A stretch of DNA of 64,000 nucleotides from contig CBDIPJ010000002.1 of NCBI GenBank assembly GCA_965283655.1, positions 148,506 to 212,505 of the forward strand, in the 5' to 3' direction. This document shows, piece by piece, positions 1-64,000 of the stretch; within the stretch, counting starts at the first letter, position 1; every line of letters begins with the position of its first letter. The position numbers and the translations under genes were made by a program. Under the pieces are notes generated by a model. That model did no database searches, was not told the DNA's origin, and saw only the letters and a list, made by a program, of their open reading frames with translations. The DNA comes from Limisphaerales bacterium (GTDB taxonomy: Bacteria; Verrucomicrobiota; Verrucomicrobiia; Limisphaerales; UBA9464).

Positions 1-483
1 GTCGGTCTCGTGAACCAGCACCGCCTTCTCAGCCCCATATTCCAACGGAGATCCCCTCAACTCGACCGACATCATCCGCTCCCCGGCTCCCAGACGAAGG
101 GTCTCAACGACGCCGCCGGTCCCGGTCATCAGCCTTTCCAGCTCTGACGGCATTGCTTCCAGCATGTCCGGCGGAACTCCCCCATGGTCCGCAGCGAGCT
201 TTTCGAAATCGCGCCCATGCAGTTCGCAGGCTGCAGGGTTTGCCGCGAGCAGACGCCCTTGAGCGGATAGGACAAGGAGCGGGACGGGCGCTTTTTCAAA
301 CAGGATCCGGAACCGGTTCATCCCGTCCAATTGCTTCTCGAGCTGCGAGCTGTGCTCGCGAGCCTGCCTCAACGACTCGCCAGCGCCCTGCAATCGCCGC
401 CACAGAAGCCACACGCTGCCAGCGCCAACCACGCACGACAACAACGCCACCCAGAGCCACGGACTTGATGGGGACTCAGGCAT
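1..483 (-). CDS. PAS-domain sensor protein (probable histidine kinase), N-terminal part; the 3' end lies outside the window
   Basis: My own translation of the minus strand from the ATG at comp. 481-483 gives MPESPSSPWLWVALLSCVVGAGSVWLLW (TM helix) followed by NRFRILFEKAPVPLLVLSAQGRLLAANPAACELHG (PAS-like). The frame stays open to position 1, which is why it is absent from the ORF track. It is divergent from a response regulator gene. Confidence 0.6.
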   Translation of the reverse strand, partial: MPESPSSPWLWVALLSCVVGAGSVWLLWRRLQGAGESLRQAREHSSQLEKQLDGMNRFRILFEKAPVPLLVLSAQGRLLAANPAACELHGRDFEKLAADHGGVPPDMLEAMPSELERLMTGTGGVVETLRLGAGERMMSVELRGSPLEYGAEKAVLVHETD

Positions 484-879
484 TTGAAGAGGATTCATCC
501 AGCGGACACCAAGGGTTTACCTCAGCCCCAGCCCCGTCGGAATGAGATTCTTCTCCCGATTCGTGGCCTTCCCCGCCAAGGAAATTGGCCGGTCCAGCGG
601 GTAACGCTGAATCCCTTCCCTCTTCCCCCAAAAAAGAGGAAGCCAGCCGAACCGGCGAACACCCCAATCCCCTGGTTCGCATGCAGCCCAGCTGGCTTCA
701 TCCCCCGATCGAACGTTGGGCAGCCAGATCCGAGACCAAACCCCGCCGCCAAGTCCGCACGCCCGGCACTTCCAGGGCGGCCAGCAAGGGTGCAACCTTC
801 CTGACGACGTCGTTGATACACTTCTCAGCTTCGATTGCGATCATGTGGTCCGGGAATCTGCTGTACAGGAAAGCCGGAC

Positions 880-1659
880 ATGCTAACGATTACCTGTCTC
901 GCGACCTCTCCCCATGGATCGCTCGTCAAAAGGGACATCACTGTGACGGATACAAACAAGTCCACCCCAAAGGCCCGCGTTTACCTCGTCGAGGACCATC
1001 CTGTCGTCCGCGAGTACATCGCCGCCCACGTTCGCGTCGATCTCGGACTTGAAGTCTGCGGCGGTGCTGCCAACACCAAACAGGCGTTCGCGGATGTCCA
1101 GCAGTTGAAGCCCGACCTCGTCATCATCGACCTGAGCCTGACCGATGGTCATGGTTTTGAGCTGATCAAGGATATCGGCCTCATGAGTCCGGCTCCGCGC
1201 ATGCTCGTCTTCTCGGCGCACGACGAAGAGGTGTACGCCGAACGCGTGTTGGAAGCCGGTGCTCTTGGGTACGTCCGGAAGACGGCCTCGGAAGCCGAAC
1301 TGCTTGATGCGATCCGCCGCGTCCTGAACGGTCAGGTCTACCTGAGCGCCTCCATGACCTCCAAGGTCCTGCTGCGCCGCGTCACTCCGCCTCGAGGTGA
1401 TCACCGCTCCCCGATCCAGGCCCTCAGCGATCGCGAACTCCAGGTCTTCGAACTCATCGGAAACGGCCAAAGCACGAAGCAGATTGCCTTCACGCTCGGT
1501 GTCGATGCCAAGACCATCGAAACCTATCGCGCCCGCATCAAGGAGAAGCTCGGCCTGGATTCCGCTCCGGCCCTCATGCGCGCTGCGTTCCAGTGGGTCA
1601 ACCACGGTGCCACACCGGAGGTCGAAGGTTCAGGCGCCTCTCCGTCCGCAGCCCGTTAG
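880..1659 (+). CDS. Two-component response regulator, NarL/FixJ (LuxR-type HTH) family
   Basis: ORF 835-1659. Receiver motifs are VYLVEDHPVV and DLVIIDLSLTDGHG. The C-terminal HTH reads LSDRELQVFELIGNGQSTKQIAFTLGVDAKTIETYRARIKEKLG. The start is ambiguous: ATG at 880 or GTG at 943. Confidence 0.9.
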   Translation: MLTITCLATSPHGSLVKRDITVTDTNKSTPKARVYLVEDHPVVREYIAAHVRVDLGLEVCGGAANTKQAFADVQQLKPDLVIIDLSLTDGHGFELIKDIGLMSPAPRMLVFSAHDEEVYAERVLEAGALGYVRKTASEAELLDAIRRVLNGQVYLSASMTSKVLLRRVTPPRGDHRSPIQALSDRELQVFELIGNGQSTKQIAFTLGVDAKTIETYRARIKEKLGLDSAPALMRAAFQWVNHGATPEVEGSGASPSAAR

Positions 1660-1729
1660 CCTTCGCTACGCAACCCGTTCCCGCTGCCGGGTCCCTCACC
1701 GGACTCCACCAGCCCTCCAGCCCACCGGA

Positions 1730-2719
1730 TCATTTCCCGGTGGGTTTTGGCTTCCAGAGGATCTCGACGTCCATTTCCTTGCGCAACCGCGCGAGGTATT
1801 CGGCGATCCGCGGCGGCGCTTCCCGTTGCAGCAAGACGGCACGAATGTCCTCTTCCACCCGTTCGATCGGAATCCGACGCGCGGGAATCCGCTCCAGGAC
1901 CTGCACGAGATGACAGGCGCCACCGGCTTCGATGACGTTTCCCAGCTTCCCGGGTTCCACACGAAAAACCTCCGACTCCAATTCCAGGGGCAACTCGCCA
2001 CGAACTGATCGGCGTTCACCACCCGTCGCGCGCCCCGGATGCGCGGCAGCCACTTCCTTGACGAGGGCGGCAAAGTCCTTTCCCCGCTCCAACTGGGCAC
2101 GCCATCCATCGAACTGTCGCCGCTCGGCAGCAGTGGCCTCCACAGACGCCGCCCCTGCGGAAGCCCATTGGAGATGGAGGTAGCGCACCGCCGCGGGCTC
2201 AATCCATTTGTCCATGTTGGCCTCGTAATGGGCACGGACATCCTGGGTCGGAATCCGGATCGTCCCCTTGACCTCCCGGTCGATGACAGCCGTTACCAGG
2301 GACTCCGCCAGCTTCTCCGCTTCAAATTCCGCCTCGGTATATCCAGCCCGCTTCAACAGTCCGATGAAGGCCGTCTCGCCCTGACGCTGACGCAGACCGG
2401 CGATGAACTTCCGGGACTCAATCCGGGCCAGCGCCCGATCTGCCTCCTCCGCCCGTGCCGTACACAACCGGAAGAGCAGCAACCGCTCCAGATACTGCTC
2501 CCGCAATCCATCCAACTGCACTTCGGTGAGCACCTGCCCGCGATGCAGGGACTCCGTCCGGAAACGTTCCACTCCCCGCTCGAGTTCCGAGCGCCGGATC
2601 TCCACCCCGCGCCCCCGGACCACCAGTTCTTCCGCGGCAATGCCACCCCAGCAGGCCACCGAAACGGCCAGCAACCACCACACACGCCACACACCCATTC
2701 GCTTCAAGGGTCGGATCAC
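1730..2719 (-). CDS. Peptidyl-prolyl cis-trans isomerase, SurA/PrsA-like (parvulin type), secreted
   Basis: 329-aa ORF with signal-like WRVWWLLAVSVACWGG, a SurA-like helical N-terminal part and a rotamase-like segment (ELPLELESEVFRVEPGKLGNVIEAGGACHLVQVLE). An alternative ATG start lies at 2698. Confidence 0.7.
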   Translation of the reverse strand: MIRPLKRMGVWRVWWLLAVSVACWGGIAAEELVVRGRGVEIRRSELERGVERFRTESLHRGQVLTEVQLDGLREQYLERLLLFRLCTARAEEADRALARIESRKFIAGLRQRQGETAFIGLLKRAGYTEAEFEAEKLAESLVTAVIDREVKGTIRIPTQDVRAHYEANMDKWIEPAAVRYLHLQWASAGAASVEATAAERRQFDGWRAQLERGKDFAALVKEVAAAHPGRATGGERRSVRGELPLELESEVFRVEPGKLGNVIEAGGACHLVQVLERIPARRIPIERVEEDIRAVLLQREAPPRIAEYLARLRKEMDVEILWKPKPTGK

Positions 2720-2849
2720 TTCCGGATCCTATCGGACGCCCCCCCATGAACGCAACCGACCCCTCGGCTTCCCGCCTCCGATTCCACGCTTTTGTTCCAT
2801 TCGCCGCCTTTCGGCTCGCCTGCCGGCCACAGCCCGGTAACCAGTCCCC

Positions 2850-3077
2850 ATGACCGACACGGAATCCGAGATCCTCAAGACCTTGCGACAGTTGGAAACC
2901 GAAGCCGCCCAACGCGGAAATGTCCTGCCTCTGCTGCAATCCCTCGATTCCCTGACCCGGGCGCTGCCCAAGGACGCCGATCCCGACCTGCTCCATTACC
3001 TGCACAAACGCTCTTACGAAAAGGCCCGTATCCATCTCGAGGGCGCCCAGCCTGATCCCGGCACCTGTCCGCACTGA
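2850..3077 (+). CDS. Hypothetical small protein (75 aa)
   Basis: ATG-initiated ORF lying 9 nt upstream of mnmE on the same strand. Third codon positions are G/C rich. I did not recognise the family. Confidence 0.45.
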   Translation: MTDTESEILKTLRQLETEAAQRGNVLPLLQSLDSLTRALPKDADPDLLHYLHKRSYEKARIHLEGAQPDPGTCPH

Positions 3078-3086
3078 ACCCGCCTC

Positions 3087-4460
3087 ATGAATCCCTCGGA
3101 CACCATCGCCGCCGTTGCCACGCCACCCGGAAATGGGGGGCTTGCCGTGCTCCGCATTTCCGGTCCTGCAGCCTTCGCCGTCGCGGACGCCTGTTTTCAT
3201 CCCGGTGCTGCCAACAGCCCAAAACCTTCGGGTGCCGCCTCCCATACCGTCCACTACGGACACGTCCGTAACGGAAACACAGTCGTGGACGAAGTCCTTC
3301 TCTCGGTGTTTCGCAGGCCGCGGAGTTTCACGGGGGAGGACACGGTGGAAATCGGATGCCATGGCGGAAGCCTCATCACCCGCCAGGTGCTCCATGCCGT
3401 GCTCTTGGCGGGTGCACGCCATGCCGAACCCGGCGAGTTCACCCGCCGCGCATTCCTCAATGGTCGCCTCGACCTGACACAGGCGGAGGCGGTCGCCGAC
3501 CTCATCCACGCCCGCACCGAACTCGCCGCAACGGCGGCGAATGCCCAGCTCGCCGGCCATCTTGCCCGACAGATCGACCGCCTTCGCGACGACCTCATGG
3601 GCGTCCTCACCCATGTCGAAGCCCACCTCGACTTTCCGGATGAAGACATCCGCCCGGAGACCAATCGGCAACTCCTCGACCGCCTCGATCGCGCGGTAGC
3701 CTTCTGCGGGCGTCTGCTGCGGACCGCACGGGAGGGACGCCTCCTCCGCTCCGGTGCACGCGCCGCCCTCGTCGGCCTTCCGAATGCAGGCAAATCCAGC
3801 CTCCTGAACCTGCTCCTGGGTCACGACCGGGCCATTGTCTCCCCGGTTGCCGGCACCACCCGGGATACCATCGAGGAAGCTGCCGACATCGGCGGCTATC
3901 CCGTGGTCTTTGTCGACACCGCCGGGCTCCGGCATGCCCACGATCCAATCGAAGCCGAGGGAATCCGGCGCAGCGGTGAAGCCGCCCGCCTGGCCGACCT
4001 CCTCCTCGAGGTCGTCGATCTCTCCGAACCGCCGCCAACCACGCTCCCCTTCGAACTGGACGCCATCCCGCCGAACCGACGCATCAGGGTGGGCAACAAG
4101 TGTGACCTGCCCCGCGACCCCGGTTGGGACAAAGGCACGGACACGCCCGTGCTGCGCATCAGTTGTCAGTCGGGCGAAGGCATCCCCGAACTCCGGGAAG
4201 CCCTGCGCCGGCAGCTTCTTTCCGGGGATGAAAGCGTTGAGTCTGCTGGCATCGCCATCAATGCCCGCCATCAGGACGCCCTGCGCCGGACCTCGGATGC
4301 CATCGCCCGGGCGCGCTCCGCGCTCGCCAGCCAGATCGCCCTCGATCTCGTGGCCCTCGACCTCCGCATCGCCGTCGGGGCCATTGGGGAGATTGTCGGA
4401 AAGACGACCACGGAAGACCTGCTCGACCGGATCTTCAGCACCTTCTGCCTGGGGAAGTAG
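3087..4460 (+). CDS. mnmE: tRNA uridine-5-carboxymethylaminomethyl modification GTPase MnmE
   Basis: 457 aa. N-terminal DTIAAVATPPGNGGLAVLRISG, G domain GLPNAGKSSLLN ... DTAG ... NKCD, and the diagnostic C-terminal FCLGK. Confidence 0.95.
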   Translation: MNPSDTIAAVATPPGNGGLAVLRISGPAAFAVADACFHPGAANSPKPSGAASHTVHYGHVRNGNTVVDEVLLSVFRRPRSFTGEDTVEIGCHGGSLITRQVLHAVLLAGARHAEPGEFTRRAFLNGRLDLTQAEAVADLIHARTELAATAANAQLAGHLARQIDRLRDDLMGVLTHVEAHLDFPDEDIRPETNRQLLDRLDRAVAFCGRLLRTAREGRLLRSGARAALVGLPNAGKSSLLNLLLGHDRAIVSPVAGTTRDTIEEAADIGGYPVVFVDTAGLRHAHDPIEAEGIRRSGEAARLADLLLEVVDLSEPPPTTLPFELDAIPPNRRIRVGNKCDLPRDPGWDKGTDTPVLRISCQSGEGIPELREALRRQLLSGDESVESAGIAINARHQDALRRTSDAIARARSALASQIALDLVALDLRIAVGAIGEIVGKTTTEDLLDRIFSTFCLGK

Positions 4461-4478
4461 GCCGGCGAAAAAGAAAAA

Positions 4479-4508
4479 GGGCGCCCGCACACGCGTGCGG
4501 AGCGCCCC
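4479..4508. terminator. Probable bidirectional intrinsic terminator between convergent mnmE and the ferredoxin gene
   Basis: GC-rich hairpin gggcgcccgcac-ac-gcgtgcggagcgccc. It is flanked by an A-run on the left (aaaaagaaaaa, which is a U-run for the minus transcript) and by ctgtttgcccttt on the right. Confidence 0.55.
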
Positions 4509-4532
4509 TGTTTGCCCTTTGGCGAAACCGGA

Positions 4533-4763
4533 TCAGCCGTTGTTTCCGATGGCTTCCACCGGGCAACCCTCCATGGCCTCCTTGCAGGCGGCCTCTTCCT
4601 CGGGGGTCTCGGGCTGCTTGTAAACGTACGAGTACCCGCCGTCGTCGTAGCGGGTGTAATTCTTCGGGGCCGTTTCACGGCACAGGTCACAATCAATGCA
4701 CTGATTGTCGACGAAGTACTTGCCGGTGATATTCTGAGAGTAGCGGTTTGCCAAGTCTGCCAT
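4533..4763 (-). CDS. 4Fe-4S ferredoxin (small, single cluster)
   Basis: 76 aa with CIDCDLCRETAP ... EGCPVEAI, the cysteine pattern of small bacterial ferredoxins. Confidence 0.8.
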   Translation of the reverse strand: MADLANRYSQNITGKYFVDNQCIDCDLCRETAPKNYTRYDDGGYSYVYKQPETPEEEAACKEAMEGCPVEAIGNNG

Positions 4764-4912
4764 AGGCTGGTGTCAGTATGTGACCGCGGATTTATGCTTT
4801 CGGCCACCCGGAGTCGCAAGTGGCATTTTCCGCAACACGCCAATCCCAGCATGCACGCATCGCAATTGACGGGTTGAAATGATCCCGACTCACCCCCAAT
4901 TTGAGTGCAGCC

Positions 4913-5263
4913 ATGAAGTTCATTTTGTCGACGCACAATGTCACACTGACCGATGCCATTGAGCAGCACGTGCTCGAGAAGTTGGAAAAGCTCGAACACA
5001 TCGACCGCTGGCTCCTCGATGCACGGGTCACCCTCGAGAAGGACCACACCGCCCACTCCCCCGAGAAGCAGTTCAAGTGCGGTATCCGCGTCGGTATCCG
5101 CGGCAACGACCTCTACGCCGAAGACCGCAGCGCCGATCTCTACGCCGCGGTCGACGCCACTATCAAGAAGCTCGAAGGCCAGATCCGTCGCAAGCACAGC
5201 AAGTCCAAGGCTGCCACCCACAAGGTGGCGGCCCGGACCAAGGAAGCGCGCCGCAGCGCCTGA
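4913..5263 (+). CDS. hpf: Ribosome hibernation promoting factor (HPF/RaiA family)
   Basis: MKFILSTHNVTLTDAIEQHVLEKLEKLEHI ... DLYAAVDATIKKLEGQIRRKH is the typical HPF/sigma-54 modulation protein fold sequence. The ATG is at 4913, inside ORF 4901-5263. Confidence 0.9.
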   Translation: MKFILSTHNVTLTDAIEQHVLEKLEKLEHIDRWLLDARVTLEKDHTAHSPEKQFKCGIRVGIRGNDLYAEDRSADLYAAVDATIKKLEGQIRRKHSKSKAATHKVAARTKEARRSA

Positions 5264-5302
5264 TCCCCACCCCACCCCACCCACCCACCCAACGTCCAAC
5301 CA

Positions 5303-5330
5303 GGCGGGCCCCACGGCCCGCCTTCTTTCT
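5303..5330 (+). terminator. Rho-independent terminator after hpf
   Basis: Perfect 8-bp stem ggcgggcc / ggcccgcc with loop ccac, followed by ttctttct. Confidence 0.7.
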
Positions 5331-5369
5331 ATTCAAGGCCCTCCGTCCACCCTCCTCCGCGCACGCCAC

Positions 5370-6617
5370 GTGCTCCCCGTGGCGTCCCCTCCGATTCCCA
5401 ACGGAGCCGTCCGCATCACCGACGGCCGCATTCGTTGGGTCGGGCCCTGGCATGAGGCAGACCCGTCACGCTCCGATCTCCGCGTGGATCTGGGTGACGC
5501 AGTTCTCCTCCCTGGCCTCGTCAACGCCCATTGCCACCTCGACTACACCCAACTCCGGGGTCTGCTCGCCCCGCCGCGTTCCTTCCCCGATTGGATCAAG
5601 GCCATCCTCGCCGCCAAGGCCGCCTGGTCCGACGACGACTTCGCCCGTTCATGGAAGGACGGCGCCACCCAACTCCTGCGTTACGGCACCACCACCGTCG
5701 CCAACATCGAGACGCAGACGTCCGCCCTCGCCAGCCTCCGCTCCTTCACGCCGCTCCGGCTCCACTCCTTCCTCGAGCTCACCGGCGTCCGACTCCGCCG
5801 CCCTCCCGCAACGCTCGTCGACGAGGCGGAGGCCCTGCTGAACTCGCTGCCCGACCACCCCGGGGGTGTCGGCCTTTCCCCACACGCCCCCTACTCCACC
5901 GTTCCGGAACTCCTCTCGGAAGCCGCCACCCGTGCCCGCCGCCATCGCTGGCGCCTCACCACGCACCTCGCCGAATCCCGCGAGGAGTTCGAGATGTTCA
6001 TGTACCGGCGCGGCCCCATGCACGACTGGCTCCACAACCAGCGACCCGATGCGGACTGCGGCATCGGTTCCCCCATCCAGCATGCGGAACGTCACGGTCT
6101 TCTCGGCCCGGACTTCCTCGCCGTCCACGTCAACTACCTCTGGGACGATGACGCCCGCATCCTCGCCTCACACGGATGCTCCGTCGTCCACTGCCCACGC
6201 TCCCACGCCTACTTCCGACACCAGCGGTTTCCCTCGAGGATCCTTGCCGGCGCGGGAATCAACCTCTGCCTTGGGACCGACTCCCTCGCGAGCACCCGCG
6301 TGGGAACCGGCGCAGCTCCCGAACTCTCGATGTTCTCCGAGATGGCCGCCTACGCCGCTCACGACAACACCATCAGTCCGGCCGACATCCTGAGGCTCTC
6401 CACGATCAACGGCGCGCGGGCGCTGGGACTGGAACAGGAACTGGGTTCGCTGGCACCCGGCCTCCGCGCGGACCTGTGCGCCATATCGGTCCACGCCGCC
6501 AACGATGAGATTGAGGATGCAATCATCCACCACACAGGTCCCGCACTGGCCACCTGGATCGAAGGGACTCCGGTGTGGAGCCTGCCCGGCGTCCCCTGCC
6601 TGATTCCGGAAAAGTGA
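5370..6617 (+). CDS. Amidohydrolase-family metallo-hydrolase (chlorohydrolase/deaminase-like)
   Basis: C-terminal two thirds of ORF 4953-6617: ITDGRIRWVG, LLPGLVNAHCHLDY (HxH metal motif) and GTDSLAS. The part of that ORF upstream of the hpf terminator is non-coding. The proposed GTG start at 5370 is in frame but uncertain. Confidence 0.8.
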   Translation: MLPVASPPIPNGAVRITDGRIRWVGPWHEADPSRSDLRVDLGDAVLLPGLVNAHCHLDYTQLRGLLAPPRSFPDWIKAILAAKAAWSDDDFARSWKDGATQLLRYGTTTVANIETQTSALASLRSFTPLRLHSFLELTGVRLRRPPATLVDEAEALLNSLPDHPGGVGLSPHAPYSTVPELLSEAATRARRHRWRLTTHLAESREEFEMFMYRRGPMHDWLHNQRPDADCGIGSPIQHAERHGLLGPDFLAVHVNYLWDDDARILASHGCSVVHCPRSHAYFRHQRFPSRILAGAGINLCLGTDSLASTRVGTGAAPELSMFSEMAAYAAHDNTISPADILRLSTINGARALGLEQELGSLAPGLRADLCAISVHAANDEIEDAIIHHTGPALATWIEGTPVWSLPGVPCLIPEK

Positions 6618-7342
6618 AGCCGACCAATCCCCAGCGCACGGTGGTGATCACGGGCGCCGCCGGCACCCTGGGCCGTGCCGTCGCCGCTGAATGCCTGGGC
6701 GCCGGGTGGATCGTCTACGCCGGCCAGCATCGAAGCCCATGCCCATTGGAACACCCCAACCTCCACACGGTCCCACTCGACGTCACCAATCCGGTCGCGT
6801 GGGAAGGACTGGCCGCCACGTTGGCCTCGCACATTCCCCATCTCGACGCCCTCATCCACAGCGCCGGCATCGCCCGGGATCGACTGCTCGCCCAAGCCAC
6901 CGTGCAGGACTGGGACGAAACCATTGCCACGAACGTGGGCGCCGTCGCACAGGGCACGCGCGCCTTGCTGCCCTTGCTCAAACGGGCCCCCGTTCCCCAC
7001 GTCCTTTGCATCTCCAGCCTGGCGAGCCGATCAGGTGGTGCAGGCCAGTCCGCGTACGCCGCTTCCAAGGCCGCGCTCAACGGCCTCGCGACTTCCCTTG
7101 CCCGCGAACTCGCCCCTGATGGAATCCGCGTCAACACCCTGTTCCCCGGCGCGCTCGTGGGAACGATGACCGGCAACCTCTCGCCATCGGCGCGTGATCA
7201 GCTCGTCTCCGCCAACCTGCTCGGAACCCTCAACGAGCCGGGCGAAGTGGCGCGCTTCGCCACGTTCCTCCTCTCCACACGCCAGATCTCGGGTCAGGTG
7301 TTCAACCTCGATTCCCGCATCGTCCCGGGCTTCGCCTCCTGA
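6614..7342 (+). CDS. SDR-family oxidoreductase (3-oxoacyl-ACP reductase-like)
   Basis: VVITGAAGTLG (TGxxxGxG), SSLASRSG and YAASKAAL (YxxxK). GTG at 6614 overlaps the upstream stop (GTGA), which suggests translational coupling. Confidence 0.85.
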   Translation: MKPTNPQRTVVITGAAGTLGRAVAAECLGAGWIVYAGQHRSPCPLEHPNLHTVPLDVTNPVAWEGLAATLASHIPHLDALIHSAGIARDRLLAQATVQDWDETIATNVGAVAQGTRALLPLLKRAPVPHVLCISSLASRSGGAGQSAYAASKAALNGLATSLARELAPDGIRVNTLFPGALVGTMTGNLSPSARDQLVSANLLGTLNEPGEVARFATFLLSTRQISGQVFNLDSRIVPGFAS

Positions 7343-8195
7343 CCGGCCAGCTCCCGCGCCAGTTGCCCCCCGGGATCCCCTTCCTCCGCGTCTCCCGCGC
7401 CTCCAGATACGATCCCCAGCAATGGCCCATGCTCGCCTTCATGTCCGCCCAACCCACCCGACCCAGCCCCGCATACAACAGCAGCTTGCCCGCACGGATG
7501 CCCAAGCCTGACAACCGAGGTTGGTGCACCTCGAGATAACGGTGGGTCACCTGGTAATCGATGCGCCCCTTGTAGACGAACGCACCCCACGAACGCTTGA
7601 ACCGGTAATAGACTTCGGCCGCATGCACCGCCGCCAGCGTGTGGCCCGCGACGATCGCCCAAACATACCACTCGCAGTCCTCACCTCCGCCCAACGCCTC
7701 ATCAAACGGGCGCGCCTGCCAGACATCACGCCGGTAGAGGCAGTTCGGGTTGCCCGCCCCGAATTCGAATCCACGCAGGAAGTCGGCGCCCTCGTACAAC
7801 GTGATTCCTCCGGTCATTCCGCGCTCGCCGTCGCTGCGGACCAAGGGCCCGGCGGCCGCCACCACACCCGCAGGGAACCGGCGGATCGCCGCCCGGTACA
7901 CATCCAGGAAATCGGGCCGCACCGGCACCACGTGCGAACTCAGTGCCAGGATCCAGGGATGCCGTGCCACCGCAAAACCCACGTTCAGCGAACGCCCGTA
8001 GCTGAACTGCTTCGGCTCCAGCGTCACCACCTCCGCACCCGCAGCACGCGCCACCTCCAGCGTCCCATCCGACGACCCCGAGTCGACCACGATCAACTGA
8101 TCCCCCGGGCGCCGCGGCATTCCGGCCAGCAGGTCCCGGAACTGCGGCGCCGCATTCAACGTCCGCACCACGATGCTCAGCGGCTGATCAACCAT
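7302..8195 (-). CDS. Family 2 glycosyltransferase
   Basis: MVDQPLSIVVRTLNAAPQFRDLL ... LIVVDSGSSDGT ... the GT-A fold signature. The ATG at 8195 lies inside ORF 7302-8219. The 3' end overlaps the convergent SDR gene by 41 bp. Confidence 0.85.
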   Translation of the reverse strand: MVDQPLSIVVRTLNAAPQFRDLLAGMPRRPGDQLIVVDSGSSDGTLEVARAAGAEVVTLEPKQFSYGRSLNVGFAVARHPWILALSSHVVPVRPDFLDVYRAAIRRFPAGVVAAAGPLVRSDGERGMTGGITLYEGADFLRGFEFGAGNPNCLYRRDVWQARPFDEALGGGEDCEWYVWAIVAGHTLAAVHAAEVYYRFKRSWGAFVYKGRIDYQVTHRYLEVHQPRLSGLGIRAGKLLLYAGLGRVGWADMKASMGHCWGSYLEARETRRKGIPGGNWRGSWPVRRRSPGRCGNRG

Positions 8196-8261
8196 GAAGC
8201 CCCATGCAACCCCGCCCACCCCCGCCTTGGCAACCCCGGCTTCACGAAGCAGGTCCTGTTT

Positions 8262-8404
8262 GCAGGCCGCGTGCCCCCACGCGGTGCATCCCGGACCCCG
8301 CCGGGTGAGGACACCCGGCCTTCAATAACCACTCCCAAGTGAAGGCCGCGTGCCCCCACGCGGCGCAGGCTTCAAACTTGAATCTTCAAACTTGAAACTC
8401 CCCC
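8262..8404. repeat. Cluster of REP-like GC-rich palindromes plus a gaaact-type short repeat
   Basis: Three elements: gcaggccgcgtgcccccacgcggtgc (8262-8287), an inverted variant ccgccgggtgaggacacccggccttca (8300-8326) and gtgaaggccgcgtgcccccacgcggcgcagg (8339-8369). These are followed by cttcaaacttgaatcttcaaacttgaaactcccc. Confidence 0.8.
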
Positions 8405-11400
8405 TCACTTCAGGCTCGCGATGAACTCGACGAGGTTCCGCAGGTCCTGACGGGTCAACTGCTCGGCGAATCCCTCCGGCATTCCGCTCAGGCCCTTCTC
8501 CCGGACCTTGATGTCGCTCTTCTTGAGCTTCATCAACCCGTCTTCCGGAGAGTTGATCTCCAGTTCGGTGTCGGTATCCGACTTGATCACGCCCGCATAG
8601 GTCGTGTCGTTCTTCAAGGTCACCAGCACGTTCTCGAATCCAGCAGCAATCGCCGCGTTGGGCTGGATGATGCTCTGCAGGAGGTAGGCCCGGTCCTTCT
8701 TCTGGATCAAGCCCGTCAACTCGGGCCCCACTTCGCCACCCTCACCGTTGGCCTTGTGACACCGCACGCAACTGACCTCCGCACGTTCCAGGAAGATCTT
8801 CTTTCCCTCCTCCACATTGCCGCCGGTCAGGCACACCCGCCACTTCGCGATCGGATCCTTGGGATCCAATGCCGCCTCGACCGAGGCCACCGCCTCCTTC
8901 AGGGCCGGTCGCTTCGCCGCTGCATCCAGCACGTCCAACTGCAGGTCCGCGGGAACCTTGCCCGCCTTCAACTGGGTCAACCACGTGCCCAGCAGGGTAT
9001 CCACCGCGGCTCCCTCCACCCCACCGAGCGTCGCGAAGGCGTTCTGCTTCTCCGACAACGTTCCCTTCTCAAGGATCGCCGCCAGCTTCGCCACCTTGTC
9101 GTCGCCCGATGCCCGCCCCGCACCGGCGCCCTTCCGGGCCACCGGCGGTGCCTGCACGCTCAGCTTTGCTGCCGCCTTGCGGACCTTCTCGGAAGTATCC
9201 TTCGCACCAGCATCCAGCGCGGCGCCCAATTCGGCCGCCCCCATCTCCCACAGCGCCTGCAACGCCGCCACACGGACGTTGTCGTCGGCCTTCACACCCA
9301 CGACCAGATCCGCCAACACCGGAGCCGCCTCCTCGATCCGGAGGCTGCCCGCTGCCGCTGCTGCGGCCCGTCGCACCGGATTGGGCGCGTCCGCCAGCAA
9401 TCCATTCACCACCGGACGCAACGCGTCGGCCGGAAGCTTCATGTCACGCGGCGACGCCGTCGGGCGCCACAATCCCGTGATGCGATCCCGGCCACCATTC
9501 TTCGGCCAGACCGCCAGCGAGACCAGCGACTCGGCACGCGATGCCTCGAAGCTGCTGTTCTTCGCCGCGAAGGCAGCCAGGGCTTTGGCCGTCTCCGCCG
9601 TGCCGAACCGGAGGTTGGCATTGACCACACGACGCACGAGCGCCGGTTGCGAACCCTCGGGCAACCCGCCCTCGATCAGCCCTGCCAGATCCGGCATCGC
9701 CCCGGAAATCGGCACGTCGTTGATCGCCCGTGCGGCTTCGGTCACCACCTTGGCACTCGCATCCTTCAGGAAGACGGCGATCTCACTCCGCTCCAGGCGC
9801 CGCATCGCCAGCAGGACGCCCATGCGCACACCTTCCGACGGATCCTTGGCCGCGGCGATCAGGTCATCGACATCCGCCGACAGCGACACGGCATACGAGG
9901 CGGCGTGACGCAGGTGCGGGTCGCGATTGTCGTTGTCGCGCAGCACCTGGAAGAGTGCGGGCAATGCCTCACGCCGGGCCAGCTTGCCCAACGCAATGCA
10001 ACCCAGCGCACGAACCTGCGCGTCGGCATCCGCGGTCAACCGCACGAGCCCGTCATACGCCTTCGCGTAACGCGCATCGCCCAGGATCCGGCCGATGTTT
10101 CCGCGCACCTTCGGTTCCGCGTCGCCCAGCAACGGGATCAGCGCGTCCAACGCCGGAGACGACGCCCCGAAACGCGTGGCCTTCGACGCTTCCGCCACCT
10201 GTCCCAGCGCCCACGCAGCGTGCAGCCGCGCGTGCAGCGAGCTCGATCCCTTCGCCAGCTTCACCAACGATGGAATGACTTTCTCGCCCTTGCCCGCCAA
10301 AGCGAATTGCGCGTTCTGACGGACCCGGAAATTCGGATGCGCGAGGTCGCCGAGCAGTTGCTTCTCGCTGCGCTTCTCGAAACCACCTGCGAGCAACGCC
10401 TGCGTCGACTTCACGATGTCCGAGCCGATGTGAGCAGGATCAAAGAACCGGTACAGCCGTCCCTTGCCGACGCCTTCCCACCCGTCCACCCAATCAAAAA
10501 CCCAGTACGCGCCGTCCGGTCCCCACGTGCCGTCGGTCGCCTCGATGGACCACAGGAACTGCTTGTCGTTCACGATCTCGAACGACGCGCCCTTCGGCTT
10601 CTGCTGGAAGCTCCAGATCCCGGAGTTCGCGCCGGATCCGCGGAAATCGCACAACGTGAAGGTCCCGTTCCAGTCGGCGCCCATGCCCGTGCCCGGATAA
10701 TACGCATTGCCGGATGGACCGGCCGTGATGTTCTTGATCGGCGGGGTGATGTAGGCCGGCTGCGCGTCGTTCTGCGGCTGCCACATCTTCTCCGTGTTCC
10801 ACGGCCCGCGCGGCATCGGTGCATCCGCGCCTTCGAGGAATTGCCACCCGATCCGCCAACCGCTGTCGCCGCCCTCGATGAGGTACGTCCAGCGTGCCTG
10901 ATCGCCGCCGTCCGAGTTGTTGTCGCCGGTGAACAGGTTGCCCCATTCATCGAACACCAGCTCCTGCGGATTCCGCAGTCCGCTGTAGACCATTTCCATC
11001 CCGGTGCCATCCGGGTTGCACCGGAAGACCGCGCCGGTGTCCGGCGTTCCCACCGTGCGTCCCTCGGTCTTGAGCACCGAGGCCCGGTCGCCGATCGAGA
11101 AGTAGAGCTTTCCGTCCGGGCCGAAGTTCAACCCGTGAAGATCGTGCCCGAGGAACCCCACGCGAATGCCATGGCCGTAGCTGATGCTCCGGCGTTTGTC
11201 GGCCACACCGTCGAGGTTTTCGTCGCGCAGGTGCCAGACGTTCGGGATGTTCGCAAACCAGACGTCCTTGCCCCGCGCCAGCACGCCCGCCGCCACGCCA
11301 TCCAGCGGCGTGGCAAAGTTTTCGGCGAAGATCTGCGAGACATCCGCACGCCCGTCGCCGTTCGTGTCCCGGAGGTACTGGATGCGCTCGGTGTTCCGGT

Positions 11401-11788
11401 AGTAGTCCTTCATGCCCTTCTCACCGAGATGCCGACGCATCATCGCGAGCCGGTCCTCCACGGACTTGCACGCCAGATCCTCGTCCAGCCAGTCCATGAT
11501 GCCCCGGATGTCCGGCACGCCGCGCCAGGCCCGGAAGGTCTGGGCCACGAACACACGTCCGTCATCTGCCACGTCGAACGCCACGCCATGCGCCACCTCG
11601 GGCTCCGCGGCGAACAACTGCCCCTTCCACCCCGGCGGCAGTCGGAACCGTTTCAGGTTCTTCTCTCCCTCGTCCGAAGCCGCCGCGATCTTCGGCGACT
11701 CAAACTGCCCCTGCGGCCCCAGTTGATGCTGGGCACGCGCGGCAAGCGCTGCGGTTGCGGCAAGGACGACGGCAAAGCGCCACTTCAT
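8405..11788 (-). CDS. PVC-type heme-binding protein: membrane-bound-dehydrogenase-like beta-propeller, HEAT repeats and a C-terminal CxxCH cytochrome c domain
   Basis: Signal peptide MKWRFAVVLAATAALAARA. N-terminal LFAAEPEVAHGVAFDVADDGRVFVAQ ... DTNGDGRAD ... GHDLHGLNFGPDGKLYFSIGDR, central HEAT-like repeats, and C-terminal CVRCH ... LVEFIASLK. The ATG at 11788 was chosen because the longer ORF (to 12037) runs across the tRNA-Ala gene. Confidence 0.85.
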   Translation of the reverse strand: MKWRFAVVLAATAALAARAQHQLGPQGQFESPKIAAASDEGEKNLKRFRLPPGWKGQLFAAEPEVAHGVAFDVADDGRVFVAQTFRAWRGVPDIRGIMDWLDEDLACKSVEDRLAMMRRHLGEKGMKDYYRNTERIQYLRDTNGDGRADVSQIFAENFATPLDGVAAGVLARGKDVWFANIPNVWHLRDENLDGVADKRRSISYGHGIRVGFLGHDLHGLNFGPDGKLYFSIGDRASVLKTEGRTVGTPDTGAVFRCNPDGTGMEMVYSGLRNPQELVFDEWGNLFTGDNNSDGGDQARWTYLIEGGDSGWRIGWQFLEGADAPMPRGPWNTEKMWQPQNDAQPAYITPPIKNITAGPSGNAYYPGTGMGADWNGTFTLCDFRGSGANSGIWSFQQKPKGASFEIVNDKQFLWSIEATDGTWGPDGAYWVFDWVDGWEGVGKGRLYRFFDPAHIGSDIVKSTQALLAGGFEKRSEKQLLGDLAHPNFRVRQNAQFALAGKGEKVIPSLVKLAKGSSSLHARLHAAWALGQVAEASKATRFGASSPALDALIPLLGDAEPKVRGNIGRILGDARYAKAYDGLVRLTADADAQVRALGCIALGKLARREALPALFQVLRDNDNRDPHLRHAASYAVSLSADVDDLIAAAKDPSEGVRMGVLLAMRRLERSEIAVFLKDASAKVVTEAARAINDVPISGAMPDLAGLIEGGLPEGSQPALVRRVVNANLRFGTAETAKALAAFAAKNSSFEASRAESLVSLAVWPKNGGRDRITGLWRPTASPRDMKLPADALRPVVNGLLADAPNPVRRAAAAAAGSLRIEEAAPVLADLVVGVKADDNVRVAALQALWEMGAAELGAALDAGAKDTSEKVRKAAAKLSVQAPPVARKGAGAGRASGDDKVAKLAAILEKGTLSEKQNAFATLGGVEGAAVDTLLGTWLTQLKAGKVPADLQLDVLDAAAKRPALKEAVASVEAALDPKDPIAKWRVCLTGGNVEEGKKIFLERAEVSCVRCHKANGEGGEVGPELTGLIQKKDRAYLLQSIIQPNAAIAAGFENVLVTLKNDTTYAGVIKSDTDTELEINSPEDGLMKLKKSDIKVREKGLSGMPEGFAEQLTRQDLRNLVEFIASLK

Positions 11789-11944
11789 TCGGTGCGACCA
11801 AGGCATACGGCCGGGCAGGATATGTTCGGTCGCCCGGGTGGCAAGGCACCGATCCATGATTTTGGAACCAAATGCATGTTTCTCAGGAAAAGCCTTTGAC
11901 ACTTCGCCTGCGATTCCTAGAGTGCCGCCCGCTTTCCGGTCGTT

Positions 11945-12020
11945 GGGGTCGTAGCTCAGTTGGTAGAGCACCACAATGGCATTGTGGGGGTCAGGGGTTC
12001 GAATCCCCTCGGCTCCACCA
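11945..12020 (+). tRNA. tRNA-Ala (anticodon GGC), with CCA encoded
   Basis: Hand-folded cloverleaf: acceptor GGGGTCG/CGGCTCC with the G3:U70 alanine identity pair, D arm GCTC-AGTTGGTA-GAGC, anticodon arm CCACA-ATGGCAT-TGTGG (GGC), T arm AGGGG-TTCGAAT-CCCCT, then ACCA. Confidence 0.95.
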
Positions 12021-12042
12021 TCGGCCGGAAATTCCACTTTCC

Positions 12043-12072
12043 AGGACCTCTTTCGAGAGGTCCTTCTTCTTA
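12043..12072 (+). terminator. Rho-independent terminator after tRNA-Ala
   Basis: aggacctc-tttcga-gaggtcct followed by tcttctt. Confidence 0.65.
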
Positions 12073-12171
12073 AGACAGTTCTCCCCCCTCTGGGTCCCCA
12101 GGCACCTCACGGTCCGTGCCATCCCGGTAATCTGTGGAACCGCCGCCCGTTTCCCGGTTCAATCGCTCCCT

Positions 12172-12903
12172 GTGAACGTCGAACTGTCTGCCGTCGACAA
12201 GACCTATGGTCGGATCCGCGCCCTCGACGGCGTCAGCCTCAGCCTTACCCCGGGACAGATCATCGCCGTCCTCGGGTCCAATGGGGCCGGCAAGACGACC
12301 CTCCTCCGGTGCCTTGCCGGGTTGATCCGTCCGGATCAGGGGGAAGTGACTTACGACGGTCGCCCCTTCGCGGTCGGGGATCTGGAACTGCGGCGGCGGA
12401 TGATGTTCCTCCCGGATTTCCCTCCCCACTTCACCTCGGAGACCGTCCTCCGCAGCCTGGGACTTGTCCTCCGCATCTATGGCGCGGACGGACCGGATGT
12501 CCCGGAACGCATCGTCCACTGGCTCCGCGCCTTCGACCTGCTCCACCTCGCGGAAGCTCCGGTCGAATCCCTGTCCCGCGGCCAATCGTACAAGGCGGCG
12601 CTGCTTGCCCTGCTGGTCATCGATCCCGAACTGTGGCTCCTCGATGAGCCCCTCGCCTCAGGCATGGATCCGAGGGGACTCTCGCTCTTCAAGTCCGAGG
12701 CCCGGGCCGCGGCCGCCCGGGGGCGCACCATCCTCTACACCACCCAGGTCCTGGAGGCCGCGGAACGTTTCGCCGACCGCGTCTGCATCCTGCATCAGGG
12801 CGAGGTGCGCGTGTTCGAAACCGTTGCCAACCTGCGCAACCGCGTCGGTGAAACCGACGATGGCGTCCTGGCCAGCGTGCTCAACAGCCTCCATGAATCC
12901 TGA
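12172..12903 (+). CDS. ABC transporter ATP-binding protein
   Basis: GTG start in frame within ORF 11872-12903. Walker A GSNGAGKTT, signature-like LSRGQSYKAAL and Walker B LWLLDEPLASGMD. Confidence 0.9.
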   Translation: MNVELSAVDKTYGRIRALDGVSLSLTPGQIIAVLGSNGAGKTTLLRCLAGLIRPDQGEVTYDGRPFAVGDLELRRRMMFLPDFPPHFTSETVLRSLGLVLRIYGADGPDVPERIVHWLRAFDLLHLAEAPVESLSRGQSYKAALLALLVIDPELWLLDEPLASGMDPRGLSLFKSEARAAAARGRTILYTTQVLEAAERFADRVCILHQGEVRVFETVANLRNRVGETDDGVLASVLNSLHES

Positions 12904-12907
12904 GGCC

Positions 12908-14602
12908 ATGCCCATCCTTCGGCCCGATCCCCAACTCCTCCGCCAGGTCCGCGAACGGATTGCCCGCAACCCGCCTCCCAACGCCCTCACACGCTCGCTC
13001 CGATCCCACCTCAATCGACTCCCGTTGCTCTTCGGGAACCCTTTCGTCCTGATCGTGGCCATGGCCGCGCCGCCCCTGATCTCGGCCATGGATCCTGGGC
13101 CGCGGCACTTTACGTGGAGTGTCCTGCTGTTTCTCGGCACGGCCCAGGTCGCAGGAATCCTCAACAGCCAACTCCGCGAACACGCCCACCTCGTTCCCTT
13201 CGCCTTCCTACCCGTGCCTCCGGAGTCCGTCCTCCGGACCCTGGCCGTCGGCGCCATCCGACGGATCTCCACCCTTTCGATCGCCGGAGGCATCGGATTT
13301 GGCATCGCCAGCTTCCGACTCACGGAAGGGGCCAATCCGTTCCTGAGCGTGGGCGCCGGCCTGGGCATGGCAGCCGGCTTTGCCCTTGGCTCCACGGCTT
13401 ACAGCCTCGCTGCCCAGCGTTCCTCCTGGCTCGCCACCCCGCTGGCCCTGTCCCTGCCGATCACGGTGCTGTTGATGATCTCGCTCAAGTCCTCCACGTG
13501 GATGAAGACGCAGGTCACCCAACTCCTCTCAACCCACGGCGACCTTCTCAGCGCCCTGCTCCCCTCCGGCTGGGTCGTTCTCCCGTGGGCCGCCCTCACC
13601 GGGCACGGCCCCTGGCAATACCTTGCCGCCCTCATCCCGCTCGGCTTTCTTGCGGCTTCCATCCCCCTGAACCTCCGCTGGACCCGCGACACCTACGTCT
13701 TCCGCGAACACATCCTCCTCAACCTGCTGCTGGAAACACCCGAGGGTGCCGACGAGGAACTCGCCGAATCCATCGCCATCGCACAGCAACGCCCTCCTTC
13801 GCGCGGCGAGACCGCCATCCTCGACGACATCGCCGACCGCCACTTCCTCACGTCGAACCTGAGTTCACCCGAAGGCCGCATCGAGTCCCTCGTCTGGCGA
13901 TGGTGGACACCCCGCGAACGGATCGTCGCGGAATACCTGCGACTGCAGTGGCCAAACTGGTCTGACCGATTCCGCCTCGGGGCGATCGTGTTCGCCGGAA
14001 CGATCCCAATCTCCGTCCTGCTCGGCCTTTTCCTGCCCAATTGGATCGCGGTTTCATTCATCGGATTTGGCGCGGGCGCCCTCTACGTGCTTCCCGTCTC
14101 GGCCAGCTTTACCCTGCGGCCTGCCGTGCTGACGGACTCGAACCTGCAACTGTGCCCCATCCATGCGCTCCCGGTCAGCCTCGCCGAGGTCGCCAGCGTC
14201 CAGTGGAAGGCAACGACCCTCCGTTCCCTCATTGCCCTTCCCCTGTGCGCTGCCACCGCCGGGCTGGCCATCGGATTCCAGGACGGCGGGTACCTGCATG
14301 GCGCCATCATCGGAGCCCAGGCGGCGCTGATCTGGATCGCCATCCGACCCGGGGTCACGGTCTACCGCTTCCAGGCCATCCAACGGGGATGGATGAAGGG
14401 TTTCGTCTCGAAGCTCGCCCTCGCCTTCGTCGTGCTCGTGCTTCTCCTGGACCTCGTCGGGCTCTTCGCCTGCGCCTTTCCTTTCGCGGGTCTCGCCGCC
14501 GTCGCCGCTCTCCTGCCCCTCAACTACCTCGCCCTCCGCTTCACCTGCCGCCTCCTCGACCGCCACGGCGTCGACGCCATCACCCCCATCCAACCCGGCT
14601 GA
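12908..14602 (+). CDS. Polytopic membrane protein, putative permease partner of the adjacent ABC ATPase
   Basis: ATG at 12908, 4 nt after the ATPase stop and in frame in ORF 12464-14602. Many hydrophobic segments are present (LLFGNPFVLIVAMAAPPLISA, LLFLGTAQVAGIL, and others). I did not recognise a specific family. Confidence 0.7.
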   Translation: MPILRPDPQLLRQVRERIARNPPPNALTRSLRSHLNRLPLLFGNPFVLIVAMAAPPLISAMDPGPRHFTWSVLLFLGTAQVAGILNSQLREHAHLVPFAFLPVPPESVLRTLAVGAIRRISTLSIAGGIGFGIASFRLTEGANPFLSVGAGLGMAAGFALGSTAYSLAAQRSSWLATPLALSLPITVLLMISLKSSTWMKTQVTQLLSTHGDLLSALLPSGWVVLPWAALTGHGPWQYLAALIPLGFLAASIPLNLRWTRDTYVFREHILLNLLLETPEGADEELAESIAIAQQRPPSRGETAILDDIADRHFLTSNLSSPEGRIESLVWRWWTPRERIVAEYLRLQWPNWSDRFRLGAIVFAGTIPISVLLGLFLPNWIAVSFIGFGAGALYVLPVSASFTLRPAVLTDSNLQLCPIHALPVSLAEVASVQWKATTLRSLIALPLCAATAGLAIGFQDGGYLHGAIIGAQAALIWIAIRPGVTVYRFQAIQRGWMKGFVSKLALAFVVLVLLLDLVGLFACAFPFAGLAAVAALLPLNYLALRFTCRLLDRHGVDAITPIQPG

Positions 14603-14607
14603 GAGAG

Positions 14608-14701
14608 TTGAAGGCCGGTGCCTTCAATCGTTCCATCTGAAGGCCGGGTGCCCCCACCCGGCGCTTGTCCATCATTCGCCGCGTGAGGGCACGCAGCCTA
14701 C
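14608..14701. repeat. REP-like palindrome cluster
   Basis: ttgaaggccggtgccttcaa (palindrome), ctgaaggccgggtgcccccacccggcgc (14637-14664) and an inverted copy cgccgcgtgagggcacgcagcctac (14677-14701). These belong to the same family as the 8.3 kb, 31.05 kb, 50.8 kb and 53.1 kb elements. Confidence 0.8.
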
Positions 14702-14711
14702 AATCCGGGAA

Positions 14712-15994
14712 TCACGCCACCGTGATCACCGTGTAGTTCCGTCGCCCCTTGCGCAGCAGCAGCCACTTCCCGAACAGCAGGTCCGCACTCCCGATCACGC
14801 GGCCCACCTCGGTCAAACGCACGTTGTTCAGGTACAGGCCACCACCCTCCAGATCCTTCCGCGCCTGCCCTTTGCTCGGCACCAACCCCGAATGCACGAA
14901 CAGGTCGAGCGCCGAAATCCCACCCGACACCTTCGCCACCTCCAGATCCTTCGTTGGAACCTCACCCACGATCTCGCGGAACGTCGATTCCCCACCCCCG
15001 CCAGATCCCCGCCAAACAGGATCTCCGAAGCCCGCTGCGCCTCGATCGTTGCTTCGGGCCCATGGATCAGGTCTGTCGCCGCCTTCGCGAGCGCCCGATG
15101 CGCCACGCGACCCGATGGATTGGCCGTGTGCTCCGCCTCCAGTGCGGCGATCTCCTCCTGCCCAAGGAACGTGAAGAACTTCAAGTACCGCACCACGTCC
15201 CGGTCGTCCGTCTGGATCCAGAACTGGTAGAACCGGTACACACTGGTCTTCTTCGGATCCAGCCACACCGCCCCGCCTTCGGTCTTCCCGAACTTCGTCC
15301 CGTCCGCCTTCGTGATCAGCGGCAGGGTCAGGCCAAACGCTCCCTTCGAGAGCTTCTTCCGCACCAGGTCGATGCCAGCCGTGATGTTGCCCCACTGGTC
15401 GCTCCCGCCGATCTGCAGCGTGCAGTCATGCGCCGCGCACAGGTGGTAGAAATCAAAGGCCTGAAGGAGCATGTAGCTGAACTCGGTGTAGCTGATGCCG
15501 ACGTCACGGTCCTCCATCCGCGCCCGCACGGATTCCTTCCCGACCATCTGGTTCACCGTGAAGTGCTTTCCGATGTCCCGCAGGAAATCCAGGAAGCTCA
15601 TCGGCGCGGTCCAGTCCGCGTTGTCCACCAGCATCGCCGGATTGCCTGCCCGCTCGAAGTCCAGCAACCGCGCCAACTGCGGCCGCACCGCCAACACGTT
15701 CGCGGCGATCTGGTCCTTCGTCAGCAACTGCCGTTCCGCCGACTTCCCGCTCGGATCGCCGATCGATCCCGTGGCCCCACCCGCCACCGCGATCGGCCGG
15801 TGCCCATCGTCCTGAAACCGACGCAATGCCAGCAAGGGCACCAGATGCCCGACGTGCAGGCTGTCCGCCGTCGGATCAAAGCCGCAGTACAACGTCACCG
15901 GCCCCGACGCCAATCGCGCGCCCAGCTCCGCCGCATCCGTGCAGTCCGCAATCAACCCCCGCCACCGCAGCTCTTCCAGAATCCGTGTCGCCAT
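14712..15994 (-). pseudogene. tyrS: Tyrosine--tRNA ligase, split by a 1-nt frame change near 14990-15000 (as assembled)
   Basis: ORF 14828-15994 carries the HIGH motif (SLHVGHLVPL) and the KMSKS-type KFGKTEGG, then degenerates after ...ASEILFGGDLAGVG. ORF 14712-15395 ends with the S4 domain (STFREIVGEVPTKDLEV ... SKGQARKDLEGGGLYLNNVRL ... LLLRKGRRNYTVITVA). The junction lies at C4/C5 runs at 14990-14999. Confidence 0.9.
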
Positions 15995-16118
15995 GTGTCC
16001 GCCAACCCTACCGCCCCCTCAACCCGACGGGAAGCCCGGGAACGGGTGCCCCCCGCTCCGGATCCACGGTCGGCAGGCGCGTTGACATCCATCCCATTGG
16101 CACCTGAAATTATCCATC

Positions 16119-16373
16119 ATGACGAAAATGCAGATCCGCGTTCCCGAGGAACTCTTTCGTGAGGTCCGAGCCTTTGCCAAACGACGCGAATGGTCCCTCG
16201 CCGAAACTTTCCGGCGAGGTGCTGAATTGCTGCTGCAGGTCTATCCGGAAGCGGATGCCCCGGCGGATACCGCCTGGACACCGCCGACTTCCAGCCGTGT
16301 CGGCTGGAAGGGTCTCACAGCCGAACAACTCCGAGACGCCGCCTTTGCTGATGGGGAACCTCGCCTGCCCTGA
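16119..16373 (+). CDS. Ribbon-helix-helix (CopG/Arc-like) antitoxin-type protein
   Basis: MTKMQIRVPEELFREVRAFAKRREWSLAETFRRGAELLL is a typical RHH N-terminus. It is followed directly by a PIN-domain remnant. Confidence 0.7.
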   Translation: MTKMQIRVPEELFREVRAFAKRREWSLAETFRRGAELLLQVYPEADAPADTAWTPPTSSRVGWKGLTAEQLRDAAFADGEPRLP

Positions 16374-16503
16374 TTCCGATGCTCTGACCCGCACCGCCCT
16401 CGCCTTGCAGGCCTTCGGTGTCACTGATTTCGCCACCGCCAACATCAAGGACTTCGAGGGACTGGGTTTCGCCAAGGTCTGGAATCCGATCGCCAACAAG
16501 TGA
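16374..16503 (+). pseudogene. Remnant of a PIN-domain (VapC-like) toxin; only the C-terminal ~43 codons remain
   Basis: The tail of ORF 16159-16503 reads DSDALTRTALALQAFGVTDFATANIKDFEGLGFAKVWNPIANK, which resembles the last third of VapC toxins (D-A-L-x-A-x-A ... N-x-K-D-F ... NP). There is no start codon and no N-terminal catalytic part. Confidence 0.5.
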
Positions 16504-16507
16504 CCCT

Positions 16508-16650
16508 CCCATCCTGTCCATCCTGTCATCCTGTCCTCTCCTTTCCCCGCAGACAGGATGCACAGGATTTACAGGATGTCCTTCAGCCACCACCTCCACC
16601 GCCACCCATCGCCGCCTCCCGCCCCATCCTGTCCATCCTGTCATCCTGTC
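16508..16650. repeat. Solo (~1.3 unit) copy of the 107-bp repeat family found at 20.5-21.7 kb
   Basis: ccatcctgtccatcctgtcatcctgtc ... gcagacaggatgcacaggatttacaggatgtcc ... (C-rich tract) ... ccatcctgtccatcctgtcatcctgtc. It has the same head, tract and inverted-arm architecture as the array units. Confidence 0.85.
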
Positions 16651-16794
16651 GAGATCTCCTTCGCATCCAGGACCGCGAAGCGCGGTGTGAGGTGGCGACT
16701 CTGGTTATGCTCGTGAAACATCATGTTTTCCGCTCCCCGTCCCGCAGGACGGACTGGGAATGGAAGCCCGGTCGTGCCTAGCGTGGGGGCACTG

Positions 16795-18675
16795 ATGCGA
16801 GTGCGACCTGATGGGAAGAGTTCGGTCTGGCGCCTGGTTGGAAGCGGCGTTGTCGCAGCCTGCTGGATGTTCGCGTCGGCAGGGTGCGCGATTTCCGGGA
16901 ATGGACGCGACGGACTGCCCGCGGAAACGATCTACGTCGGCGGCCAGATCCTGACGATGTCCGGGGACCAACCCGCGTACGCGGAGGCGTTGGCCGTGCG
17001 GGACGGACGGATCCTCCACGTGGGATCCCGGACGTCCGCTATGAAACAGGCCGGCGCACAAACGCGGGTGGTGGACCTGGGCGGGAAGGTCCTGTTGCCC
17101 GGGTTCATCGATGGACACGGACACATCGCGGATTACATCCAGCAGTGGACGCTCCCGGTATTGAATCCGCCGCCCGTCGGCGATGTCACCTCCATCGAGG
17201 ACATCCGCCGCAAGCTCACCGATCACCTGCGCGAGAAACCTCCGGTGCCCGGTCGATTGGTGGTCGCCGTTGGATACGACGACAGCCTGTTGAAGGAACG
17301 CCGGCATCCGACCCGGTTGGACCTCGACGCGGTGAGCCGGGATGTTCCGATCGTCATCCTGCACACGTCGGGTCACCTGCTGGTGGCGAACAGTGCGGCG
17401 CTGAAACTGGCGCGGCTGACCAAGGACACGGAGGACGTTCCGGGTGGCGTGATCCAACGGGATCCGGCGACCGGCGAACCCAATGGCATCATCGAGGAAC
17501 AGGCGGCGTACGCGTTCCTTCCCTACTTCCCGAGGCAATCCCGCGAGGAGCAGGTGCGGATCTTCGCCGAGGTCCAGCAGCTGTGGGCCAGTCACGGGAT
17601 CACGACCGCACAGGACGGCATCGCGAACCCGGACAACGTGAACTTCCTGCGCGAAGAAGCACGCCAGGGGCGACTGAAGCTGGATGTGGTGAGTTACCCG
17701 ATGTGGAAGGTGCTGACGAAGGTCATGCGCGGTGAAGTGGCGTTGGAAGGGGTGGAGGTGTACCCACCGGGATCACAGGTTTCGAATGCCGGCAGGGCGC
17801 GGCCCGGACGAGGCGGCATGGAATCGGTGCCGGTGCCGGGCATGCTGGCGACGAACCGGATCCGGGTGGGTGTGTACGAGAACCACCTGAAGATCGGCGG
17901 GGTGAAGATCACGGGCGACGGATCGCCGCAGGGCAAGACCGCCTTCATGACCCTGCCCTACACACGTCCGCCCGCGGGCTTGCCTCCGGATTACCGGGCG
18001 TACCCTTCGATTGACCCGGCGGAGCTGGATGAATGGGTGGAATGGGGTTACCGGCACGACCTGCAACTGTTGGTCCACTCGAATGGGGATGCCGCCGTCG
18101 AGGCCTTCCTGAATTCGGTCGAGCGGGCGCGGCGAAAGGTGGGCGCCAAGGATCTGAGGCCGGTGGCCATCCATGCCCAATTTGCACGGCACGAACAGGT
18201 GGACCGCATGAAGGCCCTCGGCATCGTTCCCAGCTTCTTCACGGCCCACACGTTCTTCTGGGGCGACACCCACATCGAGACGTTCGGCGCCGAACGCGCC
18301 TTTGGCATCAGTCCACTCGCGCACGCCCACGCGATCGGGCTGAAGTTCTCGAACCACAATGATTCCCCGGTGGTGCCACCCGACATCCTGATGCTGACGT
18401 GGACGGCGGTGAACCGGTTGAGCCGAAGCGGCGTGGTGGTGGGACCCAAGGAACGCGTAAGCCCATACCTCGCATTGAAGTCGGTGACGGACTGGGCGGC
18501 GTACCAGTATCACGAGGAAAACGACAAGGGCACCCTCGCGGTCGGCAAGCTCGCCGATCTGGTCGTCCTCGATCGCAATCCGCTGACGGTCGATCCGATG
18601 CAGATCCGCGACATCCGCGTGCTCGAGACGATCAAGGAAGGGAAGACGATCTATCGCCGGTCCACCGATCGTTGA
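16795..18675 (+). CDS. Amidohydrolase-3 family metal-dependent hydrolase (YtcJ-like), probable lipoprotein
   Basis: Lipobox-like signal MRVRPDGKSSVWRLVGSGVVAACWMFASAGC, then GKVLLPGFIDGHGHIADY (HxH) and HSNGDAAVE, which fits the large amidohydrolase_3 architecture. The ATG at 16795 lies inside ORF 16723-18675. Confidence 0.85.
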   Translation: MRVRPDGKSSVWRLVGSGVVAACWMFASAGCAISGNGRDGLPAETIYVGGQILTMSGDQPAYAEALAVRDGRILHVGSRTSAMKQAGAQTRVVDLGGKVLLPGFIDGHGHIADYIQQWTLPVLNPPPVGDVTSIEDIRRKLTDHLREKPPVPGRLVVAVGYDDSLLKERRHPTRLDLDAVSRDVPIVILHTSGHLLVANSAALKLARLTKDTEDVPGGVIQRDPATGEPNGIIEEQAAYAFLPYFPRQSREEQVRIFAEVQQLWASHGITTAQDGIANPDNVNFLREEARQGRLKLDVVSYPMWKVLTKVMRGEVALEGVEVYPPGSQVSNAGRARPGRGGMESVPVPGMLATNRIRVGVYENHLKIGGVKITGDGSPQGKTAFMTLPYTRPPAGLPPDYRAYPSIDPAELDEWVEWGYRHDLQLLVHSNGDAAVEAFLNSVERARRKVGAKDLRPVAIHAQFARHEQVDRMKALGIVPSFFTAHTFFWGDTHIETFGAERAFGISPLAHAHAIGLKFSNHNDSPVVPPDILMLTWTAVNRLSRSGVVVGPKERVSPYLALKSVTDWAAYQYHEENDKGTLAVGKLADLVVLDRNPLTVDPMQIRDIRVLETIKEGKTIYRRSTDR

Positions 18676-18743
18676 GGAGGGTGGCTGCAGACGAGGGCGT
18701 GGGTTGGCAAGGACCGATCGGGAGTGGAACCGAAGGATACGAA

Positions 18744-20006
18744 ATGAGGAACCGCATGGGATGGAGAATCCGTTGGGCAGCCGCGGGCTTGATGGCGGCC
18801 ACAGGTGCATGGGCCGCGGATGCAGGCGCAACGGTCGGGTGGTGGGATGGCCCAACCTTGACCGGGGATTGGTTCGGGCGGGGATCCGCCCTGAGGGAAG
18901 AGGGTGTTTCGTTGCGGGGTTCGGTGACCCACTTCCTCCAGGGATTGGCCGCGGGAGAGGGCCGTCGGGAATGGGAACTGGGCGGAAAACTCGACGGTTT
19001 TGTGGATGTCGATGCCTCGAAGCTGGGCCTCTGGAACGGATTGTCACTGCACGCCCACGCGGAGCTGAACTATGGGGAGGCACTGGCGTCGCCCGGGGGA
19101 ACCTTCCTGCCAACCAACGTGGGCCTGGGATTTCCAGGATCGGAGTCCGCGAGCGGAGACCTTGCGCTGTTCGTGGCGCAACAGATTCCCGGCGGAGTGC
19201 GGTTGATGGCGGGCAAGATCAACACGGTGGATCTCTACTCCGCCGGAAGGGAGTTCAGCGGTGGCCGCGGCGTGGAGCGCTTTCACCATCTGGAATTCTC
19301 GGCACCGGCCAGCGGCATCACCCCCTCGATGGTCCTGGGCGGGCTGATTTCAGTCACGACGGACCCGGCGAAGTTCACGCTCATGGTCTACGACCCAGAC
19401 AGCAAGATCGGGCAGACGGCGTTGGATCGCCCCTTCGAGAAGGGAACCAGTTTCAACGGCTCCGTCGAACTTGGCGGAACGCTGATGGGCCGGAAGAGCC
19501 GGCACATCTTCTCGGCGGCCTACAGCACGCAGGATGGCGTGGACTTCGACGACATTCCCGAACTTCTACTGCCGCGCTCAACGCCGACAGGAAGCAGGGA
19601 CAATCGCTGGTTCCTGTCGTATGCGGTGGAGCAGACCGTGTGGCGCGATGCATCGGCGCCCGGGCGCGCCTGGGGTGTCTTCGGTCAGGCGGCGATCTCG
19701 GATGCCAATCCGAATCCGATCGGATGGTCCGCGTTGCTGGGAACGGGTGGCACCGGCGTGATCCCGGGACGGGATCGGGACCGGTTGGGTGCGGGCCTGT
19801 TCTGTCTTGGGTTCAGCGAGAGCCTCAAGGATGGGCTGCACACGGTCGGGATCCCGATCCGCAATGAGGCGGGCATGGAGGTCTTCTACAATCTCGCGAT
19901 CACGCAATGGTTGTACCTGACGGGTGACGTGATGGTGATCCGTCCTCCCCAACCGGGAGCAGACCCTGCGGTTCTGGGAGGCATCCGGGCGCAGGTGGTC
20001 TTCTGA
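18744..20006 (+). CDS. Carbohydrate-selective porin, OprB family
   Basis: Signal MRNRMGWRIRWAAAGLMAATGAWA, then the OprB-like LTGDWFGRGSALREEGVSLRGS and a C-terminal beta-barrel ending ...GIRAQVVF. The ATG at 18744 is in frame in ORF 18399-20006. Confidence 0.75.
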   Translation: MRNRMGWRIRWAAAGLMAATGAWAADAGATVGWWDGPTLTGDWFGRGSALREEGVSLRGSVTHFLQGLAAGEGRREWELGGKLDGFVDVDASKLGLWNGLSLHAHAELNYGEALASPGGTFLPTNVGLGFPGSESASGDLALFVAQQIPGGVRLMAGKINTVDLYSAGREFSGGRGVERFHHLEFSAPASGITPSMVLGGLISVTTDPAKFTLMVYDPDSKIGQTALDRPFEKGTSFNGSVELGGTLMGRKSRHIFSAAYSTQDGVDFDDIPELLLPRSTPTGSRDNRWFLSYAVEQTVWRDASAPGRAWGVFGQAAISDANPNPIGWSALLGTGGTGVIPGRDRDRLGAGLFCLGFSESLKDGLHTVGIPIRNEAGMEVFYNLAITQWLYLTGDVMVIRPPQPGADPAVLGGIRAQVVF

Positions 20007-20047
20007 CGAGCTGTGGCGTGGGTGAATGGAAAGGTTCTCCAACCATG

Positions 20048-20149
20048 TCACAGGGTGATCGGATGCAACCCAAAGTGATGGGTGGCGGTGACCATGTGGC
20101 GGTCGCTGCTGTAGATTTCCTTGAGCCCCGCTTCCGCGGCGATTCGGCA
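20048..20149 (-). pseudogene. Possible relic of a second PIN-domain gene (C-terminal ~33 codons)
   Basis: My own minus-strand translation between stops gives CRIAAEAGLKEIYSSDRHMVTATHHFGLHPITL. The A-x-x-x-G-[IL]-K-E-I-Y-S-x-D-R pattern resembles PIN C-termini. There is no start codon. The evidence is weak. Confidence 0.25.
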
Positions 20150-20238
20150 TCAGGTCAAGGACGCCCGGATGCGCCTGGGCTCGTAAAGGAAAGCCGGCGT
20201 CCCAACAAGATCGCGGGATCGCCGGCGCGGATGGACGG

Positions 20239-20367
20239 TTACTTCTTCTTGCCAGGGACCGCCTTCTTGTCAGCGATGGCCTGACTCTTCTTCGCGGCAG
20301 AGGAAGAGGCTGCGGCACTCTTCTGCGAGGATTTCTTCTGGTTGTCCTTCGGTGATCGATCGCCCAT
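20239..20367 (-). CDS. Hypothetical small lysine-rich protein (42 aa)
   Basis: MGDRSPKDNQKKSSQKSAAASSSAAKKSQAIADKKAVPGKKK, the ATG-initiated part of ORF 20239-20559. It is low complexity and has no obvious RBS, so it may not be real. Confidence 0.3.
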   Translation of the reverse strand: MGDRSPKDNQKKSSQKSAAASSSAAKKSQAIADKKAVPGKKK

Positions 20368-20480
20368 GGATTTGAGTAGGTTCGGTGTTGACTGCTGTGC
20401 CCGCGGAATGTCGGTTTCCCCGAGGGCTCCGTACTTTTGCTTCCGCCCGAAGCCGATGTAAACGCTCCGTGTGGCTTTTC

Positions 20481-21663
20481 GGCCCCGCAGACAGGATTCA
20501 CAGGATCTACAGGATGTCCTCCCGACACCCCTTCCCCTCCCCACCTTCTCCCACTTCATTCTGTCATCCTGACATCCTGTCTTCTTCCTCCCCGCAGACA
20601 GGATTCACAGGATTGACAGGATGTCCGCCAGCCACCCCTTCCCCTCCCCACCTTCTCCCACTGCATCCTGTCCTCCTGACATCCTGTCTTCTTCCTCCCC
20701 GCAGACAGGATTCACAGGATTGACAGGATGTCCTCCAACCACCCCTTTCCCTTCCCACCTTCTCCCACTTCATCCTGTCCTCCTGACATCCTGTCTTCTT
20801 CCTCTCCGCAGACAGGATTCACAGGATTGACAGGATGTCCTCCAACCACCCCTTCCCCTCCCCACCTTCTCCCACTTCATCCTGTCCTCCTGACATCCTG
20901 TCTTCTTCCTCCCCGCAGACAGGATTCACAGGATTGACAGGATGTCCTCCAACCACCCCTTTCCCTTCCCACCTTCTCCCACTTCATCCTGTCCTCCTGA
21001 CATCCTGTCTTCTTCCTCTCCGCAGACAGGATTCACAGGATTGACAGGATGTCCTCCAACCACCCCTTCCCCTCCCCACCTTCTCCCACTTCATCCTGTC
21101 CTCCTGACATCCTGTCTTCTTCCTCCCCGCAGACAGGATTCACAGGATTGACAGGATGTCCTCCAACCACCCCTTCCCTTCCCCATCTTCTCCCACTTCA
21201 TCCTGTCCTCCTGACATCCTGTCTTCTTCCTCTCCGCAGACAGGATTCACAGGATTGACAGGATGTCCTCCAACCACCCCTTTCCCTTCCCACCTTCTCC
21301 CACTTCATCCTGTCCTCCTGACATCCTGTCTTCTTCCTCTCCGCAGACAGGATTCACAGGATTGACAGGATGTCCTCCAACCACCCCTTCCCCTCCCCAC
21401 CTTCTCCCACTTCATCCTGTCATCCTGCCATCCTGTCTTCTTCCTCCCCGCAGACAGGATTCACAGGATCTACAGGATGTCCTCCAGCCACCCCTTCCCC
21501 TCCCCACCTTCTCCCACTTCATCCTGTCATCCTGCCATCCTGTCTTCTTCCTCCCCGCAGACAGGATTCACAGGATCTACAGGATGTCCTCCAACCACCC
21601 CTTCCCTTCCCAACCTTCTCCCACTTCATCCTGTCCTCCTGACATCCTGTCCTCCTGTCTTCC
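20481..21663. repeat. Tandem array, 107-bp unit x 11
   Basis: The head motif gcagacagg recurs at 20487 + 107n for n = 0-10. The ORF track shows nine consecutive near-identical ORFs whose starts are spaced exactly 107 bp apart (20621 to 21477). Unit structure: gACAGGATt-cACAGGATt-gACAGGATg, a ~45-nt C/T tract, then catcctgtcctcctgacatcctgtc and cttcttcctcccc. Confidence 0.97.
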
Positions 21664-21683
21664 CCGCCCAGCAATCCCGTCCA

Positions 21684-22433
21684 TCACTCCACCACCACGC
21701 GGAAGTAACCTTCCTGCTGTCCAGCGCCTCCCGTCATTTCCACACACGACCGGCCATTGGCATCCGCGGTCACCACCCGCCAGACGGTCCAGTCCTCGGT
21801 GGCCCATTGCAGCCGGTGCTCGACACGGCAGCGTGCCCCCGGCCGGGTCTTCCAGCACAGCGCGGGTGGGGTACCCGTCACCGCCAACGTTGGCCGCAAG
21901 GGGTGGGGCACCTCGACCACGCCACACACTGGATTGAAGGTCGGGAACGCAAGGTTCGGACTCGCGAGATCATTCCAGAGACCACCGGGATGCCCGTACT
22001 CATTGCCCGTGTTGAGCATGTGCACGAAGTGTTCCCCGCCGGTGACCGGGCTGTTGTCGGGTTGGCCGGGCAACCAATTTGAAAAGCTCCGGGGCGACCC
22101 GTCCGTCCAGAGGAACTGACCTTCCCACTCGGAATCATGAAGCCCGATCCACAGGCTGCGATGGATGCCACCCCATGAACCGAAGGTATCGAAGACCCAC
22201 GCCTGTTCGGCGGCATCATCGATGGTCACGAGATGCCCGCCCAGCGTCACCGCGGCAGCCTCCGACGCGTGCCAGTCGCCCGCGGACAGCAGGAAGTATT
22301 CGTGGTCACTGGCCGGATTCGCGATCGGTCCCGCAACGACCTCGACCTGCGCCTGGGCCGACCCGGCACATACCAGCCCAAGCAGCAGCATCCCGAATAC
22401 GACCACCCCGCGCCCAAGCCGATCCCCAATCAT
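21684..22433 (-). CDS. Secreted C-type lectin domain protein
   Basis: Signal VVVFGMLLLGLVCAGSAQA, then a CTLD: HLVTIDDAAEQAWV ... LWIGLHD ... WTDGSP ... NWLPGQPDN ... GEHFVHM ... GLWNDLA (QPD and WND motifs). The ATG is at 22433. Confidence 0.85.
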   Translation of the reverse strand: MIGDRLGRGVVVFGMLLLGLVCAGSAQAQVEVVAGPIANPASDHEYFLLSAGDWHASEAAAVTLGGHLVTIDDAAEQAWVFDTFGSWGGIHRSLWIGLHDSEWEGQFLWTDGSPRSFSNWLPGQPDNSPVTGGEHFVHMLNTGNEYGHPGGLWNDLASPNLAFPTFNPVCGVVEVPHPLRPTLAVTGTPPALCWKTRPGARCRVEHRLQWATEDWTVWRVVTADANGRSCVEMTGGAGQQEGYFRVVVE

Positions 22434-22496
22434 GGAAGAGCCAACCACGAGCTTCGTTCACCCGCAACATTGCCCCGCTTGTCAGCCCTCCCTTTC

Positions 22497-24227
22497 CTAC
22501 CTCAGCGGTTGGACAAGCGCCTCCAGCTCGGGTTGTAGTCCTGAGGCCGGAACCGATCGGATCATCCGACGGGCAGCCTCACGCTGGCCGTTGGCAGCCA
22601 GCACCACGGCACTGGCAATCTGACGCCGATGATCTTCGGAATCCGGATCGAGGGCACCCACGCGAAGGGCCTCCAAGGCCAACTGGGGATTTCCGCCACG
22701 CAACCGTGCCAGGGCGAGCGCCGCCTGCACCGAGGCATCCTCTGGCCACTGCCGGTGCAATCGCTCGAACTGGTCGGTCGCCCACAGAAGATTTCCGTCC
22801 GTCAACAACTCCACCCATCCCAATTCGATCACCACCCACTCCTCGGCGGGGAGCAATCCCAGCAACTGCCGGAGCTGTTCCCGTGGCGTGGTCAGGTCAG
22901 GGTGGCGACCGACGACCTGCACGAGTGTGCGGCCCGCCGCGGCGGCATCGCCGGGCAGGTGCATCCAGAGTCCAATCGCCTCGAGGGCCAAAGGTCTGAG
23001 GCCGGCGCGAACGGCTTCACGCGCGACAAATGGCAGCACCAGGTCCCGTCGTCCACCGGCCGCCAGCGCCCCGCGAAAGGAGGCTTCGGCGCCGGCCGCA
23101 TCCCCGAGCCTTGCGCGCATGGCCCCGCGTGCGGCGAGGCCCATGGCCGAGTCCAGGACGGTATCGCCGGACCGGACCAACGCCTCCAGCACACCCTCCT
23201 GACGCGTGGCGAGGAGGTAATCCACATGGGCCCCCATGAGGGCCAGGTTGGTGCGGCACCGCGCCAGTGGAAGCAGGCTTCCTGCCTGATCCAGTGCCCG
23301 GCGCTGTTCCAACCAGCGGACCACGCCCAGCACCTCCGGTACTCCGGCTTCCAGGGACACCCAACCCGTCACTTTCTCGGCCCACTCCAAACGGGAATCC
23401 GGTTGTGCCCGGACATGCAGTTGGGCGGCCACCAGCCGCGTCTCCAGATTGGACCCGGGCTGTTCTTCGAGGATGCGGGCCAGTCGCTCGGCTTCCTGTG
23501 GAGCCAGGGTGGGCTGCTCGGCGAGGACCCGTGCCGCCCGCTCCCTTGGGTTGCTCCTTCCGAGACCCACCGCCCACAACAATCGTAACCCCTCCTGTCG
23601 GTCCACCGCCCGCGGCGAATCCGCCAGGAATCGACCCAACTGAAACTCCGCCTCGGCGTCGCCCGGGAACCGCGAAACGACATTTCGCGCGAGCGCGATG
23701 GAATCCCGGAGTGCGGAGAACTGTCGGGAATGTTCGAGTGCCAGGTGCCACACCCGCGGGTCCCTTGCGGCCTCGCGCGTCAGTGCGGCGATGAGCTTGC
23801 CGGCACTGTCCCGTTCACCGCCCTGAAGGAACACCTCAGCTGCCAGGATGCGATCCTCCAGGGTGGCCGACGGCATTTCCAGAAGGGTCCGAAAGAAGCC
23901 CGTGGCCTCCGGGTTCCCTGTCTGGAAGCTGGTACGCGCCACAGCCCTCAGGACTTCCGGATCCTGAGGAGCCAACCGGTAGGCGAGCCGCAGTTGGTGC
24001 ATGCCCTCATCCAACGCGCCGTTGCGGAGCATGGATTCGCCCCGGAGTACGGCGGCGCGGGCCTTGCTGACCTTGGCCGCCGCATAGAGAGGACGCCCGC
24101 CCAGGATTCCCGCGACGAGCAGCACCGGCAAGAGAGCCGCCGCGATGATCGCCAACCGTCGTCCCCAACGCGGGCGACGCACCGCCCGGGTCCGTCGTCG
24201 GTGTTGGATATCGCTGGAGGAATCCAT
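22497..24227 (-). CDS. TPR-repeat protein with an N-terminal membrane anchor
   Basis: MDSSSDIQHRRRTRAVRRPRWGRRLAIIAAALLPVLLVAGILGG, followed by repeated A/L-rich TPR-like helices. The start is ATG 24227 or 24236. Confidence 0.75.
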   Translation of the reverse strand: MDSSSDIQHRRRTRAVRRPRWGRRLAIIAAALLPVLLVAGILGGRPLYAAAKVSKARAAVLRGESMLRNGALDEGMHQLRLAYRLAPQDPEVLRAVARTSFQTGNPEATGFFRTLLEMPSATLEDRILAAEVFLQGGERDSAGKLIAALTREAARDPRVWHLALEHSRQFSALRDSIALARNVVSRFPGDAEAEFQLGRFLADSPRAVDRQEGLRLLWAVGLGRSNPRERAARVLAEQPTLAPQEAERLARILEEQPGSNLETRLVAAQLHVRAQPDSRLEWAEKVTGWVSLEAGVPEVLGVVRWLEQRRALDQAGSLLPLARCRTNLALMGAHVDYLLATRQEGVLEALVRSGDTVLDSAMGLAARGAMRARLGDAAGAEASFRGALAAGGRRDLVLPFVAREAVRAGLRPLALEAIGLWMHLPGDAAAAGRTLVQVVGRHPDLTTPREQLRQLLGLLPAEEWVVIELGWVELLTDGNLLWATDQFERLHRQWPEDASVQAALALARLRGGNPQLALEALRVGALDPDSEDHRRQIASAVVLAANGQREAARRMIRSVPASGLQPELEALVQPLR

Positions 24228-24264
24228 GAACGGCATCCACCCGCATCGGCGGGGGGAAGTGGGA

Positions 24265-24738
24265 TTACTTGGCCGGAGCCGCCGGCTTCTTTGCATCCTT
24301 GGCCGGGGGACACTTGCACAGCCACTCTGCCTGCTGGCATCCGGAACAGGTGGACGCATCGAACTCGATGCGGGCCGTCACGGGCTTCGCAGAAGGGCCG
24401 GCCTTGAACTGGAAGGCGAGCAGGTAGCTGTCTCCCTTCAGCGCCGGGAACACAAACTGGTCACCCACCTTCTCAACCTTCGGCTTCTCGGGCTTGTTCC
24501 GGCTTCCGCCGGTCACCGTCAGGGTCTGCTCCGTGAGCGCCACCGGCTTCAGCGCCTTGTCCAGGACGGCCACGTGGAACTTGCCCTCCTTCAGCACGAC
24601 CTCGCCGTGCAGGGTCTCGTCCTTGCTGAACTCGAGCAACCGCCCGCCGTTCGGCCCCAACTCAACGCCACCATGGCCGAGCGTCCGCAGCACGCCGAGG
24701 CAGAGAACGGCGACCAATGTGAGGAATGACTTCTTCAT
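24265..24738 (-). CDS. Small periplasmic protein with a Cys-rich C-terminus, last gene of the RND efflux operon (putative metal-binding accessory protein)
   Basis: Signal MKKSFLTLVAVLCLGVLRTLG, a beta-rich body, and C-terminal ASTCSGCQQAEWLCKCPPAKDAKKPAAPAK. Its ATG overlaps the RND pump stop (ATGA at 24735-24738). Confidence 0.7.
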   Translation of the reverse strand: MKKSFLTLVAVLCLGVLRTLGHGGVELGPNGGRLLEFSKDETLHGEVVLKEGKFHVAVLDKALKPVALTEQTLTVTGGSRNKPEKPKVEKVGDQFVFPALKGDSYLLAFQFKAGPSAKPVTARIEFDASTCSGCQQAEWLCKCPPAKDAKKPAAPAK

Positions 24739-27700
24739 GTGTTTGTCCTGGTTTGATGTTTCAACGCGGCCTTGCGGCCAAAAGCATGGAACATTGCTGG
24801 CGTCACGCCGAGCCCGAGCAATGTCGAACTGACCAACCCACCGACGATCACCACCGCGACCGGATGCAGGATCTCCTTGCCCGGCTCATCCGCGGCCAGC
24901 AGCAACGGGACCAGTCCGATGCCGGCGCTCAGCGCGGTCATCAGCACCGGCACCAACCGCTCCCGGGTCCCGCGCACGATCATCGACCGGGTGAATCCTT
25001 CCCCTTCGTTCCGCATGAGGTGCAGGTAATGCGAGATCAGCATGATGCTGTTCCGTGCCGAAACCCCGGCCACGGCGATGAAGCCCACCAGCGTCGCGAT
25101 GCTGATGTTGTCGAGCATCCACCACGTCAGCACCAACCCGCCCACCAACGCCAACGGGATGTCGATCAGCACCTGGAACACGAAATAGCCGGCCCGGAAA
25201 TAGGCGTGCAGCAGGAACGCGATCACGCCCAAAACACCCAGGCTCAGCCACGCTATCCGCCGCGTCGCATCCCGCTGCGCCTCGAACTCGCCCTCGAACG
25301 TGATCCAGTACCCTTCCGGCAGTTGCACCCGTTCCGTCACCGCCTCACGCAACCGCTCCACCATCGACTCCACATCCCGTGCTGCCGGCTTGATCGCCAC
25401 CACGAACCGCCGCTGGCTGCCCTCACGAAAAATCACATTCGGCCCCCGCGCCTGCCGCACCGCAGCCACCGTCGACAACGGCACCCGACGCAACACCTCG
25501 TCACCCGTGTGCACTTCGACCGGCAACTCCGCGATCCGCTCCGGCGAATCACGCCACGCCTCCGGCAACCGCAGCACCAGGTCGATCGTCCGCGGCCCAT
25601 CGCGCAGGGTCCCCACGGTGCGTCCCCCGACGAGCATGGACAACTGATCGTTCAATGCGCCCGGCGTGATGCCATACGCCGCGGCCCGTTCGCGGTCCGC
25701 CTCGATGCGCAACTGGGGCAACGTCGATTGCTGGTCCAGCTTGCAATCCTCCAACCCCGGAATCGACCGGGCCACGGTCTGGATCCGCGTTCCGAGTTCG
25801 CGCAACCGATCCAGGTCCGGCCCGAAAACCTTCACCGCCACCGGGGCTGACACACCACTGAGCATGTGCCCGATGCGGTCCGCCAGCGGTCCCATGACCA
25901 CGCTGAAGGTCCCGGGAATCGCCCGCATCCGCGCGCGGACATCCGCCAGGATCTCAGCCCGCGAACGTCCCGCCTTCCGCCCTTCCGATTCCCGGAAATC
26001 GACGTCAAATTCCACCGTCGACACCGGCACCACGTGATCGCCGCGTTCCGCCCGTCCCAGACGTCGCCCCACCATGCGCACCTCCGGGATCGACATCAGT
26101 TCCGCCTCGGCCACATCCGAGATCCGGTTCATTTCGTCCAGTGAGGTTCCGGGCGCTGCCGTCATGGACACCAGCGCGGTCTCCTCACGGAAGGCGGGCA
26201 GGAAATCCTTTCCCATCCCGGGATAGAGCAGGAAGGCGCCGACCACGACCAACGCCACACCACCGAGCAGCAGGAACGGCGCCCCCAACCCGACGCGCAG
26301 CAGCGTGTGTTCCAACGCCCATTGAAGCCCGCGGACCAACGCCCCGTCGCGATGCACCTCGCCCGCCTTCGGGGCCAGCAACAGCGAGCACAGCACCGGG
26401 ATCACCGTCAGCGAAACCACGAAGGACGCCACCATGCTCACGATCGTCGCCACCGCGATCGGCGCGAACAACCGGCCCTCGACCCCGCTCAACCCCAGCA
26501 GCGGCAGGAACACGAGGATGATCAGCAACGTCGCGTACAGGATCGAGCCGCGCACCTCGCCCGACGCCCGCGCGATCACCTCGAGCCTCGGCAAGGGTTC
26601 CGGACGGGCCGCGTTCTCCCGCAACCGGCGATACACGTTCTCGACATCCACGATGGCGTCGTCGACCACCATGCCGATGGCCACCGCGAGTCCACCGAGC
26701 GTCATCGAGTTCACCGAAACGCCCAACCACCGGAACGCCAGCACCGTCACCGCGAACGACAGCGGCATGGCCATCAGCGTGATGAACGTCGTCCGCACGT
26801 TCAGCAGGAACAGCAGCAACACCACCGCCACCATGATCGCTCCGTCGCGGATCGCCTCGCGCAGGTTCCCGATGGCGTGCCCGATGAAGTCCGCCTGCTT
26901 GAACAGGACCACCGCCTCCATCCCCGACGGCAGCGAAGGACGCAACGCCGCCAACGCCTCCTCGATCTGGACCGTCAACGCGAGCGTGTCGAACCCGGGC
27001 GCCTTCGTGACGCTCATCACCGTTCCGCGAACCCCGTTGATGCTCCCGTCGCCACGCATCGGCTCGATGCCCCACGCAACGGTGGCGACGTCCGAGATCC
27101 GCACCGGCACACCCGCCGATGCCGTCACCACGGTCCGCCCCAGGACCTCGAGATCCACCGTCATCGCGAGGTTGCGGACCATGGTCTCGGTCGATCCCGT
27201 CTGGAGGAATCCGCCGGTGGTCGTCCCCGCCGCTTCGCGCGACGCCTTCTCCAACATCTCCAGCGTCACCCCGTGCAACTGCATCCGCACGGGATCTGGC
27301 TGGATCTGCACCTGCCGGATGCCTCCGCCCATGTTGAGCACCTCCGCGATTCCCGGAATCCCCTGCAATCGCGGCCGCACCACCCAGTCGGCCACGGTGC
27401 GGACGTCTGGCGGCGTCACCGCCGCATTGGTGCTGCGCAATCCGATCAACAGGATCTCCCCCATGAGGCTCGCCTCCGGGGTCAGGAAGGGTTCCACGCC
27501 TTCCGGAAGTGTCCCCTGCACCGCCTGCACCTGTTCGCGCACGGCCTGCCGCGCGCGCCGAAGGTCCGCGCCCCATCCGAATTCCGCGTATACCAGCGAA
27601 AGCCCGACATCCGAATTCGAACGTAACCGCGTCACGCCGGCGACGCCCATCAAGGCGCGCTCGATGGGGACGGTCACACCGGCTTCCACTTCTTCGGGCG

Positions 27701-27869
27701 CCAGGCCCGGAGCCTCCGTCAGCACGATGACGGTCGGCTTCGTGAGGTCGGGCAACACCTCCACCGGCAGGTCCCGTCCCACGAAGTACGCCGCCAGCAT
27801 CGCCAGCACGGAGAGCCCGATCACGCCCGCGCGGTTGGCCAGCGCCGCGCGGATGAGCCTATTCAGCAC
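24735..27869 (-). CDS. Heavy-metal efflux RND transporter, CusA/CzcA family
   Basis: GTG start with aggaga about 6 nt upstream. (V)LNRLIRAALANRAGVIGLSVLAML ... LPDLTKPTVIVLTEAPGLAPEEVE ... is the typical HME-RND sequence, about 1044 aa with 12 TM segments. Confidence 0.95.
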   Translation of the reverse strand: MLNRLIRAALANRAGVIGLSVLAMLAAYFVGRDLPVEVLPDLTKPTVIVLTEAPGLAPEEVEAGVTVPIERALMGVAGVTRLRSNSDVGLSLVYAEFGWGADLRRARQAVREQVQAVQGTLPEGVEPFLTPEASLMGEILLIGLRSTNAAVTPPDVRTVADWVVRPRLQGIPGIAEVLNMGGGIRQVQIQPDPVRMQLHGVTLEMLEKASREAAGTTTGGFLQTGSTETMVRNLAMTVDLEVLGRTVVTASAGVPVRISDVATVAWGIEPMRGDGSINGVRGTVMSVTKAPGFDTLALTVQIEEALAALRPSLPSGMEAVVLFKQADFIGHAIGNLREAIRDGAIMVAVVLLLFLLNVRTTFITLMAMPLSFAVTVLAFRWLGVSVNSMTLGGLAVAIGMVVDDAIVDVENVYRRLRENAARPEPLPRLEVIARASGEVRGSILYATLLIILVFLPLLGLSGVEGRLFAPIAVATIVSMVASFVVSLTVIPVLCSLLLAPKAGEVHRDGALVRGLQWALEHTLLRVGLGAPFLLLGGVALVVVGAFLLYPGMGKDFLPAFREETALVSMTAAPGTSLDEMNRISDVAEAELMSIPEVRMVGRRLGRAERGDHVVPVSTVEFDVDFRESEGRKAGRSRAEILADVRARMRAIPGTFSVVMGPLADRIGHMLSGVSAPVAVKVFGPDLDRLRELGTRIQTVARSIPGLEDCKLDQQSTLPQLRIEADRERAAAYGITPGALNDQLSMLVGGRTVGTLRDGPRTIDLVLRLPEAWRDSPERIAELPVEVHTGDEVLRRVPLSTVAAVRQARGPNVIFREGSQRRFVVAIKPAARDVESMVERLREAVTERVQLPEGYWITFEGEFEAQRDATRRIAWLSLGVLGVIAFLLHAYFRAGYFVFQVLIDIPLALVGGLVLTWWMLDNISIATLVGFIAVAGVSARNSIMLISHYLHLMRNEGEGFTRSMIVRGTRERLVPVLMTALSAGIGLVPLLLAADEPGKEILHPVAVVIVGGLVSSTLLGLGVTPAMFHAFGRKAALKHQTRTNT

Positions 27870-28026
27870 GGACGTCTCCTTTCCCCGCCACGTCGGTCCC
27901 ACGCCGACGCGACGCCAATCCGAGCAACACCAGCAGGACCCCATTTCCGATCAGCGAGAACCAGGTCAGCGGAGACAACCGTCCCAGGAACCCACCACCC
28001 ACCGCGACCCGGCGCCGCCACACCAT
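27859..28026 (-). CDS. Possible small single-TM protein in an alternative frame over the 3' tail of the adaptor gene
   Basis: MVWRRRVAVGGGFLGRLSPLTWFSLIGNGVLLVLLGLASRRRG... (part of ORF 27859-28116). By eye, third-position G/C is clearly higher in this frame than in the adaptor frame across the same ~165 nt. Confidence 0.3.
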   Translation of the reverse strand: MVWRRRVAVGGGFLGRLSPLTWFSLIGNGVLLVLLGLASRRRGTDVAGKGDVRAE

Positions 28027-29074
28027 GGGAATGCCCGTGATCCGCCTCGGACGCCTTCGGTGCGCCGGCCACCTTTTCGCTGCCGTCCTCGTTGTGCTCG
28101 TGTCCATGCGCCGCATCCAACGCCTCCTTCAACGACACGCTCCCCTTGCCCGCATGCGCCAGCGAATAGGAACCGGTCGTCACGACCTTGTCCCCCGGGA
28201 ACAAACCCTCGGAGATCTCGACGAAGCGATCGTTCATGCCACCGACCACCACGGGCACCTTCACGAAGGCGTGCGGCACCGCATCATCGGCCACGTACAC
28301 AAACCGGTTTGCGCCTTCGCCCTGCACCGCCGCCTTGGGTACCGACATCAACCCCGGACGCGTCCGCGTGATGACATCGAACTCCACCCGCATCCCGGGC
28401 CGCAGCCACAGGCCCTCGTTGTCGACATAGCACGCCACCTCCAACGTACCGGTGGCCGGATCCGCGACGGCGCCCACGTGCGCCACCTCGGTTTCCCACA
28501 TCTCGCCGGGCCATCCCGGCGACGTCATCCGCACCTTCAACCCGCGTCGCAACCGGCTGGCGTGGTGCTCGGGCACATGGGCCACGGCGTGCACCCGCGA
28601 CAGGTCGAGGATGCCGACCAGGGCCTTGTCCGGACTCACCGGATCCCCGGGAGCCACGGCCAGATCCACGACGAACCCGGAGATCGGCGCCACGAGGGTG
28701 ACCTGCGGCGGCGGCTCGCCCGGCTGCCGGCTTTCAACGACCACCAGCGGATCGCCCGCCTTCACCTCGTGATCCGGAAGCGCCAGCACCCGCACGGCGC
28801 GGCCCGCGATGCGGCTGCTGACCGACTGCCGCTTGCCGGGAAAGGCCTCGATCTCCCCCAACGCATGCAACGTTTCCTCGAACGTCTGCTCCTCTGCCTC
28901 CGCTGTTTCCAACCGGAGGTTCTTCACGCCTTTTTCGTCGAGGAACACCGTGTTGGCCAACCGCGCCGCCTTCTCCGCATCGATCGCCCACACCGGCCCG
29001 GCACCCGTTGCCAGGATCCACACGCAAACACTGATGCGCAGCGTCCGTACCGTCGTTGTCATCCGGAAGTTCAT
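27863..29074 (-). CDS. Efflux RND periplasmic adaptor (membrane fusion protein, CusB-like) with a His-rich C-terminal region
   Basis: MNFRMTTTVRTLRISVCVWILATGAG ... VSSRIAGRAVRVLA ... VKAGDPLVVVES ... then AAHGHEHNEDGSEKVAGAPKASEADHGHSHG. Its ATG at 29074 overlaps the stop of the outer-membrane factor (ATGA). The last ~54 codons are compositionally atypical. Confidence 0.85.
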   Translation of the reverse strand: MNFRMTTTVRTLRISVCVWILATGAGPVWAIDAEKAARLANTVFLDEKGVKNLRLETAEAEEQTFEETLHALGEIEAFPGKRQSVSSRIAGRAVRVLALPDHEVKAGDPLVVVESRQPGEPPPQVTLVAPISGFVVDLAVAPGDPVSPDKALVGILDLSRVHAVAHVPEHHASRLRRGLKVRMTSPGWPGEMWETEVAHVGAVADPATGTLEVACYVDNEGLWLRPGMRVEFDVITRTRPGLMSVPKAAVQGEGANRFVYVADDAVPHAFVKVPVVVGGMNDRFVEISEGLFPGDKVVTTGSYSLAHAGKGSVSLKEALDAAHGHEHNEDGSEKVAGAPKASEADHGHSHGVAAPGRGGWWVPGTVVSADLVLADRKWGPAGVARIGVASAWDRRGGERRRPC

Positions 29075-30323
29075 GGTTGGTTCAAGGAAAGGATTGCCCC
29101 CGTTGCTGTCATCCACTGGACCCGAGCCCGGCGCAAATCACGCTCGGCAGAGAGGCGGGCCGCCTCCGCCAACAGGCGTCGCTCACGTGCCCGGAGCATG
29201 TCCGTCAGGGTTGCCTGCCCCATCCCGCGAACCGTTCCAACGACTCCTCCACCCGCGTCGCCGCCGGCAAGAGTTGGGTGGCTACTCGGCCCAGCATGGC
29301 CTCGGCTACCCGCACCTGCGCCTGCGCTGCGGTGACCTCCGATCGGATCCGCAGTTCAACGGCCTCGATCTCACGATCCGACCGGCCGAGCGTTGCCTTC
29401 GCCTCCTCGATCCGGCCCTCGTTGCGATTCCACAACGGCAGCGGCACCGAGATCTGCAATCCCACGAAGCTCTCGTCGCGCAGCCCGACCGGGACGTCCA
29501 GCACACGCTGGCCCTGTCCGACCACGCCGATGCCGATGTCCTGCCAACGTTGGGCGCGGGCCAAGGCGACGGACAGTTCGGCGGACCGCCGGCGTTCCAA
29601 GGCCACCCGCTGATCCGAACGCGCGACGACCGCCGGTGTTGCGCCCGGTAGCGGCGCTGGATCCAAAGTCTCCAGTTCAATCCGGATTGGTTCCGAAGCT
29701 GCTAGCCCCAGCAAAGGACGAAGCCGTCCTTCCACCGCCGCCCGTTCCGCGTCCAATTGCAGACGCTGGATCTCCAACTGCTCCGCCTCCACCGCGAACT
29801 GGTCGGCCTCGATCGATGATCCCTCCGCCGCTGCCGCCACGCGCGTGGCGGCATCCCGCAATTCACGGCTGTTGGTCAACTGCCGTTCCCGCAGGGCCTG
29901 CTCGCGTTCCAGCATGCCCCATTCCACCGCCGCGACCGCGGCACTGCCCGCCAGCGTACGTTCCAGTTCCGCCACCTCCGCCTCGGCCACGCGGATCTGG
30001 GTTTCCGAGATCGTCTTCTCAAGACGCAGACGTCCGGTCAGCGGCAATCGCTGGTTGAGTTCAAAGGTCAGGAAACCTTCCCTGCCAGCCACGTTCGGAT
30101 ACACCGCCGTCTCCAACTCCGGATTGGCAAGCCGACCCGCCTGTCGGCGCCGGCCCCGGGCCTCGGCAATGGCCATGCGCGCGGCCACGAGGTCCGGATT
30201 GCGTTGGCGCACCTGCACGACCGTTCCCTCCACCGTGAAGGTGGCCGCTCCCAGACGCGATCCTCCGCCCGCCAACCCGACAGCGGCACAAAGCCAAAAC
30301 CGTAACCAAGACCTACTCATCAT
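29071..30323 (-). pseudogene. TolC-family outer membrane efflux protein (CusC-like), with a 1-nt frame change near 29216-29230 (as assembled)
   Basis: ORF 29205-30401 stops prematurely after ...VEESLERFAGWGRQP. My translation of the next frame continues GQATLTDMLRARERRLLAEAARLSAERDLRRARVQWMTATGAILSLNQP*, the canonical OMF C-terminus. That frame ends at 29071 with a TGA overlapping the adaptor ATG. Confidence 0.85.
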
Positions 30324-30526
30324 GTGAACCCTTCGAAGACCTGAAAACCTATCCTTGCCCACCGGTTCCGCGGAATTCCTGCGCGGCGATTTGCCATTCA
30401 CGGGAAACCCGTATTTCCAAACGGCTCACCGCGGAAACGCCCCAAGATCATGGCGTGCTGGAAAACCACCTGGATCATTCGGGGTCATGGCCGACCACGA
30501 CACGGAACCAAATCCAACCAACGGTT

Positions 30527-30931
30527 TCAGGCGCGGATTGCGGGCGCACGCGGGGACGCCGCGACCCGCTGACGACACCACCAGGGCGGCCTCCAGTCTT
30601 CACTGGGACCGCGCTTCCGATCCTCGCCCGTTGCAGGCGAGAGGTTCCATTCATGGGGCTCCCAAGCCACGAACAGGGGAAGCCCACCCGCCGGCTTCAC
30701 CAACAGGGCTTCGGGAACCCGATACAAAGTTCCGTCCTCGACGCTCAGGCATACCGGACACGCATCCGATCCGTCGGACTCCGGTGCGTGACTTGCGCCG
30801 CACGACCCTCCGTGGCCGACGGCACAGCAATCCGACTCCAGCAACCCAGCGGCCTCCAGTGAACAATGCATGGTGGCGGGCAGCCACAAGGCCACCACCA
30901 CCAGCCAGAGACAGCGCGTCCACCAAGCCAT
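30527..30931 (-). CDS. Small membrane-anchored Cys/His-rich protein upstream of the RND operon
   Basis: MAWWTRCLWLVVVALWLPATMHCSLEAAGLLESDCCAVGHGGSCGASHAPESDGSDACPVCLSVEDG... Third positions are G/C rich. I did not recognise the family with certainty. Confidence 0.55.
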   Translation of the reverse strand: MAWWTRCLWLVVVALWLPATMHCSLEAAGLLESDCCAVGHGGSCGASHAPESDGSDACPVCLSVEDGTLYRVPEALLVKPAGGLPLFVAWEPHEWNLSPATGEDRKRGPSEDWRPPWWCRQRVAASPRAPAIRA

Positions 30932-30985
30932 GACCCACAACTAGAGACCCCCTCCCTCCTTGGCAAGCCCACGCATCCCCCAAGC

Positions 30986-31072
30986 CGTAGCTGCCGAGGT
31001 CACGAGGCAGGCCTGGGGGAGTTCCCAGTTTCCAGTTCCCTGTATTGTAGGCTGCGTGCCCCCACGCGGCGG
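30986..31072. repeat. Mosaic of short intergenic repeat modules
   Basis: gtagctgccgaggtcacgagg differs at one position from the reverse complement of an arm of the 148-bp repeat at 47.9 kb. It is followed by gagttcccagtttccag and the REP-like gtaggctgcgtgcccccacgcggcgg (31047-31072). Confidence 0.7.
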
Positions 31073-31192
31073 ACCGTCAGGCACCGCTGACCGCTCAGCC
31101 GTAATCCGACTTTGAACGCCGCGCCTGCTCCGGTAGACGAAGGAACGGACGCTGCCGGCATCATTCGGCCACCGCCCACCATCACGTCACCG

Positions 31193-31759
31193 ATGTCGAC
31201 CCTCCTGAAAGCCATCCAACTGCTGGCCTGCCTCGGAAGTCTGGCGGTCGTCCTCCTCTGCCGCGGTATCGAGTCGGCCATCGGACGGGTTCCCTACGAC
31301 ACCACCGACAGCATGGGTCGACCGATGGGTTTCAACGACCCGTTCTCACGGGAGCATTGGGGCATCCTCCTCCGCACCATCGATTGGCAGGATTACCGCC
31401 TGGATGTCCTGGCTTTGGATTCCGCGTATTTCTGGCTCACCGTGATCATGCACCTCGTCGCGCTTGGATGGATCCTGCGCGGGGATCCGTTGCGCCTGCG
31501 TACGCCGTTGGTCTTCCTCGGGGTACAGATCCTCGCCTTCCCAGGCGGCTTGTTGGGTTTGGTCATCATCCCGGTTTACTTCGTCGAGGCCTTCAGCGGG
31601 AAACTCGACCGCGAAGGCATCGTCGACGTCCCATTTCTCGCCGTCACCGGCCACGCCGTCTGGCTTTTGACCTGCCTTGCCTCGGTCCTGATGATCTTCA
31701 TCCACCAGCGCCGCACGGCCTGGCGCCGTCTCACGGAAGCCTCCCGGAACTCGCCTTGA
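31193..31759 (+). CDS. Hypothetical integral membrane protein
   Basis: ATG at 31193 in ORF 31112-31759. Four to five hydrophobic segments are present (LLACLGSLAVVLL, YFWLTVIMHLVALGWIL, VFLGVQILAFPGGLLGLVIIPVYF, AVWLLTCLASVLMIFI). Confidence 0.65.
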   Translation: MSTLLKAIQLLACLGSLAVVLLCRGIESAIGRVPYDTTDSMGRPMGFNDPFSREHWGILLRTIDWQDYRLDVLALDSAYFWLTVIMHLVALGWILRGDPLRLRTPLVFLGVQILAFPGGLLGLVIIPVYFVEAFSGKLDREGIVDVPFLAVTGHAVWLLTCLASVLMIFIHQRRTAWRRLTEASRNSP

Positions 31760-31790
31760 AACCACAGGCTCGAATGCCGACGCTGGCGAC

Positions 31791-33038
31791 ATGCGAAGCC
31801 TCCTCATGGGCCTGGTTGTCGGGATTGCGGCGCTTTCATCTGCGGCTGCCGCCGAACTGAAGGTTCCCGCGTTCACCGCGTACACCCTTCCGGACGCCAA
31901 TGGCGCCCGGATCTCGGAACGTGGCGGCGTCCGGAACTGGATCGATCCCGACCTTTCGGTGAACTGGTACGGCCAGATCCAAACGCCGGGATCCCTCACC
32001 GCGAAGCTGTCCCTCCGCCTGCCCGAAGGTGCCGAATCGAAGCTCCGGCTCACCGTGGCGGGAACGTCCCGCGAAGCAACAGCCCGAGGCGGGAAGGAGC
32101 CCACGACCGTTGACTTCGGATCGTTCGAGGTCGCGAAGGCTGGTTACCAGCGGTTCCAACTGGATTCCCTCAATCCGAAAGGTCGCCCGGCGGGAGACCT
32201 GGACAACCTGCTGCTGGATGGACCGGCCATCGAGAAGGCGCATTTCAACCTGAAGGAGCGCCGCAACGCCGCCTCCGTCCACCTCAGCTACACGGCGCCC
32301 AAGGACGTCAACATCTCCGCCTTCTACTGCGAGGTGACAGCCGTGGAGGAACCGACCTCCACCTTCTACATGGCCTGCGGCTGGCATCGCGGCTACTTCG
32401 GCATGCAGGTCAACAGCCCCACCGAACGCCGCGTCATCTTCTCCGTCTGGGACAGCGGCGGCGAGGCCGTCGACCGCAAGAAGGTCAATGACGAGAACCG
32501 CGTGAAGCTGATGGGCAAGGGCGACGGCGTGTACACGGGCGACTTCGGCAACGAGGGCACCGGCGGGCATTCGCACCTCAAGTTTCCGTGGAAGACCGGG
32601 GACAAGCAGCGGTTCCTCGTCACTGCCCAGCCCACCAACGAGACGTTCACGGTCTACTCGGGCTACTACTTCCATCCCGACAGCCGCCAGTGGATGCTGA
32701 TCTCGTCCTGGAAGGCGCCCAAGGAGGGCGGGTGGCTCAAGCGGCCCCATTCCTTCTCCGAGAACTTCTGGGGCAGCAACGGCCACGTCCCGCGCAAGGC
32801 CCTCTACGGAAACCAATGGATCCGCACGGACAAGGGCGAGTGGATCGAGATCACCGAGGCGGGCTTCAGCCATGACGCCACCGGGAAGTCGGATCGGCTC
32901 GACCGCTTCATGGGTGTCGAAAACGGCCAGTTCTTCCTGAACCATGGCGGCTTCATCGAAGGCTTCACGCCCTTCGGCCAGAAGTTCCCGCGCTCTGCCA
33001 CCGGCAAGCCCCCCGGCGATCTGGATTTCCTGAAGTAG
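31791..33038 (+). CDS. Secreted DUF3472/DUF5077-like protein
   Basis: Signal MRSLLMGLVVGIAALSSAAAA. The central part, FYMACGWHRGYFGMQVN ... VIFSVWDSGGE ... TGGHSHLKFPW ..., resembles the DUF3472 family from memory. This was not verified by any search. Confidence 0.65.
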   Translation: MRSLLMGLVVGIAALSSAAAAELKVPAFTAYTLPDANGARISERGGVRNWIDPDLSVNWYGQIQTPGSLTAKLSLRLPEGAESKLRLTVAGTSREATARGGKEPTTVDFGSFEVAKAGYQRFQLDSLNPKGRPAGDLDNLLLDGPAIEKAHFNLKERRNAASVHLSYTAPKDVNISAFYCEVTAVEEPTSTFYMACGWHRGYFGMQVNSPTERRVIFSVWDSGGEAVDRKKVNDENRVKLMGKGDGVYTGDFGNEGTGGHSHLKFPWKTGDKQRFLVTAQPTNETFTVYSGYYFHPDSRQWMLISSWKAPKEGGWLKRPHSFSENFWGSNGHVPRKALYGNQWIRTDKGEWIEITEAGFSHDATGKSDRLDRFMGVENGQFFLNHGGFIEGFTPFGQKFPRSATGKPPGDLDFLK

Positions 33039-33264
33039 GGAACCAAAACGCCGCCGCACGGGATCACTCCCGCACGACGGCGTCCCATGTCCAATGGCCT
33101 GGCCAAAGCACCTCAGCCCCCCAGGCCCATTGCCCATGGATCGAAGGCATCCCCTGGGACACCTCCCCAAATCGTGAACGGACACCGTGTCGACTCCGTG
33201 GGGATTCGGGAAATCTTGGGTGACTCCGGAAAAAACAGGGCGACAACACCACCCCGCCCGCAAT

Positions 33265-35556
33265 TCAACGCAAGGTCACCGCGCGGATGAACCACGCGAT
33301 GAAGATCCGGACGTTGATCCCGATGACATCGGTCAACCCTCCGTGGTCGGACGCCGCGCGTTGCATCGCGCGCGCCATCCAGATCCGGAACCAGTTCGTG
33401 GTCGAGTTCTGCAGGACGACCTTGAACGCATCCTTGCGGACGGCGGGCGGCATCCGCCCCTTGCCGGCGTCCACCCATTCCACCAACCCCCGCAGCACCA
33501 GACGCATCTTCTCAAAGACCTCCACACCGAACACCGCTGGCGAGGCCACGAACCGTCGGGCTGCTTCCCAGTCGCCGCGGGACGCCCGGGCATAGGCCTG
33601 GACCAACTCGGCGAGCTGGCTCGCGTCCTCGCGCTGGGGATGCGCGACGATGCGATCGACGAGCTCCTCGAACTCCGTCTCGCTTCCAAAGTAGAAGAGC
33701 GCGCGCAACGCGGTGAACATCTGGGATGGCGAAAGCCCGGGGCGTTCCCGCCAATCGGCGAACCACCCTCGCGCAGCGGCCATTTGCCTGGCTCCCATCA
33801 GGCATTCCCCGGCCCGGACCCAGAGGAGGTCATCGGCCTTGAAGCGCACCTTCCGCGCCTGGATCCGGCTGGCGAGCGATTGGCGCCTCTCGGTGGAAGC
33901 GGTTTGCAGGTGCTCATCCCACGCCTCCAGGAGGGTCATCCACGCTCGACGCGCCAGTTCACTGCCCTCCACCAGGCGATCGAGCATGGGCTCGATGTCG
34001 AGTCGCTTGAGGCTCCAATGGACCCGCACGTAAAACTCGCCCGCCGAAAGATTCAGGGATCCACCGCTTCCCAGACAGTCAACGATCCACGGCACCGCGG
34101 CCACCAGCAGTCCGGCATCCTGGAACAACGCAACCACCCGCCGGAATCCATCGGGATCGTCGCCCGAAGACCGCACCAACCTTCGGACGAGACCCTCGAG
34201 TCCGGGACGACCGGGCCGCGCTTCCTCCACCACGATCGCCTCCACCAGCCAGGAACACTCCGGGAGGCAGCCCTGCAGTTTCCCGAGCACCTCGGTGGCC
34301 CCGTTGAGGTCGGAGGACTCGAGCCTCAGCCCGAGCAAGCGTCGCCCCGCCCAGACATAGCCCGCGTCCAGGGCATGGGCACGTGCGAGCAGTTCCATCG
34401 CCGCCGGCTTCTCCCCGCGTTCGAGTGCAATCGCGGCGCGGAAGGCCAGGGGTTCCGGGTTTCCCGGCTGCAATGCTTCCAACCGGCCCGCCGACGACGC
34501 GGCTGCGTCCAGTTGCTTCAGCTCAAGCTGCCAGCCGGCCAGCTCTCTCCATCCCCAGGCCAGCGACGGATCCTCGGCCAACGTCGCCTGCATCATCGTC
34601 ACCGCTTCCTCCACCTTCCCCTCGCGGCTTCGGATCAACGCTTCCATGGCCCGCAGTTCCGTGGGCGGACGATCCCCGAAGCAGGCCGGCCGACACGAGG
34701 CGGCCGCCTCCGGATGCCGACCGGCCGCCATCAGGATCAGGGCCCGTTGCCGCCAGAGGCCGGTGGAATCCGGGGACAATGCCAATCCACGGTCGATCGC
34801 CTCGACCCGTTCGCCCACCCGGGATTCGGGCGTCATGCGCGCCAGGACCAACCACGAACGCGCCTCCGCGGGCCGCTCAGCCGCCATTTCCCGCGCCAGC
34901 TCCAGTGCGCAATCCGGCCGCCGTGCCTCGGGTCCCAGGTCCCTCAGCGCGTCCCACGATGCCTCGTGTCCTGGCTCGACGCGCACCGCTTCGCGGAATG
35001 CATCCAGCGCCCCGGTCACATCCCCGACCCGATGACGCGCCCAGCCCAGGGCGCACCACGATTGGGGATCCAGCGGCGAACGGCGCACTGTCCCCTCCAG
35101 GACGGCGCGGGCACGGTCGGGATCCCCATGGTTCACCAGGGCGTCGGCCAGTTCGCGCATCGCCCATCCCCACCCGGGTTCAATCTCACGGACACGCTCC
35201 AATGCAGCGATGCACGGCTCCATTTCCATGCGTGCCCGATGGACCGCGGCCAGTTCCACCGCAAAACGCGGCACGAGGGGAAACCGCTCCATCGCCTGGC
35301 TCGCCCGTTCCCGCGCGTCCCACAACCGCCCTGCCGCGCGCAACTCCTGCGCCAGCCCGAGCCACGCCGCCCACAGGTCAGGCCGCGCGGCATGTGCGGC
35401 CTCCGCCAGCGCCAGCAACTCGTCCCCTGCGAGGAACGGCCGGGCCAGATCCAGGAAGCACAGGAGTCCGGATCCCGTCGTCGCCTGCCGCTCCAACTCC
35501 CCACGGATGAATCCAATGGCCGCCGTCCGTTCCTCCAGGTTTCCACAGCACTCCAT
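33265..35556 (-). CDS. Large TPR-repeat protein (~763 aa)
   Basis: MECCGNLEERTAAIGF... followed by many TPR-like helices (AWLGLAQELRAAGRLWDARERASQAMERFP, and others) and a non-TPR C-terminal third. Its ATG (comp. 35554-35556) shares one nucleotide with the stop of the upstream TPR gene. Confidence 0.75.
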   Translation of the reverse strand: MECCGNLEERTAAIGFIRGELERQATTGSGLLCFLDLARPFLAGDELLALAEAAHAARPDLWAAWLGLAQELRAAGRLWDARERASQAMERFPLVPRFAVELAAVHRARMEMEPCIAALERVREIEPGWGWAMRELADALVNHGDPDRARAVLEGTVRRSPLDPQSWCALGWARHRVGDVTGALDAFREAVRVEPGHEASWDALRDLGPEARRPDCALELAREMAAERPAEARSWLVLARMTPESRVGERVEAIDRGLALSPDSTGLWRQRALILMAAGRHPEAAASCRPACFGDRPPTELRAMEALIRSREGKVEEAVTMMQATLAEDPSLAWGWRELAGWQLELKQLDAAASSAGRLEALQPGNPEPLAFRAAIALERGEKPAAMELLARAHALDAGYVWAGRRLLGLRLESSDLNGATEVLGKLQGCLPECSWLVEAIVVEEARPGRPGLEGLVRRLVRSSGDDPDGFRRVVALFQDAGLLVAAVPWIVDCLGSGGSLNLSAGEFYVRVHWSLKRLDIEPMLDRLVEGSELARRAWMTLLEAWDEHLQTASTERRQSLASRIQARKVRFKADDLLWVRAGECLMGARQMAAARGWFADWRERPGLSPSQMFTALRALFYFGSETEFEELVDRIVAHPQREDASQLAELVQAYARASRGDWEAARRFVASPAVFGVEVFEKMRLVLRGLVEWVDAGKGRMPPAVRKDAFKVVLQNSTTNWFRIWMARAMQRAASDHGGLTDVIGINVRIFIAWFIRAVTLR

Positions 35557-38297
35557 CAATTCCCCTGTCCGAAGGAATAGTCCACGGACAACCGCAGGGA
35601 CTGCATCGCGGCCTCGCGCGCTTCGTCCAGCCGACGGGCTTCGCGGAGCACCCGTGCGAGGATTCCGTACCCGGCAGGATTCGACGGTTCCAACTGGATC
35701 CCCAGCGTCGCGCTGGCGACCGCAGATGCGTGCTGGTGGCCCCTCGACTGCGCGAGGGCGAGCTCCCGCTGTGCCCACGCGTCCGTGGGTTCGGCCGTCA
35801 CCAGGGCCTGCACATGGGTCGTGTAGGTTTCGAGGGCGGCATCGCGCATCCACTCGACCGTCAGCATCCGCAGCGGGACGTGGTGGGGGAACCGCTGGCT
35901 CACGCCCTCCAGATACTGCCGGGCCGCTGGCAATCCCTCCCGTTCGGCCACCAACTGCACCACCACGCGGTGGGCATCGAGAGCCAACGGATCCTGCTCC
36001 AGGACCGCCCGCCACGCCTCCATCCGGCCGACAGGTTCCTGACGTCCATCGGCCAGCCAGGCCGAGACACGGAGCCATTGGACCGGCGGCACCCGTCCCT
36101 TCGCCGATTGCAGGAGGGCCTCAGCCTCCTCGAAACGGCGGTGCCGGATGGCTTCCTCCGCCGCAAACAGGACGAGGGCTCCGTCCTCGGGGCGCCGGGC
36201 CACGGCCTCGCGCACGATCGCGGCGGCCTCCTCCACACGATCCAGTTCGTGCAGGACCCAGACGAGGGTGCGCGCCGGCTGGGCGGAAAGCCGCCCCAGG
36301 CGCTCGAAGCGTTCGCGCAACAGGTCCAGCACCTCGGCGCTCCGACCCCGCGCCCGCGCGGCATGGAACCAGGCCTGCCAATAATCCTCGCGCTTGTCCG
36401 CCAGGAACGCCGCCAGACGATAATGCTCCAGCGCTTCCTCGAACTGTCCCTCCGACCAACAGACTGCCGCCCATGTTGAAATGGCGGAAGCATCCGCACC
36501 CCGGAACCTCCGCGCCCGAAGCAGCCACCGCCGGGCGGCGGCGTTTTCACGCGCATCCGTGGATAATTCCTGCGCGAGTTCCTGCCAGATCAACGGGTCC
36601 GTTCCCTTGGCCGACGATACCTCCCGGAGCCAGGTCAGCCGTTCGTTGCGCGACGCCAGCTCACGCAGGCATCCAAGCCGGCCGAGCTGGAGGTTCACGT
36701 CCTCGGGGTGGAGCTTCAGCAGCGCTTCCAACGCCACATGGCGGGCCGTGGTGTCCAGGTCGTAGGACGCGAGCGCGCGCCGCGCCTGCCATTCCAACCG
36801 GTGGCCGGGTGCCACCGATGCGAGACGTTCGACCGCCGCCATTGCGGCCGTCCGATCGTGCCGCTCCAAGGACCGCAGGAAGGCATGGTGCTCGTCGTAC
36901 AGCGCGGATTCCGGCAGCGCGATCCCGTCCAGCAAGGCCGCCTGTTCCACCGGAACCATGGCCATTCCCCGCGGGCCCGAAGACTCCTGCGACTTCAACA
37001 GTGCCTCGGCCTCGACGTCGTACCGGTTGCGGAACCAGGGGTCACGGATCAGGAGGCTGCGCCGGAGATCATCGTAACCGATCACCGCCTGCTCATGGGC
37101 ATTGGCCGGGTTGACCGTGGTCAGGCAGAACGGAATGCCCCGATCGAGCAGGGCGCGTGCGGCCTCCAGCGTGATCCGGAACTCCCGGGCCACCCATCCA
37201 TTCGATTCAGCCCAGTGACGTTCGCTGTGCGATGCGGTGCCGTCGTAACAGATCGCTTCCGCCACCTCCAGGTGGTCCGCCGGACGGCCCCAGAAACGGC
37301 TCAGGGTCGTCAGGGTCGCCGGAACGCAGGTCATCAGGTGCTGCCGGGTGAATCCCACCGGCAACTCCACCCGCTTCGAGCCGTCGTCCGCCTGTTCCAG
37401 CCGCTCGGCGAAGCCTTTCCAGTAATCATCCCCACCCACGAGGCGAGCCTGCGCGGCAGCTTCCGCCCGTCGACCCCGCCGATACTCCGCCAACGCCCGC
37501 AGGGCCCGGATCCATCGGAACAAGTCCTCGTCGCCGCGCGGCGACAGCACCTCCACGCGATCGAGCGCGAGGAGCACCTCGTCATGCCGCTGGAGCTCGG
37601 ATGCCGTTGTTGCCCATTGGCTGGCCGCGTGAGCGCATTCGCCCCTCTCCGCGAAGGTCCGCGCACGTTCGAGAGCCTCCTCTTCCCGACCGCAGAGCAT
37701 GAGGCAACGCACGCGGGACAATTCCAACGCCCAGTACCCCGGGGTCCGCGCCAGCCCCATCTGCGCGGCCTCCAGCGCCTCGTCGTAGCGATCCTGCTGC
37801 AGCAGGTGGTCACACCACTCGGCATCCCACCACGGCGGGGAGTGTGTCCCCTGCTTCGCCCGCGCATACCAGTCCTCCGCCCGTCGGAAATCCCGGAGGG
37901 TCGAAAGCAGTCGTCCGGCCAACTGGCGGAAATCCCCGGCGATCACCCCGAGTTCCGCGGACGGAATCCCGAACTGGCGCAGCCGTTCCCATGCTTCGAC
38001 CGGCCCGCGGGCCTCCAGCACCTGCCACAGGAAGTAATACCGGGCCTCAGGATCCTTTGGGTCCTTCCGATACGCCCGAAGCTTGAGCGCGTTCGCCGCA
38101 CGGGTTGCCCCCACATGGCGCAAGATCCGGCCCGCCAGGATCCGGGCATGGGTTCCACCCCACTTCAGCGGATCGCCGATGGCTTCCGCCCTCCGCAATG
38201 CCTGCACGAACAAACCCTGTTGGTACAGGTCCTCAACTTCGGCAAGGGGGCCAGGTTCGGGGAAGATCGGGTCGGTGGTCGGGGCCATCGGGACCAC
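35556..38297 (-). CDS. Large TPR-repeat protein with an embedded C39-like (papain-fold) cysteine peptidase domain
   Basis: 913-aa ORF (GTG at 38297 or ATG at 38288). The internal segment FTRQHLMTCVPATLTTLSRFWG ... NAHEQAVIGYDD ... LLIRDPW matches the Q/C ... H ... D order of C39-type peptidases. I checked the Cys codon at comp. 37326-37328 and the His codon at comp. 37095-37097. TPR-like repeats lie on both sides. Confidence 0.75.
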   Translation of the reverse strand: MVPMAPTTDPIFPEPGPLAEVEDLYQQGLFVQALRRAEAIGDPLKWGGTHARILAGRILRHVGATRAANALKLRAYRKDPKDPEARYYFLWQVLEARGPVEAWERLRQFGIPSAELGVIAGDFRQLAGRLLSTLRDFRRAEDWYARAKQGTHSPPWWDAEWCDHLLQQDRYDEALEAAQMGLARTPGYWALELSRVRCLMLCGREEEALERARTFAERGECAHAASQWATTASELQRHDEVLLALDRVEVLSPRGDEDLFRWIRALRALAEYRRGRRAEAAAQARLVGGDDYWKGFAERLEQADDGSKRVELPVGFTRQHLMTCVPATLTTLSRFWGRPADHLEVAEAICYDGTASHSERHWAESNGWVAREFRITLEAARALLDRGIPFCLTTVNPANAHEQAVIGYDDLRRSLLIRDPWFRNRYDVEAEALLKSQESSGPRGMAMVPVEQAALLDGIALPESALYDEHHAFLRSLERHDRTAAMAAVERLASVAPGHRLEWQARRALASYDLDTTARHVALEALLKLHPEDVNLQLGRLGCLRELASRNERLTWLREVSSAKGTDPLIWQELAQELSTDARENAAARRWLLRARRFRGADASAISTWAAVCWSEGQFEEALEHYRLAAFLADKREDYWQAWFHAARARGRSAEVLDLLRERFERLGRLSAQPARTLVWVLHELDRVEEAAAIVREAVARRPEDGALVLFAAEEAIRHRRFEEAEALLQSAKGRVPPVQWLRVSAWLADGRQEPVGRMEAWRAVLEQDPLALDAHRVVVQLVAEREGLPAARQYLEGVSQRFPHHVPLRMLTVEWMRDAALETYTTHVQALVTAEPTDAWAQRELALAQSRGHQHASAVASATLGIQLEPSNPAGYGILARVLREARRLDEAREAAMQSLRLSVDYSFGQGN

Positions 38298-38353
38298 CTT
38301 CTACCTGCCGATCCAAAGCGAGCCAAGCGTCGAGATGACACCCCGTGTGAAGC

Positions 38354-38424
38354 GGGACGGCGATGTTCTCATCGCCTTGGGAAAGGCTTTGGAATGGCGA
38401 CGAGGATGTCGCCACCCCGTTCCG
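38354..38424. repeat. Double-hairpin GC-rich repeat module (ggcgatg...catcgcc plus ggcgacgaggaYgtcgcc)
   Basis: gggacggcgatgttctcatcgcc ... ggaatggcgacgaggatgtcgccaccccgttcc. The same module occurs at about 56087-56155, about 57143-57212 and, inverted, at 58026-58095. Confidence 0.75.
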
Positions 38425-38439
38425 GGAAGGTGATTCCCC

Positions 38440-40004
38440 TCACGGAGCCACCGCAGACTTCAGGAACTTCGCCAGGTCGGCCTTCTGCTTCCGCAGGTCC
38501 GGGAGGTTCAGGTACATCATGTGCCCGGCCGTGTAGTCATCCTGGACGATGTTCTTCAGCAGCGCCGGCGGCAGCCGCAGGTGATTGATCGTGTAGCGCG
38601 TGGCAAAGTACGGCGTCGCCATGTCGAAGTACCCGTTCGACACGTGCACCTTCAGGAATGGATTCGCCGTCATCGTATCGGCCAGGGTCTCCGACACGTC
38701 CGCATAGCCGTTCTCCGCGCTCCAGTTCCAGCGACCCACGCCTCCAAGGATCGTGTAGGATCGGTCCTCCTCGAACTTCAGGGTCGTCCGCACGTAATCG
38801 TTGAACGTGGAGGCGAACACGCTGAACACCGCGTCGGCACTGGGGTCCCGCTCCGCACCTTCGGACAGCGGATCCCGGACCGGGCTGGTGTAGCGGCTGT
38901 CGAAGCGGCCCGTCACCAGCCGTTGGTCGCGCAGCAATTCGGCGTTGAACCGTTGCAAGGGCACCCGCAGGTCCGCGCCGTCCACGAACTTCTCGGAAAG
39001 GCCGGTCAACCGCGCCATCTGCTTCACCGCGGCGGCGCGTTGCTCCGCCGTCATTCCGGCGCCGAGCAGCAGGGCACGATTGTAATCCCCGGTCGCGAAG
39101 GCCTCCGCCTCGGCGAGGACTTCCGCCAGCGGTTTCTGCTGCAGTTCCGGCACAAGCTTCCGGTGATACCACGCCGTCGCCGTATAGCTCGGAAGGTAGA
39201 GCACGAAGGGCAGGTCGTTGCCCTCCGCATCGCGGATGGTCTGGAAGTTGAGCACCGTCGAAACCAGCATGATGCCGTTCAGGTTCATGCGATGCGCCTG
39301 CAACAGTTCGCCGCTCAGTGCCGCGGCACGCGTCGTGCCGTAGCTTTCCCGATCAGGAACTTCGGCGACAACCAGCGTGCGTTCCGGGTCACGTAGAGCC
39401 GGATGAACTCGCCCACGCTCCGGGCATCCTCGCGCAGGCCATGGAAATTCTTCGCATCCTCCGGCTTTGCAGCCCGGCTGTAACCCGTGCCCACGGGGTC
39501 GATGAACACCAGATCGGTCTCGTCGATGAGGCTGAATTCGTTGTCGAGCAGCGCATACGGCGGCGGCACCGCAAAGCCGTCGTCCCGCAGCTTCACGCGC
39601 TTCGGCCCGAGCAATCCCATGTGCAGCCACACCGAGGAGGAACCCGGTCCGCCATTGAAGGAAAAGGTCAGGGGGCGCTTTGAAAGTTCCGACACGCCCT
39701 TCCGCGTATAGGCGATGTAGAAGATCTCCGCGGTCGTTTTCCCTTCGGCGTCCTTCAGCGGCAAAGTCCCGGCCGTGGCCGTGTACTCGATGCGCTGACC
39801 ACCCAGCAGGATCGCATGTTCCGTGACGCTCTTCTTCTCGTCCTTGGAATCCTTGGCCTCCTCTTTCTTCGCGCCGTCCTTCGCTGCCTCCCCCGCCGCG
39901 GGTTTGGAGGGCGGCGCCTCCTTCGGCTTGTCCTGGGCACGCAATCCAGCCCCCGCCAGCACCGCTCCCGCCAACACCACGCTCCACACGCTTCGCGTCG
40001 TCAT
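38440..40004 (-). pseudogene. Serine carboxypeptidase, peptidase family S10, with a 1-nt frame change at about 39345-39351 (as assembled)
   Basis: ORF 39315-40289 has the signal MTTRSVWSVVLAGAVLAGAG, then FSFNGGPGSSSVWLHMG, and ends ...SPKFLIGKATARRVPRH*. ORF 38440-40023 continues ESYGTTRAAALSGELL... The active-site GESYG motif is split exactly at atcgggaaagctacgg. Confidence 0.85.
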
Positions 40005-40090
40005 GCGGTCCAGCGTAGGCCACCTGCCTGACAGGACCAAGCCTCCCGATCCCTCCGTCATCGGGTAGCGGCGGCCCTGGCCTTCGTCGG

Positions 40091-40903
40091 TCAGAGTGGC
40101 AGTTCCGAAGCAGGCGCCCGCCGCGACGTCACCTCCCGGAATCGGGATTCGTATTCCGGATGATTGGTCCCCATCAGGCGATCCCAGAAATTGAAGTAGA
40201 GACCATAGTTCCCCCGCATCTTTTCGTGATGCATGACGTGGTTGGTTGGCGTGTTGAGGAGGAACCGCAACGGCGTGTTCATGAGCCACCGCGGATGGAA
40301 TTCATACCCCGTGTGCCCCGCCACGTTGAACACGATCTGCCACAGCATCACCAGGCCGAAGGCCGCCGGATGAATGGGCATCACCATCACCGCCAGCGGG
40401 AAGATCCCCGCCTCCACCACCGCCTCCGCCGGCGCAAAGGCGTATGCCGCCCATGGCGAGGGATTCGTCGAGAGGTGATGGACCCGATGGAACACCCCGA
40501 ACAACCGCCGGTGATGCATCAACCGATGCGTCCAGTAGAAGTACGCGTCATGCAGCAGGATCCCGCACGCGACACTCCCGAAGAACCACGCACGGCTGTG
40601 ATCCGAGATCTTCCAGTACATCTGGGTCCAACCAGCCCGCGAAGCACTGATCGTCGCCGCCCCCATCACCCCGAAGATCACCAGCGTCAGCAGCGAATAC
40701 CCGATTTCCCGCCGGACATCCGATGACACGGGAAACCGGGCGATGATCTTGCGGTGGAACCAGCGGTGGCGGAAGAGCCAGTAGCCCAGCATCCAGGCAA
40801 AGCCCGCGAACAGGAAGTAGCGCAGGCCAACCTCGATCGTGGTGAAGGCGGAACGTTCCAGGAACGAATGCTGGCTCCCGAAGAGCAGATCAAAAACTTT
40901 CAT
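40091..40903 (-). CDS. Fatty acid hydroxylase / sterol desaturase family membrane protein
   Basis: Histidine boxes HDAYFYWTHRLMHH, FHRVHHLS and NHVMHHEKMRGNYG, with 4 TM segments. The ATG at 40903 overlaps the kinase stop (ATGA, 40900-40903). Confidence 0.9.
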   Translation of the reverse strand: MKVFDLLFGSQHSFLERSAFTTIEVGLRYFLFAGFAWMLGYWLFRHRWFHRKIIARFPVSSDVRREIGYSLLTLVIFGVMGAATISASRAGWTQMYWKISDHSRAWFFGSVACGILLHDAYFYWTHRLMHHRRLFGVFHRVHHLSTNPSPWAAYAFAPAEAVVEAGIFPLAVMVMPIHPAAFGLVMLWQIVFNVAGHTGYEFHPRWLMNTPLRFLLNTPTNHVMHHEKMRGNYGLYFNFWDRLMGTNHPEYESRFREVTSRRAPASELPL

Positions 40904-43900
40904 GGCTTGGTAAGGGTTGGGAGCAGTCCCCGTCGCGAAAGTTCGCCCGTCAGGGTGGGCAGGTGCCACAGACGCAACTTGCCCTGCGCCGTGGCCGCCG
41001 CGAGTCGCGTGCCATCCGGACTCCACGCCAACGCGAAGATCCGGACCCGTGACGGCGGCTCGATCGCCAACTCCACCCTTCCCGCCTCCACATCCAGGAT
41101 CAGGATCTCGTACACATCGGCCACCACCGCGATCCGGCGGCCATCCGGAGAGACCGCCGCAGCCCCGAGGACGAGGCCGGCGGAGGGAACGGACAATCCG
41201 GGAGTCGTCTTCCAGGTCTCCGTGTCGACCATCTGGAACCGGTCCCCCCACACCATCGCCCGCTTCCCATCGGGTGAAAAACAGACGCCGGCCTGTCCGC
41301 CCGGCAGGCGCGTGTGAACAACACGTCCTTCCACCACATTCCAGAACCGCACCTCACCTCCGCCCGAGGCAATGGTCGCTGCCCAGCGTCCGGTCCGATC
41401 CACCACCAGGGCGTCCGCGCCAGGATGCAAACCGAGGGTCCGCACGATGGGTCCGGGTGAATCCCCGATCTCCACGAACTGGCCGTCCGCCAGAACAACG
41501 AGCCACCCCGTGCCGGTGGACGTCGGACGCACCGCCGCTCCCGGGGAATCCAGCAGGATCTCACGCCCGGTCCATCCATTGGACCCGGCCTTCCCGAGGG
41601 TCCATGCCGCCACCCCCGTCCGGTCGACCGTGACCAACCGGGAGGCATCTCGGCCGAAGCAGAAACCCTTCACGAACTCGAGCGGCACCCACGCCTGCCA
41701 CTCGCCCTGCTCCGTCCCGAACACACGCACGCCCGCCGGATGCCGTCCGGCGACCCGCCGCGAATCCGGACTGAACTCGACCTCCAATTCCGAGCTTCCG
41801 ATGTATCCGGCGAGCAGTTCGCTGAAACCGACCGGCGGCACCATCTCGTACCTTCCCACACTGCCCCGCGAAAGCACCGGACCAAAGTTCCCGCCCTGAT
41901 CAGAAAACCCGAACTCCGTGGAATCGCCCTGACCCGAAACAAGCATCCGACCGCCCATCAGATCCCACACGCGGACCGTCCGGTCGTCCCAGGCGGACGC
42001 GACGCGCCGTCCGGCAGGATCGAAGGCGAGCGCCGTTGGAATCGCCGGCGAGAAGGTAAACGACAGGATGCGATTCCTGCCGACCACATCCTGATAGAAG
42101 AGCCGCCCGTCCTGGGTGGCTCCGACCCAGCGCTGGCTGTCCGGCGACCAGGCCATGAGATAGATCGGTCCGGGCTGGGGCAGGCGGACATCGACCTCTC
42201 GGGTATCGGTGCGGACGATGACCACCTCGTTGGTTCCAAGCCGGGACGCCGCCAACTGGCGTCCATCCGGGGAGAAGGCGAGGCATCGCCAGCCCCCAGC
42301 ACCAAGATCGGTCCGGATCTCCGACCCAGAATCCAGATCGCGCCAGACCAATTCCTGGGTTCCCTCACCGGTCACCAGCCACCGGCCATCCGGAGAGAGC
42401 CCGTAGGCTGCGGGGACCACGGGGCGCTGCCAGAGAAGGCGGGACACATCACCGGGGTCGAGCGCCACCACCGCCATGCCCCCTTCGCCGAGCAACACCT
42501 GTCGATCGCCGGAACTCGACCCCATCCCGAAACGCGTCGCAGGCGGCCAGGGCGCCCTCCAGTGTCCGACAACCCGGCCCTGGCTTTCGTCCGCGTCCTC
42601 GATGGACCCATCGGCAGCCAGGACACGCCACACGCCGCGGGAGGATACGGGACGGATCCGGGCCGAACCGGTGGCCTCGATTCCCGAAACCCGCTCAAAT
42701 CGGAAATCCGTCTGGGCAAGCGCCGCCACCACCTCGGCCGAGGCCCGATCCCGCACCGAACCCTCAAGCCCGAGAGCCAGTGCCTGCTCCACGGCCGCCA
42801 CGCTCGCGGTCTGTTGGCCGGGTCCGCCGGCCAACCGCAGTGCCCGCGCCTGCACGAGCAGGGACTCCTTCAGGTTCGCCATGGCCTGTTGTTCCGCGCG
42901 GTAGATCCGCACGGTGGCCACCACTCCCCCGATCACCAACCCGGCAACGGACAACACCAACGCCACGACCAATACCGCCACACCGGGATGCCGTCGGGCC
43001 CAGCGCAGGGTCCGGCCCAGCCAACCCACGGGACGGGCGTGCACCGGTTCACCGGCAAGGATCCGATCCAGTTCCTCCCGAACTTCCCCAGCGGTGCCGT
43101 AACGCCGTTGCGGATCCTTCTCGAGACACTTCAGGCAGACGGTCTCGAGGTCCACCGGCACGGACGGATTCAACCGGCGCGGTGACACCGGTTCGGCATC
43201 GGCCACCTGACGCAGCACCGCCTCCACGCTGTCCCCCTGGAACGGCGGACGCCCCGTCATCAGGTGGTACAGCAATGCCCCCATCGAATAGACGTCCGAT
43301 GCGAAGCCGATTGCCCGGGTTTCGCCCCGCACCTGCTCGGGCGACGCATACGCGGGCGACCCGAGCACGTCTCCGGTATCCGTCAGCGTCACCGTGGATT
43401 CCAGATGCTTGGCCAACCCGAAATCCGTGACGTGCGGTTTGCCATCCCGATCCAGGAGGACGTTGGAGGGCTTGAGATCGCGATGGAGGACGCCCTGGCC
43501 GTGGGCGTGGTGGACCGCGCCCGCGATCAAACCTCCGATCCGGGCCACTTCCCGTGCCGTCAGTGGACCATTGCGGACGCGGTCCGCCAGAGTCCCCCCT
43601 CGACCAGGTCCATCGAGAAGTACAATTGGCCGTCGTGTTCTCCAATGTCATGGATGGCAACGATGTTCGGGTGCTGGAGTCGGGCTGCGGCCGATGCCTC
43701 CGTCCGGAACCGGCTGCGCGCGCTTTCACCGGCAAATCCGCCCCCCAGCAACAGTTTGACCGCCACGGTCCGGCCCAGGCTCCGCTGGCGTGCCCGGAAG
43801 ACAACCCCCATGCCCCCTCGCGCCACCTCCTCGATCAGCTCGTAGTCTCCGATGACCGGCACGGGCGCCTTGCCTCCCCGCGTCCCCGTCACCGCCGCCA

Positions 43901-44004
43901 GCCGCATCCCGCAGCAGGCACACCGGGCAGAAATCCGCGCGCACCCCCGCGGGAAGCAGCGCACCGCAATCCGGACAGGTGTTTCTGGAGGCGGCGGATG
44001 ACAT
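40900..44004 (-). pseudogene. Ser/Thr protein kinase with an N-terminal zinc-ribbon-like CxxC pair, a TM segment and a C-terminal WD40 beta-propeller; two frame changes (as assembled)
   Basis: Three consecutive frames carry the gene. ORF 43726-44016 has [36 protein letters not shown] 43560-44039 has [23 protein letters not shown]...VAVKLL...MDLVEGG. ORF 40900-43548 has HRDLKPSNVLLD...DFGLAK...GSPAYASPE, then a TM segment and WD40-like repeats. The junctions lie at C4 runs (43876-43887) and a C6 run (43594-43599). Confidence 0.85.
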
Positions 44005-44043
44005 CTGGCGCCCCAAAGCCTACCCAGCGCCGGAAACAAAAGC

Positions 44044-44106
44044 GATGGGACGGATGGGACGGATGGGATGGATCAGTCGGATCCGTCCGATCCGTCGGAT
44101 CCCCAC
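44044..44106. repeat. Iteron-like element: three direct 9-mers facing three inverted 9-mers, in the divergent kinase/gatB intergenic region
   Basis: gatgggacg gatgggacg gatgggatg gatcagt cggatccgt ccgatccgt cggatcccc. The architecture parallels the ACAGGAT iterons of the 107-bp repeat family but uses a different core (ACGGAT). Confidence 0.8.
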
Positions 44107-44166
44107 CCCACCACCCCAAGTCCCCGCTCGCCGTCCGTCCGGCGACGTGGCATATCAGCGGCGGCC

Positions 44167-45591
44167 ATGGAATACGAAGCGGTCATCGGTCTCGAAACGC
44201 ACGTCCAGCTGAAGACGAAGTCGAAGATGTGGTGCAGTTGCGCCAACGCCTTCGGTGCTCCGCCGAACACCAACGTGTGTCCGGTCTGCCTTGGCATGCC
44301 CGGGGTGCTGCCGGTGGCCAATGCCGAGGCCCTGCGCCTGACGGTCCTCACCGGATTCCTCCTCAACTGCGAGATCCCGCGGTACGCGAAGTTCGACCGG
44401 AAGAACTATTTCTACCCGGATTCGGCCAAGAACTACCAGGTCACCCAGTACGACCGGCCGTCCACGCGGGAAGGCTTCCTCGAATTCGAGTTCGAAGGGG
44501 GCATCAACCGTGTCCGCATCACCCGCGCCCACCTCGAGGAAGACGTCGGCAAGAACACCCACTTCGAGCGCCATAGCGGCGTCGACTTCAATCGCGCCGG
44601 GGTTCCGCTCCTGGAGATCGTTTCGGAGCCCGACCTCACCTCCGCCGACCAGGCGCACGCCTACCTCAACGCCCTGACCGAACTGCTGGCCAAGGCCGGC
44701 ATCAGTGACTGTGACATGGAGAAGGGCATGGTGCGTTGCGACGTCAACGTGTCCGTCCGCCCCAAGGGTACCACCGGTCTCGGTGCGAAGATCGAGATCA
44801 AGAACATGAACTCGTTCTCGGGGGTCCGCCGCGCCCTCGATTTCGAGATCCCGCGCCAGATCGAAGCCGTCTCGAAGGGCGAAAAGCTCCGTCAGGAGAC
44901 CCGCCGCTGGGACGACCTCGCCGGAATCACCGCACCCATGCGGTCCAAGGAGGACGCCCACGATTACCGGTACTTCCCCGACCCGGATCTCCTCCCGTTC
45001 ACGCCGACCGAGGAATGGGTCGCTGCGATCCGGGCCACCGTCCCGGAACTCCCCCTCGCCCGAAAGCAACGGCTGATGCGCGATTTCAGCCTGCCCACCG
45101 GGGATGCCGAGGTGCTGAAGTCAAACGATGCCCTCGCCGACTTCTTCGAGAAGGCCGCCAGCGGGTTCCACAATCCCAAGGCCATCGCGAACTGGATCAT
45201 CAACAACCTGTCCGCACAGCTCGCCGCCTCTGGAACCTCCCTCGCCGACCTGCGCTTCGCCCCGGCGCAACTTCGCGAACTCGTGGAACTGGTGGACTCC
45301 GGCAAGATCAGCTCACGCATCGCCCAGGAGGTCTTCGTCGACCTGTTCTCCACCGGGGAGTCGCCCGCGGCCATCGTCGAACGAAAGGGCCTCGCCCAGG
45401 TCTCGGACACCGGTGCCATCGAGAAGATCTGCGACGATGTCATCGCGGCGAACCCCGGTCCGGCGGCTGATTTCCGCGCCGGCAAGGTGGCTGCCCTCAA
45501 CTTCCTCAAGGGACAGGTGATGAAGCTCTCCAAGGGCAAGGCCAACCCTGCCGTGGCCGGTGAGACTCTGGAACGTAAACTCCGGAGCTGA
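44167..45591 (+). CDS. gatB: Asp-tRNA(Asn)/Glu-tRNA(Gln) amidotransferase subunit B
   Basis: MEYEAVIGLETHVQLKTKSKMWCSC ... NTNVCPVCLGMPGVLPV ... RKNYFYPD ... HLEEDVGK ... C-terminal GatB/YqeY domain. The ATG at 44167 lies inside ORF 44068-45591. Confidence 0.95.
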   Translation: MEYEAVIGLETHVQLKTKSKMWCSCANAFGAPPNTNVCPVCLGMPGVLPVANAEALRLTVLTGFLLNCEIPRYAKFDRKNYFYPDSAKNYQVTQYDRPSTREGFLEFEFEGGINRVRITRAHLEEDVGKNTHFERHSGVDFNRAGVPLLEIVSEPDLTSADQAHAYLNALTELLAKAGISDCDMEKGMVRCDVNVSVRPKGTTGLGAKIEIKNMNSFSGVRRALDFEIPRQIEAVSKGEKLRQETRRWDDLAGITAPMRSKEDAHDYRYFPDPDLLPFTPTEEWVAAIRATVPELPLARKQRLMRDFSLPTGDAEVLKSNDALADFFEKAASGFHNPKAIANWIINNLSAQLAASGTSLADLRFAPAQLRELVELVDSGKISSRIAQEVFVDLFSTGESPAAIVERKGLAQVSDTGAIEKICDDVIAANPGPAADFRAGKVAALNFLKGQVMKLSKGKANPAVAGETLERKLRS

Positions 45592-45626
45592 CGACCACCT
45601 CCAAATCCTCCAGATTGCAACCATCC

Positions 45627-46400
45627 ATGACGGACAAACAGGCTCAGCCCAATCCCCACGACGAACTGCTCTGGCTCGCGCGTCGCATCGGTCAGGATCC
45701 CAAGGGTCTGGTCGTCCTTGGCGAAGGCAGTGTTTCCGCGCGCCTGGATGACAAGCGGTTCCTGGTGAAGTCCGCCGGTGCTGCCCTCGCCGAACTGACC
45801 CCAGACGAGGTCACCGAGTGCAACACCGAGGAAATGATCCGCGTCCTCGAGATGCCACTCCTCGATACAGGCGCTTACGAGCGCATGATCCGGGAGGCCC
45901 AGATCGATCCAGCCAGCCGCCCGCCCACCAGCGAAGCACCCATCCACGCCTGGCTCCATTCCGTCCCGGGCGTCAATTTCGTCGTCCATTGCCAGCCCGA
46001 GGCCCTTCTCCAGATCCTCTGCTCGCCCGCCGCCGCCCGCTTTGCCGAGCACCGGATGTACCCGGCCGAGGTCGAGTTCATCGGCACCCAGGTCGTCATC
46101 ATTCCCTACGCGGATCCGGGAACCCCGCTCGCCCGAGAAATCCGCTCCAAGTACCAAGCCTCCCAACGCCGCACCCTGGCTCGCCCTCCCCGGCTCATCC
46201 TCGTGCAGAACTACGGGGTCCTCGCCTTCGGCGATTCCGCACGCGGCGTCCTCTCCACCCTCCTCATGGCCGAGAAGTCCGCCCGTATCTTCGTGGGCGC
46301 TTCCCGCCTTGGCGGTCCAATCTTCCTTCCGCCCCAGCACGTTGCCCGCCTCGAAGCCCGGATGGACGAAGGCCCCCGCGCCAGCACCATCAAGCTCTGA
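45627..46400 (+). CDS. Class II aldolase/adducin-family protein
   Basis: LVVLGEGSVSARLDDKRFLVKSAGAAL ... HAWLH ... VVHCQP ... ILVQNYGVLAFGDS is the typical class II aldolase fold sequence. Confidence 0.8.
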   Translation: MTDKQAQPNPHDELLWLARRIGQDPKGLVVLGEGSVSARLDDKRFLVKSAGAALAELTPDEVTECNTEEMIRVLEMPLLDTGAYERMIREAQIDPASRPPTSEAPIHAWLHSVPGVNFVVHCQPEALLQILCSPAAARFAEHRMYPAEVEFIGTQVVIIPYADPGTPLAREIRSKYQASQRRTLARPPRLILVQNYGVLAFGDSARGVLSTLLMAEKSARIFVGASRLGGPIFLPPQHVARLEARMDEGPRASTIKL

Positions 46401-46407
46401 CGATTCG

Positions 46408-47745
46408 TCAGACCGGGTACTCCCAACCGGGACGGTACGGCCGGCTCAGCAACGCCGCCGCCTCCGCGTCGCCGACGATCGTTTCACGGTCGCCGTCCCA
46501 CTCGATGCTCCGGCCCACGCGCCACGAGATCATCCCCAACAACGGCAGCACCGAGGATCGGTGCGCGATTTCGATCCCAGCCACGGCCTTGCGCCCTTCG
46601 GTGATCGACGCCATGAAGTCCGCCCACAACAGCTTCAGGTTGTGCCCGTCCGGTTCCTGCAATTGCGAATCCTCGTGCACCACCTGCGCGTTCCGGTCGC
46701 TCGGATGGAAGCTCCACCCATCCCGCCACCCGATGTGCAAGGTCCCCTTCGTCCCGTAGAAGTACGCCCCAATCCCGTGCTTTTCCGCGTTGTTGTCCGC
46801 AAACCGACGGTGCTCCCAGACACAGCTGAAGCCATCGAACTGGTAGACCGCCACCTGATGGTCCGGCGCATCGCTCGTCTGTTCCAGTTCCGTGAGCACC
46901 GCCGGTCCCGCCACCGGCCGGCCCGCCGTTGAAAAGACCCGACGCGGGTACTTCTCACCGCTCCACAAGAGCACCTGGTCCAGCCAGTGGACACCCCAGT
47001 CCCCAAGGGTGCCATTACCGTAATCCAGGAAGTTCCGCCAGCCGCCCGGATGCAACTTCTGGTTGAAAGGCCGTTTCGGGGCCGGACCACACCACAGGTC
47101 CCAGTCCATTCCGTCCGGAATCGCGGCGTTCTTTGCCGGACGCTCCCGCCCTCCGCCGCCATGGGCAAAGATGCGGACCATCCCCACCTCGCCCACCGCG
47201 CCGGATTTCAGGAACTTCATCCCATTCACATGATGCGGTCCGATCCGGCGGTGCAGCCCCACCTGGACCACCCGACCGCTTTCGCGGGATGCCCGCAGCA
47301 TGGCGCGGCTTTCGTTCACGGTGTGGCCCGTGGGTTTTTCCACGAACACATGCGCCCCCGCCTTCACCGCCGCGATCGTCTGCAACGCATGCCAGTGATC
47401 CGGCGTCGCGATCAGAACGATCTCCGGCTTCTCCTTCTCCAGCAGTTCCCGGTAATCATTGTAGGTCTTCGGCTCGTCTCCGTTCAGGTCCTTCACCTGC
47501 TCCGCCGCCACCTCGCGCGCCCGACGGTCCACGTCGCACAGACCCACCACCTTCACCGAACCCGCCGCAATCGCCTCGCGCAGGATGTTCTTCCCCCACC
47601 AACCGGATCCGATCAGCGCAATCCGGTATTTCTTTCCGGCCTCCGCCCCACGCACATAGGGCGCCAATCCGAACGCCCCGCCCACCACGGCGGCATCTCT
47701 CAGGAATCGGCGACGGTTACGGAGGGGGGATGAGGAAGGATTCAT
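46408..47745 (-). CDS. Gfo/Idh/MocA-family oxidoreductase with a twin-arginine (Tat) signal
   Basis: MNPSSSPLRNRRRFLRDAAVVGGAFGLAP (Tat motif), a Rossmann segment RIALIGSGWWGKN, and EKP..H motif FVEKPTGH. Confidence 0.9.
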   Translation of the reverse strand: MNPSSSPLRNRRRFLRDAAVVGGAFGLAPYVRGAEAGKKYRIALIGSGWWGKNILREAIAAGSVKVVGLCDVDRRAREVAAEQVKDLNGDEPKTYNDYRELLEKEKPEIVLIATPDHWHALQTIAAVKAGAHVFVEKPTGHTVNESRAMLRASRESGRVVQVGLHRRIGPHHVNGMKFLKSGAVGEVGMVRIFAHGGGGRERPAKNAAIPDGMDWDLWCGPAPKRPFNQKLHPGGWRNFLDYGNGTLGDWGVHWLDQVLLWSGEKYPRRVFSTAGRPVAGPAVLTELEQTSDAPDHQVAVYQFDGFSCVWEHRRFADNNAEKHGIGAYFYGTKGTLHIGWRDGWSFHPSDRNAQVVHEDSQLQEPDGHNLKLLWADFMASITEGRKAVAGIEIAHRSSVLPLLGMISWRVGRSIEWDGDRETIVGDAEAAALLSRPYRPGWEYPV

Positions 47746-47820
47746 GGAAGGAATTGACCCCGTCAGGCTGCCCAAGATCCTCCCCCTGAGCAAGTCCCCC
47801 GCCCGAACCATATCCAAACC

Positions 47821-48130
47821 GTAGCAGACGACGTCAGGAGGCTGAGGTAGAAGGTCCAAGGTCGAAGCTTCTTCAACCCTCAAGCCCGAGCCCTACTTCA
47901 ATCTTGAAACTGAAATCTTTGGACTCCCCTTCCACTGCCTCGTGACCTCGTCAGCTACCCTCCGCGACGTAGCAGACGACGTCAGGAGGCTGAGGTAGAA
48001 GGTCCAAGGTCCAAGCTTCTTCAACCCTCAAGCCCGAGCCCTACTTCAATCTTGAAACTGAAATCTTTGGACTCCCCTTCCACTGCCTCGTGACCTCGTC
48101 AGCTACCCTCCGCGACGTCAGGAGGCTGTC
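47821..48130. repeat. 148-bp tandem duplication (2 full copies plus a ~14-bp partial third)
   Basis: gtagcagacgacgtcaggaggctgaggtagaaggtccaagg ... cttgaaactgaaatctttggactcc ... cctcgtgacctcgtcagctaccctccgcgac occurs at 47821-47968 and 47969-48116 with only minor differences. acgtcaggaggctg then starts again. Confidence 0.9.
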
Positions 48131-48185
48131 CCCCACACGGCTTGACACTTCATCCGCCGCGTGAGGGTTCCTGAACCTTCTTCCA

Positions 48186-50300
48186 TCACCGCAACGTCCT
48201 CACAACCACGACCGATGTGTAGGCCGAGTTGCCGGACGCGTTGTAGGCCCGAACACGGAAGTAGTAGGTCGTGTTCGAAGCCAACCCCGTGGAGGCATAA
48301 CTCCGGACGTTCGCGCCCAGTGTTCCCACCTGCGTCCACGTGGACCCGTTCGTCGAACGCTCCACACGGAAGCCCGTCTCGTTGGCGGATGTATCCACCC
48401 AGCTCAGGTTGATCTCACGGCGCGATACCGCGATTCCCGACAATCCCGTCGGCGCCGAGGGAACCGCAAGCGGCACCGTGACGGTCCCGACATTCGATGC
48501 CGGAGAGGCACCGGAGGCATTCAGCGCAATGACGCGGTAGGCATACGTGCTTCCAGCCAAAACCGTCGCATCCACGAAGCTCGTGACATTGGCCCCCAGC
48601 GCCACGCGCAACGCCCATGCACCGCCGTTGACGGAACGTTCCAACCGATACTCGGTTTCCGCACTGGAAACGTCCGTCCACATGACCTGCACGCTTCCAA
48701 CACCCAGCGCGACCTGCAATCCCGTCGGCGCCGCAGGCACCGGCTCGGGAACCACCACGCTGACCTCATTCGACCACACCGAGAGTCCAGCTCCGTTCAC
48801 GCCGCGGACCCGGTACCCATATTCCTCACCCACTGCCACCGAAGCATCCACGTAGCCCGTCGCATCCGCGCCAAGGATCGCTGCCAGCACCCATTCGCCA
48901 CGCCCCACGGAACGTTCCACCAGATGGTGGACGGCTGCCAGATCGCCGCGCACCCAGGAAATCGTCACCCCAGAAGCCGAAGCCGCTCCAATACCCAGCC
49001 CAGTCGGAGCCGCCGGAACCGCCTGCCCCGGAACACTGCGGAATGCCGACACAACCAACCCGTTCAACGCGATGGCCCGTGCGTTGTCAGCTGCGTTCTC
49101 AGGGTCCACGGATTCATCCACACCCAGTGGGACTCCGGCGTAGCTCAGCCGCGGATTCGAAAAGTAATTGATCCGGATCGCGCTCCCACAGGCATACGCC
49201 ATCACCGTCCGGAACATCGGCATGTTGGTGGAGCACTGGCGCCAGCCATAAGCGAAAGGATAGGACGTGGGACCGGACGCATCCGGCCGGTCATGGTGGC
49301 AACCCAGTGTGTGCCCCCACTCGTGGACCAGGCTCAAGGAGGCAAGGCAACCCGAGTAGACCGCCGAGAAGGCATTCGCCTCGAAACCCGCCGACGGCAC
49401 GGACATGAGGTACGACAGCCCGCAACTCGAAGTATCCTCATCCACCAGCGTGACCAGATCCGCACCCACCTGATCCCGCAGGGCATGCACCTCGTCCATG
49501 ATCCCGTCCGTCTTCCGTTGCAGCGCCGCCAGAGCAGCCCCCATCGATCCCGTCTCGACGTAGGCCACCTCCCCCAGGTGCACCAGCGAGAACCGCATCG
49601 GAATCTGGCTGTTCACCATCGACGCGTTGGCATCCGCCACCGCCTGAAGGATCTTGGCTTCAATCCCCGCCGCCCCGTACCGCACCCGGGATGCCGGCGT
49701 GTAGACCACCATCACGTCGATCACCCGCATCCCGCAATCACCTGCATCCAGTGCTGGCGTGGCCCGCCGCTGCGCACCTGCTTCCACCGCGATCGTCTCG
49801 ACCCCCATGGCCGAACCACCGCGCTCCTGGTGCTGGAAGGCCAGGTAGCCACCACCGGCAGCCGGAGCAATCTCGTAGAGCTCGTTCCCGCTTGTCATGG
49901 CCCGATCGATCACACCCGAAACCACACCCCGCCTCCGCGCAAAGGTCACACGGCTCAATGGCTCTCCGGCAATCCGTCCGGTCCACACCCGATCTCCTCC
50001 CGGCAGTTCGGTTGACCCTTCCCGCTCCAACCGGATCGTCTCTCCGGGGAACAACGTCACCTCAAAGCCCGCCTCCGACAGCATCGAGGGATCCACCGTC
50101 ACCGCGCGGACCCGGTCCGGCATCGCTTCCCGGGGCACCGCGCGCCGCCACGCCTTCGTCGAGGGCCGCACGCGTTCCGCCGCTTCCGCAGGAAGAGGGA
50201 CCATTCCGACCATCGCCAGCCCCACCACAATCCCTGCCACCCATCGTCCCAAACCCATGATCCCCGCAATGGTCGCCCCGTTCTTCCTGCTGCCGTTCAT
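48186..50300 (-). CDS. Secreted metzincin zinc metalloprotease (reprolysin/adamalysin-like) with three C-terminal fibronectin type III domains
   Basis: Signal/TM IAGIMGLGRWVAGIVVGLAMVGMV, zinc motif LVHEWGHTLGCHHD (HExxHxxGxxHD), then three FN3-like repeats (PAAPTGL...W...Y.YRV). The ATG at 50300 lies inside ORF 48186-50333. Confidence 0.85.
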   Translation of the reverse strand: MNGSRKNGATIAGIMGLGRWVAGIVVGLAMVGMVPLPAEAAERVRPSTKAWRRAVPREAMPDRVRAVTVDPSMLSEAGFEVTLFPGETIRLEREGSTELPGGDRVWTGRIAGEPLSRVTFARRRGVVSGVIDRAMTSGNELYEIAPAAGGGYLAFQHQERGGSAMGVETIAVEAGAQRRATPALDAGDCGMRVIDVMVVYTPASRVRYGAAGIEAKILQAVADANASMVNSQIPMRFSLVHLGEVAYVETGSMGAALAALQRKTDGIMDEVHALRDQVGADLVTLVDEDTSSCGLSYLMSVPSAGFEANAFSAVYSGCLASLSLVHEWGHTLGCHHDRPDASGPTSYPFAYGWRQCSTNMPMFRTVMAYACGSAIRINYFSNPRLSYAGVPLGVDESVDPENAADNARAIALNGLVVSAFRSVPGQAVPAAPTGLGIGAASASGVTISWVRGDLAAVHHLVERSVGRGEWVLAAILGADATGYVDASVAVGEEYGYRVRGVNGAGLSVWSNEVSVVVPEPVPAAPTGLQVALGVGSVQVMWTDVSSAETEYRLERSVNGGAWALRVALGANVTSFVDATVLAGSTYAYRVIALNASGASPASNVGTVTVPLAVPSAPTGLSGIAVSRREINLSWVDTSANETGFRVERSTNGSTWTQVGTLGANVRSYASTGLASNTTYYFRVRAYNASGNSAYTSVVVVRTLR

Positions 50301-50791
50301 CGTCAATCCTCCTGCGTGTTCCGGCTGCTGCATTCCGGGGAACTATCCACCGAAACCCTACAACCGCCGCGAACAACGCCGTACGACATATCCCTACAAA
50401 CATGTGAGGGCAAACCCGCGACGCATGTAATTGCTATATCGCGAACAATTGTACTCTATAATATTAACTGCGTTTGGTTATTAAGGTTACCCAATCCTCA
50501 GGTACCCGGTCATTGGGGCAGTCCTCTAAAAATGACCCATGTCATTCATCATCAATGGTTCAAATACCATTCATGGCCCGACATGGGGTTGACGGAATAC
50601 TTATCCCCCAATCAGGTGACCCACTCTCTTTCCTGCGCCAAGGAGCCCCTTCCAATCGCAGGTATTCTGGTATCCAAGAACCGCCAGCGTTCGCCTATTC
50701 CATTCACAGCCGTACGCCTAACCCCTACAAACACCGGAAGATCCGTGCCCCCTTGGCTCACCCAGATCCCAGTCTCCAGGGCTCAACCCCA

Positions 50792-50956
50792 TTTGAAGGC
50801 CGCGTGCCCTCACGCGGCAGCCGCAAGCATCGCCCGGTGAGGGCTTCCCGCCTTGAAGAAGAGTTTCCAGAGGCCAGATCCCAGTTTTCCAGAGCTTCAC
50901 CTCTGCCTTCTGACGTCAGCTACCCTCAAGCGTAGCAGACGACGTGAGGAGGCTGG
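50792..50956. repeat. Mosaic of REP-like palindrome and gtagcagacgacgt-type modules
   Basis: tttgaaggccgcgtgccctcacgcggcagcc (50792-50822), a degenerate inverted copy, gagtttccag, and ccttctgacgtcagctaccctcaagcgtagcagacgacgtgaggaggctgg (50906-50956), which is related to the 148-bp repeat. Confidence 0.75.
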
Positions 50957-51024
50957 GTCACCCGTCCTTCAGATCCGCGGACGCGGACTTGAACGAAACG
51001 CCCATGTCCTGCATCCCTTGCACC

Positions 51025-52236
51025 ATGAATACGTGGAACGGAATCGTCCTCGCGGGCTGTGTGGCCCTGGCTCTGGCCCCGAACCTCGCGGCCGACGAAT
51101 GGGCGCGATGGCGTGGCCCAAGCAACAACGGCATCTCCACGGAGAAAGGCTGGAAGTCCACGTGGCCCGCCGACGGTCCCAAGATCGCGTGGAAGGCGAA
51201 GGTGGGCCTGGGTTATTCGTCCGTCGTGGTCGGTGGCGGACGCGCCTACACCCTCGGACACGCCGACGAAAAGGATACGATCTTCTGTTTCGATGCGGCC
51301 ACGGGGAAGGAGGTCTGGAAGCACTCCTTCGACGCTGAACTCGGCGACAAATACTTCGACGGCGGCACCACCGGCACACCCACGCTGGTCGGTGACAAGC
51401 TGTACGCCTTGAACCGCTGGGGTGAGGCCTTTTGTCTCGAAGCCGCCACCGGGAAGGTCGTCTGGCACCGGAACGTCCAGGAAACCACCGGCGCCCAGGT
51501 GCCCGATTGGGGTTTCACGGGCGCTCCCGTCGTCACCAACGGCCGCGTGTACCTCAACGTCGGCGAGGCAGGCCTCGCCCTGGATGCCGGCACCGGAGCC
51601 ATCGCCTGGAAGTCGTCCACCAAGAGCGCCGGCTACTCGACGCCTTTCGCCACCGGCACCGCGGACCGTTCCGTCCTGATCCTCGGCAACAGCGACGCCT
51701 ACGTCGCCATCCGTCCCTCCGACGGCAAGGAGGCCTGGCGGATCAAGTGGACCACCCAGTATGGAGTGAACGCCGCCGATCCGATCATCGAGGGCGATCG
51801 CCTCTTCATTTCCTCCGGGTACGGGAAGGGTTCGGCACTGTTCAAGCTTGGCGCGGGTGAACCGGAAATGCTCTGGAAATCAAAGGCGCTCCGTTCCCAG
51901 ATGAACGCCGCCGTCCTCTTCGAAGGACACCTTTACGGGGTGGACGGCGACACCACCGAGAAGGCCTCGCTCAAGTGTCTCGACTTCGCCACCGGCAAGG
52001 AGAAGTGGAGCCAGCCCGGGTTTGGTTCGGGCGGCGTCATGATCGCCGATCGCCAACTGATCGCCCTCAACGGCACCGGCGAACTCAGTATCGCTCCCGC
52101 CTCCTCCGAGGCATTCAAGCCCACCGCCCGTGCCCAGGTCCTGGGCGGCAAGACCTGGACCGCCCCCGTCCTTTCCGGCGGCCTCATCTACTGCCGCAAC
52201 TCCCGCGGCGACCTCATCGCGGTGGATGTGCGCTGA
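51025..52236 (+). CDS. PQQ-like beta-propeller repeat protein (BamB-like fold), secreted
   Basis: Signal MNTWNGIVLAGCVALALAPNLAA, then DEWARWRGPSNNGIS ... repeated G..Y.L....G...W motifs. The start is ATG 51025 or 51004. Confidence 0.8.
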   Translation: MNTWNGIVLAGCVALALAPNLAADEWARWRGPSNNGISTEKGWKSTWPADGPKIAWKAKVGLGYSSVVVGGGRAYTLGHADEKDTIFCFDAATGKEVWKHSFDAELGDKYFDGGTTGTPTLVGDKLYALNRWGEAFCLEAATGKVVWHRNVQETTGAQVPDWGFTGAPVVTNGRVYLNVGEAGLALDAGTGAIAWKSSTKSAGYSTPFATGTADRSVLILGNSDAYVAIRPSDGKEAWRIKWTTQYGVNAADPIIEGDRLFISSGYGKGSALFKLGAGEPEMLWKSKALRSQMNAAVLFEGHLYGVDGDTTEKASLKCLDFATGKEKWSQPGFGSGGVMIADRQLIALNGTGELSIAPASSEAFKPTARAQVLGGKTWTAPVLSGGLIYCRNSRGDLIAVDVR

Positions 52237-52281
52237 ACTCCAGACTTGCCCCCCACCCTCCTTTCCGGTTGAACCACAGCA

Positions 52282-53064
52282 TTGCCTACCTGGCTTTCAA
52301 CGATCCTTCTCGGCCTCATTGAGGGAATCACCGAGTTCCTGCCTGTTTCCTCCACGGGACACCTCCTGCTGGCGGAGCACTGGCTTGGGCATCGCTCCGA
52401 TCTGTTCAACGTCGTGATCCAGTCCGGCGCGGTCCTGGCGGTGCTCACCGTCTTCCTGCGGCGGGTCGTGGACCTGTTCGTGAACTGGCGCAAGCCGGAG
52501 AACCAGGACTACCTCTTCAAGCTGGCCGGGGCCTTCCTGCTCACGGCGGTGGGCGGGTTGGCCATGAAGAAGGCGGGGCTCGATCTCGACCCGAACCCCG
52601 CCCCGGTGGCTTGGGCCACACTGATCGGCGGGTTCCTGTTCCTCGCGGTCGAGTATGCCTTCAAGGACCGCAAGCCGTCGGAGAACGTCACCTGGACCAT
52701 CGCCATCGCGGTGGGATTGGCGCAATTGGTGGCGGCGGCCTTCCCCGGCACCTCCCGTTCCGGATCCACCATCCTCTTCGCCCTGGCGCTGGGGCTTTCA
52801 CGACCGGCCGCCACCGAGTTTGCGTTCCTGCTGGGCATCCCCACGCTGCTGGCGGCTGGTGCGAAGGAGATCTGGGACTTCACCTCCGAGTCCAAGCCGC
52901 ACGAACCCTGGTCGATGATCCTTCTCGCCGGTGTGGTGGCCGCAGTGTCCGCGTTTGTCGTGGTCCGTTGGCTGCTGTCCTACGTCCGCTCCCACAAGTT
53001 CACCGGCTTCGCCATCTACCGGATCCTCCTCGGCACCGCGATCCTCCTGCTGGTGCGGAAGTAA
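52282..53064 (+). CDS. uppP: Undecaprenyl-diphosphate phosphatase
   Basis: LGLIEGITEFLPVSSTGHL ... PGTSRSGSTI ... are the UppP/BacA signature motifs. 260 aa, polytopic. TTG start as given by the ORF track. Confidence 0.9.
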   Translation: MPTWLSTILLGLIEGITEFLPVSSTGHLLLAEHWLGHRSDLFNVVIQSGAVLAVLTVFLRRVVDLFVNWRKPENQDYLFKLAGAFLLTAVGGLAMKKAGLDLDPNPAPVAWATLIGGFLFLAVEYAFKDRKPSENVTWTIAIAVGLAQLVAAAFPGTSRSGSTILFALALGLSRPAATEFAFLLGIPTLLAAGAKEIWDFTSESKPHEPWSMILLAGVVAAVSAFVVVRWLLSYVRSHKFTGFAIYRILLGTAILLLVRK

Positions 53065-53090
53065 CGCCCGAACGGGGAGTTTCCAGTCGC

Positions 53091-53303
53091 CAGTGAAGGC
53101 CGGGTGCCCTCACCCGGCGTTTCAGGTCGAGATCCCGCAATTCGATCCCCCCATCGCCGACGCCAGTGAAGGCCGGGTGCCCCCACCCGGCGTTTCTGGG
53201 AGCTGGCATCTGGGAACTCCCCCCGGTGCTTTCCATGTCCCGCCGCGTGAGGGCACGCGGCCTGCACCCGGCTTGAAACTTGAAACTGAAACCTTCGAAC
53301 TCC
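53091..53303. repeat. REP-like palindrome cluster plus a gaaact-type short repeat
   Basis: cagtgaaggccgggtgccctcacccggcgtttc (53091-53123), cagtgaaggccgggtgcccccacccggcgtttc (53164-53196), an inverted copy cgccgcgtgagggcacgcggcctgca (53241-53266), then cttgaaacttgaaactgaaaccttcgaactcc. Confidence 0.85.
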
Positions 53304-53305
53304 GC

Positions 53306-54004
53306 CTACCCCCTCAACCGCCTCCAGCGCGCGTAGAACAGCACGAACACGGCCGGTCCGAAGGCCAGCAACATCACGGTCACCCCCATGGTCAGGCCGA
53401 AGAACGTCAGCAATCCCGCGCAACAATCCGTCCGGCCCCGGGCCACGATGTGGGTCGGGACCGCCACCAACAGTTCGAGCACGCTGCCGCGCAGCATCCA
53501 CTTCTGCTGACGTTCCATCAGGGACCGCGGATCCATCCGGCCGCTCCACCGCCAGAACACCACCGCCCACACGACCCACAGGAGGAGCGGCAGACCCGTC
53601 CACAGCAGCCAGTAATCGCCGGGATCATCCTCCGGCGCATCAATAGTCATGAAATACTCCATGCCGCTCAGGATCCCTCCCATCAGCAGGCAACCCATCC
53701 AGAATCCCGTGGCCAGGATGGGCAACCACAGCCCGGAGCGCGACACAGGCCGTCCCACCTGCAACCGCACCGGCACGCGGATCAGCAGGAACTGACTGAT
53801 CAGGACCACACCCAGGAATAGCGGGAAAGGCACGTTCAGGAAAAACTCCCAGGGCATCCGTTCGATCTGCCGAAGCTGGGGGAAGGCCGCCATCAGGAAG
53901 GGCATCGTCATCGTCAGCAACAGGACCAGGTACAACCCGGTCATGATCGCTCCCCAATGGAGCCACGGATACCGCGGCCCCTCATGCGTCGCCTTCTCGG
54001 ACAT
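53306..54004 (-). CDS. Hypothetical integral membrane protein
   Basis: 232 aa starting at an ATG, with at least 5 hydrophobic segments (LYLVLLLTMTMPFLMAAF, FPLFLGVVLISQFLLI, LWLPILATGFWMGCLLMGGIL, LLWTGLPLLLWVVWAVVFW, LLTFFGLTMGVTVMLLAFGPAVFVLF). Confidence 0.65.
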   Translation of the reverse strand: MSEKATHEGPRYPWLHWGAIMTGLYLVLLLTMTMPFLMAAFPQLRQIERMPWEFFLNVPFPLFLGVVLISQFLLIRVPVRLQVGRPVSRSGLWLPILATGFWMGCLLMGGILSGMEYFMTIDAPEDDPGDYWLLWTGLPLLLWVVWAVVFWRWSGRMDPRSLMERQQKWMLRGSVLELLVAVPTHIVARGRTDCCAGLLTFFGLTMGVTVMLLAFGPAVFVLFYARWRRLRG

Positions 54005-54091
54005 GGCTTACAGACTGCCCATCCGCCAAAACTCTCAAACTCCAAACTCCGGACTTTGAAAACCGCGGGTCCTTCCGCCAGCATCCCACGC

Positions 54092-55666
54092 ATGTTCCAC
54101 TCCCTGACTCCCTCCCGGGGCCATCGCGTCGTGCTCTGCACCCTCGCTTCGGCCGGTGCCCTCGTCGGTTCGGCCCTCCACGCCGACGTCCGCCTCCATC
54201 CCCTGTTCACCGACCATTCCGTCTTCCAGCAGGGCAAGCCGGTGCCCGTCTGGGGCTGGGCGGACCCGGGTGAGAAGGTCTCGGTGCAATTCGGCGAGCA
54301 GACCCACGCCACCGTGGCGGACGACCACGGCCGCTGGTCGGTGAACCTGAAGTCCCTCAAGGCCACCGCCGCTCCCAAGACCCTCCATGTCACCGGAAAG
54401 AACGCCCTGCGCGTTGAGGACGTGGTCGTGGGCGAGGTGTGGATCTGCTCCGGCCAGTCCAACATGGAGTGGCCCATGCGCGCGAGCGCCAGCCCCGAGG
54501 CCGACATCCAGGGCAGCGCCAACCCCCTCATCCGCCTTTTCACCGTCCAGAAGAACACGTCCAGCGAACGGCTCTCCAACTTCTCCAACCCCGCCGCCCA
54601 CGCCTGGACCGTCGCCTCGCCGGATTCCGTCCGCGGATTCTCCGCCGTCGGATACTACTTCGGTCGCGACCTGCAGGCCGCCCTCGGCGTTCCCATCGGC
54701 CTCATCCACACCTCCTGGGGCGGCAGCCCGGCCGAGGCCTGGACCAGTCCGCAGACGCTCCGCGAGACCCACGTCTACGCCCGCGACATCCTGCCCAACG
54801 CGGTCAACACCCTCCGCAACCGCAAGACCGCCCGGGCCAAGTGGGAAACCGACGCCGCCGCGGCCACCGCCGCCGGCAAGCCCGTTCCCGGCAAACCCTT
54901 CTCCGGGTGGCTCCCCAGCGATCTCTACAACGCCATGATCGAACCGCTGCTGCCGTACGCCATCGGCGGCGCCATCTGGTATCAGGGCGAATCCAACGCC
55001 GGCCGCGCCTGGCAGTACCGCAGCCTCTTCGCCGACATGATCACCGATTGGCGGCAGGCCTTCTGCCAGGGAGATTTCCCCTTCCTCGCCGTCCAACTCG
55101 CCCCGTGGGACAAGAACCGCAAGCGTTCGATCGAGGACATCACCAAGGAACCCGGCGAAAGCGACTGGGCTGAACTCCGCGAGGCGCAGAATTACGCCAC
55201 CGAGGTCCTTCCCAAGGTCGGCGTCGCCGTCATCACGGACGTGGGCGACAAGGATGACATCCACCCGAACCAGAAGGCTCCCGTCGGAGCCCGTCTCGCC
55301 CTGCTGGCGCAAAAGATCGGCTACGGCAAGCGCGTCACCGCCGAAGGCCCCGTCTACCACTCGAAGGTCGTCGCCGACGGCAAGGTCTACCTGAACTTCA
55401 CCTCGCTTGCCGGTGGCATGAAGACCAGCGACGGCGGCGCCCTCAAGGGCTTCTCCATCGCCGGCAAGGACCGCAAGTGGCACTGGGCGACCGCCGAGTT
55501 CCGCGGCCCCAACCAGATTGTCGTTTCCTGCCCCGCCGTCGCCGAACCCCTGGCCGTGCGCTACGGATGGGCCGACTTCCCTGTCGTCAACCTCGCCAAT
55601 GGCGCCGGCCTGCCCGCGTCGCCCTTCCGCACCGACGACTGGCCCGCGATCACCAACAAGCCCTGA
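54092..55666 (+). CDS. Sialate O-acetylesterase-like carbohydrate esterase (SGNH/DUF303 type)
   Basis: Signal MFHSLTPSRGHRVVLCTLASAGALVGSALHA, then VPVWGWADPGEKVSV ... FGEVWICSGQSNMEWPM (GQSNM active-site motif) ... IWYQGESN ... GDKDDIHP. Confidence 0.85.
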   Translation: MFHSLTPSRGHRVVLCTLASAGALVGSALHADVRLHPLFTDHSVFQQGKPVPVWGWADPGEKVSVQFGEQTHATVADDHGRWSVNLKSLKATAAPKTLHVTGKNALRVEDVVVGEVWICSGQSNMEWPMRASASPEADIQGSANPLIRLFTVQKNTSSERLSNFSNPAAHAWTVASPDSVRGFSAVGYYFGRDLQAALGVPIGLIHTSWGGSPAEAWTSPQTLRETHVYARDILPNAVNTLRNRKTARAKWETDAAAATAAGKPVPGKPFSGWLPSDLYNAMIEPLLPYAIGGAIWYQGESNAGRAWQYRSLFADMITDWRQAFCQGDFPFLAVQLAPWDKNRKRSIEDITKEPGESDWAELREAQNYATEVLPKVGVAVITDVGDKDDIHPNQKAPVGARLALLAQKIGYGKRVTAEGPVYHSKVVADGKVYLNFTSLAGGMKTSDGGALKGFSIAGKDRKWHWATAEFRGPNQIVVSCPAVAEPLAVRYGWADFPVVNLANGAGLPASPFRTDDWPAITNKP

Positions 55667-55970
55667 GCCGGGCGTTCTGTCCCACGCGAAGCAGGGCTGC
55701 GGCAATTCCCTCCCCTGCGCGGCTTGGCGGCTTTTGAGGATCCGCAGCCTCACCTCCCTTGGCCCCTGCGTTCTGTCTCACGCAAAGACGCCAAGACGCA
55801 AAGCAGGCAAGAACCACCGTGTGGGCGGTCAGGAATCCGAACGTTCCAGTCTGCCCGGCAGCCTTCTCCATAAGCCACGAGCCGTGGCCCCAGGTGCGGA
55901 GCACCGACAGACGATAGCCCAGTGCGTCAGCGCTGGGTTCCATTCCCCAAAAGAAAACCCAGCCCCGGCA

Positions 55971-56168
55971 GGGGCGACAGAGCCCTCCTGTCCGCAAGCC
56001 CACCGACATCCGGCCGTGCCTCCAGCACCTGACAGCACGCAGGAACGACAATCGGAAAAGCCGCGAAGCCACAAAGCCGCCAAGGGGACGGCGATGTCCA
56101 CATCGCGCCGAGAGAGGCTTCGGAACGGCGACGAGGACGTCGCCTCCCCGTTCCGAGCGGGGGCAGTG
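55971..56168 (+). repeat. Left copy of a ~198-bp direct repeat bracketing vapBC
   Basis: ggggcgacagagccctcctgtccgcaagcccaccgacatccggccgtgcctccagcacctgaca ... cggaacggcgacgaggacgtcgcctccccgttccgagcggg. By eye this is close to 95% identical to 57028-57226. Confidence 0.9.
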
Positions 56169-56249
56169 TCAAGACGCGCCCGCCCACTGGCCCACTGCCT
56201 TTCCCCATCAGTGCGTTGACGGATGGATCCGAGGCATCATGATGCTCGG

Positions 56250-56495
56250 ATGCGAACCACTTTGACGCTGGATCCGGACGTTGCCGCCAAAGCTCGGAAG
56301 GGCGCAGCCCGATTGCACAAGCCCTTCAAGGAGGTGATCAATGCCGCCTTGCGCGTCGGACTGGATGCGATCCTCAAGCCACCCGCAGCCAAACCCTACC
56401 GGACAACGCCGCGGCCGATGGGGCTACGCGCAGGCTTCAACTACGACAACATCTCCGAGTTGATCGCCGCCGCAGAGGGGGAGGACCATTCGTGA
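56250..56495 (+). CDS. vapB: Type II antitoxin, VapB-like
   Basis: MRTTLTLDPDVAAKARKGAARLHKPFKEVINAALRVGL... Its stop overlaps the toxin GTG (GTGA at 56492-56495). Confidence 0.8.
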   Translation: MRTTLTLDPDVAAKARKGAARLHKPFKEVINAALRVGLDAILKPPAAKPYRTTPRPMGLRAGFNYDNISELIAAAEGEDHS

Positions 56496-56923
56496 TTCTC
56501 GTCGATGCCAATCTGCTCCTCTACGCCGAGGACAGTCTCTCGGAGCAACACACGAGAGCGCGGGTCTGGTGGGATGAACAACTGAGCGGATCCGAGCCCG
56601 TGGGGCTCTGCTGGCCGGTCATCAATGCCTATATCCGCATCGGGACCAACGCCCGTCTCCACCGACGACCACTCACCCTCAAGGAAGCCACGGAACGTGT
56701 GGACGAATGGTTCAACCAACCGTGCGTGTGCATCCTCCAACCGACCGATCAGCACTGGGCCATCTTCCAGAAAATGCTGTCGGCGGGAAATGCGGTGGGC
56801 AACCTGGTTTCCGACGCCCATCTTGCCGCGCTCGCCGTGGAACACAACTGCGTGCTTTGCTCCACAGACGCAGATTTTTCCCGCTTCCGCGGACTCAAGT
56901 GGAAGAACCCGTTGGCGGAGTAA
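56492..56923 (+). CDS. vapC: Type II toxin, PIN-domain ribonuclease VapC
   Basis: (M)ILVDANLLLYA (first acidic residue) ... LVSDAHLAALAVEHNCVLCSTDADFSRFRGLKWKNPL, the classical PIN layout. 143 aa. Confidence 0.9.
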   Translation: MILVDANLLLYAEDSLSEQHTRARVWWDEQLSGSEPVGLCWPVINAYIRIGTNARLHRRPLTLKEATERVDEWFNQPCVCILQPTDQHWAIFQKMLSAGNAVGNLVSDAHLAALAVEHNCVLCSTDADFSRFRGLKWKNPLAE

Positions 56924-57027
56924 GTTACGGATGAATCACTGGCATCCATTCCTGCACTAAAGTCGAAGCTGAAGGCCGAAATCCGCCACTGAATATTTCC
57001 CCACCCGATCCGGGACGCTCTCCCTAA

Positions 57028-57226
57028 GGGGCGACAGAGCCCTCCTGTCCGCAAGCCCACCGACATCCGGCCGTGCCTCCAGCACCTGACAACACGGAGG
57101 AACGACAATCGGAAAAGCCGCGAAGCCTCAAAGCCGCCAAGAGGGGCGGCGATGTCCACATCGCCCTGAGAGAGGCTTCGGAACGGCGACGAGGACGTCG
57201 CCTCCCCGTTCCGAGCGGGTGCAGTG
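57028..57226 (+). repeat. Right copy of the ~198-bp direct repeat bracketing vapBC
   Basis: Aligned by eye with 55971-56168; I see about 8-9 differences including one 1-nt indel. Confidence 0.9.
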
Positions 57227-57362
57227 CCCGGATGAGTCCCGAGCCAGCGCCAATTCCGATTCCGTTTTGCGTCTTCTTTCGATTTTTGCGGCTAACCTTC
57301 TCCGCGCTGACGCGCCTCTGCCATCTGCGGACTCAAGCGCCGTCTTTGGGGTCAGTCCATGG

Positions 57363-57965
57363 TCAGGCTCGTGACACGGGCCATTCCCCCGGCGCATTCC
57401 AGTTGGCCAGCTGTGGCTCCTGAGAGATTTCCAGCGCCCACTCCCGCATCCAGCCTCCGCGCACCCCCGCATCCACAAGGCGCCGCGGCGACCATTCCTC
57501 GGTCGCCTTCCACCCCGACACCTCCGCCCGCGCCATAGCCACGGGCAACACAGCACAGAGCGGCTCGCGTCCGCGCTGCGTGACCGGGATCACCCCGCGA
57601 CCGTCGGCACAACGCTTCCGCAATGTGCGCAGGAAATCCGCGTCCAACGCCGGCAGATCGACCGCCAGCACCAACAACCACGCAGCCGTTGTCCGCTCCA
57701 GCACCTGTCGGATCCCTTCCATCGGCCCGGCGTCCGCGGTGGCATCCTCCACCCAGCACGCGCCGTTCCCGATCTCCGGATAGGCCGATGCCTTTCCCTG
57801 CGCCACCGACACCCAGCATTCGCTGACCCCGGTTTCACGCAGCAACCGCACCTGCCGCACCAACAACAGCTCGCCCCCCACGCACAGTCGCGCCTTGTCG
57901 CAGCCCATCCGACGCGACCGTCCACCCGCCAGGACCAATCCGGCGAAATCCACCGTCCCCGTCAT
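57363..57965 (-). CDS. mobA: Molybdenum cofactor guanylyltransferase
   Basis: [27 protein letters not shown] ... LVLAVDLP are MobA signature motifs. The ATG at 57965 was chosen because the longer ORF (to 58055) extends into a repeat. Confidence 0.85.
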
Positions 57966-58025
57966 GCCTGCGGCGCCCTGCATCGCGGACAGGCTGGCAA
58001 ACCGAACCTGCGCAAGGCGAGCAGA

Positions 58026-58095
58026 GGAACGGGGAGGCGACGTCCTCGTCGCCACGGCAAAGCCAATCCCAAGGCGATGAGGACATCGCCGCCCC
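58026..58095. repeat. Inverted partial copy of the double-hairpin GC-rich module
   Basis: ggaacggggaggcgacgtcctcgtcgcc ... ggcgatgaggacatcgccgcccc. The first part is the reverse complement of ggcgacgaggacgtcgcctccccgttcc seen at 56.1 and 57.2 kb. Confidence 0.8.
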
Positions 58096-58187
58096 GCGTC
58101 TTTTCATCGTCGGCGCATGTTGGGATGCGAACCGCAAATCCCCGAAACCCCCTTTCCACCCTGCGATTCCCGGCACACCCTCCGCCC

Positions 58188-58598
58188 ATGAGTGCTCACA
58201 CCGTCGAGCCGACCCCGGAAGACAAGCTCGCCCGTCGCATGGCGGCGCTCGGGATCACCGAGGAAGACATCGAGGAGACCTTCGTCCGTTCCGGCGGCAA
58301 CGGCGGCCAGAACGTCAACAAGGTCGCGACCTGCGTCGTCCTTCACCACCGTCCCTCGGGCATCCAGGTCAAGTGCCAGACCACCCGGCATCAGGCCCAG
58401 AACCGCTTTCTCGCCCGCGTCCAGCTCATGGACCGCATCGAGGCCGAACGGCAATCCCGCATCGATGCCGAACGTGACCGCGTGGAGAAGGCCCGACGCC
58501 AGAAGCGTCCCCGGTCGCGTGCCGCCAAGCAGCGCATCCTCGCCAACAAGGCCCACCAATCGGCCAAGAAATCCTCCCGCAAGGGCAGTTACGATTGA
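58188..58598 (+). CDS. RF-1 domain protein with a GGQ motif (ArfB/peptidyl-tRNA hydrolase-like ribosome rescue factor)
   Basis: [20 protein letters not shown], followed by a highly basic C-terminal tail ([33 protein letters not shown]). Confidence 0.8.
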
Positions 58599-58695
58599 GG
58601 GGGAAATCCGCAGCTGCGGACGGAACCGATCCGTGCTTCCTTGGGGCATGAGCTCGAAGTCTGTGGCCCTCGTTGGCTGAACGCCCCATCTCCGG

Positions 58696-59835
58696 ATGTC
58701 TGCCTCCCTGTCCACCGCCTCCCGACACTCCTGCCTGTACGCGTGCCGGGTGATGCACCAGCGATTCTCCCCGCGCAAACACCGCTTCGAGTACGGCCTG
58801 TTCCTGATCTGCGTCGACCTCGACGAACTCGACGAACTCGATTCCAGCCTGCGCTGGTTCAGCCGGAACCGCAGGAACCTCTACGAATTCCGCGACAGCG
58901 ATCACTTCACCCGGGCCGATGCCAGCCGTCCGCATGATCCCCAACGTGGCCTGCGCGGAAGCGTCGTGGAATGGTTGGCGACCCAGGGCGTGTCCGTCCC
59001 GCCCGACGCGCGCATCCGGCTCCTGACCCTGCCGCGCGTGCTTGGGTACATCTTCAATCCGGTGTCGTTCTATTTCGTCACGCTGGCGGACGGATCACCC
59101 CTGTGTGCGATTGCCGAGGTGGGAAACACCTTCGGCGAACAGAAGCCCTATCTCGTGCCGGTGGAAACGCTCCCCGCCGATCCGGCCACCGGAACCCCCG
59201 CACGGTTCCGGCTGATCGCCCCAAAGCACTTCTACGTGTCGCCGTTCAGCCCGCTGGACCTGCGCTTCGATTTCAAGCTCCGCGACCCAGACGAACAGCT
59301 GTCCATCGGCGTGAACGACCTGAACAGCGCCAACGACACCGTCCTCATCAGCGCATTGACCGGCCAACGCCGTCCGTTGACCGACGGCGAACTGCTGCGG
59401 CTCACGCTGCGGTATCCGCTGGTCACCCTGCGCGTCATCACCCTCATCCACTGGCAGGCCCTGCGCCTCTGGCTGAAGAAGATTCCCTTCCTGCGCAAGT
59501 CCGAGTCCCCCACCTCCAGCGCCAGGTCCTCCATCGCTGAGCCCGTAGCTGCCAAGATCGCGAGGCGTGTTCCAGGAACGCCTCAGGCTCGGTTCACTGC
59601 CCTGCCCATCGGAGTCATCCCGGAATCCCCGGTTCCGTTTCAGGTTTGGCCCCCGACTCCCAGCCGACACACCCCGCGATACGCACATCGATCGCACGGC
59701 AACTCCCCGCGATTGGCGACCGGCACCGCGGAAACATCACCCGCCAGCAATCCCGCGCCCAGTTCGCCCACGCGCTTCAAGGCCGCATCCAGCACCTCCT
59801 GCAACCCCGGCGCTGGAACGCCATCTGCGTTCTGA
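58696..59835 (+). CDS. DUF1365-family protein; the 3' end is doubtful
   Basis: CLYACRVMHQRFSPRKHRFEYGLFLICVDLDELD ... LPRVLGYIFNPVSFYF ... HFYVSPF ... IHWQALRLWLKKIPF matches DUF1365 from memory. Beyond about 59510 the frame becomes a low-complexity P/S/A/T/R-rich tail that overlaps the convergent addB-like gene by about 195 bp. Confidence 0.7.
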   Translation: MSASLSTASRHSCLYACRVMHQRFSPRKHRFEYGLFLICVDLDELDELDSSLRWFSRNRRNLYEFRDSDHFTRADASRPHDPQRGLRGSVVEWLATQGVSVPPDARIRLLTLPRVLGYIFNPVSFYFVTLADGSPLCAIAEVGNTFGEQKPYLVPVETLPADPATGTPARFRLIAPKHFYVSPFSPLDLRFDFKLRDPDEQLSIGVNDLNSANDTVLISALTGQRRPLTDGELLRLTLRYPLVTLRVITLIHWQALRLWLKKIPFLRKSESPTSSARSSIAEPVAAKIARRVPGTPQARFTALPIGVIPESPVPFQVWPPTPSRHTPRYAHRSHGNSPRLATGTAETSPASNPAPSSPTRFKAASSTSCNPGAGTPSAF

Positions 59836-62761
59836 TACGGCGTGCCGTCCTTCTTGAACCTCACGTGGAATGGCAGTTCCTCCCACGTCACATCCCCGGC
59901 CACCTGCCGCACCGCATCGATGTTCACCCGACCCCGGTGCGCATAGCTTCCACCTTCGCCGGGATCCTCGCGATGCACGGCCCGTCGCCGGGTCCGGGTC
60001 AACACCGCATAGGTCATCCCCCCGGGCAGGAAACCGGTGCCCGCCGTCACCGCCTGAAGGTACAACGGCAGCTGCAGCTCAAACCCGCGCGCCACCTGGT
60101 CCGGACGCAATTGTCGCGTGCCGCGCTTGTAATCCACCACCCAGGCGGCGCATTCGCCTTCATCCTCCGAGACCAGCAGGTCCACCCGGTCCACCTGTCC
60201 CGCGATGCACACCTCCCGGTCGCCTTCCAACCGGACCCGCACCGGTGGCCAGTCGCCACGCGCACCGAACCGGGCCTCCACCCAACGCGGTTCCCCGGGC
60301 CAACGACCCAATACCTCCAGCCAATGGCGGACCCACTCCACCACCTGGCGTTCCGCCCGGCGCAACGCGAACTCCACTCCGGCACCGCCCCCGGTCAGCC
60401 CCGTCTTCTGGAGAAGTCCCACCGCCAACCGCCGCACCCGCGCCTCGCCCTCGTCCGGAGTCACGTCACGCCATGACAGGCTCTCGCGTGTCAGGGACCG
60501 ATGGAACTCCGCCAGCAACTCGTGCGTCCATGTGCCCTGCTCCCGCGCACCCAACTCCAGTTCCTCGCGTTCCCCGAAACGCAGCACACGGCTCGCGAAA
60601 TGCGCAAAACGACAGCCCGCCATCTGCTCCAGCGCCGACGCCGACGTCTCGTACGCCCCCCGAACAGCGCCTCGGCCACCGCGGGTGAAAGACGTTCGGT
60701 TCCCACCTTCCCCGACTCCTCGGCCGCCACCGGTTGCGGCCCGCGCCGCCGCATCCATTCCGCCGGAGCGGACTCCAGCGTCCACTCCGGAAGCCATCGC
60801 CGCATCAGCGGAGACGGCAGGAGCGTCCCACCCGTCATGCCTTCCGACGGCGTGAGCACCACCACCGAACGCCGGGCCCGGGTCAGTGCAATGTAGGCGT
60901 AGAACTGTTCGTGATGGATGCGGTCCACCGCGGTCGGTCCAAGCCCCACCCCCGCCTTCGTCTCCAGCCATTCCCGATCGGACGCCGTCAGCAACCCCGT
61001 CGGCGACGGCGACGCCGGAAACACCCCCTCGGTCCATCCGGGCAGGATGACGAGCGACAGCTCCGGATTCCTTGATCGATCCACCGCGCCGATGAGCACC
61101 TGATCCAACGACGGCGGCAACGCACCGGCCGTCAGGCCACTCCACGCGCTCTCGACCACCGGCAGCCATTCGGCCGCCGCCAACGCATGACCGGTGAAGG
61201 CCCGCGACGCCTCCTCCAGCCAGGCCTCCATCTCATGCAACACCGTCTGGTGCCGGAGTCCGTCCACGCCCACGTCGTCCCAGGCAACCAGACGTTCCTC
61301 CACGCCCACGTCCACCCACAACGCACGCAACGCCGCCGCCAGCCCGGGACCGTCCTGCGGGCTCGACAGGCTCGCCACCAAGCGTCGCAGGGGCGCCGTC
61401 ACGCGGCGCATCGCCAGGCCGAGTCGATCCCCTTCCTCCAGTTCGCTGCCCACCAGCCAACGGCGCCCGGCCCATCGCCCGGCCCGCAGGGCATTCTCCA
61501 GTTCCTCCCCTTCCCACCCCTCCAGCGGCAGCAGGCCCGACTTCAACCACGCAAACCAGTCGTCCTCCGATCCCTCGTCCGCCGCCACGCGCAGCGCCGT
61601 CCGCGTCAATTCCACCAACGGGTGATGCCGGAGCCCGTGCCGATGATCCAGGAAGCTGGGAATCCCGCGTTGGCGGAACACCCGGGCGAACACCGGTCCA
61701 TACTCCTCCAGCGAACGTACCAGCACCGCCGCATCGCGATACCGCCCGCCATTCCGCACCATCGCTTCGATGCATCCGGCCGCAGCCTCCGCCTCCGCAT
61801 GCGGATCCGGGCAGCGCACACAACGCACCGCCGTACGCTCCCCGGTGCCGTCCGGCATCGCCCCCGCAATGCCGGTCGCCATCCGCAACTCCAGGGCACG
61901 CAACACCGGACTCTCCTCGAACCGACCGGTCGACCGACCCAGTTCGATCACCTCCGGCTGGGATGTGGCGTGCGCCGCCAACGCCGCATGGCACGCCCGG
62001 AACGTGCGTTCCACCACGTTCCACAAACCCACACGCCCACCTGCCGCCGCCGAGGAATCGAGGCAGAAGGCCGCCGTCGTGCGCTGCGCCCGCCGCGAGA
62101 CGGCCGCCAGGAGGGCGACCTCCGCGGGCGTCATCTCGGCGAACCCATCCAGCCAGACCGCCTCGAACCACGGCTCGGCGGTTCCATCCCGCAACGCCGC
62201 CACCGCCTGCCACGCCAGCTCCGACGGATCTTCGAGCCCGGCCGTCTTCAACCACTCCTGGTACCCCTCCAACAACCGCGACCAATCCGTCAGCTTCCAT
62301 CGCAGCGACTCGGGCAACGCCCCCTGTTCCGCGAGCGTCCTCAACCGCCCGGAACGCATCCCGTGTTCCTGGAAGGTCCGCAGCACCCCGGAAACATCGC
62401 GCGCCAATCCCGCCCCGCGCGCCGAGCGTCCGAAGTACTTCAATGCACCTTCTTCGCGGCCGAGCAGCGCCCGCAACACCATGATGCGCCCCTCCTCGCC
62501 CAGCACGTCCGGCTCTCGCATCCCCGACCGCTTCAGCACATACCGCGCAAGCCGCTCGAACGACACGATCTCCAAGCGCGTGAACCCGCCCACCACGCCA
62601 TCCATGAGGACCTGGCGCTCCAACTGGAAGGTCGCCTGCTTGGGCGCGACGAACAGCAACGGCAATCCCACCGGACCCGTCCGCAGCGCCTCGCGCACCT
62701 CGGCCACGCACCGGTGGGTTTTCCCGCTCCCCGCAGGCCCCAGCAAGAACCGCACATCCAT
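59640..62761 (-). pseudogene. addB: AddB-like helicase-nuclease subunit (inactive-helicase N-terminus with a RecB-type nuclease and Fe-S cluster C-terminus), with a 1-nt frame change at the C6 run 60656-60661 (as assembled)
   Basis: ORF 60491-62857 has MDVRFLLGPAGSGKTHRCV (Walker A) and runs to ...LSPAVAEALFGG. ORF 59640-61169 continues AYETSASALEQMAGCRFAHF ... WVVDYKRG ... CDRCAYRGVC, which supplies the four Fe-S cysteines and the nuclease motif. Confidence 0.8.
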
Positions 62762-63181
62762 GGCCTCAACCTCCCCTCCCGCGCCTCCCACGCCAAGGGC
62801 AACTTCGGGGGAACGCGGACCAACCTCGCCTCGATCAGGGTACTTGGACATCCCCACCCTGCCATCGCCGACATCACGGAAGGGCCAGCCGATAGCACGC
62901 CGCCTCGCGATCGTTGCGCAGGACCAGAAGGTTCCCGGCCAGGGCAGACGGATCGACCGTCTTGTGGGTGCCTTGCGTGTTCATCTCGCCCGGGTGCCGT
63001 TGCAGGAACTTTGCCGCAACGGCACGCATCGGAAGCCAGCAGACGTTTTCATGGGAGCCACCGTCAAGGGTTATGGCCTCACTCCTGCGAACTCATTCCT
63101 TCAAATGCACCGCGGCATGCCCCTAAGCTCACCCATCATTCCGTGAATCCATCCATCTTCCATCGCGTCGGCCGGGGGCAC

Positions 63182-64000
63182 ATGGCCTTCCGACATTGGT
63201 TTTTTGCGCTGCTCGCCGCCGTTTCAACCGGGGCAGCGCTGCCGATCGTTGCCCAGGGAATCGCATCCGCGGCGCCCATCGCCAAGGGAACCGATCCCGG
63301 CGAGGTGCTCATGGGCGAACTCCAGTGCATCGCCTGCCATGGGGCCGACCGCACCATTGCCGACCGCCTTGGCAACCATTCCGCGCCGCTGCTCGGCGCC
63401 GGTGGCCTCCGGCTGGAACCCCAGTGGATCCGCGCCTGGCTGGCGAATCCATCCGCCTCGAAACCGGGCACCGCCATGCCCCATGTGCTCCACGGCCTTC
63501 CCGAGGCCACCCGCGGCCAGGCCATCGACGAGCTCACTCATTTCCTCGTCTCCGCCCAACCCGCCGGCGAGCCGACCTTCACCACGGCCGACCGCGCCCG
63601 CCTCGACCTCGGGCGCGAATTGTACCACTCGCTGGGTTGCGTCGCCTGTCACACACCCGTCGATCGCCCGGCCGACATGCCCGACGACATCTTCCAGCGC
63701 GCGCTGAAGGACGGCGTTCCCCTCGGCAACCTCGCCGCGAAGTATCCCGGCGGCGAACTCACTGCCTTCCTCAAGGACCCGGTGAAACACCGGCCGTCGG
63801 GCCGCATGCCTTCCCTCGGACTTTCCGACGCGGAAGCGCGCGCCATTGCCACCTACCTGCTCCGCGAACAGGTCCCGGCATTGACCGATCCGAACGCACC
63901 GCTCGCCACCGTTTCCGGTCTGAAGTGGGAATACTACGAAGGCTCCGGAGCCTCCGCTGCGCGCATCGAGGAAGGCCGCAAGAAGGTCTCCAGCGGTGAA
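63182..64000 (+). CDS. PVC-type c-type cytochrome domain protein (two CxxCH motifs) leading into a PA14-like domain; the 3' end lies outside the window
   Basis: My own translation gives MAFRHWFFALLAAVSTGAALPIVAQG (signal) ... GELQCIACHG ... LYHSLGCVACHT ... RMPSLGLSDAEARAIATYLL ... GLKWEYYEGSG. The frame stays open to the window end, so it is not in the ORF track. An alternative GTG start lies at 63143. Confidence 0.8.
   Translation, partial: MAFRHWFFALLAAVSTGAALPIVAQGIASAAPIAKGTDPGEVLMGELQCIACHGADRTIADRLGNHSAPLLGAGGLRLEPQWIRAWLANPSASKPGTAMPHVLHGLPEATRGQAIDELTHFLVSAQPAGEPTFTTADRARLDLGRELYHSLGCVACHTPVDRPADMPDDIFQRALKDGVPLGNLAAKYPGGELTAFLKDPVKHRPSGRMPSLGLSDAEARAIATYLLREQVPALTDPNAPLATVSGLKWEYYEGSGASAARIEEGRKKVSSGE

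Follow-up and report, generated by a model that had tools for sequence, protein, structure and literature searches.

A lineage-specific tandem array of iteron hairpins in Limisphaerales and the association of its repeat family with PDDEXK_3 genes

The closest described counterparts of the locus reported here are the REP/REPIN-RAYT systems and BIMEs, which are short extragenic palindromes that form hairpins and whose spacer or loop is not conserved. These systems, known from Enterobacteria and Pseudomonas, typically number tens to hundreds of repeat copies per genome and form tandem clusters in which repeat orientation alternates. In REP/REPIN-RAYT systems, each repeat is a single imperfect palindrome, and a small nuclease gene, encoding an HUH-Y1 RAYT protein of the IS200/IS605-like type, lies between inverted repeats whose type is matched to that of the nuclease. 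REPIN-RAYT systems have been described as mostly vertically inherited. There is published precedent both for tandemly repeated REPINs and for RAYT genes flanked by REPINs; tandem clusters in P. fluorescens SBW25 have as many as five REPINs (PMC3337134). MITEs such as Correia/NEMIS, ERIC and RUP are multicopy elements of ~70 to 190 bp that have terminal inverted repeats and lack coding capacity. They are copied whole within a genome, are flanked by a target-site duplication, and have ends in common with a gene-bearing version that encodes a transposase.

More distant systems resemble the locus in other ways. F sopC (43 bp x 12), R1 parC and oriV iterons are regular tandem arrays with short direct and inverted repeats of the protein-binding type. 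In 23S rRNA intervening sequences, an S23p/four-helix-bundle ORF is bracketed by a long inverted repeat. In type III toxin-antitoxin systems, ToxI consists of direct repeats immediately upstream of the toxin gene. Here we describe a tandem array of iteron hairpins in a 64-kb stretch of a Limisphaerales chromosome (the window), the wider family to which it belongs, and the genes with which that family is associated.

The array, its unit and its neighborhood

Tandem Repeats Finder, proposed as a check in the original prediction, detected an array at 20483-21667 with a period of 107 bp, 11.1 copies, 95% matches, 0% indels and a score of 2107; unit alignment and folds also define this feature, to which we assign no strand. 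Copies of GCAGACAGG start at 20487 + 107n for n = 0 to 10, exactly as had been predicted for the head motif, and one further copy starts at 16549. The iteron ACAGGAT occurs 69 times in the window compared with 4.7 ± 2.3 expected, and none of 100 shuffles had 69 or more.

Each 107-bp unit comprises one complete iteron-hairpin element and a 14-nt linker. In unit 3, which is representative, the head (20703..20729, plus strand) consists of AG followed by the forward iterons ACAGGATtc, ACAGGATtg and ACAGGAT at 9-bp spacing; heads of this kind recur every 107 bp from 20491 to 21585. The loop of unit 3 (20730..20771, plus strand) is a C/T-rich tract without G that is unpaired in every predicted fold, the array loop having 41 nt (24 C, 12 T, 5 A and 0 G). 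The arm (20772..20796, plus strand) consists of ATCCTGTc, CTCCTGAc and ATCCTGT followed by CT, has 8-bp spacing and is the pairing partner of that unit's head. The predicted three-part unit therefore stands as to its three forward 9-bp-spaced iterons, its C/T loop and its inverted arm, but the arm has three inverted iterons rather than two, the middle one being degenerate (CTCCTGA).

Predicted folds of units had z values of -8.2, -5.1 and -7.0, and each unit paired with itself. On both strands, the favored fold joins the head of a unit to its own arm (9+5+9 bp), leaving the C/T tract as the loop. The expectation of regularly spaced hairpins was thus borne out, with one hairpin per unit; pairing between the arm of one unit and the head of the next, which had been proposed, was not the minimum-energy fold. 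A C3+ x4 motif of the G-quadruplex/i-motif type is present in the array. Because the second copy at 16508-16650 lacks the motif and members of the family have unrelated loops, we rejected a G-quadruplex or i-motif loop as a family feature. DnaA boxes were also rejected, since the iteron has only ATCC in common with TTATCCACA.

All six reading frames of the array are interrupted. Hence, the array is not a repetitive protein gene, and the view that it is non-coding holds. The claim that every unit contains stops in all plus-strand frames was overstated, because the 11 units together contain only 5 to 7 stops per plus frame, leaving open stretches of up to 456 nt. A CRISPR array is likewise excluded, in agreement with the original prediction, since the 107-bp units are repeated whole (95% identity) and unique spacers are lacking.

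A second element of the same family (16508..16650, no strand assigned) lies ~4 kb from the array, making two loci of the family in the window. It has the order arm, 16 nt, head, 48-nt C-rich loop, arm, with a period of 115, and corresponds to 1.2 units that are ~80% identical to the array units, loop included. Between the two elements, and bounded by them, is a 3.7-kb segment (16742..20482, no strand assigned) with an amidohydrolase, an OprB porin and a small ORF. The stop codon of a minus-strand C-type-lectin-domain gene (21684..22448; Pfam Lectin_C, E = 1e-8) is 16 nt from one end of the array, so that read-through would transcribe the purine-rich strand of the array. Past the other end by 115 nt is a putative small lysine-rich ORF of 42 amino acids (20242..20368, minus strand) without a family match. 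The neighbors of the array are lectin, porin, amidohydrolase, TPR protein and RND pump genes; there is no par, rep or PDDEXK_3 gene among them and no PDDEXK_3 gene in the window, and BLASTN gave no plasmid match.

A dispersed family of hairpin repeats

The pattern ACAGGATnnACAGGATnnACAGGAT matched at least 120 genome stretches, compared with our own estimate of fewer than one match expected by chance. Among the matches listed were Verrucomicrobiota, Planctomycetota, Acidobacteriota, Chloroflexota, Gemmatimonadota, Desulfobacterota, Pseudomonadota, Bacteroidota, Nitrospirota, Chlamydiota and the archaeal Methanoperedens; over these listed matches, the ACAGGAT iteron hairpin extends to more than 10 phyla, archaea included, and several genomes have matches on two or three contigs. 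False positives of the scan were collagen-like GLT coding repeats (L020) and DEQ repeats (L017). The matches have a palindromic architecture in common, and it recurs in 48 compact elements and in cassettes with a PDDEXK_3 gene. The architecture runs from ttttAG through three ACAGGATnn iterons, a loop, and two to three ATCCTGTnn iterons to CTaaaa. Every array unit and the element at 16508-16650 fit the version in which AG and three ACAGGATnn iterons are followed by a loop, two to three inverted iterons (ATCCTGTn or ATCCTGTnn) and CT, with pairing arms.

The linkers between iterons vary, and they co-vary between arms. Linker pairs were fully complementary in 23 of 62 cases, compared with 7.4 ± 2.5 in shuffles, and the covariation score of 0.147 (shuffles, 0.071 ± 0.011) was reached by none of 500 shuffles; in slid controls, pairing fell to 35 to 42%. 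This covariation indicates that the arms pair, although their complementarity could in part be a product of how arms are generated rather than of selection for pairing. Of the compact elements that could be placed, 36 of 39 were outside ORFs. These symmetric palindromes occur in all gene contexts, and clustering of 1,292 ORFs near the motif revealed no recurrent family except PDDEXK_3. Loops are variable and unrelated across the family, and that of the array is specific to its source lineage; separate copies within a single genome have loops in common. We conclude that whole elements, arms and loop together, are copied within genomes.

That the array is isolated and novel, as had been proposed, is not supported: a second copy lies 4 kb away, and at least 120 stretches, representing many phyla, have elements of this kind. 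It belongs instead to a dispersed family of hairpin repeats, one member of which has been amplified locally. Membership in a REP/BIME/MITE-like family, which the original prediction had set against its own reading, is in spirit what we found, with the difference that this family appears to be uncharacterized. Literature searches covering the sequence itself, GxxExxY, PF13366/TIGR04256, PDDEXK with inverted repeats, and IVS proteins found no published description of the array, the hairpins or their link to PDDEXK_3. The extragenic hairpin and the tandem clusters are those of REP/REPIN-RAYT systems, whereas the RAYT gene and the restriction of the repeat to a lineage are not found: the iteron sequence spans many phyla and archaea, and each arm has three 9-bp iterons. 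Like MITEs, the elements are multicopy, measure ~70 to 190 bp, have terminal inverted repeats and lack an ORF, but MITEs do not usually form tandem arrays of 11 units.

PDDEXK_3 genes between iteron pairs

The one recurrent cargo between iteron brackets is a gene of the GxxExxY/PDDEXK_3 family (PF13366, E = 1e-40; TIGR04256, E = 8e-43). We sampled 71 PDDEXK_3 genes by protein. A forward iteron pair was present upstream of 49 of the 71 and an inverted pair downstream of 50, with pairs on both sides of 43; in background windows, the corresponding counts were 4 and 5 of 1,175 (~0.4%). The iteron type (ACAGGAT versus ACAGAAT/ACAAAAT) agreed with that of the nearest protein neighbor in 68 of 70 cases, and the difference in identity between iteron types was matched in none of 2,000 permutations. 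We conclude that the hairpin family is associated with PDDEXK_3 genes and that its iteron variants are clade specific, a match that can also come from common descent of whole cassettes. The idea of protein-binding iterons thus survives in a modified form, in which iterons co-vary with the clade of the adjacent nuclease.

In the commonest cassette layout, the gene takes the place of the loop, with forward iterons at -31/-22/-13 and inverted iterons at approximately +28/+37/+46. The innermost iteron is at Shine-Dalgarno distance from the start codon, and cassettes lie within operons and are co-oriented with them. In a second layout, complete hairpins flank the gene on both sides (L124, L127, L128, L136, L164, L186 and L187). 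Cassettes and gene-less hairpins have ends in common. Gene callers prolong ORFs into the iteron repeats, giving NPVNPV tails. For one exact PDDEXK_3 protein of the ACAGGAT type, P0121, every place found was a single locus with one genomic context.

The family is very large (7,989 of 8,000 scored candidates were significant). Its genes are multicopy in many genomes; RAYTs are usually single-copy. To our knowledge, no nuclease or transposase activity is known for PDDEXK_3. In a fold search, the predicted model had a PD-(D/E)XK core most similar to those of Cas4 and lambda exonuclease, a generic nuclease core. A PDB sequence search gave no match, and the family is absent from PADLOC and PHROGs. 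A survey of PD-(D/E)XK proteins entered GxxExxY/PDDEXK_3 as "Unknown, multiple transfers" (PMC3424549).

The arrangement resembles REP/REPIN-RAYT systems in having a small nuclease gene between inverted repeats of matching type, but the gene is a PD-(D/E)XK PDDEXK_3/GxxExxY gene and not an HUH-Y1 RAYT. Likewise, MITEs and the hairpins both share ends with a gene-bearing partner, which here encodes a 125-amino-acid predicted nuclease instead of a recognized transposase. A small ORF within a long-range stem recalls 23S rRNA intervening sequences; the protein family differs, however, and we saw no PDDEXK_3 cassette in rRNA. As in ToxI arrays, tandem short repeats are tied to a small nuclease family, but PDDEXK_3 genes are enclosed by inverted repeats, and no nuclease gene lies next to the array.

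Origin of the array and competing explanations

We compared the locus with two relatives, L201 and L202; identity of the flanking lectin protein is 71% for L201 and 86% for L202. The array site is empty in L201 and carries a solo arm in L202; at the site of the second element, L201 has a solo arm only, and the 3.7-kb segment is absent from both relatives. Neither a target-site duplication nor a clean boundary of presence and absence is definable between the array and the L201 and L202 sites, as the three sequences are highly divergent. The element flanks TTTTAG and CTAAAA are mutually inverted and hence part of the palindrome. Within the array, unit alignment revealed an A-B-A-B pattern, with units 3 and 5 identical, units 4 and 6 identical, and divergent edge units, indicating duplication in place. 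We conclude that the array was gained lineage-specifically, at a site that is empty or has a solo arm in relatives. The unit pattern and the states in relatives also back the recombination-prone satellite that had been listed among the candidate roles. Tandem clusters of 1.9 to 3.3 copies occur at seven other loci (L012, L016, L129, L139, L146, L187 and L197); the 11-copy array is far above the largest of these, which may point to some local selection.

Together, these data favor, with a probability of about 70%, a BIME-like tandem cluster formed by a small palindromic element that is non-autonomous (REPIN/MITE-like). Starting from a single element or arm, the array would have expanded in place through unequal exchange or slipped replication between 107-bp and 214-bp units, and it would be able to collapse back to a solo arm. 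It probably has no dedicated cellular function; as a likely side effect, the 3' UTR of the lectin gene would contain a series of stable hairpins that acts as a decay barrier or read-through block.

A very different possibility is that the array encodes a structured or "sponge" RNA: its 11 hairpins, with loops rich in purines or pyrimidines, would display dozens of A(C)AGGAU motifs, either akin to the GGA motifs of CsrB or mimicking Shine-Dalgarno sequences, that sequester an RNA-binding protein or ribosomes. The array folds strongly on both strands, read-through from the lectin gene 16 nt away is plausible, the innermost iteron of PDDEXK_3 cassettes is at Shine-Dalgarno distance, and CAGGAUG resembles the CsrB repeat. 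However, the GGA motifs are within stems and not loops, and the palindrome is symmetric and found in all gene contexts. No promoter-like site was found for the array, and an Rfam covariance-model search of it gave no match at E <= 0.1 (best E = 0.47, all far below gathering scores). The RNA role that had been suggested is weakened by this lack of an Rfam match, the absence of the array from close relatives and the unconserved loop, and we consider it very improbable. A CsrA sponge was rejected as the main reading on three grounds: the motifs are part of stems, relatives lack the array, and the family as a whole is a symmetric palindrome of DNA. The regular direct and inverted repeats could also be a double-stranded DNA platform of ~55 iterons for a sequence-specific protein, either centromere- or origin-like or a decoy or landing pad for PDDEXK_3 proteins specific to the iteron, and the way in which iteron type tracks the PDDEXK_3 clade fits recognition of 7-mers by a protein. 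Unlike plasmid centromere and iteron arrays, however, the array is chromosomal and lacks partition and replication genes, and elements of its family are mostly single. Nor is a PDDEXK_3 gene nearby, and the array is not conserved in relatives; covariation of variable linkers between arms would be needless for the binding of separate 7-mers. Such a platform is improbable, and a partition centromere or replication iterons were rejected for want of adjacent par or rep genes and of a plasmid match. A conserved sponge RNA or centromere-like site is unlikely.

Two further explanations concern how the repeats arose and how many there are. If the hairpins were immobile, and PDDEXK_3 cassettes used them as targets for homing or insertion or left them behind on deletion, the gene would enter the hairpin loop much as a homing endonuclease gene does, and the array would be the product of slippage at one site; the exact occupation of the loop place by the gene in the commonest layout and the existence of solo arms agree with this. 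We nonetheless find it unlikely, as complete elements without a gene occur in duplicate, with their loop, at different loci of a genome, which requires some copying of empty elements, and as complete hairpins lie on both sides of the gene in the second layout. It is also doubtful, to a high degree, that the copy number, as opposed to the existence of the repeat, is an assembly artifact. A 1-nt deletion splits the essential gene tyrS relative to L201, suggesting that the assembly carries indel errors, and near-identical central units are hard to assemble from short reads. Against this, unit variants are structured, the edges are distinct, there are no indels, the junctions are unique (one is homologous to L202), and related small arrays exist at other loci.

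For the preferred reading of a tandem cluster of a non-autonomous palindromic element, the PDDEXK_3 cassettes offer a candidate partner. We tentatively suggest that gene-less hairpins are non-autonomous partners of these cassettes, with iterons that would be recognized in trans by the nuclease; mobilization of the hairpins by PDDEXK_3 nucleases would follow from this. The hairpin arms around PDDEXK_3 genes point to an undescribed selfish-element system resembling REP/RAYT. ACAGGAT-type hairpins and GxxExxY/PDDEXK_3 genes may even constitute an unrecognized class of prokaryotic selfish elements that crosses the bacterial-archaeal divide, with a 125-amino-acid PD-(D/E)XK nuclease, instead of an HUH transposase, that reads 9-bp iterons in RNA or in DNA folded as a hairpin or cruciform. 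If this is true, gene-less hairpins would be non-autonomous riders, and the array would be the largest known tandem cluster and a natural high-copy test substrate for the enzyme.

The PDDEXK_3 family, which has no known function, thereby gains a concrete candidate substrate in pairing, clade-specific 9-bp iterons, and a plausible role in a selfish or mobile element whose gene-less hairpins spread and amplify into arrays. The findings also account for a class of palindromes that lie between genes in Verrucomicrobiota, Planctomycetota, Acidobacteriota, Chloroflexota, Methanoperedens and further groups. Iteron repeats may also mark sites of rearrangement, as with the 3.7-kb gene segment gained between two elements at this locus.

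The array and its hairpin units

Tandem Repeats Finder located a single tandem array in the window, at 20483-21667: 11.1 copies of a 107-bp period that match at 95% and are free of indels. Copies of the head motif GCAGACAGG begin at 20487 + 107n (n = 0 to 10). The array noted in the original prediction is confirmed; the window contains 69 occurrences of the 7-mer ACAGGAT (expected, 4.7 ± 2.3). Each unit has the layout AG-(ACAGGATnn)x3, loop, (ATCCTGTn)x3-CT, and then a 14-nt linker. The loop is 41 nt long (24 C, 12 T, 5 A, and 0 G), and the arm has three inverted iterons at 8-bp spacing, the middle one degenerate, rather than the two copies counted earlier. It had also been proposed that each arm forms a hairpin with the head of the next unit. 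However, in predicted folds of two units, as RNA or DNA and on either strand, the head pairs with the arm of its own unit in helices of 9+5+9 bp, leaving the C/T (or G/A) tract as a 40-nt loop; z-scores for the array folds were -8.2, -5.1, and -7.0. Thus, each 107-bp unit corresponds to one hairpin element plus a 14-nt linker.

The stop codon of the minus-strand Lectin_C gene lies 16 nt from the end of the array. Stop codons interrupt it in all six frames, although not, as had been claimed, in all plus-strand frames of every unit: there are only 5 to 7 per plus-strand frame across the 11 units, and the longest open stretch is 456 nt. A 224-aa proline/serine-rich ORF at 21263-21937 (+), which begins in unit 8 and continues antisense into the lectin gene, is open because a TGA is lost in variant units and is most likely spurious. 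The array is also not the only such locus; 1.2 units lie in another intergenic region, at 16508-16650, and are ~80% identical to the array units, loop included.

The window holds other repeats. An unrelated dispersed repeat of ~75 bp (81 to 87% identity, both orientations) is found at 38349-38432, 56085-56155, 57139-57221, and 58026-58100, and in the relatives L202 (130-181) and L201 (17450-17518); its cluster adjoins an Rfam Acido-Lenti-1 sRNA match at 55892-55937 (-). A 200-bp duplicate (55970-56168 and 57027-57226) is 96% identical, and a 148-bp tandem duplication at 47820-48118 (2.0 copies) is 99% identical.

A family of iteron hairpins across phyla

We scanned 185,579 species-representative genomes with the pattern ACAGGATnnACAGGATnnACAGGAT (21 specified bases; estimated chance matches, <1), and at least 120 stretches matched. 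The matches listed include Verrucomicrobiota, Kiritimatiellia, Planctomycetota, Acidobacteriota, Chloroflexota, Gemmatimonadota, Desulfobacterota, Pseudomonadota (among them the isolate Thiobaca trueperi DSM 13587), Bacteroidota, Nitrospirota, Chlamydiota, and Armatimonadota, as well as at least 7 assemblies of the archaeal Methanoperedens. Two matches were unrelated coding repeats (collagen-like GLT in L020 and DEQ in L017). The other listed matches have one architecture, ttttAG-(ACAGGATnn)x3, a loop of 15 to 150 nt, and (ATCCTGTnn)x2-3-CTaaaa, with loops of unrelated sequence. Of 39 elements placeable relative to ORFs, 36 lie outside them (12 convergent, 18 co-directional, and 6 divergent contexts), and no conservation of neighboring genes was found among the matches listed. 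We conclude from these comparisons that the array belongs to a very widespread family of putative hairpin elements. Several compact ACAGGAT hairpins with loops of 15 to 21 nt occur in Methanoperedens/Methanosarcinales assemblies (L008, L026, L028, L060, L085, L093, L094, and L108), implying that the element was transferred between domains.

Since the 7-mers are invariant, they are uninformative on structure. The 2-nt linkers that separate them do vary, with covariation between the arms: linker pairs were fully complementary in 23 of 62 cases, versus 7.4 ± 2.5 in shuffles (maximum of 16 in 2000). We aligned 24 complete 3+3 elements with loops removed. In this alignment, 90.1% of cells pair, falling to 35 to 42% when the partner is slid by 1 to 3 columns, and the covariation score of 0.147 was attained by none of 500 shuffles (0.071 ± 0.011). 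The outer linker pair is U-A (10), G-C (8), or C-G (1). Pairing persists at arm separations of 400 to 530 nt. As judged by covariation, the arms of iteron elements pair.

Within-genome copies have loops as well as arms in common: loops are identical in the two elements of L094, a Methanoperedens/Methanosarcinales assembly, and near-identical in the two of Thiobaca, and the two iteron loci of the window are ~80% identical. This is evidence that elements are copied as whole units. Small tandem clusters (1.9 to 3.3 units) occur at seven other loci of different phyla.

PDDEXK_3 genes bracketed by iterons

At five iteron-selected loci, a gene of ~125 aa takes the place of the loop (PF13366 PDDEXK_3, E = 1e-40; TIGR04256 GxxExxY, E = 8e-43); one of the five is 7 kb from the pattern match that brought in its locus. 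To remove ascertainment bias, we used protein similarity to draw 80 PDDEXK_3 genes from metagenomes, of which 71 had flanks of 135 nt or more on each side and were counted. Upstream of 49 of the 71 is a forward degenerate iteron pair (ACAnnATnnACAnnAT), an inverted pair is downstream of 50, and 43 have both, compared with 4 and 5 of 1175 background windows. The usual positions are -31/-22/-13 upstream and about +28/+37/+46 downstream; in a second layout, a complete hairpin flanks the gene on each side. PDDEXK_3 is the sole recurrent cargo between iterons. Around genes lacking ACAGGAT, variant iterons (ACAGAAT/ACAAAAT, ACATAAG, or CACGGAT) make up the same arrangement. The nearest protein neighbor had the same iteron type in 68 of 70 cases, and protein identity was 65.6% within types versus 57.8% between them (0 of 2000 permutations). 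At the sequence level, then, iteron type tracks the protein clade of PDDEXK_3.

Many PDDEXK_3 ORFs extend into the iterons (L004, L084, L113, and many of L121 to L200), giving artifactual TGFTGL N termini and NPVNPV C termini; this probably accounts for database lengths of 134 to 150 aa versus a core of ~122 aa. Cassettes are also found within operons and co-oriented with them (many of L149 to L182; L203 to L212). In many soil contigs they separate a cdsA-like gene from dxr, and others lie among ABC transporter genes, with the ATPase gene on one side and the substrate-binding gene on the other. The downstream neighbor was co-oriented in 38 of 45 cases, with orthologous loci counted separately.

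The PDDEXK_3 family is uncharacterized (PMC3424549) and very large, with 7,989 of 8,000 candidates scoring as significant. Sequence searches found no relative in the PDB and no match in PADLOC or PHROGs. An AlphaFold model (pLDDT, 88.9) has an alpha-beta-beta-beta-alpha-beta PD-(D/E)XK core in which D66, E76, and K78 are invariant, and the closest solved folds are Cas4 (SSO0001), the lambda and LHK exonucleases, and the AdnAB/AddAB nuclease domains (TM, about 0.5). The model places the predicted protein among nucleases and supports no narrower assignment.

Origin of the array

Two relatives were found through the lectin protein, L201 (OZ260084.1; 71% lectin identity) and L202 (an ENA contig; 86%). 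In L201, a conserved motif and an ATPase_2/DUF234 gene come within 12 bp after the lectin stop, and the junction has no iterons. In L202, one solo arm (gagACAGGATgACAGGATgaACGGGAT) precedes the conserved motif. The window junction has the 11-unit array and a 3.7-kb segment, and the ATPase gene is deleted. Of the three loci, only the window has this segment (16742-20482; small K-rich ORF, OprB porin, and amidohydrolase), which lies between the two iteron elements; the ATPase gene stands in its place in L201 (10754-11440) and L202 (1070-1383). The iteron elements could be markers of a rearrangement hot spot. The second element, at 16508-16650, matches a solo arm in L201. Orthologous sites are empty or hold a solo arm, one unit, or eleven units. 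Unstable or selfish repeats behave in this way; a conserved RNA gene or binding site does not. Across the loci compared, the array is lineage-specific. Adjoining the second element, 16119-16503 holds an RHH-type small ORF (84 aa) and then a fragmented ORF; L201 has an intact 148-aa partner gene (11511-11957), of which about 324 bp is absent in the window. The region has the appearance of a degraded toxin-antitoxin pair.

Units 3 and 5 are identical, as are units 4 and 6, giving a 214-bp higher-order repeat, and the most divergent units are at the edges (1, 10, and 11). This is the usual signature of in-place unequal exchange or slippage, not of repeated insertion, and the array most likely grew by unequal exchange. 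An artifactual copy number is quite unlikely, although the assembly does contain errors: tyrS, at 14712-15994 (-), lacks one T near 14990-15000 and is split into two overlapping ORFs, whereas the L201 gene is intact (427 aa). The split is probably an assembly indel rather than a pseudogene.

The array consists of amplified iteron-hairpin elements whose pairing arms are common, clade-specifically, to PDDEXK_3 cassettes. Our overall reading is that it is a BIME-like tandem cluster of a small non-autonomous element (probability, roughly 0.7). By analogy with REPIN/RAYT (PMC3337134) and MITE-transposase pairs, gene-less hairpins would be non-autonomous elements recognized at their iterons by PDDEXK_3 nucleases; that these nucleases mobilize them is a tentative proposal, somewhat short of even odds. 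The elements would probably act in DNA form, as hairpins or cruciforms. An RNA-level role of the long-range stem is also possible, since the innermost iteron puts AGGA at Shine-Dalgarno distance from the PDDEXK_3 start codon. A functional sponge or structured RNA is very improbable, as the array is absent from the relatives, has no Rfam match or promoter-like site, and has its motifs within stems. A double-stranded DNA binding platform or centromere is likewise unlikely, lacking partner genes and leaving the linker covariation unexplained, and we regard a homing-target model as improbable.

CRISPR, a partition site, and all Rfam families were rejected as identities for the array elements. Among known systems, REP/REPIN-RAYT with BIME-type clusters is the nearest in kind, likewise having extragenic hairpins with unconserved spacers, tandem clusters, a small nuclease gene between repeats, and matched repeat and enzyme types. 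Two defining features differ, however: the enzyme here is no HUH-Y1 RAYT, and the repeat is not confined to one lineage. MITEs are alike in form, but neither a target-site duplication nor a transposase could be demonstrated here. We found no description of iteron hairpins, or of their link to GxxExxY genes, in Rfam 15 or among 8 million openly searchable papers.

Under the reading of an amplified non-autonomous element, the array most likely has no dedicated function, a probable side effect being that the lectin 3′ UTR carries a series of stable hairpins. By itself it is of modest interest; the family-level association that it exposed merits follow-up.

Follow-up and report, generated by a model that had tools for sequence, protein, structure and literature searches.

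In a freshwater Verrucomicrobiota genome two direct repeats, A and B, enclose an intact vapB–vapC operon, and contigs from metagenomes carry the same locus in further forms. Little has been documented on how chromosomal toxin–antitoxin pairs move in the absence of a mobility gene; the present locus is seen occupied, exactly empty and as a closed path of one repeat period. The repeats in the latter two forms are chimeric in opposite senses, and we consider it probable that the vapBC cassette is gained or lost by general recombination between the direct copies of the repeat (R), without a recombinase of its own. Chimeric repeats of this kind record crossovers in natural populations.

The locus and its repeat pair

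The window, i.e. the whole stretch of 64,000 nucleotides that was analysed, is part of contig C2 of a 5.7-Mb MAG with 64% G+C. Neighbouring genes encode an esterase (SASA), a MobA-like transferase, an RF-1-domain protein and a DUF1365 protein. Repeat copy A occupies positions 55970–56168 (199 nt) and copy B positions 57027–57226 (200 nt) of the forward strand with a start-to-start spacing of 1057 nt, and the 858 nt between them contain vapB, vapC, a gene stump and nothing else. Pairwise alignment gives 7 substitutions and one indel in 200 columns, which makes the copies ~96% alike, with longest identical runs of 65, 52 and 30 nt. A preliminary description of this DNA had placed the operon, with its GTGA overlap, between same-orientation repeats that differ at 8–9 positions. 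The coordinates and the overlap of the operon could be verified and the number of differences is right on exact alignment; the direct repeats are real as well, with left ends that had been given off by one base.

Each copy consists of two parts. In copy A a left part (R-left, 55970–56084) is followed by the inner part of a MITE which, according to the alignment with B, begins at 56085, and the corresponding parts of copy B are R-left at 57027–57141 and the MITE inner part at 57143–57226. The two hairpin sequences quoted in the earlier description are found in copy A as well as in copy B, and they fold together into one long hairpin with −48 kcal/mol (z = −3.3). The borders of R are not located at the ends of elements: the left one lies within a hairpin (55962–55975) and the right one within the terminal repeat of the MITE.

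The vapBC module and the remnant of a sigma factor gene

The gene vapC (56492–56923, forward strand, 143 aa) encodes a PIN-domain toxin which in profile searches matches TIGR00028 with 129 bits (cut-off 73.6) and PF01850 with 38 bits (2e-9). Directly upstream and translationally coupled via the GTGA overlap at 56492–56495 is the antitoxin gene vapB (56250–56495, forward strand, 81 aa), whose product is recognized by PF09957 weakly, with 16.8 bits and below the cut-off of 23.4. By its PIN domain and its coupled small upstream gene this pair is predicted to be a type II toxin–antitoxin system of the VapBC type. Just before the ATG, at 56216–56249 of the forward strand, there is a promoter-like site TTGACG-16-CATGAT (itself 56216–56243) that overlaps a near-palindrome CCGAGGCATCATGATGCTCGG, which is likely to serve as VapB operator. 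The conserved module has its left edge at 56211, an edge common to the metagenome contigs L057–L059 and to a copy present at another locus of genome G008; all alleles that carry the module begin it at this position. Homologues of vapBC in G008 and G035 show no flanking direct repeats. An identical VapB protein is encoded in 9 other contigs (exact-protein look-up), 0 of them from the two samples with the empty allele described below.

Between vapC and copy B the reverse strand carries what is left of an ECF sigma / anti-sigma gene, a stump at 56932–57026. These 95 nt comprise the first ~90 nt of the gene and its start region. The ECF sigma gene is whole in genome G014 and in the metagenome contigs L056 and L049. 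In G014 it codes for an ECF sigma / anti-sigma protein of 491 aa and is situated downstream of vapBC, and in L056 a sigma gene of 467 aa lies between vapC and the stump region.

Composition of the repeat

Repeat R is composed of a 115-nt piece of a low-copy repeat (R-left) and of positions ~39–122 of a 135-nt MITE. A search of the 5.7-Mb genome finds the whole ~200-nt unit and its internal junction in two copies, both of them at this locus. Since both share the junction, A and B are copies of each other and no independent insertions. Judged from this composition, R appears to be the copied junction of two unrelated dispersed repeats, neither a mobile unit nor equipped with a recombination function of its own. 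What the preliminary description had treated as one “198-bp element” is thus two dispersed repeat families joined, and the possibility considered there that the element might be ubiquitous in intergenic regions is not borne out, the two copies at the locus being the only ones in the genome. A search for further cassettes enclosed by this repeat found none, the unit having no third copy.

R-left has ~7 relatives in the genome with ~70–78% identity, each of which continues leftwards into an Acido-Lenti-1-type repeat, and no other close copy. Because no further site in the 5.7-Mb genome matches R-left above ~75%, a chance origin of the repeat pair is excluded. Inspection of the open reading frames at the ~7 partial relatives reveals non-coding repeat arrays and no convincing genes. 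No exact match of a 31-mer from R-left was found in the collection of species-representative genomes, and R gives no match in Rfam. Copy A is attached to an Acido-Lenti-1-type repeat (55880–55969, reverse strand) that adjoins it outside the duplicated segment, and copy B is not. The Rfam family RF01687 matches at 55892–55937 with 46.3 bits (gathering score 37), and the region 55880–55950 is covered by ~136 genome copies. At the other side a “tail” (57228–57362, unstranded) reaches from copy B to the stop of the MobA-like gene and includes a dispersed repeat at ~57257–57307; these inner 50 nt have ~40 genome copies. In the empty allele the tail directly follows the single repeat. Elsewhere, too, the two spacers are pieced together from dispersed repeats.

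Both hairpins are contained in the right 84 nt of each copy, a stretch with ~494–517 matches on both strands of the genome. This family is a MITE: it has terminal repeats and target duplications, and it is small, non-coding and present in many copies. The consensus, built from 191 aligned copies with their flanks, comprises 135 nt with perfect 23-nt terminal inverted repeats, GGGCGCATCTTGACACTGCCCCC ... GGGGGCAGTGTCAAGATGCGCCC. There are 47 complete copies of 120–139 nt and 517 core sites; exact target duplications of 8–9 bp accompany 8 of the 47 complete copies and, by eye, several more show one mismatch. Copy A holds MITE positions ~39–135, so that its right terminal inverted repeat reaches 56182, and copy B holds positions ~39–122 with the terminal repeat cut after GCAGTG. 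The MITE parts are thus truncated and have the same orientation, A being without positions 1–38 and B without 1–38 and 123–135. In a search for an autonomous IS with the same terminal repeats, pairs of these repeats 0.6–4.5 kb apart were seen to enclose ordinary genes and, by eye, no transposase-like open reading frame. A third, inverted copy of the MITE core (58026–58095, reverse strand) is located outside the cassette between the MobA-like and the RF-1-domain genes; in Rfam it gives a chance-level miRNA match.

Alleles of the locus in related genomes

Among the species-representative genomes the congeners are labelled as Verrucomicrobiales and Limisphaerales MAGs and originate from ponds and similar waters. 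In two of them (G005 and G014, ~94% identity) the interval between the SASA-esterase and MobA-like genes likewise contains vapB or vapBC. Upstream, R-left is represented in both by no more than 77 nt; the MITE part and copy B are absent, and the homology of the window to both ends exactly at 57027. A glycosyltransferase (GT2) gene is additionally found upstream in G014, and in G005 vapC and most of the sigma gene are lost. The loss of vapC in G005, where vapB is retained, is an indirect hint that VapC may arrest growth and be neutralized by VapB. In the more distant G013 and G008 (~80%) a P-loop kinase-like gene occupies the site and vapBC is absent there. The earlier description had reckoned with the case that all related strains carry the identical arrangement; in fact the relatives differ in their arrangement.

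Metagenome contigs were found by exact look-ups of the VapC and VapB proteins and by a scan with the R-left 31-mer, and the alleles obtained in this way are 93–99% identical. Contig L050 (ENA ERZ17174968) shows the double-repeat allele of the window, arranged as X, R-left, vapBC, stump, R, tail and MobA. Its copy A is without the MITE part, i.e. the presence of the MITE part in A is strain-dependent. L056 (JGI 3300077578, a 31-kb contig) and L049 contain copy A, vapBC, the whole sigma gene, the stump region and a copy designated B', which is 88–91% identical with a 26-nt gap and represents an older, more diverged version. Because L056 and L049 have copy A and B' beside a whole sigma gene, the loss of the sigma gene is later than both repeats. 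From G005 and G014, which lack copy B, it could be supposed that this copy is a recent duplication private to the window's genome; this idea is overturned by L050, L056 and L049, which have copy B. A different arrangement is found in L057–L059, where the SASA end is joined directly to a sequence that starts at window position 56211. In G005, G014 and L057–L059 vapBC occurs at this locus and copy B is missing. A search of papers for the run and assembly accessions gave no match.

The single-repeat (excised) allele that the preliminary description proposed to look for in relatives does exist, in contigs L061 and L062 (JGI Ga0172373 and Ga0172372; 21 and 15 kb). Both show SASA, the Acido-Lenti-1 repeat, one R, the tail and MobA. 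They have no vapBC and no stump, and according to the JGI annotation there is no gene in the 640-nt gap. Compared with an in-silico join of A and B of the window, the two contigs are collinear over 2981 nt with 93.8% identity and 3 gap positions, and the borders of the empty allele are exact to the base at both edges of the repeat. A look-up of the MobA-like protein of the empty allele was uninformative, as it led back to the JGI contig itself and otherwise to a single short Logan contig. In the window's own genome the occupied form alone is seen. The alternative offered earlier, that the toxin–antitoxin pair inserted into pre-existing tandem repeats, finds no counterpart among these alleles, as none has two adjacent copies without the cassette.

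Chimeric repeats and the closed form

The single repeat of the empty allele is a chimera. Its first 84 nt differ from copy A of L056 at 3 of 84 positions and from copy B' of L056 at 40 of 84, and its MITE part has the B'-specific variants GGGGA, CCTCATC and GCATTG together with the right junction of B with the tail. The opposite order is found in a second form of the locus. Contig L051 (ENA ERZ17175165, assembled by MEGAHIT at k=141) has an exact terminal overlap of 141 nt and hence forms a closed path of 957 nt, which consists of vapBC, the stump, R-left and a 13-nt linker and equals exactly the A-to-B period of L050. The repeat of this cycle has the left junction of B with the stump, then the right-hand variant of A, AACAAGAATC, and thereafter the linker of A into vapB. 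Compared in this way, the empty allele (left A, right B) and the cycle (opposite chimerism) correspond to the reciprocal products of one crossover between A and B.

The closed path demands caution, since two other contigs, L052 and L053 (Logan, k=31), overlap at their ends by 30 and 28 nt and close into the same 957-nt cycle. It could be argued that cycles and empty allele are complementary mis-resolutions of a collapsed repeat and that the occupied form alone is natural. For L052 and L053 this may apply, i.e. their cycles may be graph artefacts, because the identical core of the repeat exceeds k=31 in length and their neighbours are high-copy repeats. The families that flank the cycles have 136 and ~500 copies, so edges may have been pruned, and the haplotype of L052 is that of the linear contig L050, with which it probably shares the sample. 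For L051 the same argument fails: in L050 the copies are identical over no more than ~72–85 nt, and because an identical run shorter than k=141 cannot be collapsed at this setting, repeat collapse cannot create the L051 path. Among the cycles the strong evidence is therefore L051 alone. The empty allele speaks against mis-assembly as well. It is found in two samples on contigs of 15 and 21 kb, its crossover relative to the L056 parent falls into at most ~26 identical bases, and none of the recorded contigs with the gene of the invariant VapB comes from the samples concerned. Taken together, we regard an assembly artefact as quite improbable.

A natural origin of the forms without exchange between the repeats has to be weighed too. 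Copy B could be an incidental scar, namely a local duplication or conversion tract in a hypervariable spacer, and the vapBC-free allele could result from an unrelated deletion or from a site that was never occupied. The genome contains ~250 pairs of local direct repeats that are 120 nt or longer and lie within 8 kb, the spacers are mosaics of dispersed repeats, and G005, G014 and L057–L059 document indels without repeats at this very locus (GT2 gene, sigma gene, vapC deletion and SASA–vapBC join). An unrelated deletion, however, hardly accounts for an empty allele whose two repeat borders are exact to the base and whose chimerism has the expected sense, nor for a cycle that is exactly one repeat period long with the opposite chimerism. 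To this explanation we likewise assign little probability.

Recombination between the repeats is further indicated by the distribution of variants. The AAG variant of R is present in A of L050 and in B' of L056, and copy B of L050 is identical with copy A of the window over 115 nt. Variants swapped between the A and B positions across strains point to repeated exchange or conversion. The suggestion in the preliminary description that the repeats allow excision or duplication by homologous recombination gains support from L061 and L062, from the L051 cycle and from the opposite chimerism.

Crossover points and mobility genes

The intervals in which the crossovers must have occurred do not overlap: that of the cycle lies within 55983–56054 and that of the empty allele to the right of ~56060. 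General homologous recombination is favoured over a site-specific enzyme because these intervals differ, and it is likely because, in addition, contig C2 is without integrase or Y1 transposase. The genome encodes 4 homologues of Y1 transposases (PF01797) and 7 tyrosine recombinases (PF00589), and 0 of the 7 and 0 of the 4 matches are located on C2, which agrees with the former statement that no recombinase gene is nearby.

It is nevertheless conceivable that an enzyme encoded elsewhere mobilizes the cassette, either an integron-type integrase, a Y1/RAYT protein or the parent transposase of the MITE. Such a view may refer to the strong hairpins at the repeat ends, to the 4 Y1 homologues and 7 tyrosine recombinases of the genome and to a Y1 gene on contig C15 that is situated between inverted Acido-Lenti-1 copies. 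The observed architecture does not conform to it. Crossovers took place at differing positions inside R, the repeat borders lie inside hairpins and away from element ends, and transposase-competent ends are missing, because both MITE parts are without the left terminal repeat and B is also without the right end. Nor does the link between Y1 and Acido-Lenti-1 persist in the orthologues from 11 related genomes, and contig C2 is devoid of any such gene. We therefore judge an enzyme of this kind to be highly improbable.

The Y1 gene in question (C15:102744–103820) is the only one bracketed by inverted Acido-Lenti-1 copies. Acido-Lenti-1 as the REP of a RAYT was rejected since none of the orthologues of this gene, which are 97% to 52% identical and come from 11 related genomes, has a copy nearby. 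None of the 4 Y1 genes has a MITE core at a distance of 3 kb or less.

Proposed mechanism and direction of events

General recombination between the R copies would proceed as follows. Together with its promoter and the 95-nt stump, the vapBC operon would represent a small accessory cassette bounded by two R copies, and A and B would serve as homology arms for recombination by the cell, presumably of the RecA type. A crossover between A and B would remove the cassette and leave one chimeric R in the chromosome, and the circle would bear the other chimera. Unequal exchange between sister chromosomes would give rise to tandem copies instead. In the reverse (Campbell-type) reaction a circle would re-enter a site with a single R. 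Observed are the repeat structure, the occupied and the exact single-R alleles, the one-period cycle, the opposite chimerism and the differing crossover intervals; the RecA-type agent, a real molecule or array behind the cycle and any direction of the events are inferred from them.

The depth of L051 is puzzling. Its cycle is unbranched and has a multiplicity of 18 compared with 17 for L050, which is about chromosomal depth. A circle of 957 bp that does not replicate would hardly reach this value, and one has to assume either that the circle coexists with a chromosome from which the cassette is already gone or that a rarer strain contains a tandem array of many copies.

Regarding direction, loss is favoured by the presence of vapBC and sigma at this locus in both clades, the sister clade (G014, G005 and L057) having no copy B. 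In favour of a circle having entered an empty site, the left part of the L056 copy B' is similar to the sequence that precedes vapB in clade II. The history of this locus is more tangled than a single event.

A bolder proposition, in our estimation an unlikely one, is that the 957-bp unit is a selfish cassette free of any recombinase that enters by homology, amplifies through its repeats and leaves as a circle, a life cycle of the kind suggested by Kobayashi's group for restriction–modification genes. If it were true, a homology arm derived from repeats present at hundreds of sites, namely the MITE and the Acido-Lenti-1-linked repeat, could turn the repeats of the genome into many landing pads, and a persistent circle or a long tandem array would lie behind the unbranched k=141 cycle and its near-chromosomal depth.

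Relation to known systems

Insertion with long target duplication was reportedly described for restriction–modification gene complexes by Nobusato and coworkers in the year 2000. For restriction–modification genes this type of insertion was analysed by Furuta, Abe and Kobayashi (2010; PMC2853133), who required that the insert be flanked by direct repeats of more than 30 bp, measure less than 20 kb and carry no mobility gene, and that a relative have the site with one repeat copy. In that study the flanking repeats had 46–420 bp, and amplification through the repeats followed by release was proposed (PMC2853133). The present locus shows these operational features in its repeats, its single-copy relative and its short insert. 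It shares with those cases an addiction-type gene pair without mobility gene, long direct repeats (200 bp here) and, in L061 and L062, a single-R site in relatives that aligns with both flanking copies, and the one-period cycle fits the proposed amplification and release. It differs from them in that the cargo is a type II toxin–antitoxin pair and no restriction–modification system and that the duplicated sequence is the junction of two dispersed families and no unique host target. Moreover, in the sister clade vapBC occupies this locus with no second repeat beside it, so that the event may have been a loss as well as an insertion. A pattern that was first recognized with restriction–modification genes is hereby extended to vapBC in Verrucomicrobiota.

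Tandem duplication and deletion between short dispersed repeats is also known from REP elements, e.g. in Salmonella, where it depends on RecA. Common features are direct, dispersed and non-coding repeats, deletion with a circle or tandem duplication as outcome, and chimeric joins. In contrast with REP-mediated duplication the substrate is here a locally duplicated 200-nt mosaic instead of independent members of a family, and the unit carries a toxin–antitoxin pair whose loss should be counter-selected. A REP/REPIN system with a RAYT was rejected as well: no MITE core occurs near the Y1 genes and the flanking by Acido-Lenti-1 is not conserved in relatives.

Toxin–antitoxin cassettes of chromosomal integrons resemble the locus in being small units between same-orientation, hairpin-forming repeats that yield circles on excision. 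Unlike them, there is no integrase on C2 and no array, and the repeat is a dispersed mosaic found on both strands. With 0 of 7 PF00589 matches on C2 and with crossover intervals that do not overlap, i.e. without a fixed attC-type point, an integron cassette was dismissed.

Composite units flanked by MITEs are known too, e.g. MITE-bracketed integrons in Acinetobacter, and MITE parts on both sides of an accessory segment are present here as well. A MITE-flanked composite transposon was dismissed since the MITE parts are truncated, in direct orientation and without outer terminal repeats. A repeat pair that resembles a mobile element can thus be the junction of two unrelated dispersed repeats.

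Spacer content across the genus

The SASA-esterase gene (53957-55666) is separated from the MobA-like gene (57363-58055) by a spacer that is a variable hotspot in this genus. The spacer is occupied by a P-loop, APS-kinase-like gene in the congeners G013 and G008, and by a glycosyltransferase gene, vapBC and an ECF sigma gene in the congener G014. Among the metagenome contigs that carry the same locus, L057-L059 have vapBC joined 10 nt past the stop of the SASA-esterase gene and L061 and L062 have only repeats at this place. In the congener G005 vapB is retained with 96.5% identity, vapC is almost wholly gone and the neighbouring sigma gene is mostly gone (locus L041 on G005:C708, approximately 3926-3995, in the orientation of the window). 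This locus represents a toxin-antitoxin pair in the course of decay, with the toxin as the first component to go.

Repeat families of the genome

The window's own genome (G000) is unusually rich in local repeats. It has approximately 250 direct-repeat pairs whose members are at least 120 nt long, at least 88% identical and no more than 8 kb apart, and many of these pairs are tandem arrays. The repeat immediately to the left of copy A, the first of the two direct repeats around vapB-vapC, contains a match to the Rfam family Acido-Lenti-1 (55892-55937, minus strand). In this genome Acido-Lenti-1 acts as a dispersed repeat and not as a single sRNA gene, since at least 147 matches above the gathering score are found in G000 alone (for example in C1:7036-8266, C3:186709-188832 and C3:249229-250129) and many of them form head-to-head pairs with approximately 62 nt between them or tandem arrays with periods of approximately 208 and 505 nt.

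Inverted copies of Acido-Lenti-1 also closely flank, at 102604-102649(-) and 103858-103903(+), a gene for a Y1 (IS200-like) transposase homologue of 358 aa (G000:C15:102744-103820, within locus L063, C15:101802-105393), and further copies lie beyond. A RAYT/REP-like layout was considered here and rejected: the link is not conserved, because no Acido-Lenti-1 match occurs near the orthologues of this gene in 11 related genomes.

The MITE family, parts of which are included in both direct repeats, is 135 nt long, with perfect 23-nt terminal inverted repeats, target duplications of 8-9 bp and an interior pair of inverted 18-nt palindromes. It has approximately 517 sites in G000, four of them in the window (38354-38424, 56085-56182, 57143-57226 and 58026-58095), and is found also in G005, G008, G013 and G014. 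Among terminal-repeat pairs of G000 lying 0.6-4.5 kb apart, with ORFs inspected by eye, no autonomous partner was found. MITE terminal repeats bound at both ends two 3139-nt segments (C27:55642-58780 and C5:311037-314175), each of which encloses an ORF of approximately 890 aa; their outer flanks are identical and the pair is either a segmental duplication or assembly redundancy.

Immediately past the MITE terminal repeat, the sequence GCCCACTG is present in tandem duplicate (56183-56198), a duplication restricted to the window's genome, with a single copy in L049, L050, L056, G005 and G014. The spacer 3' of copy B, the second direct repeat, contains a dispersed repeat of approximately 50 nt (about 57257-57307) with approximately 40 copies, which elsewhere in G000 forms tandem arrays with periods of approximately 256 and 287 nt (other sites include C1:225565-227145 and C16:57244-58179).
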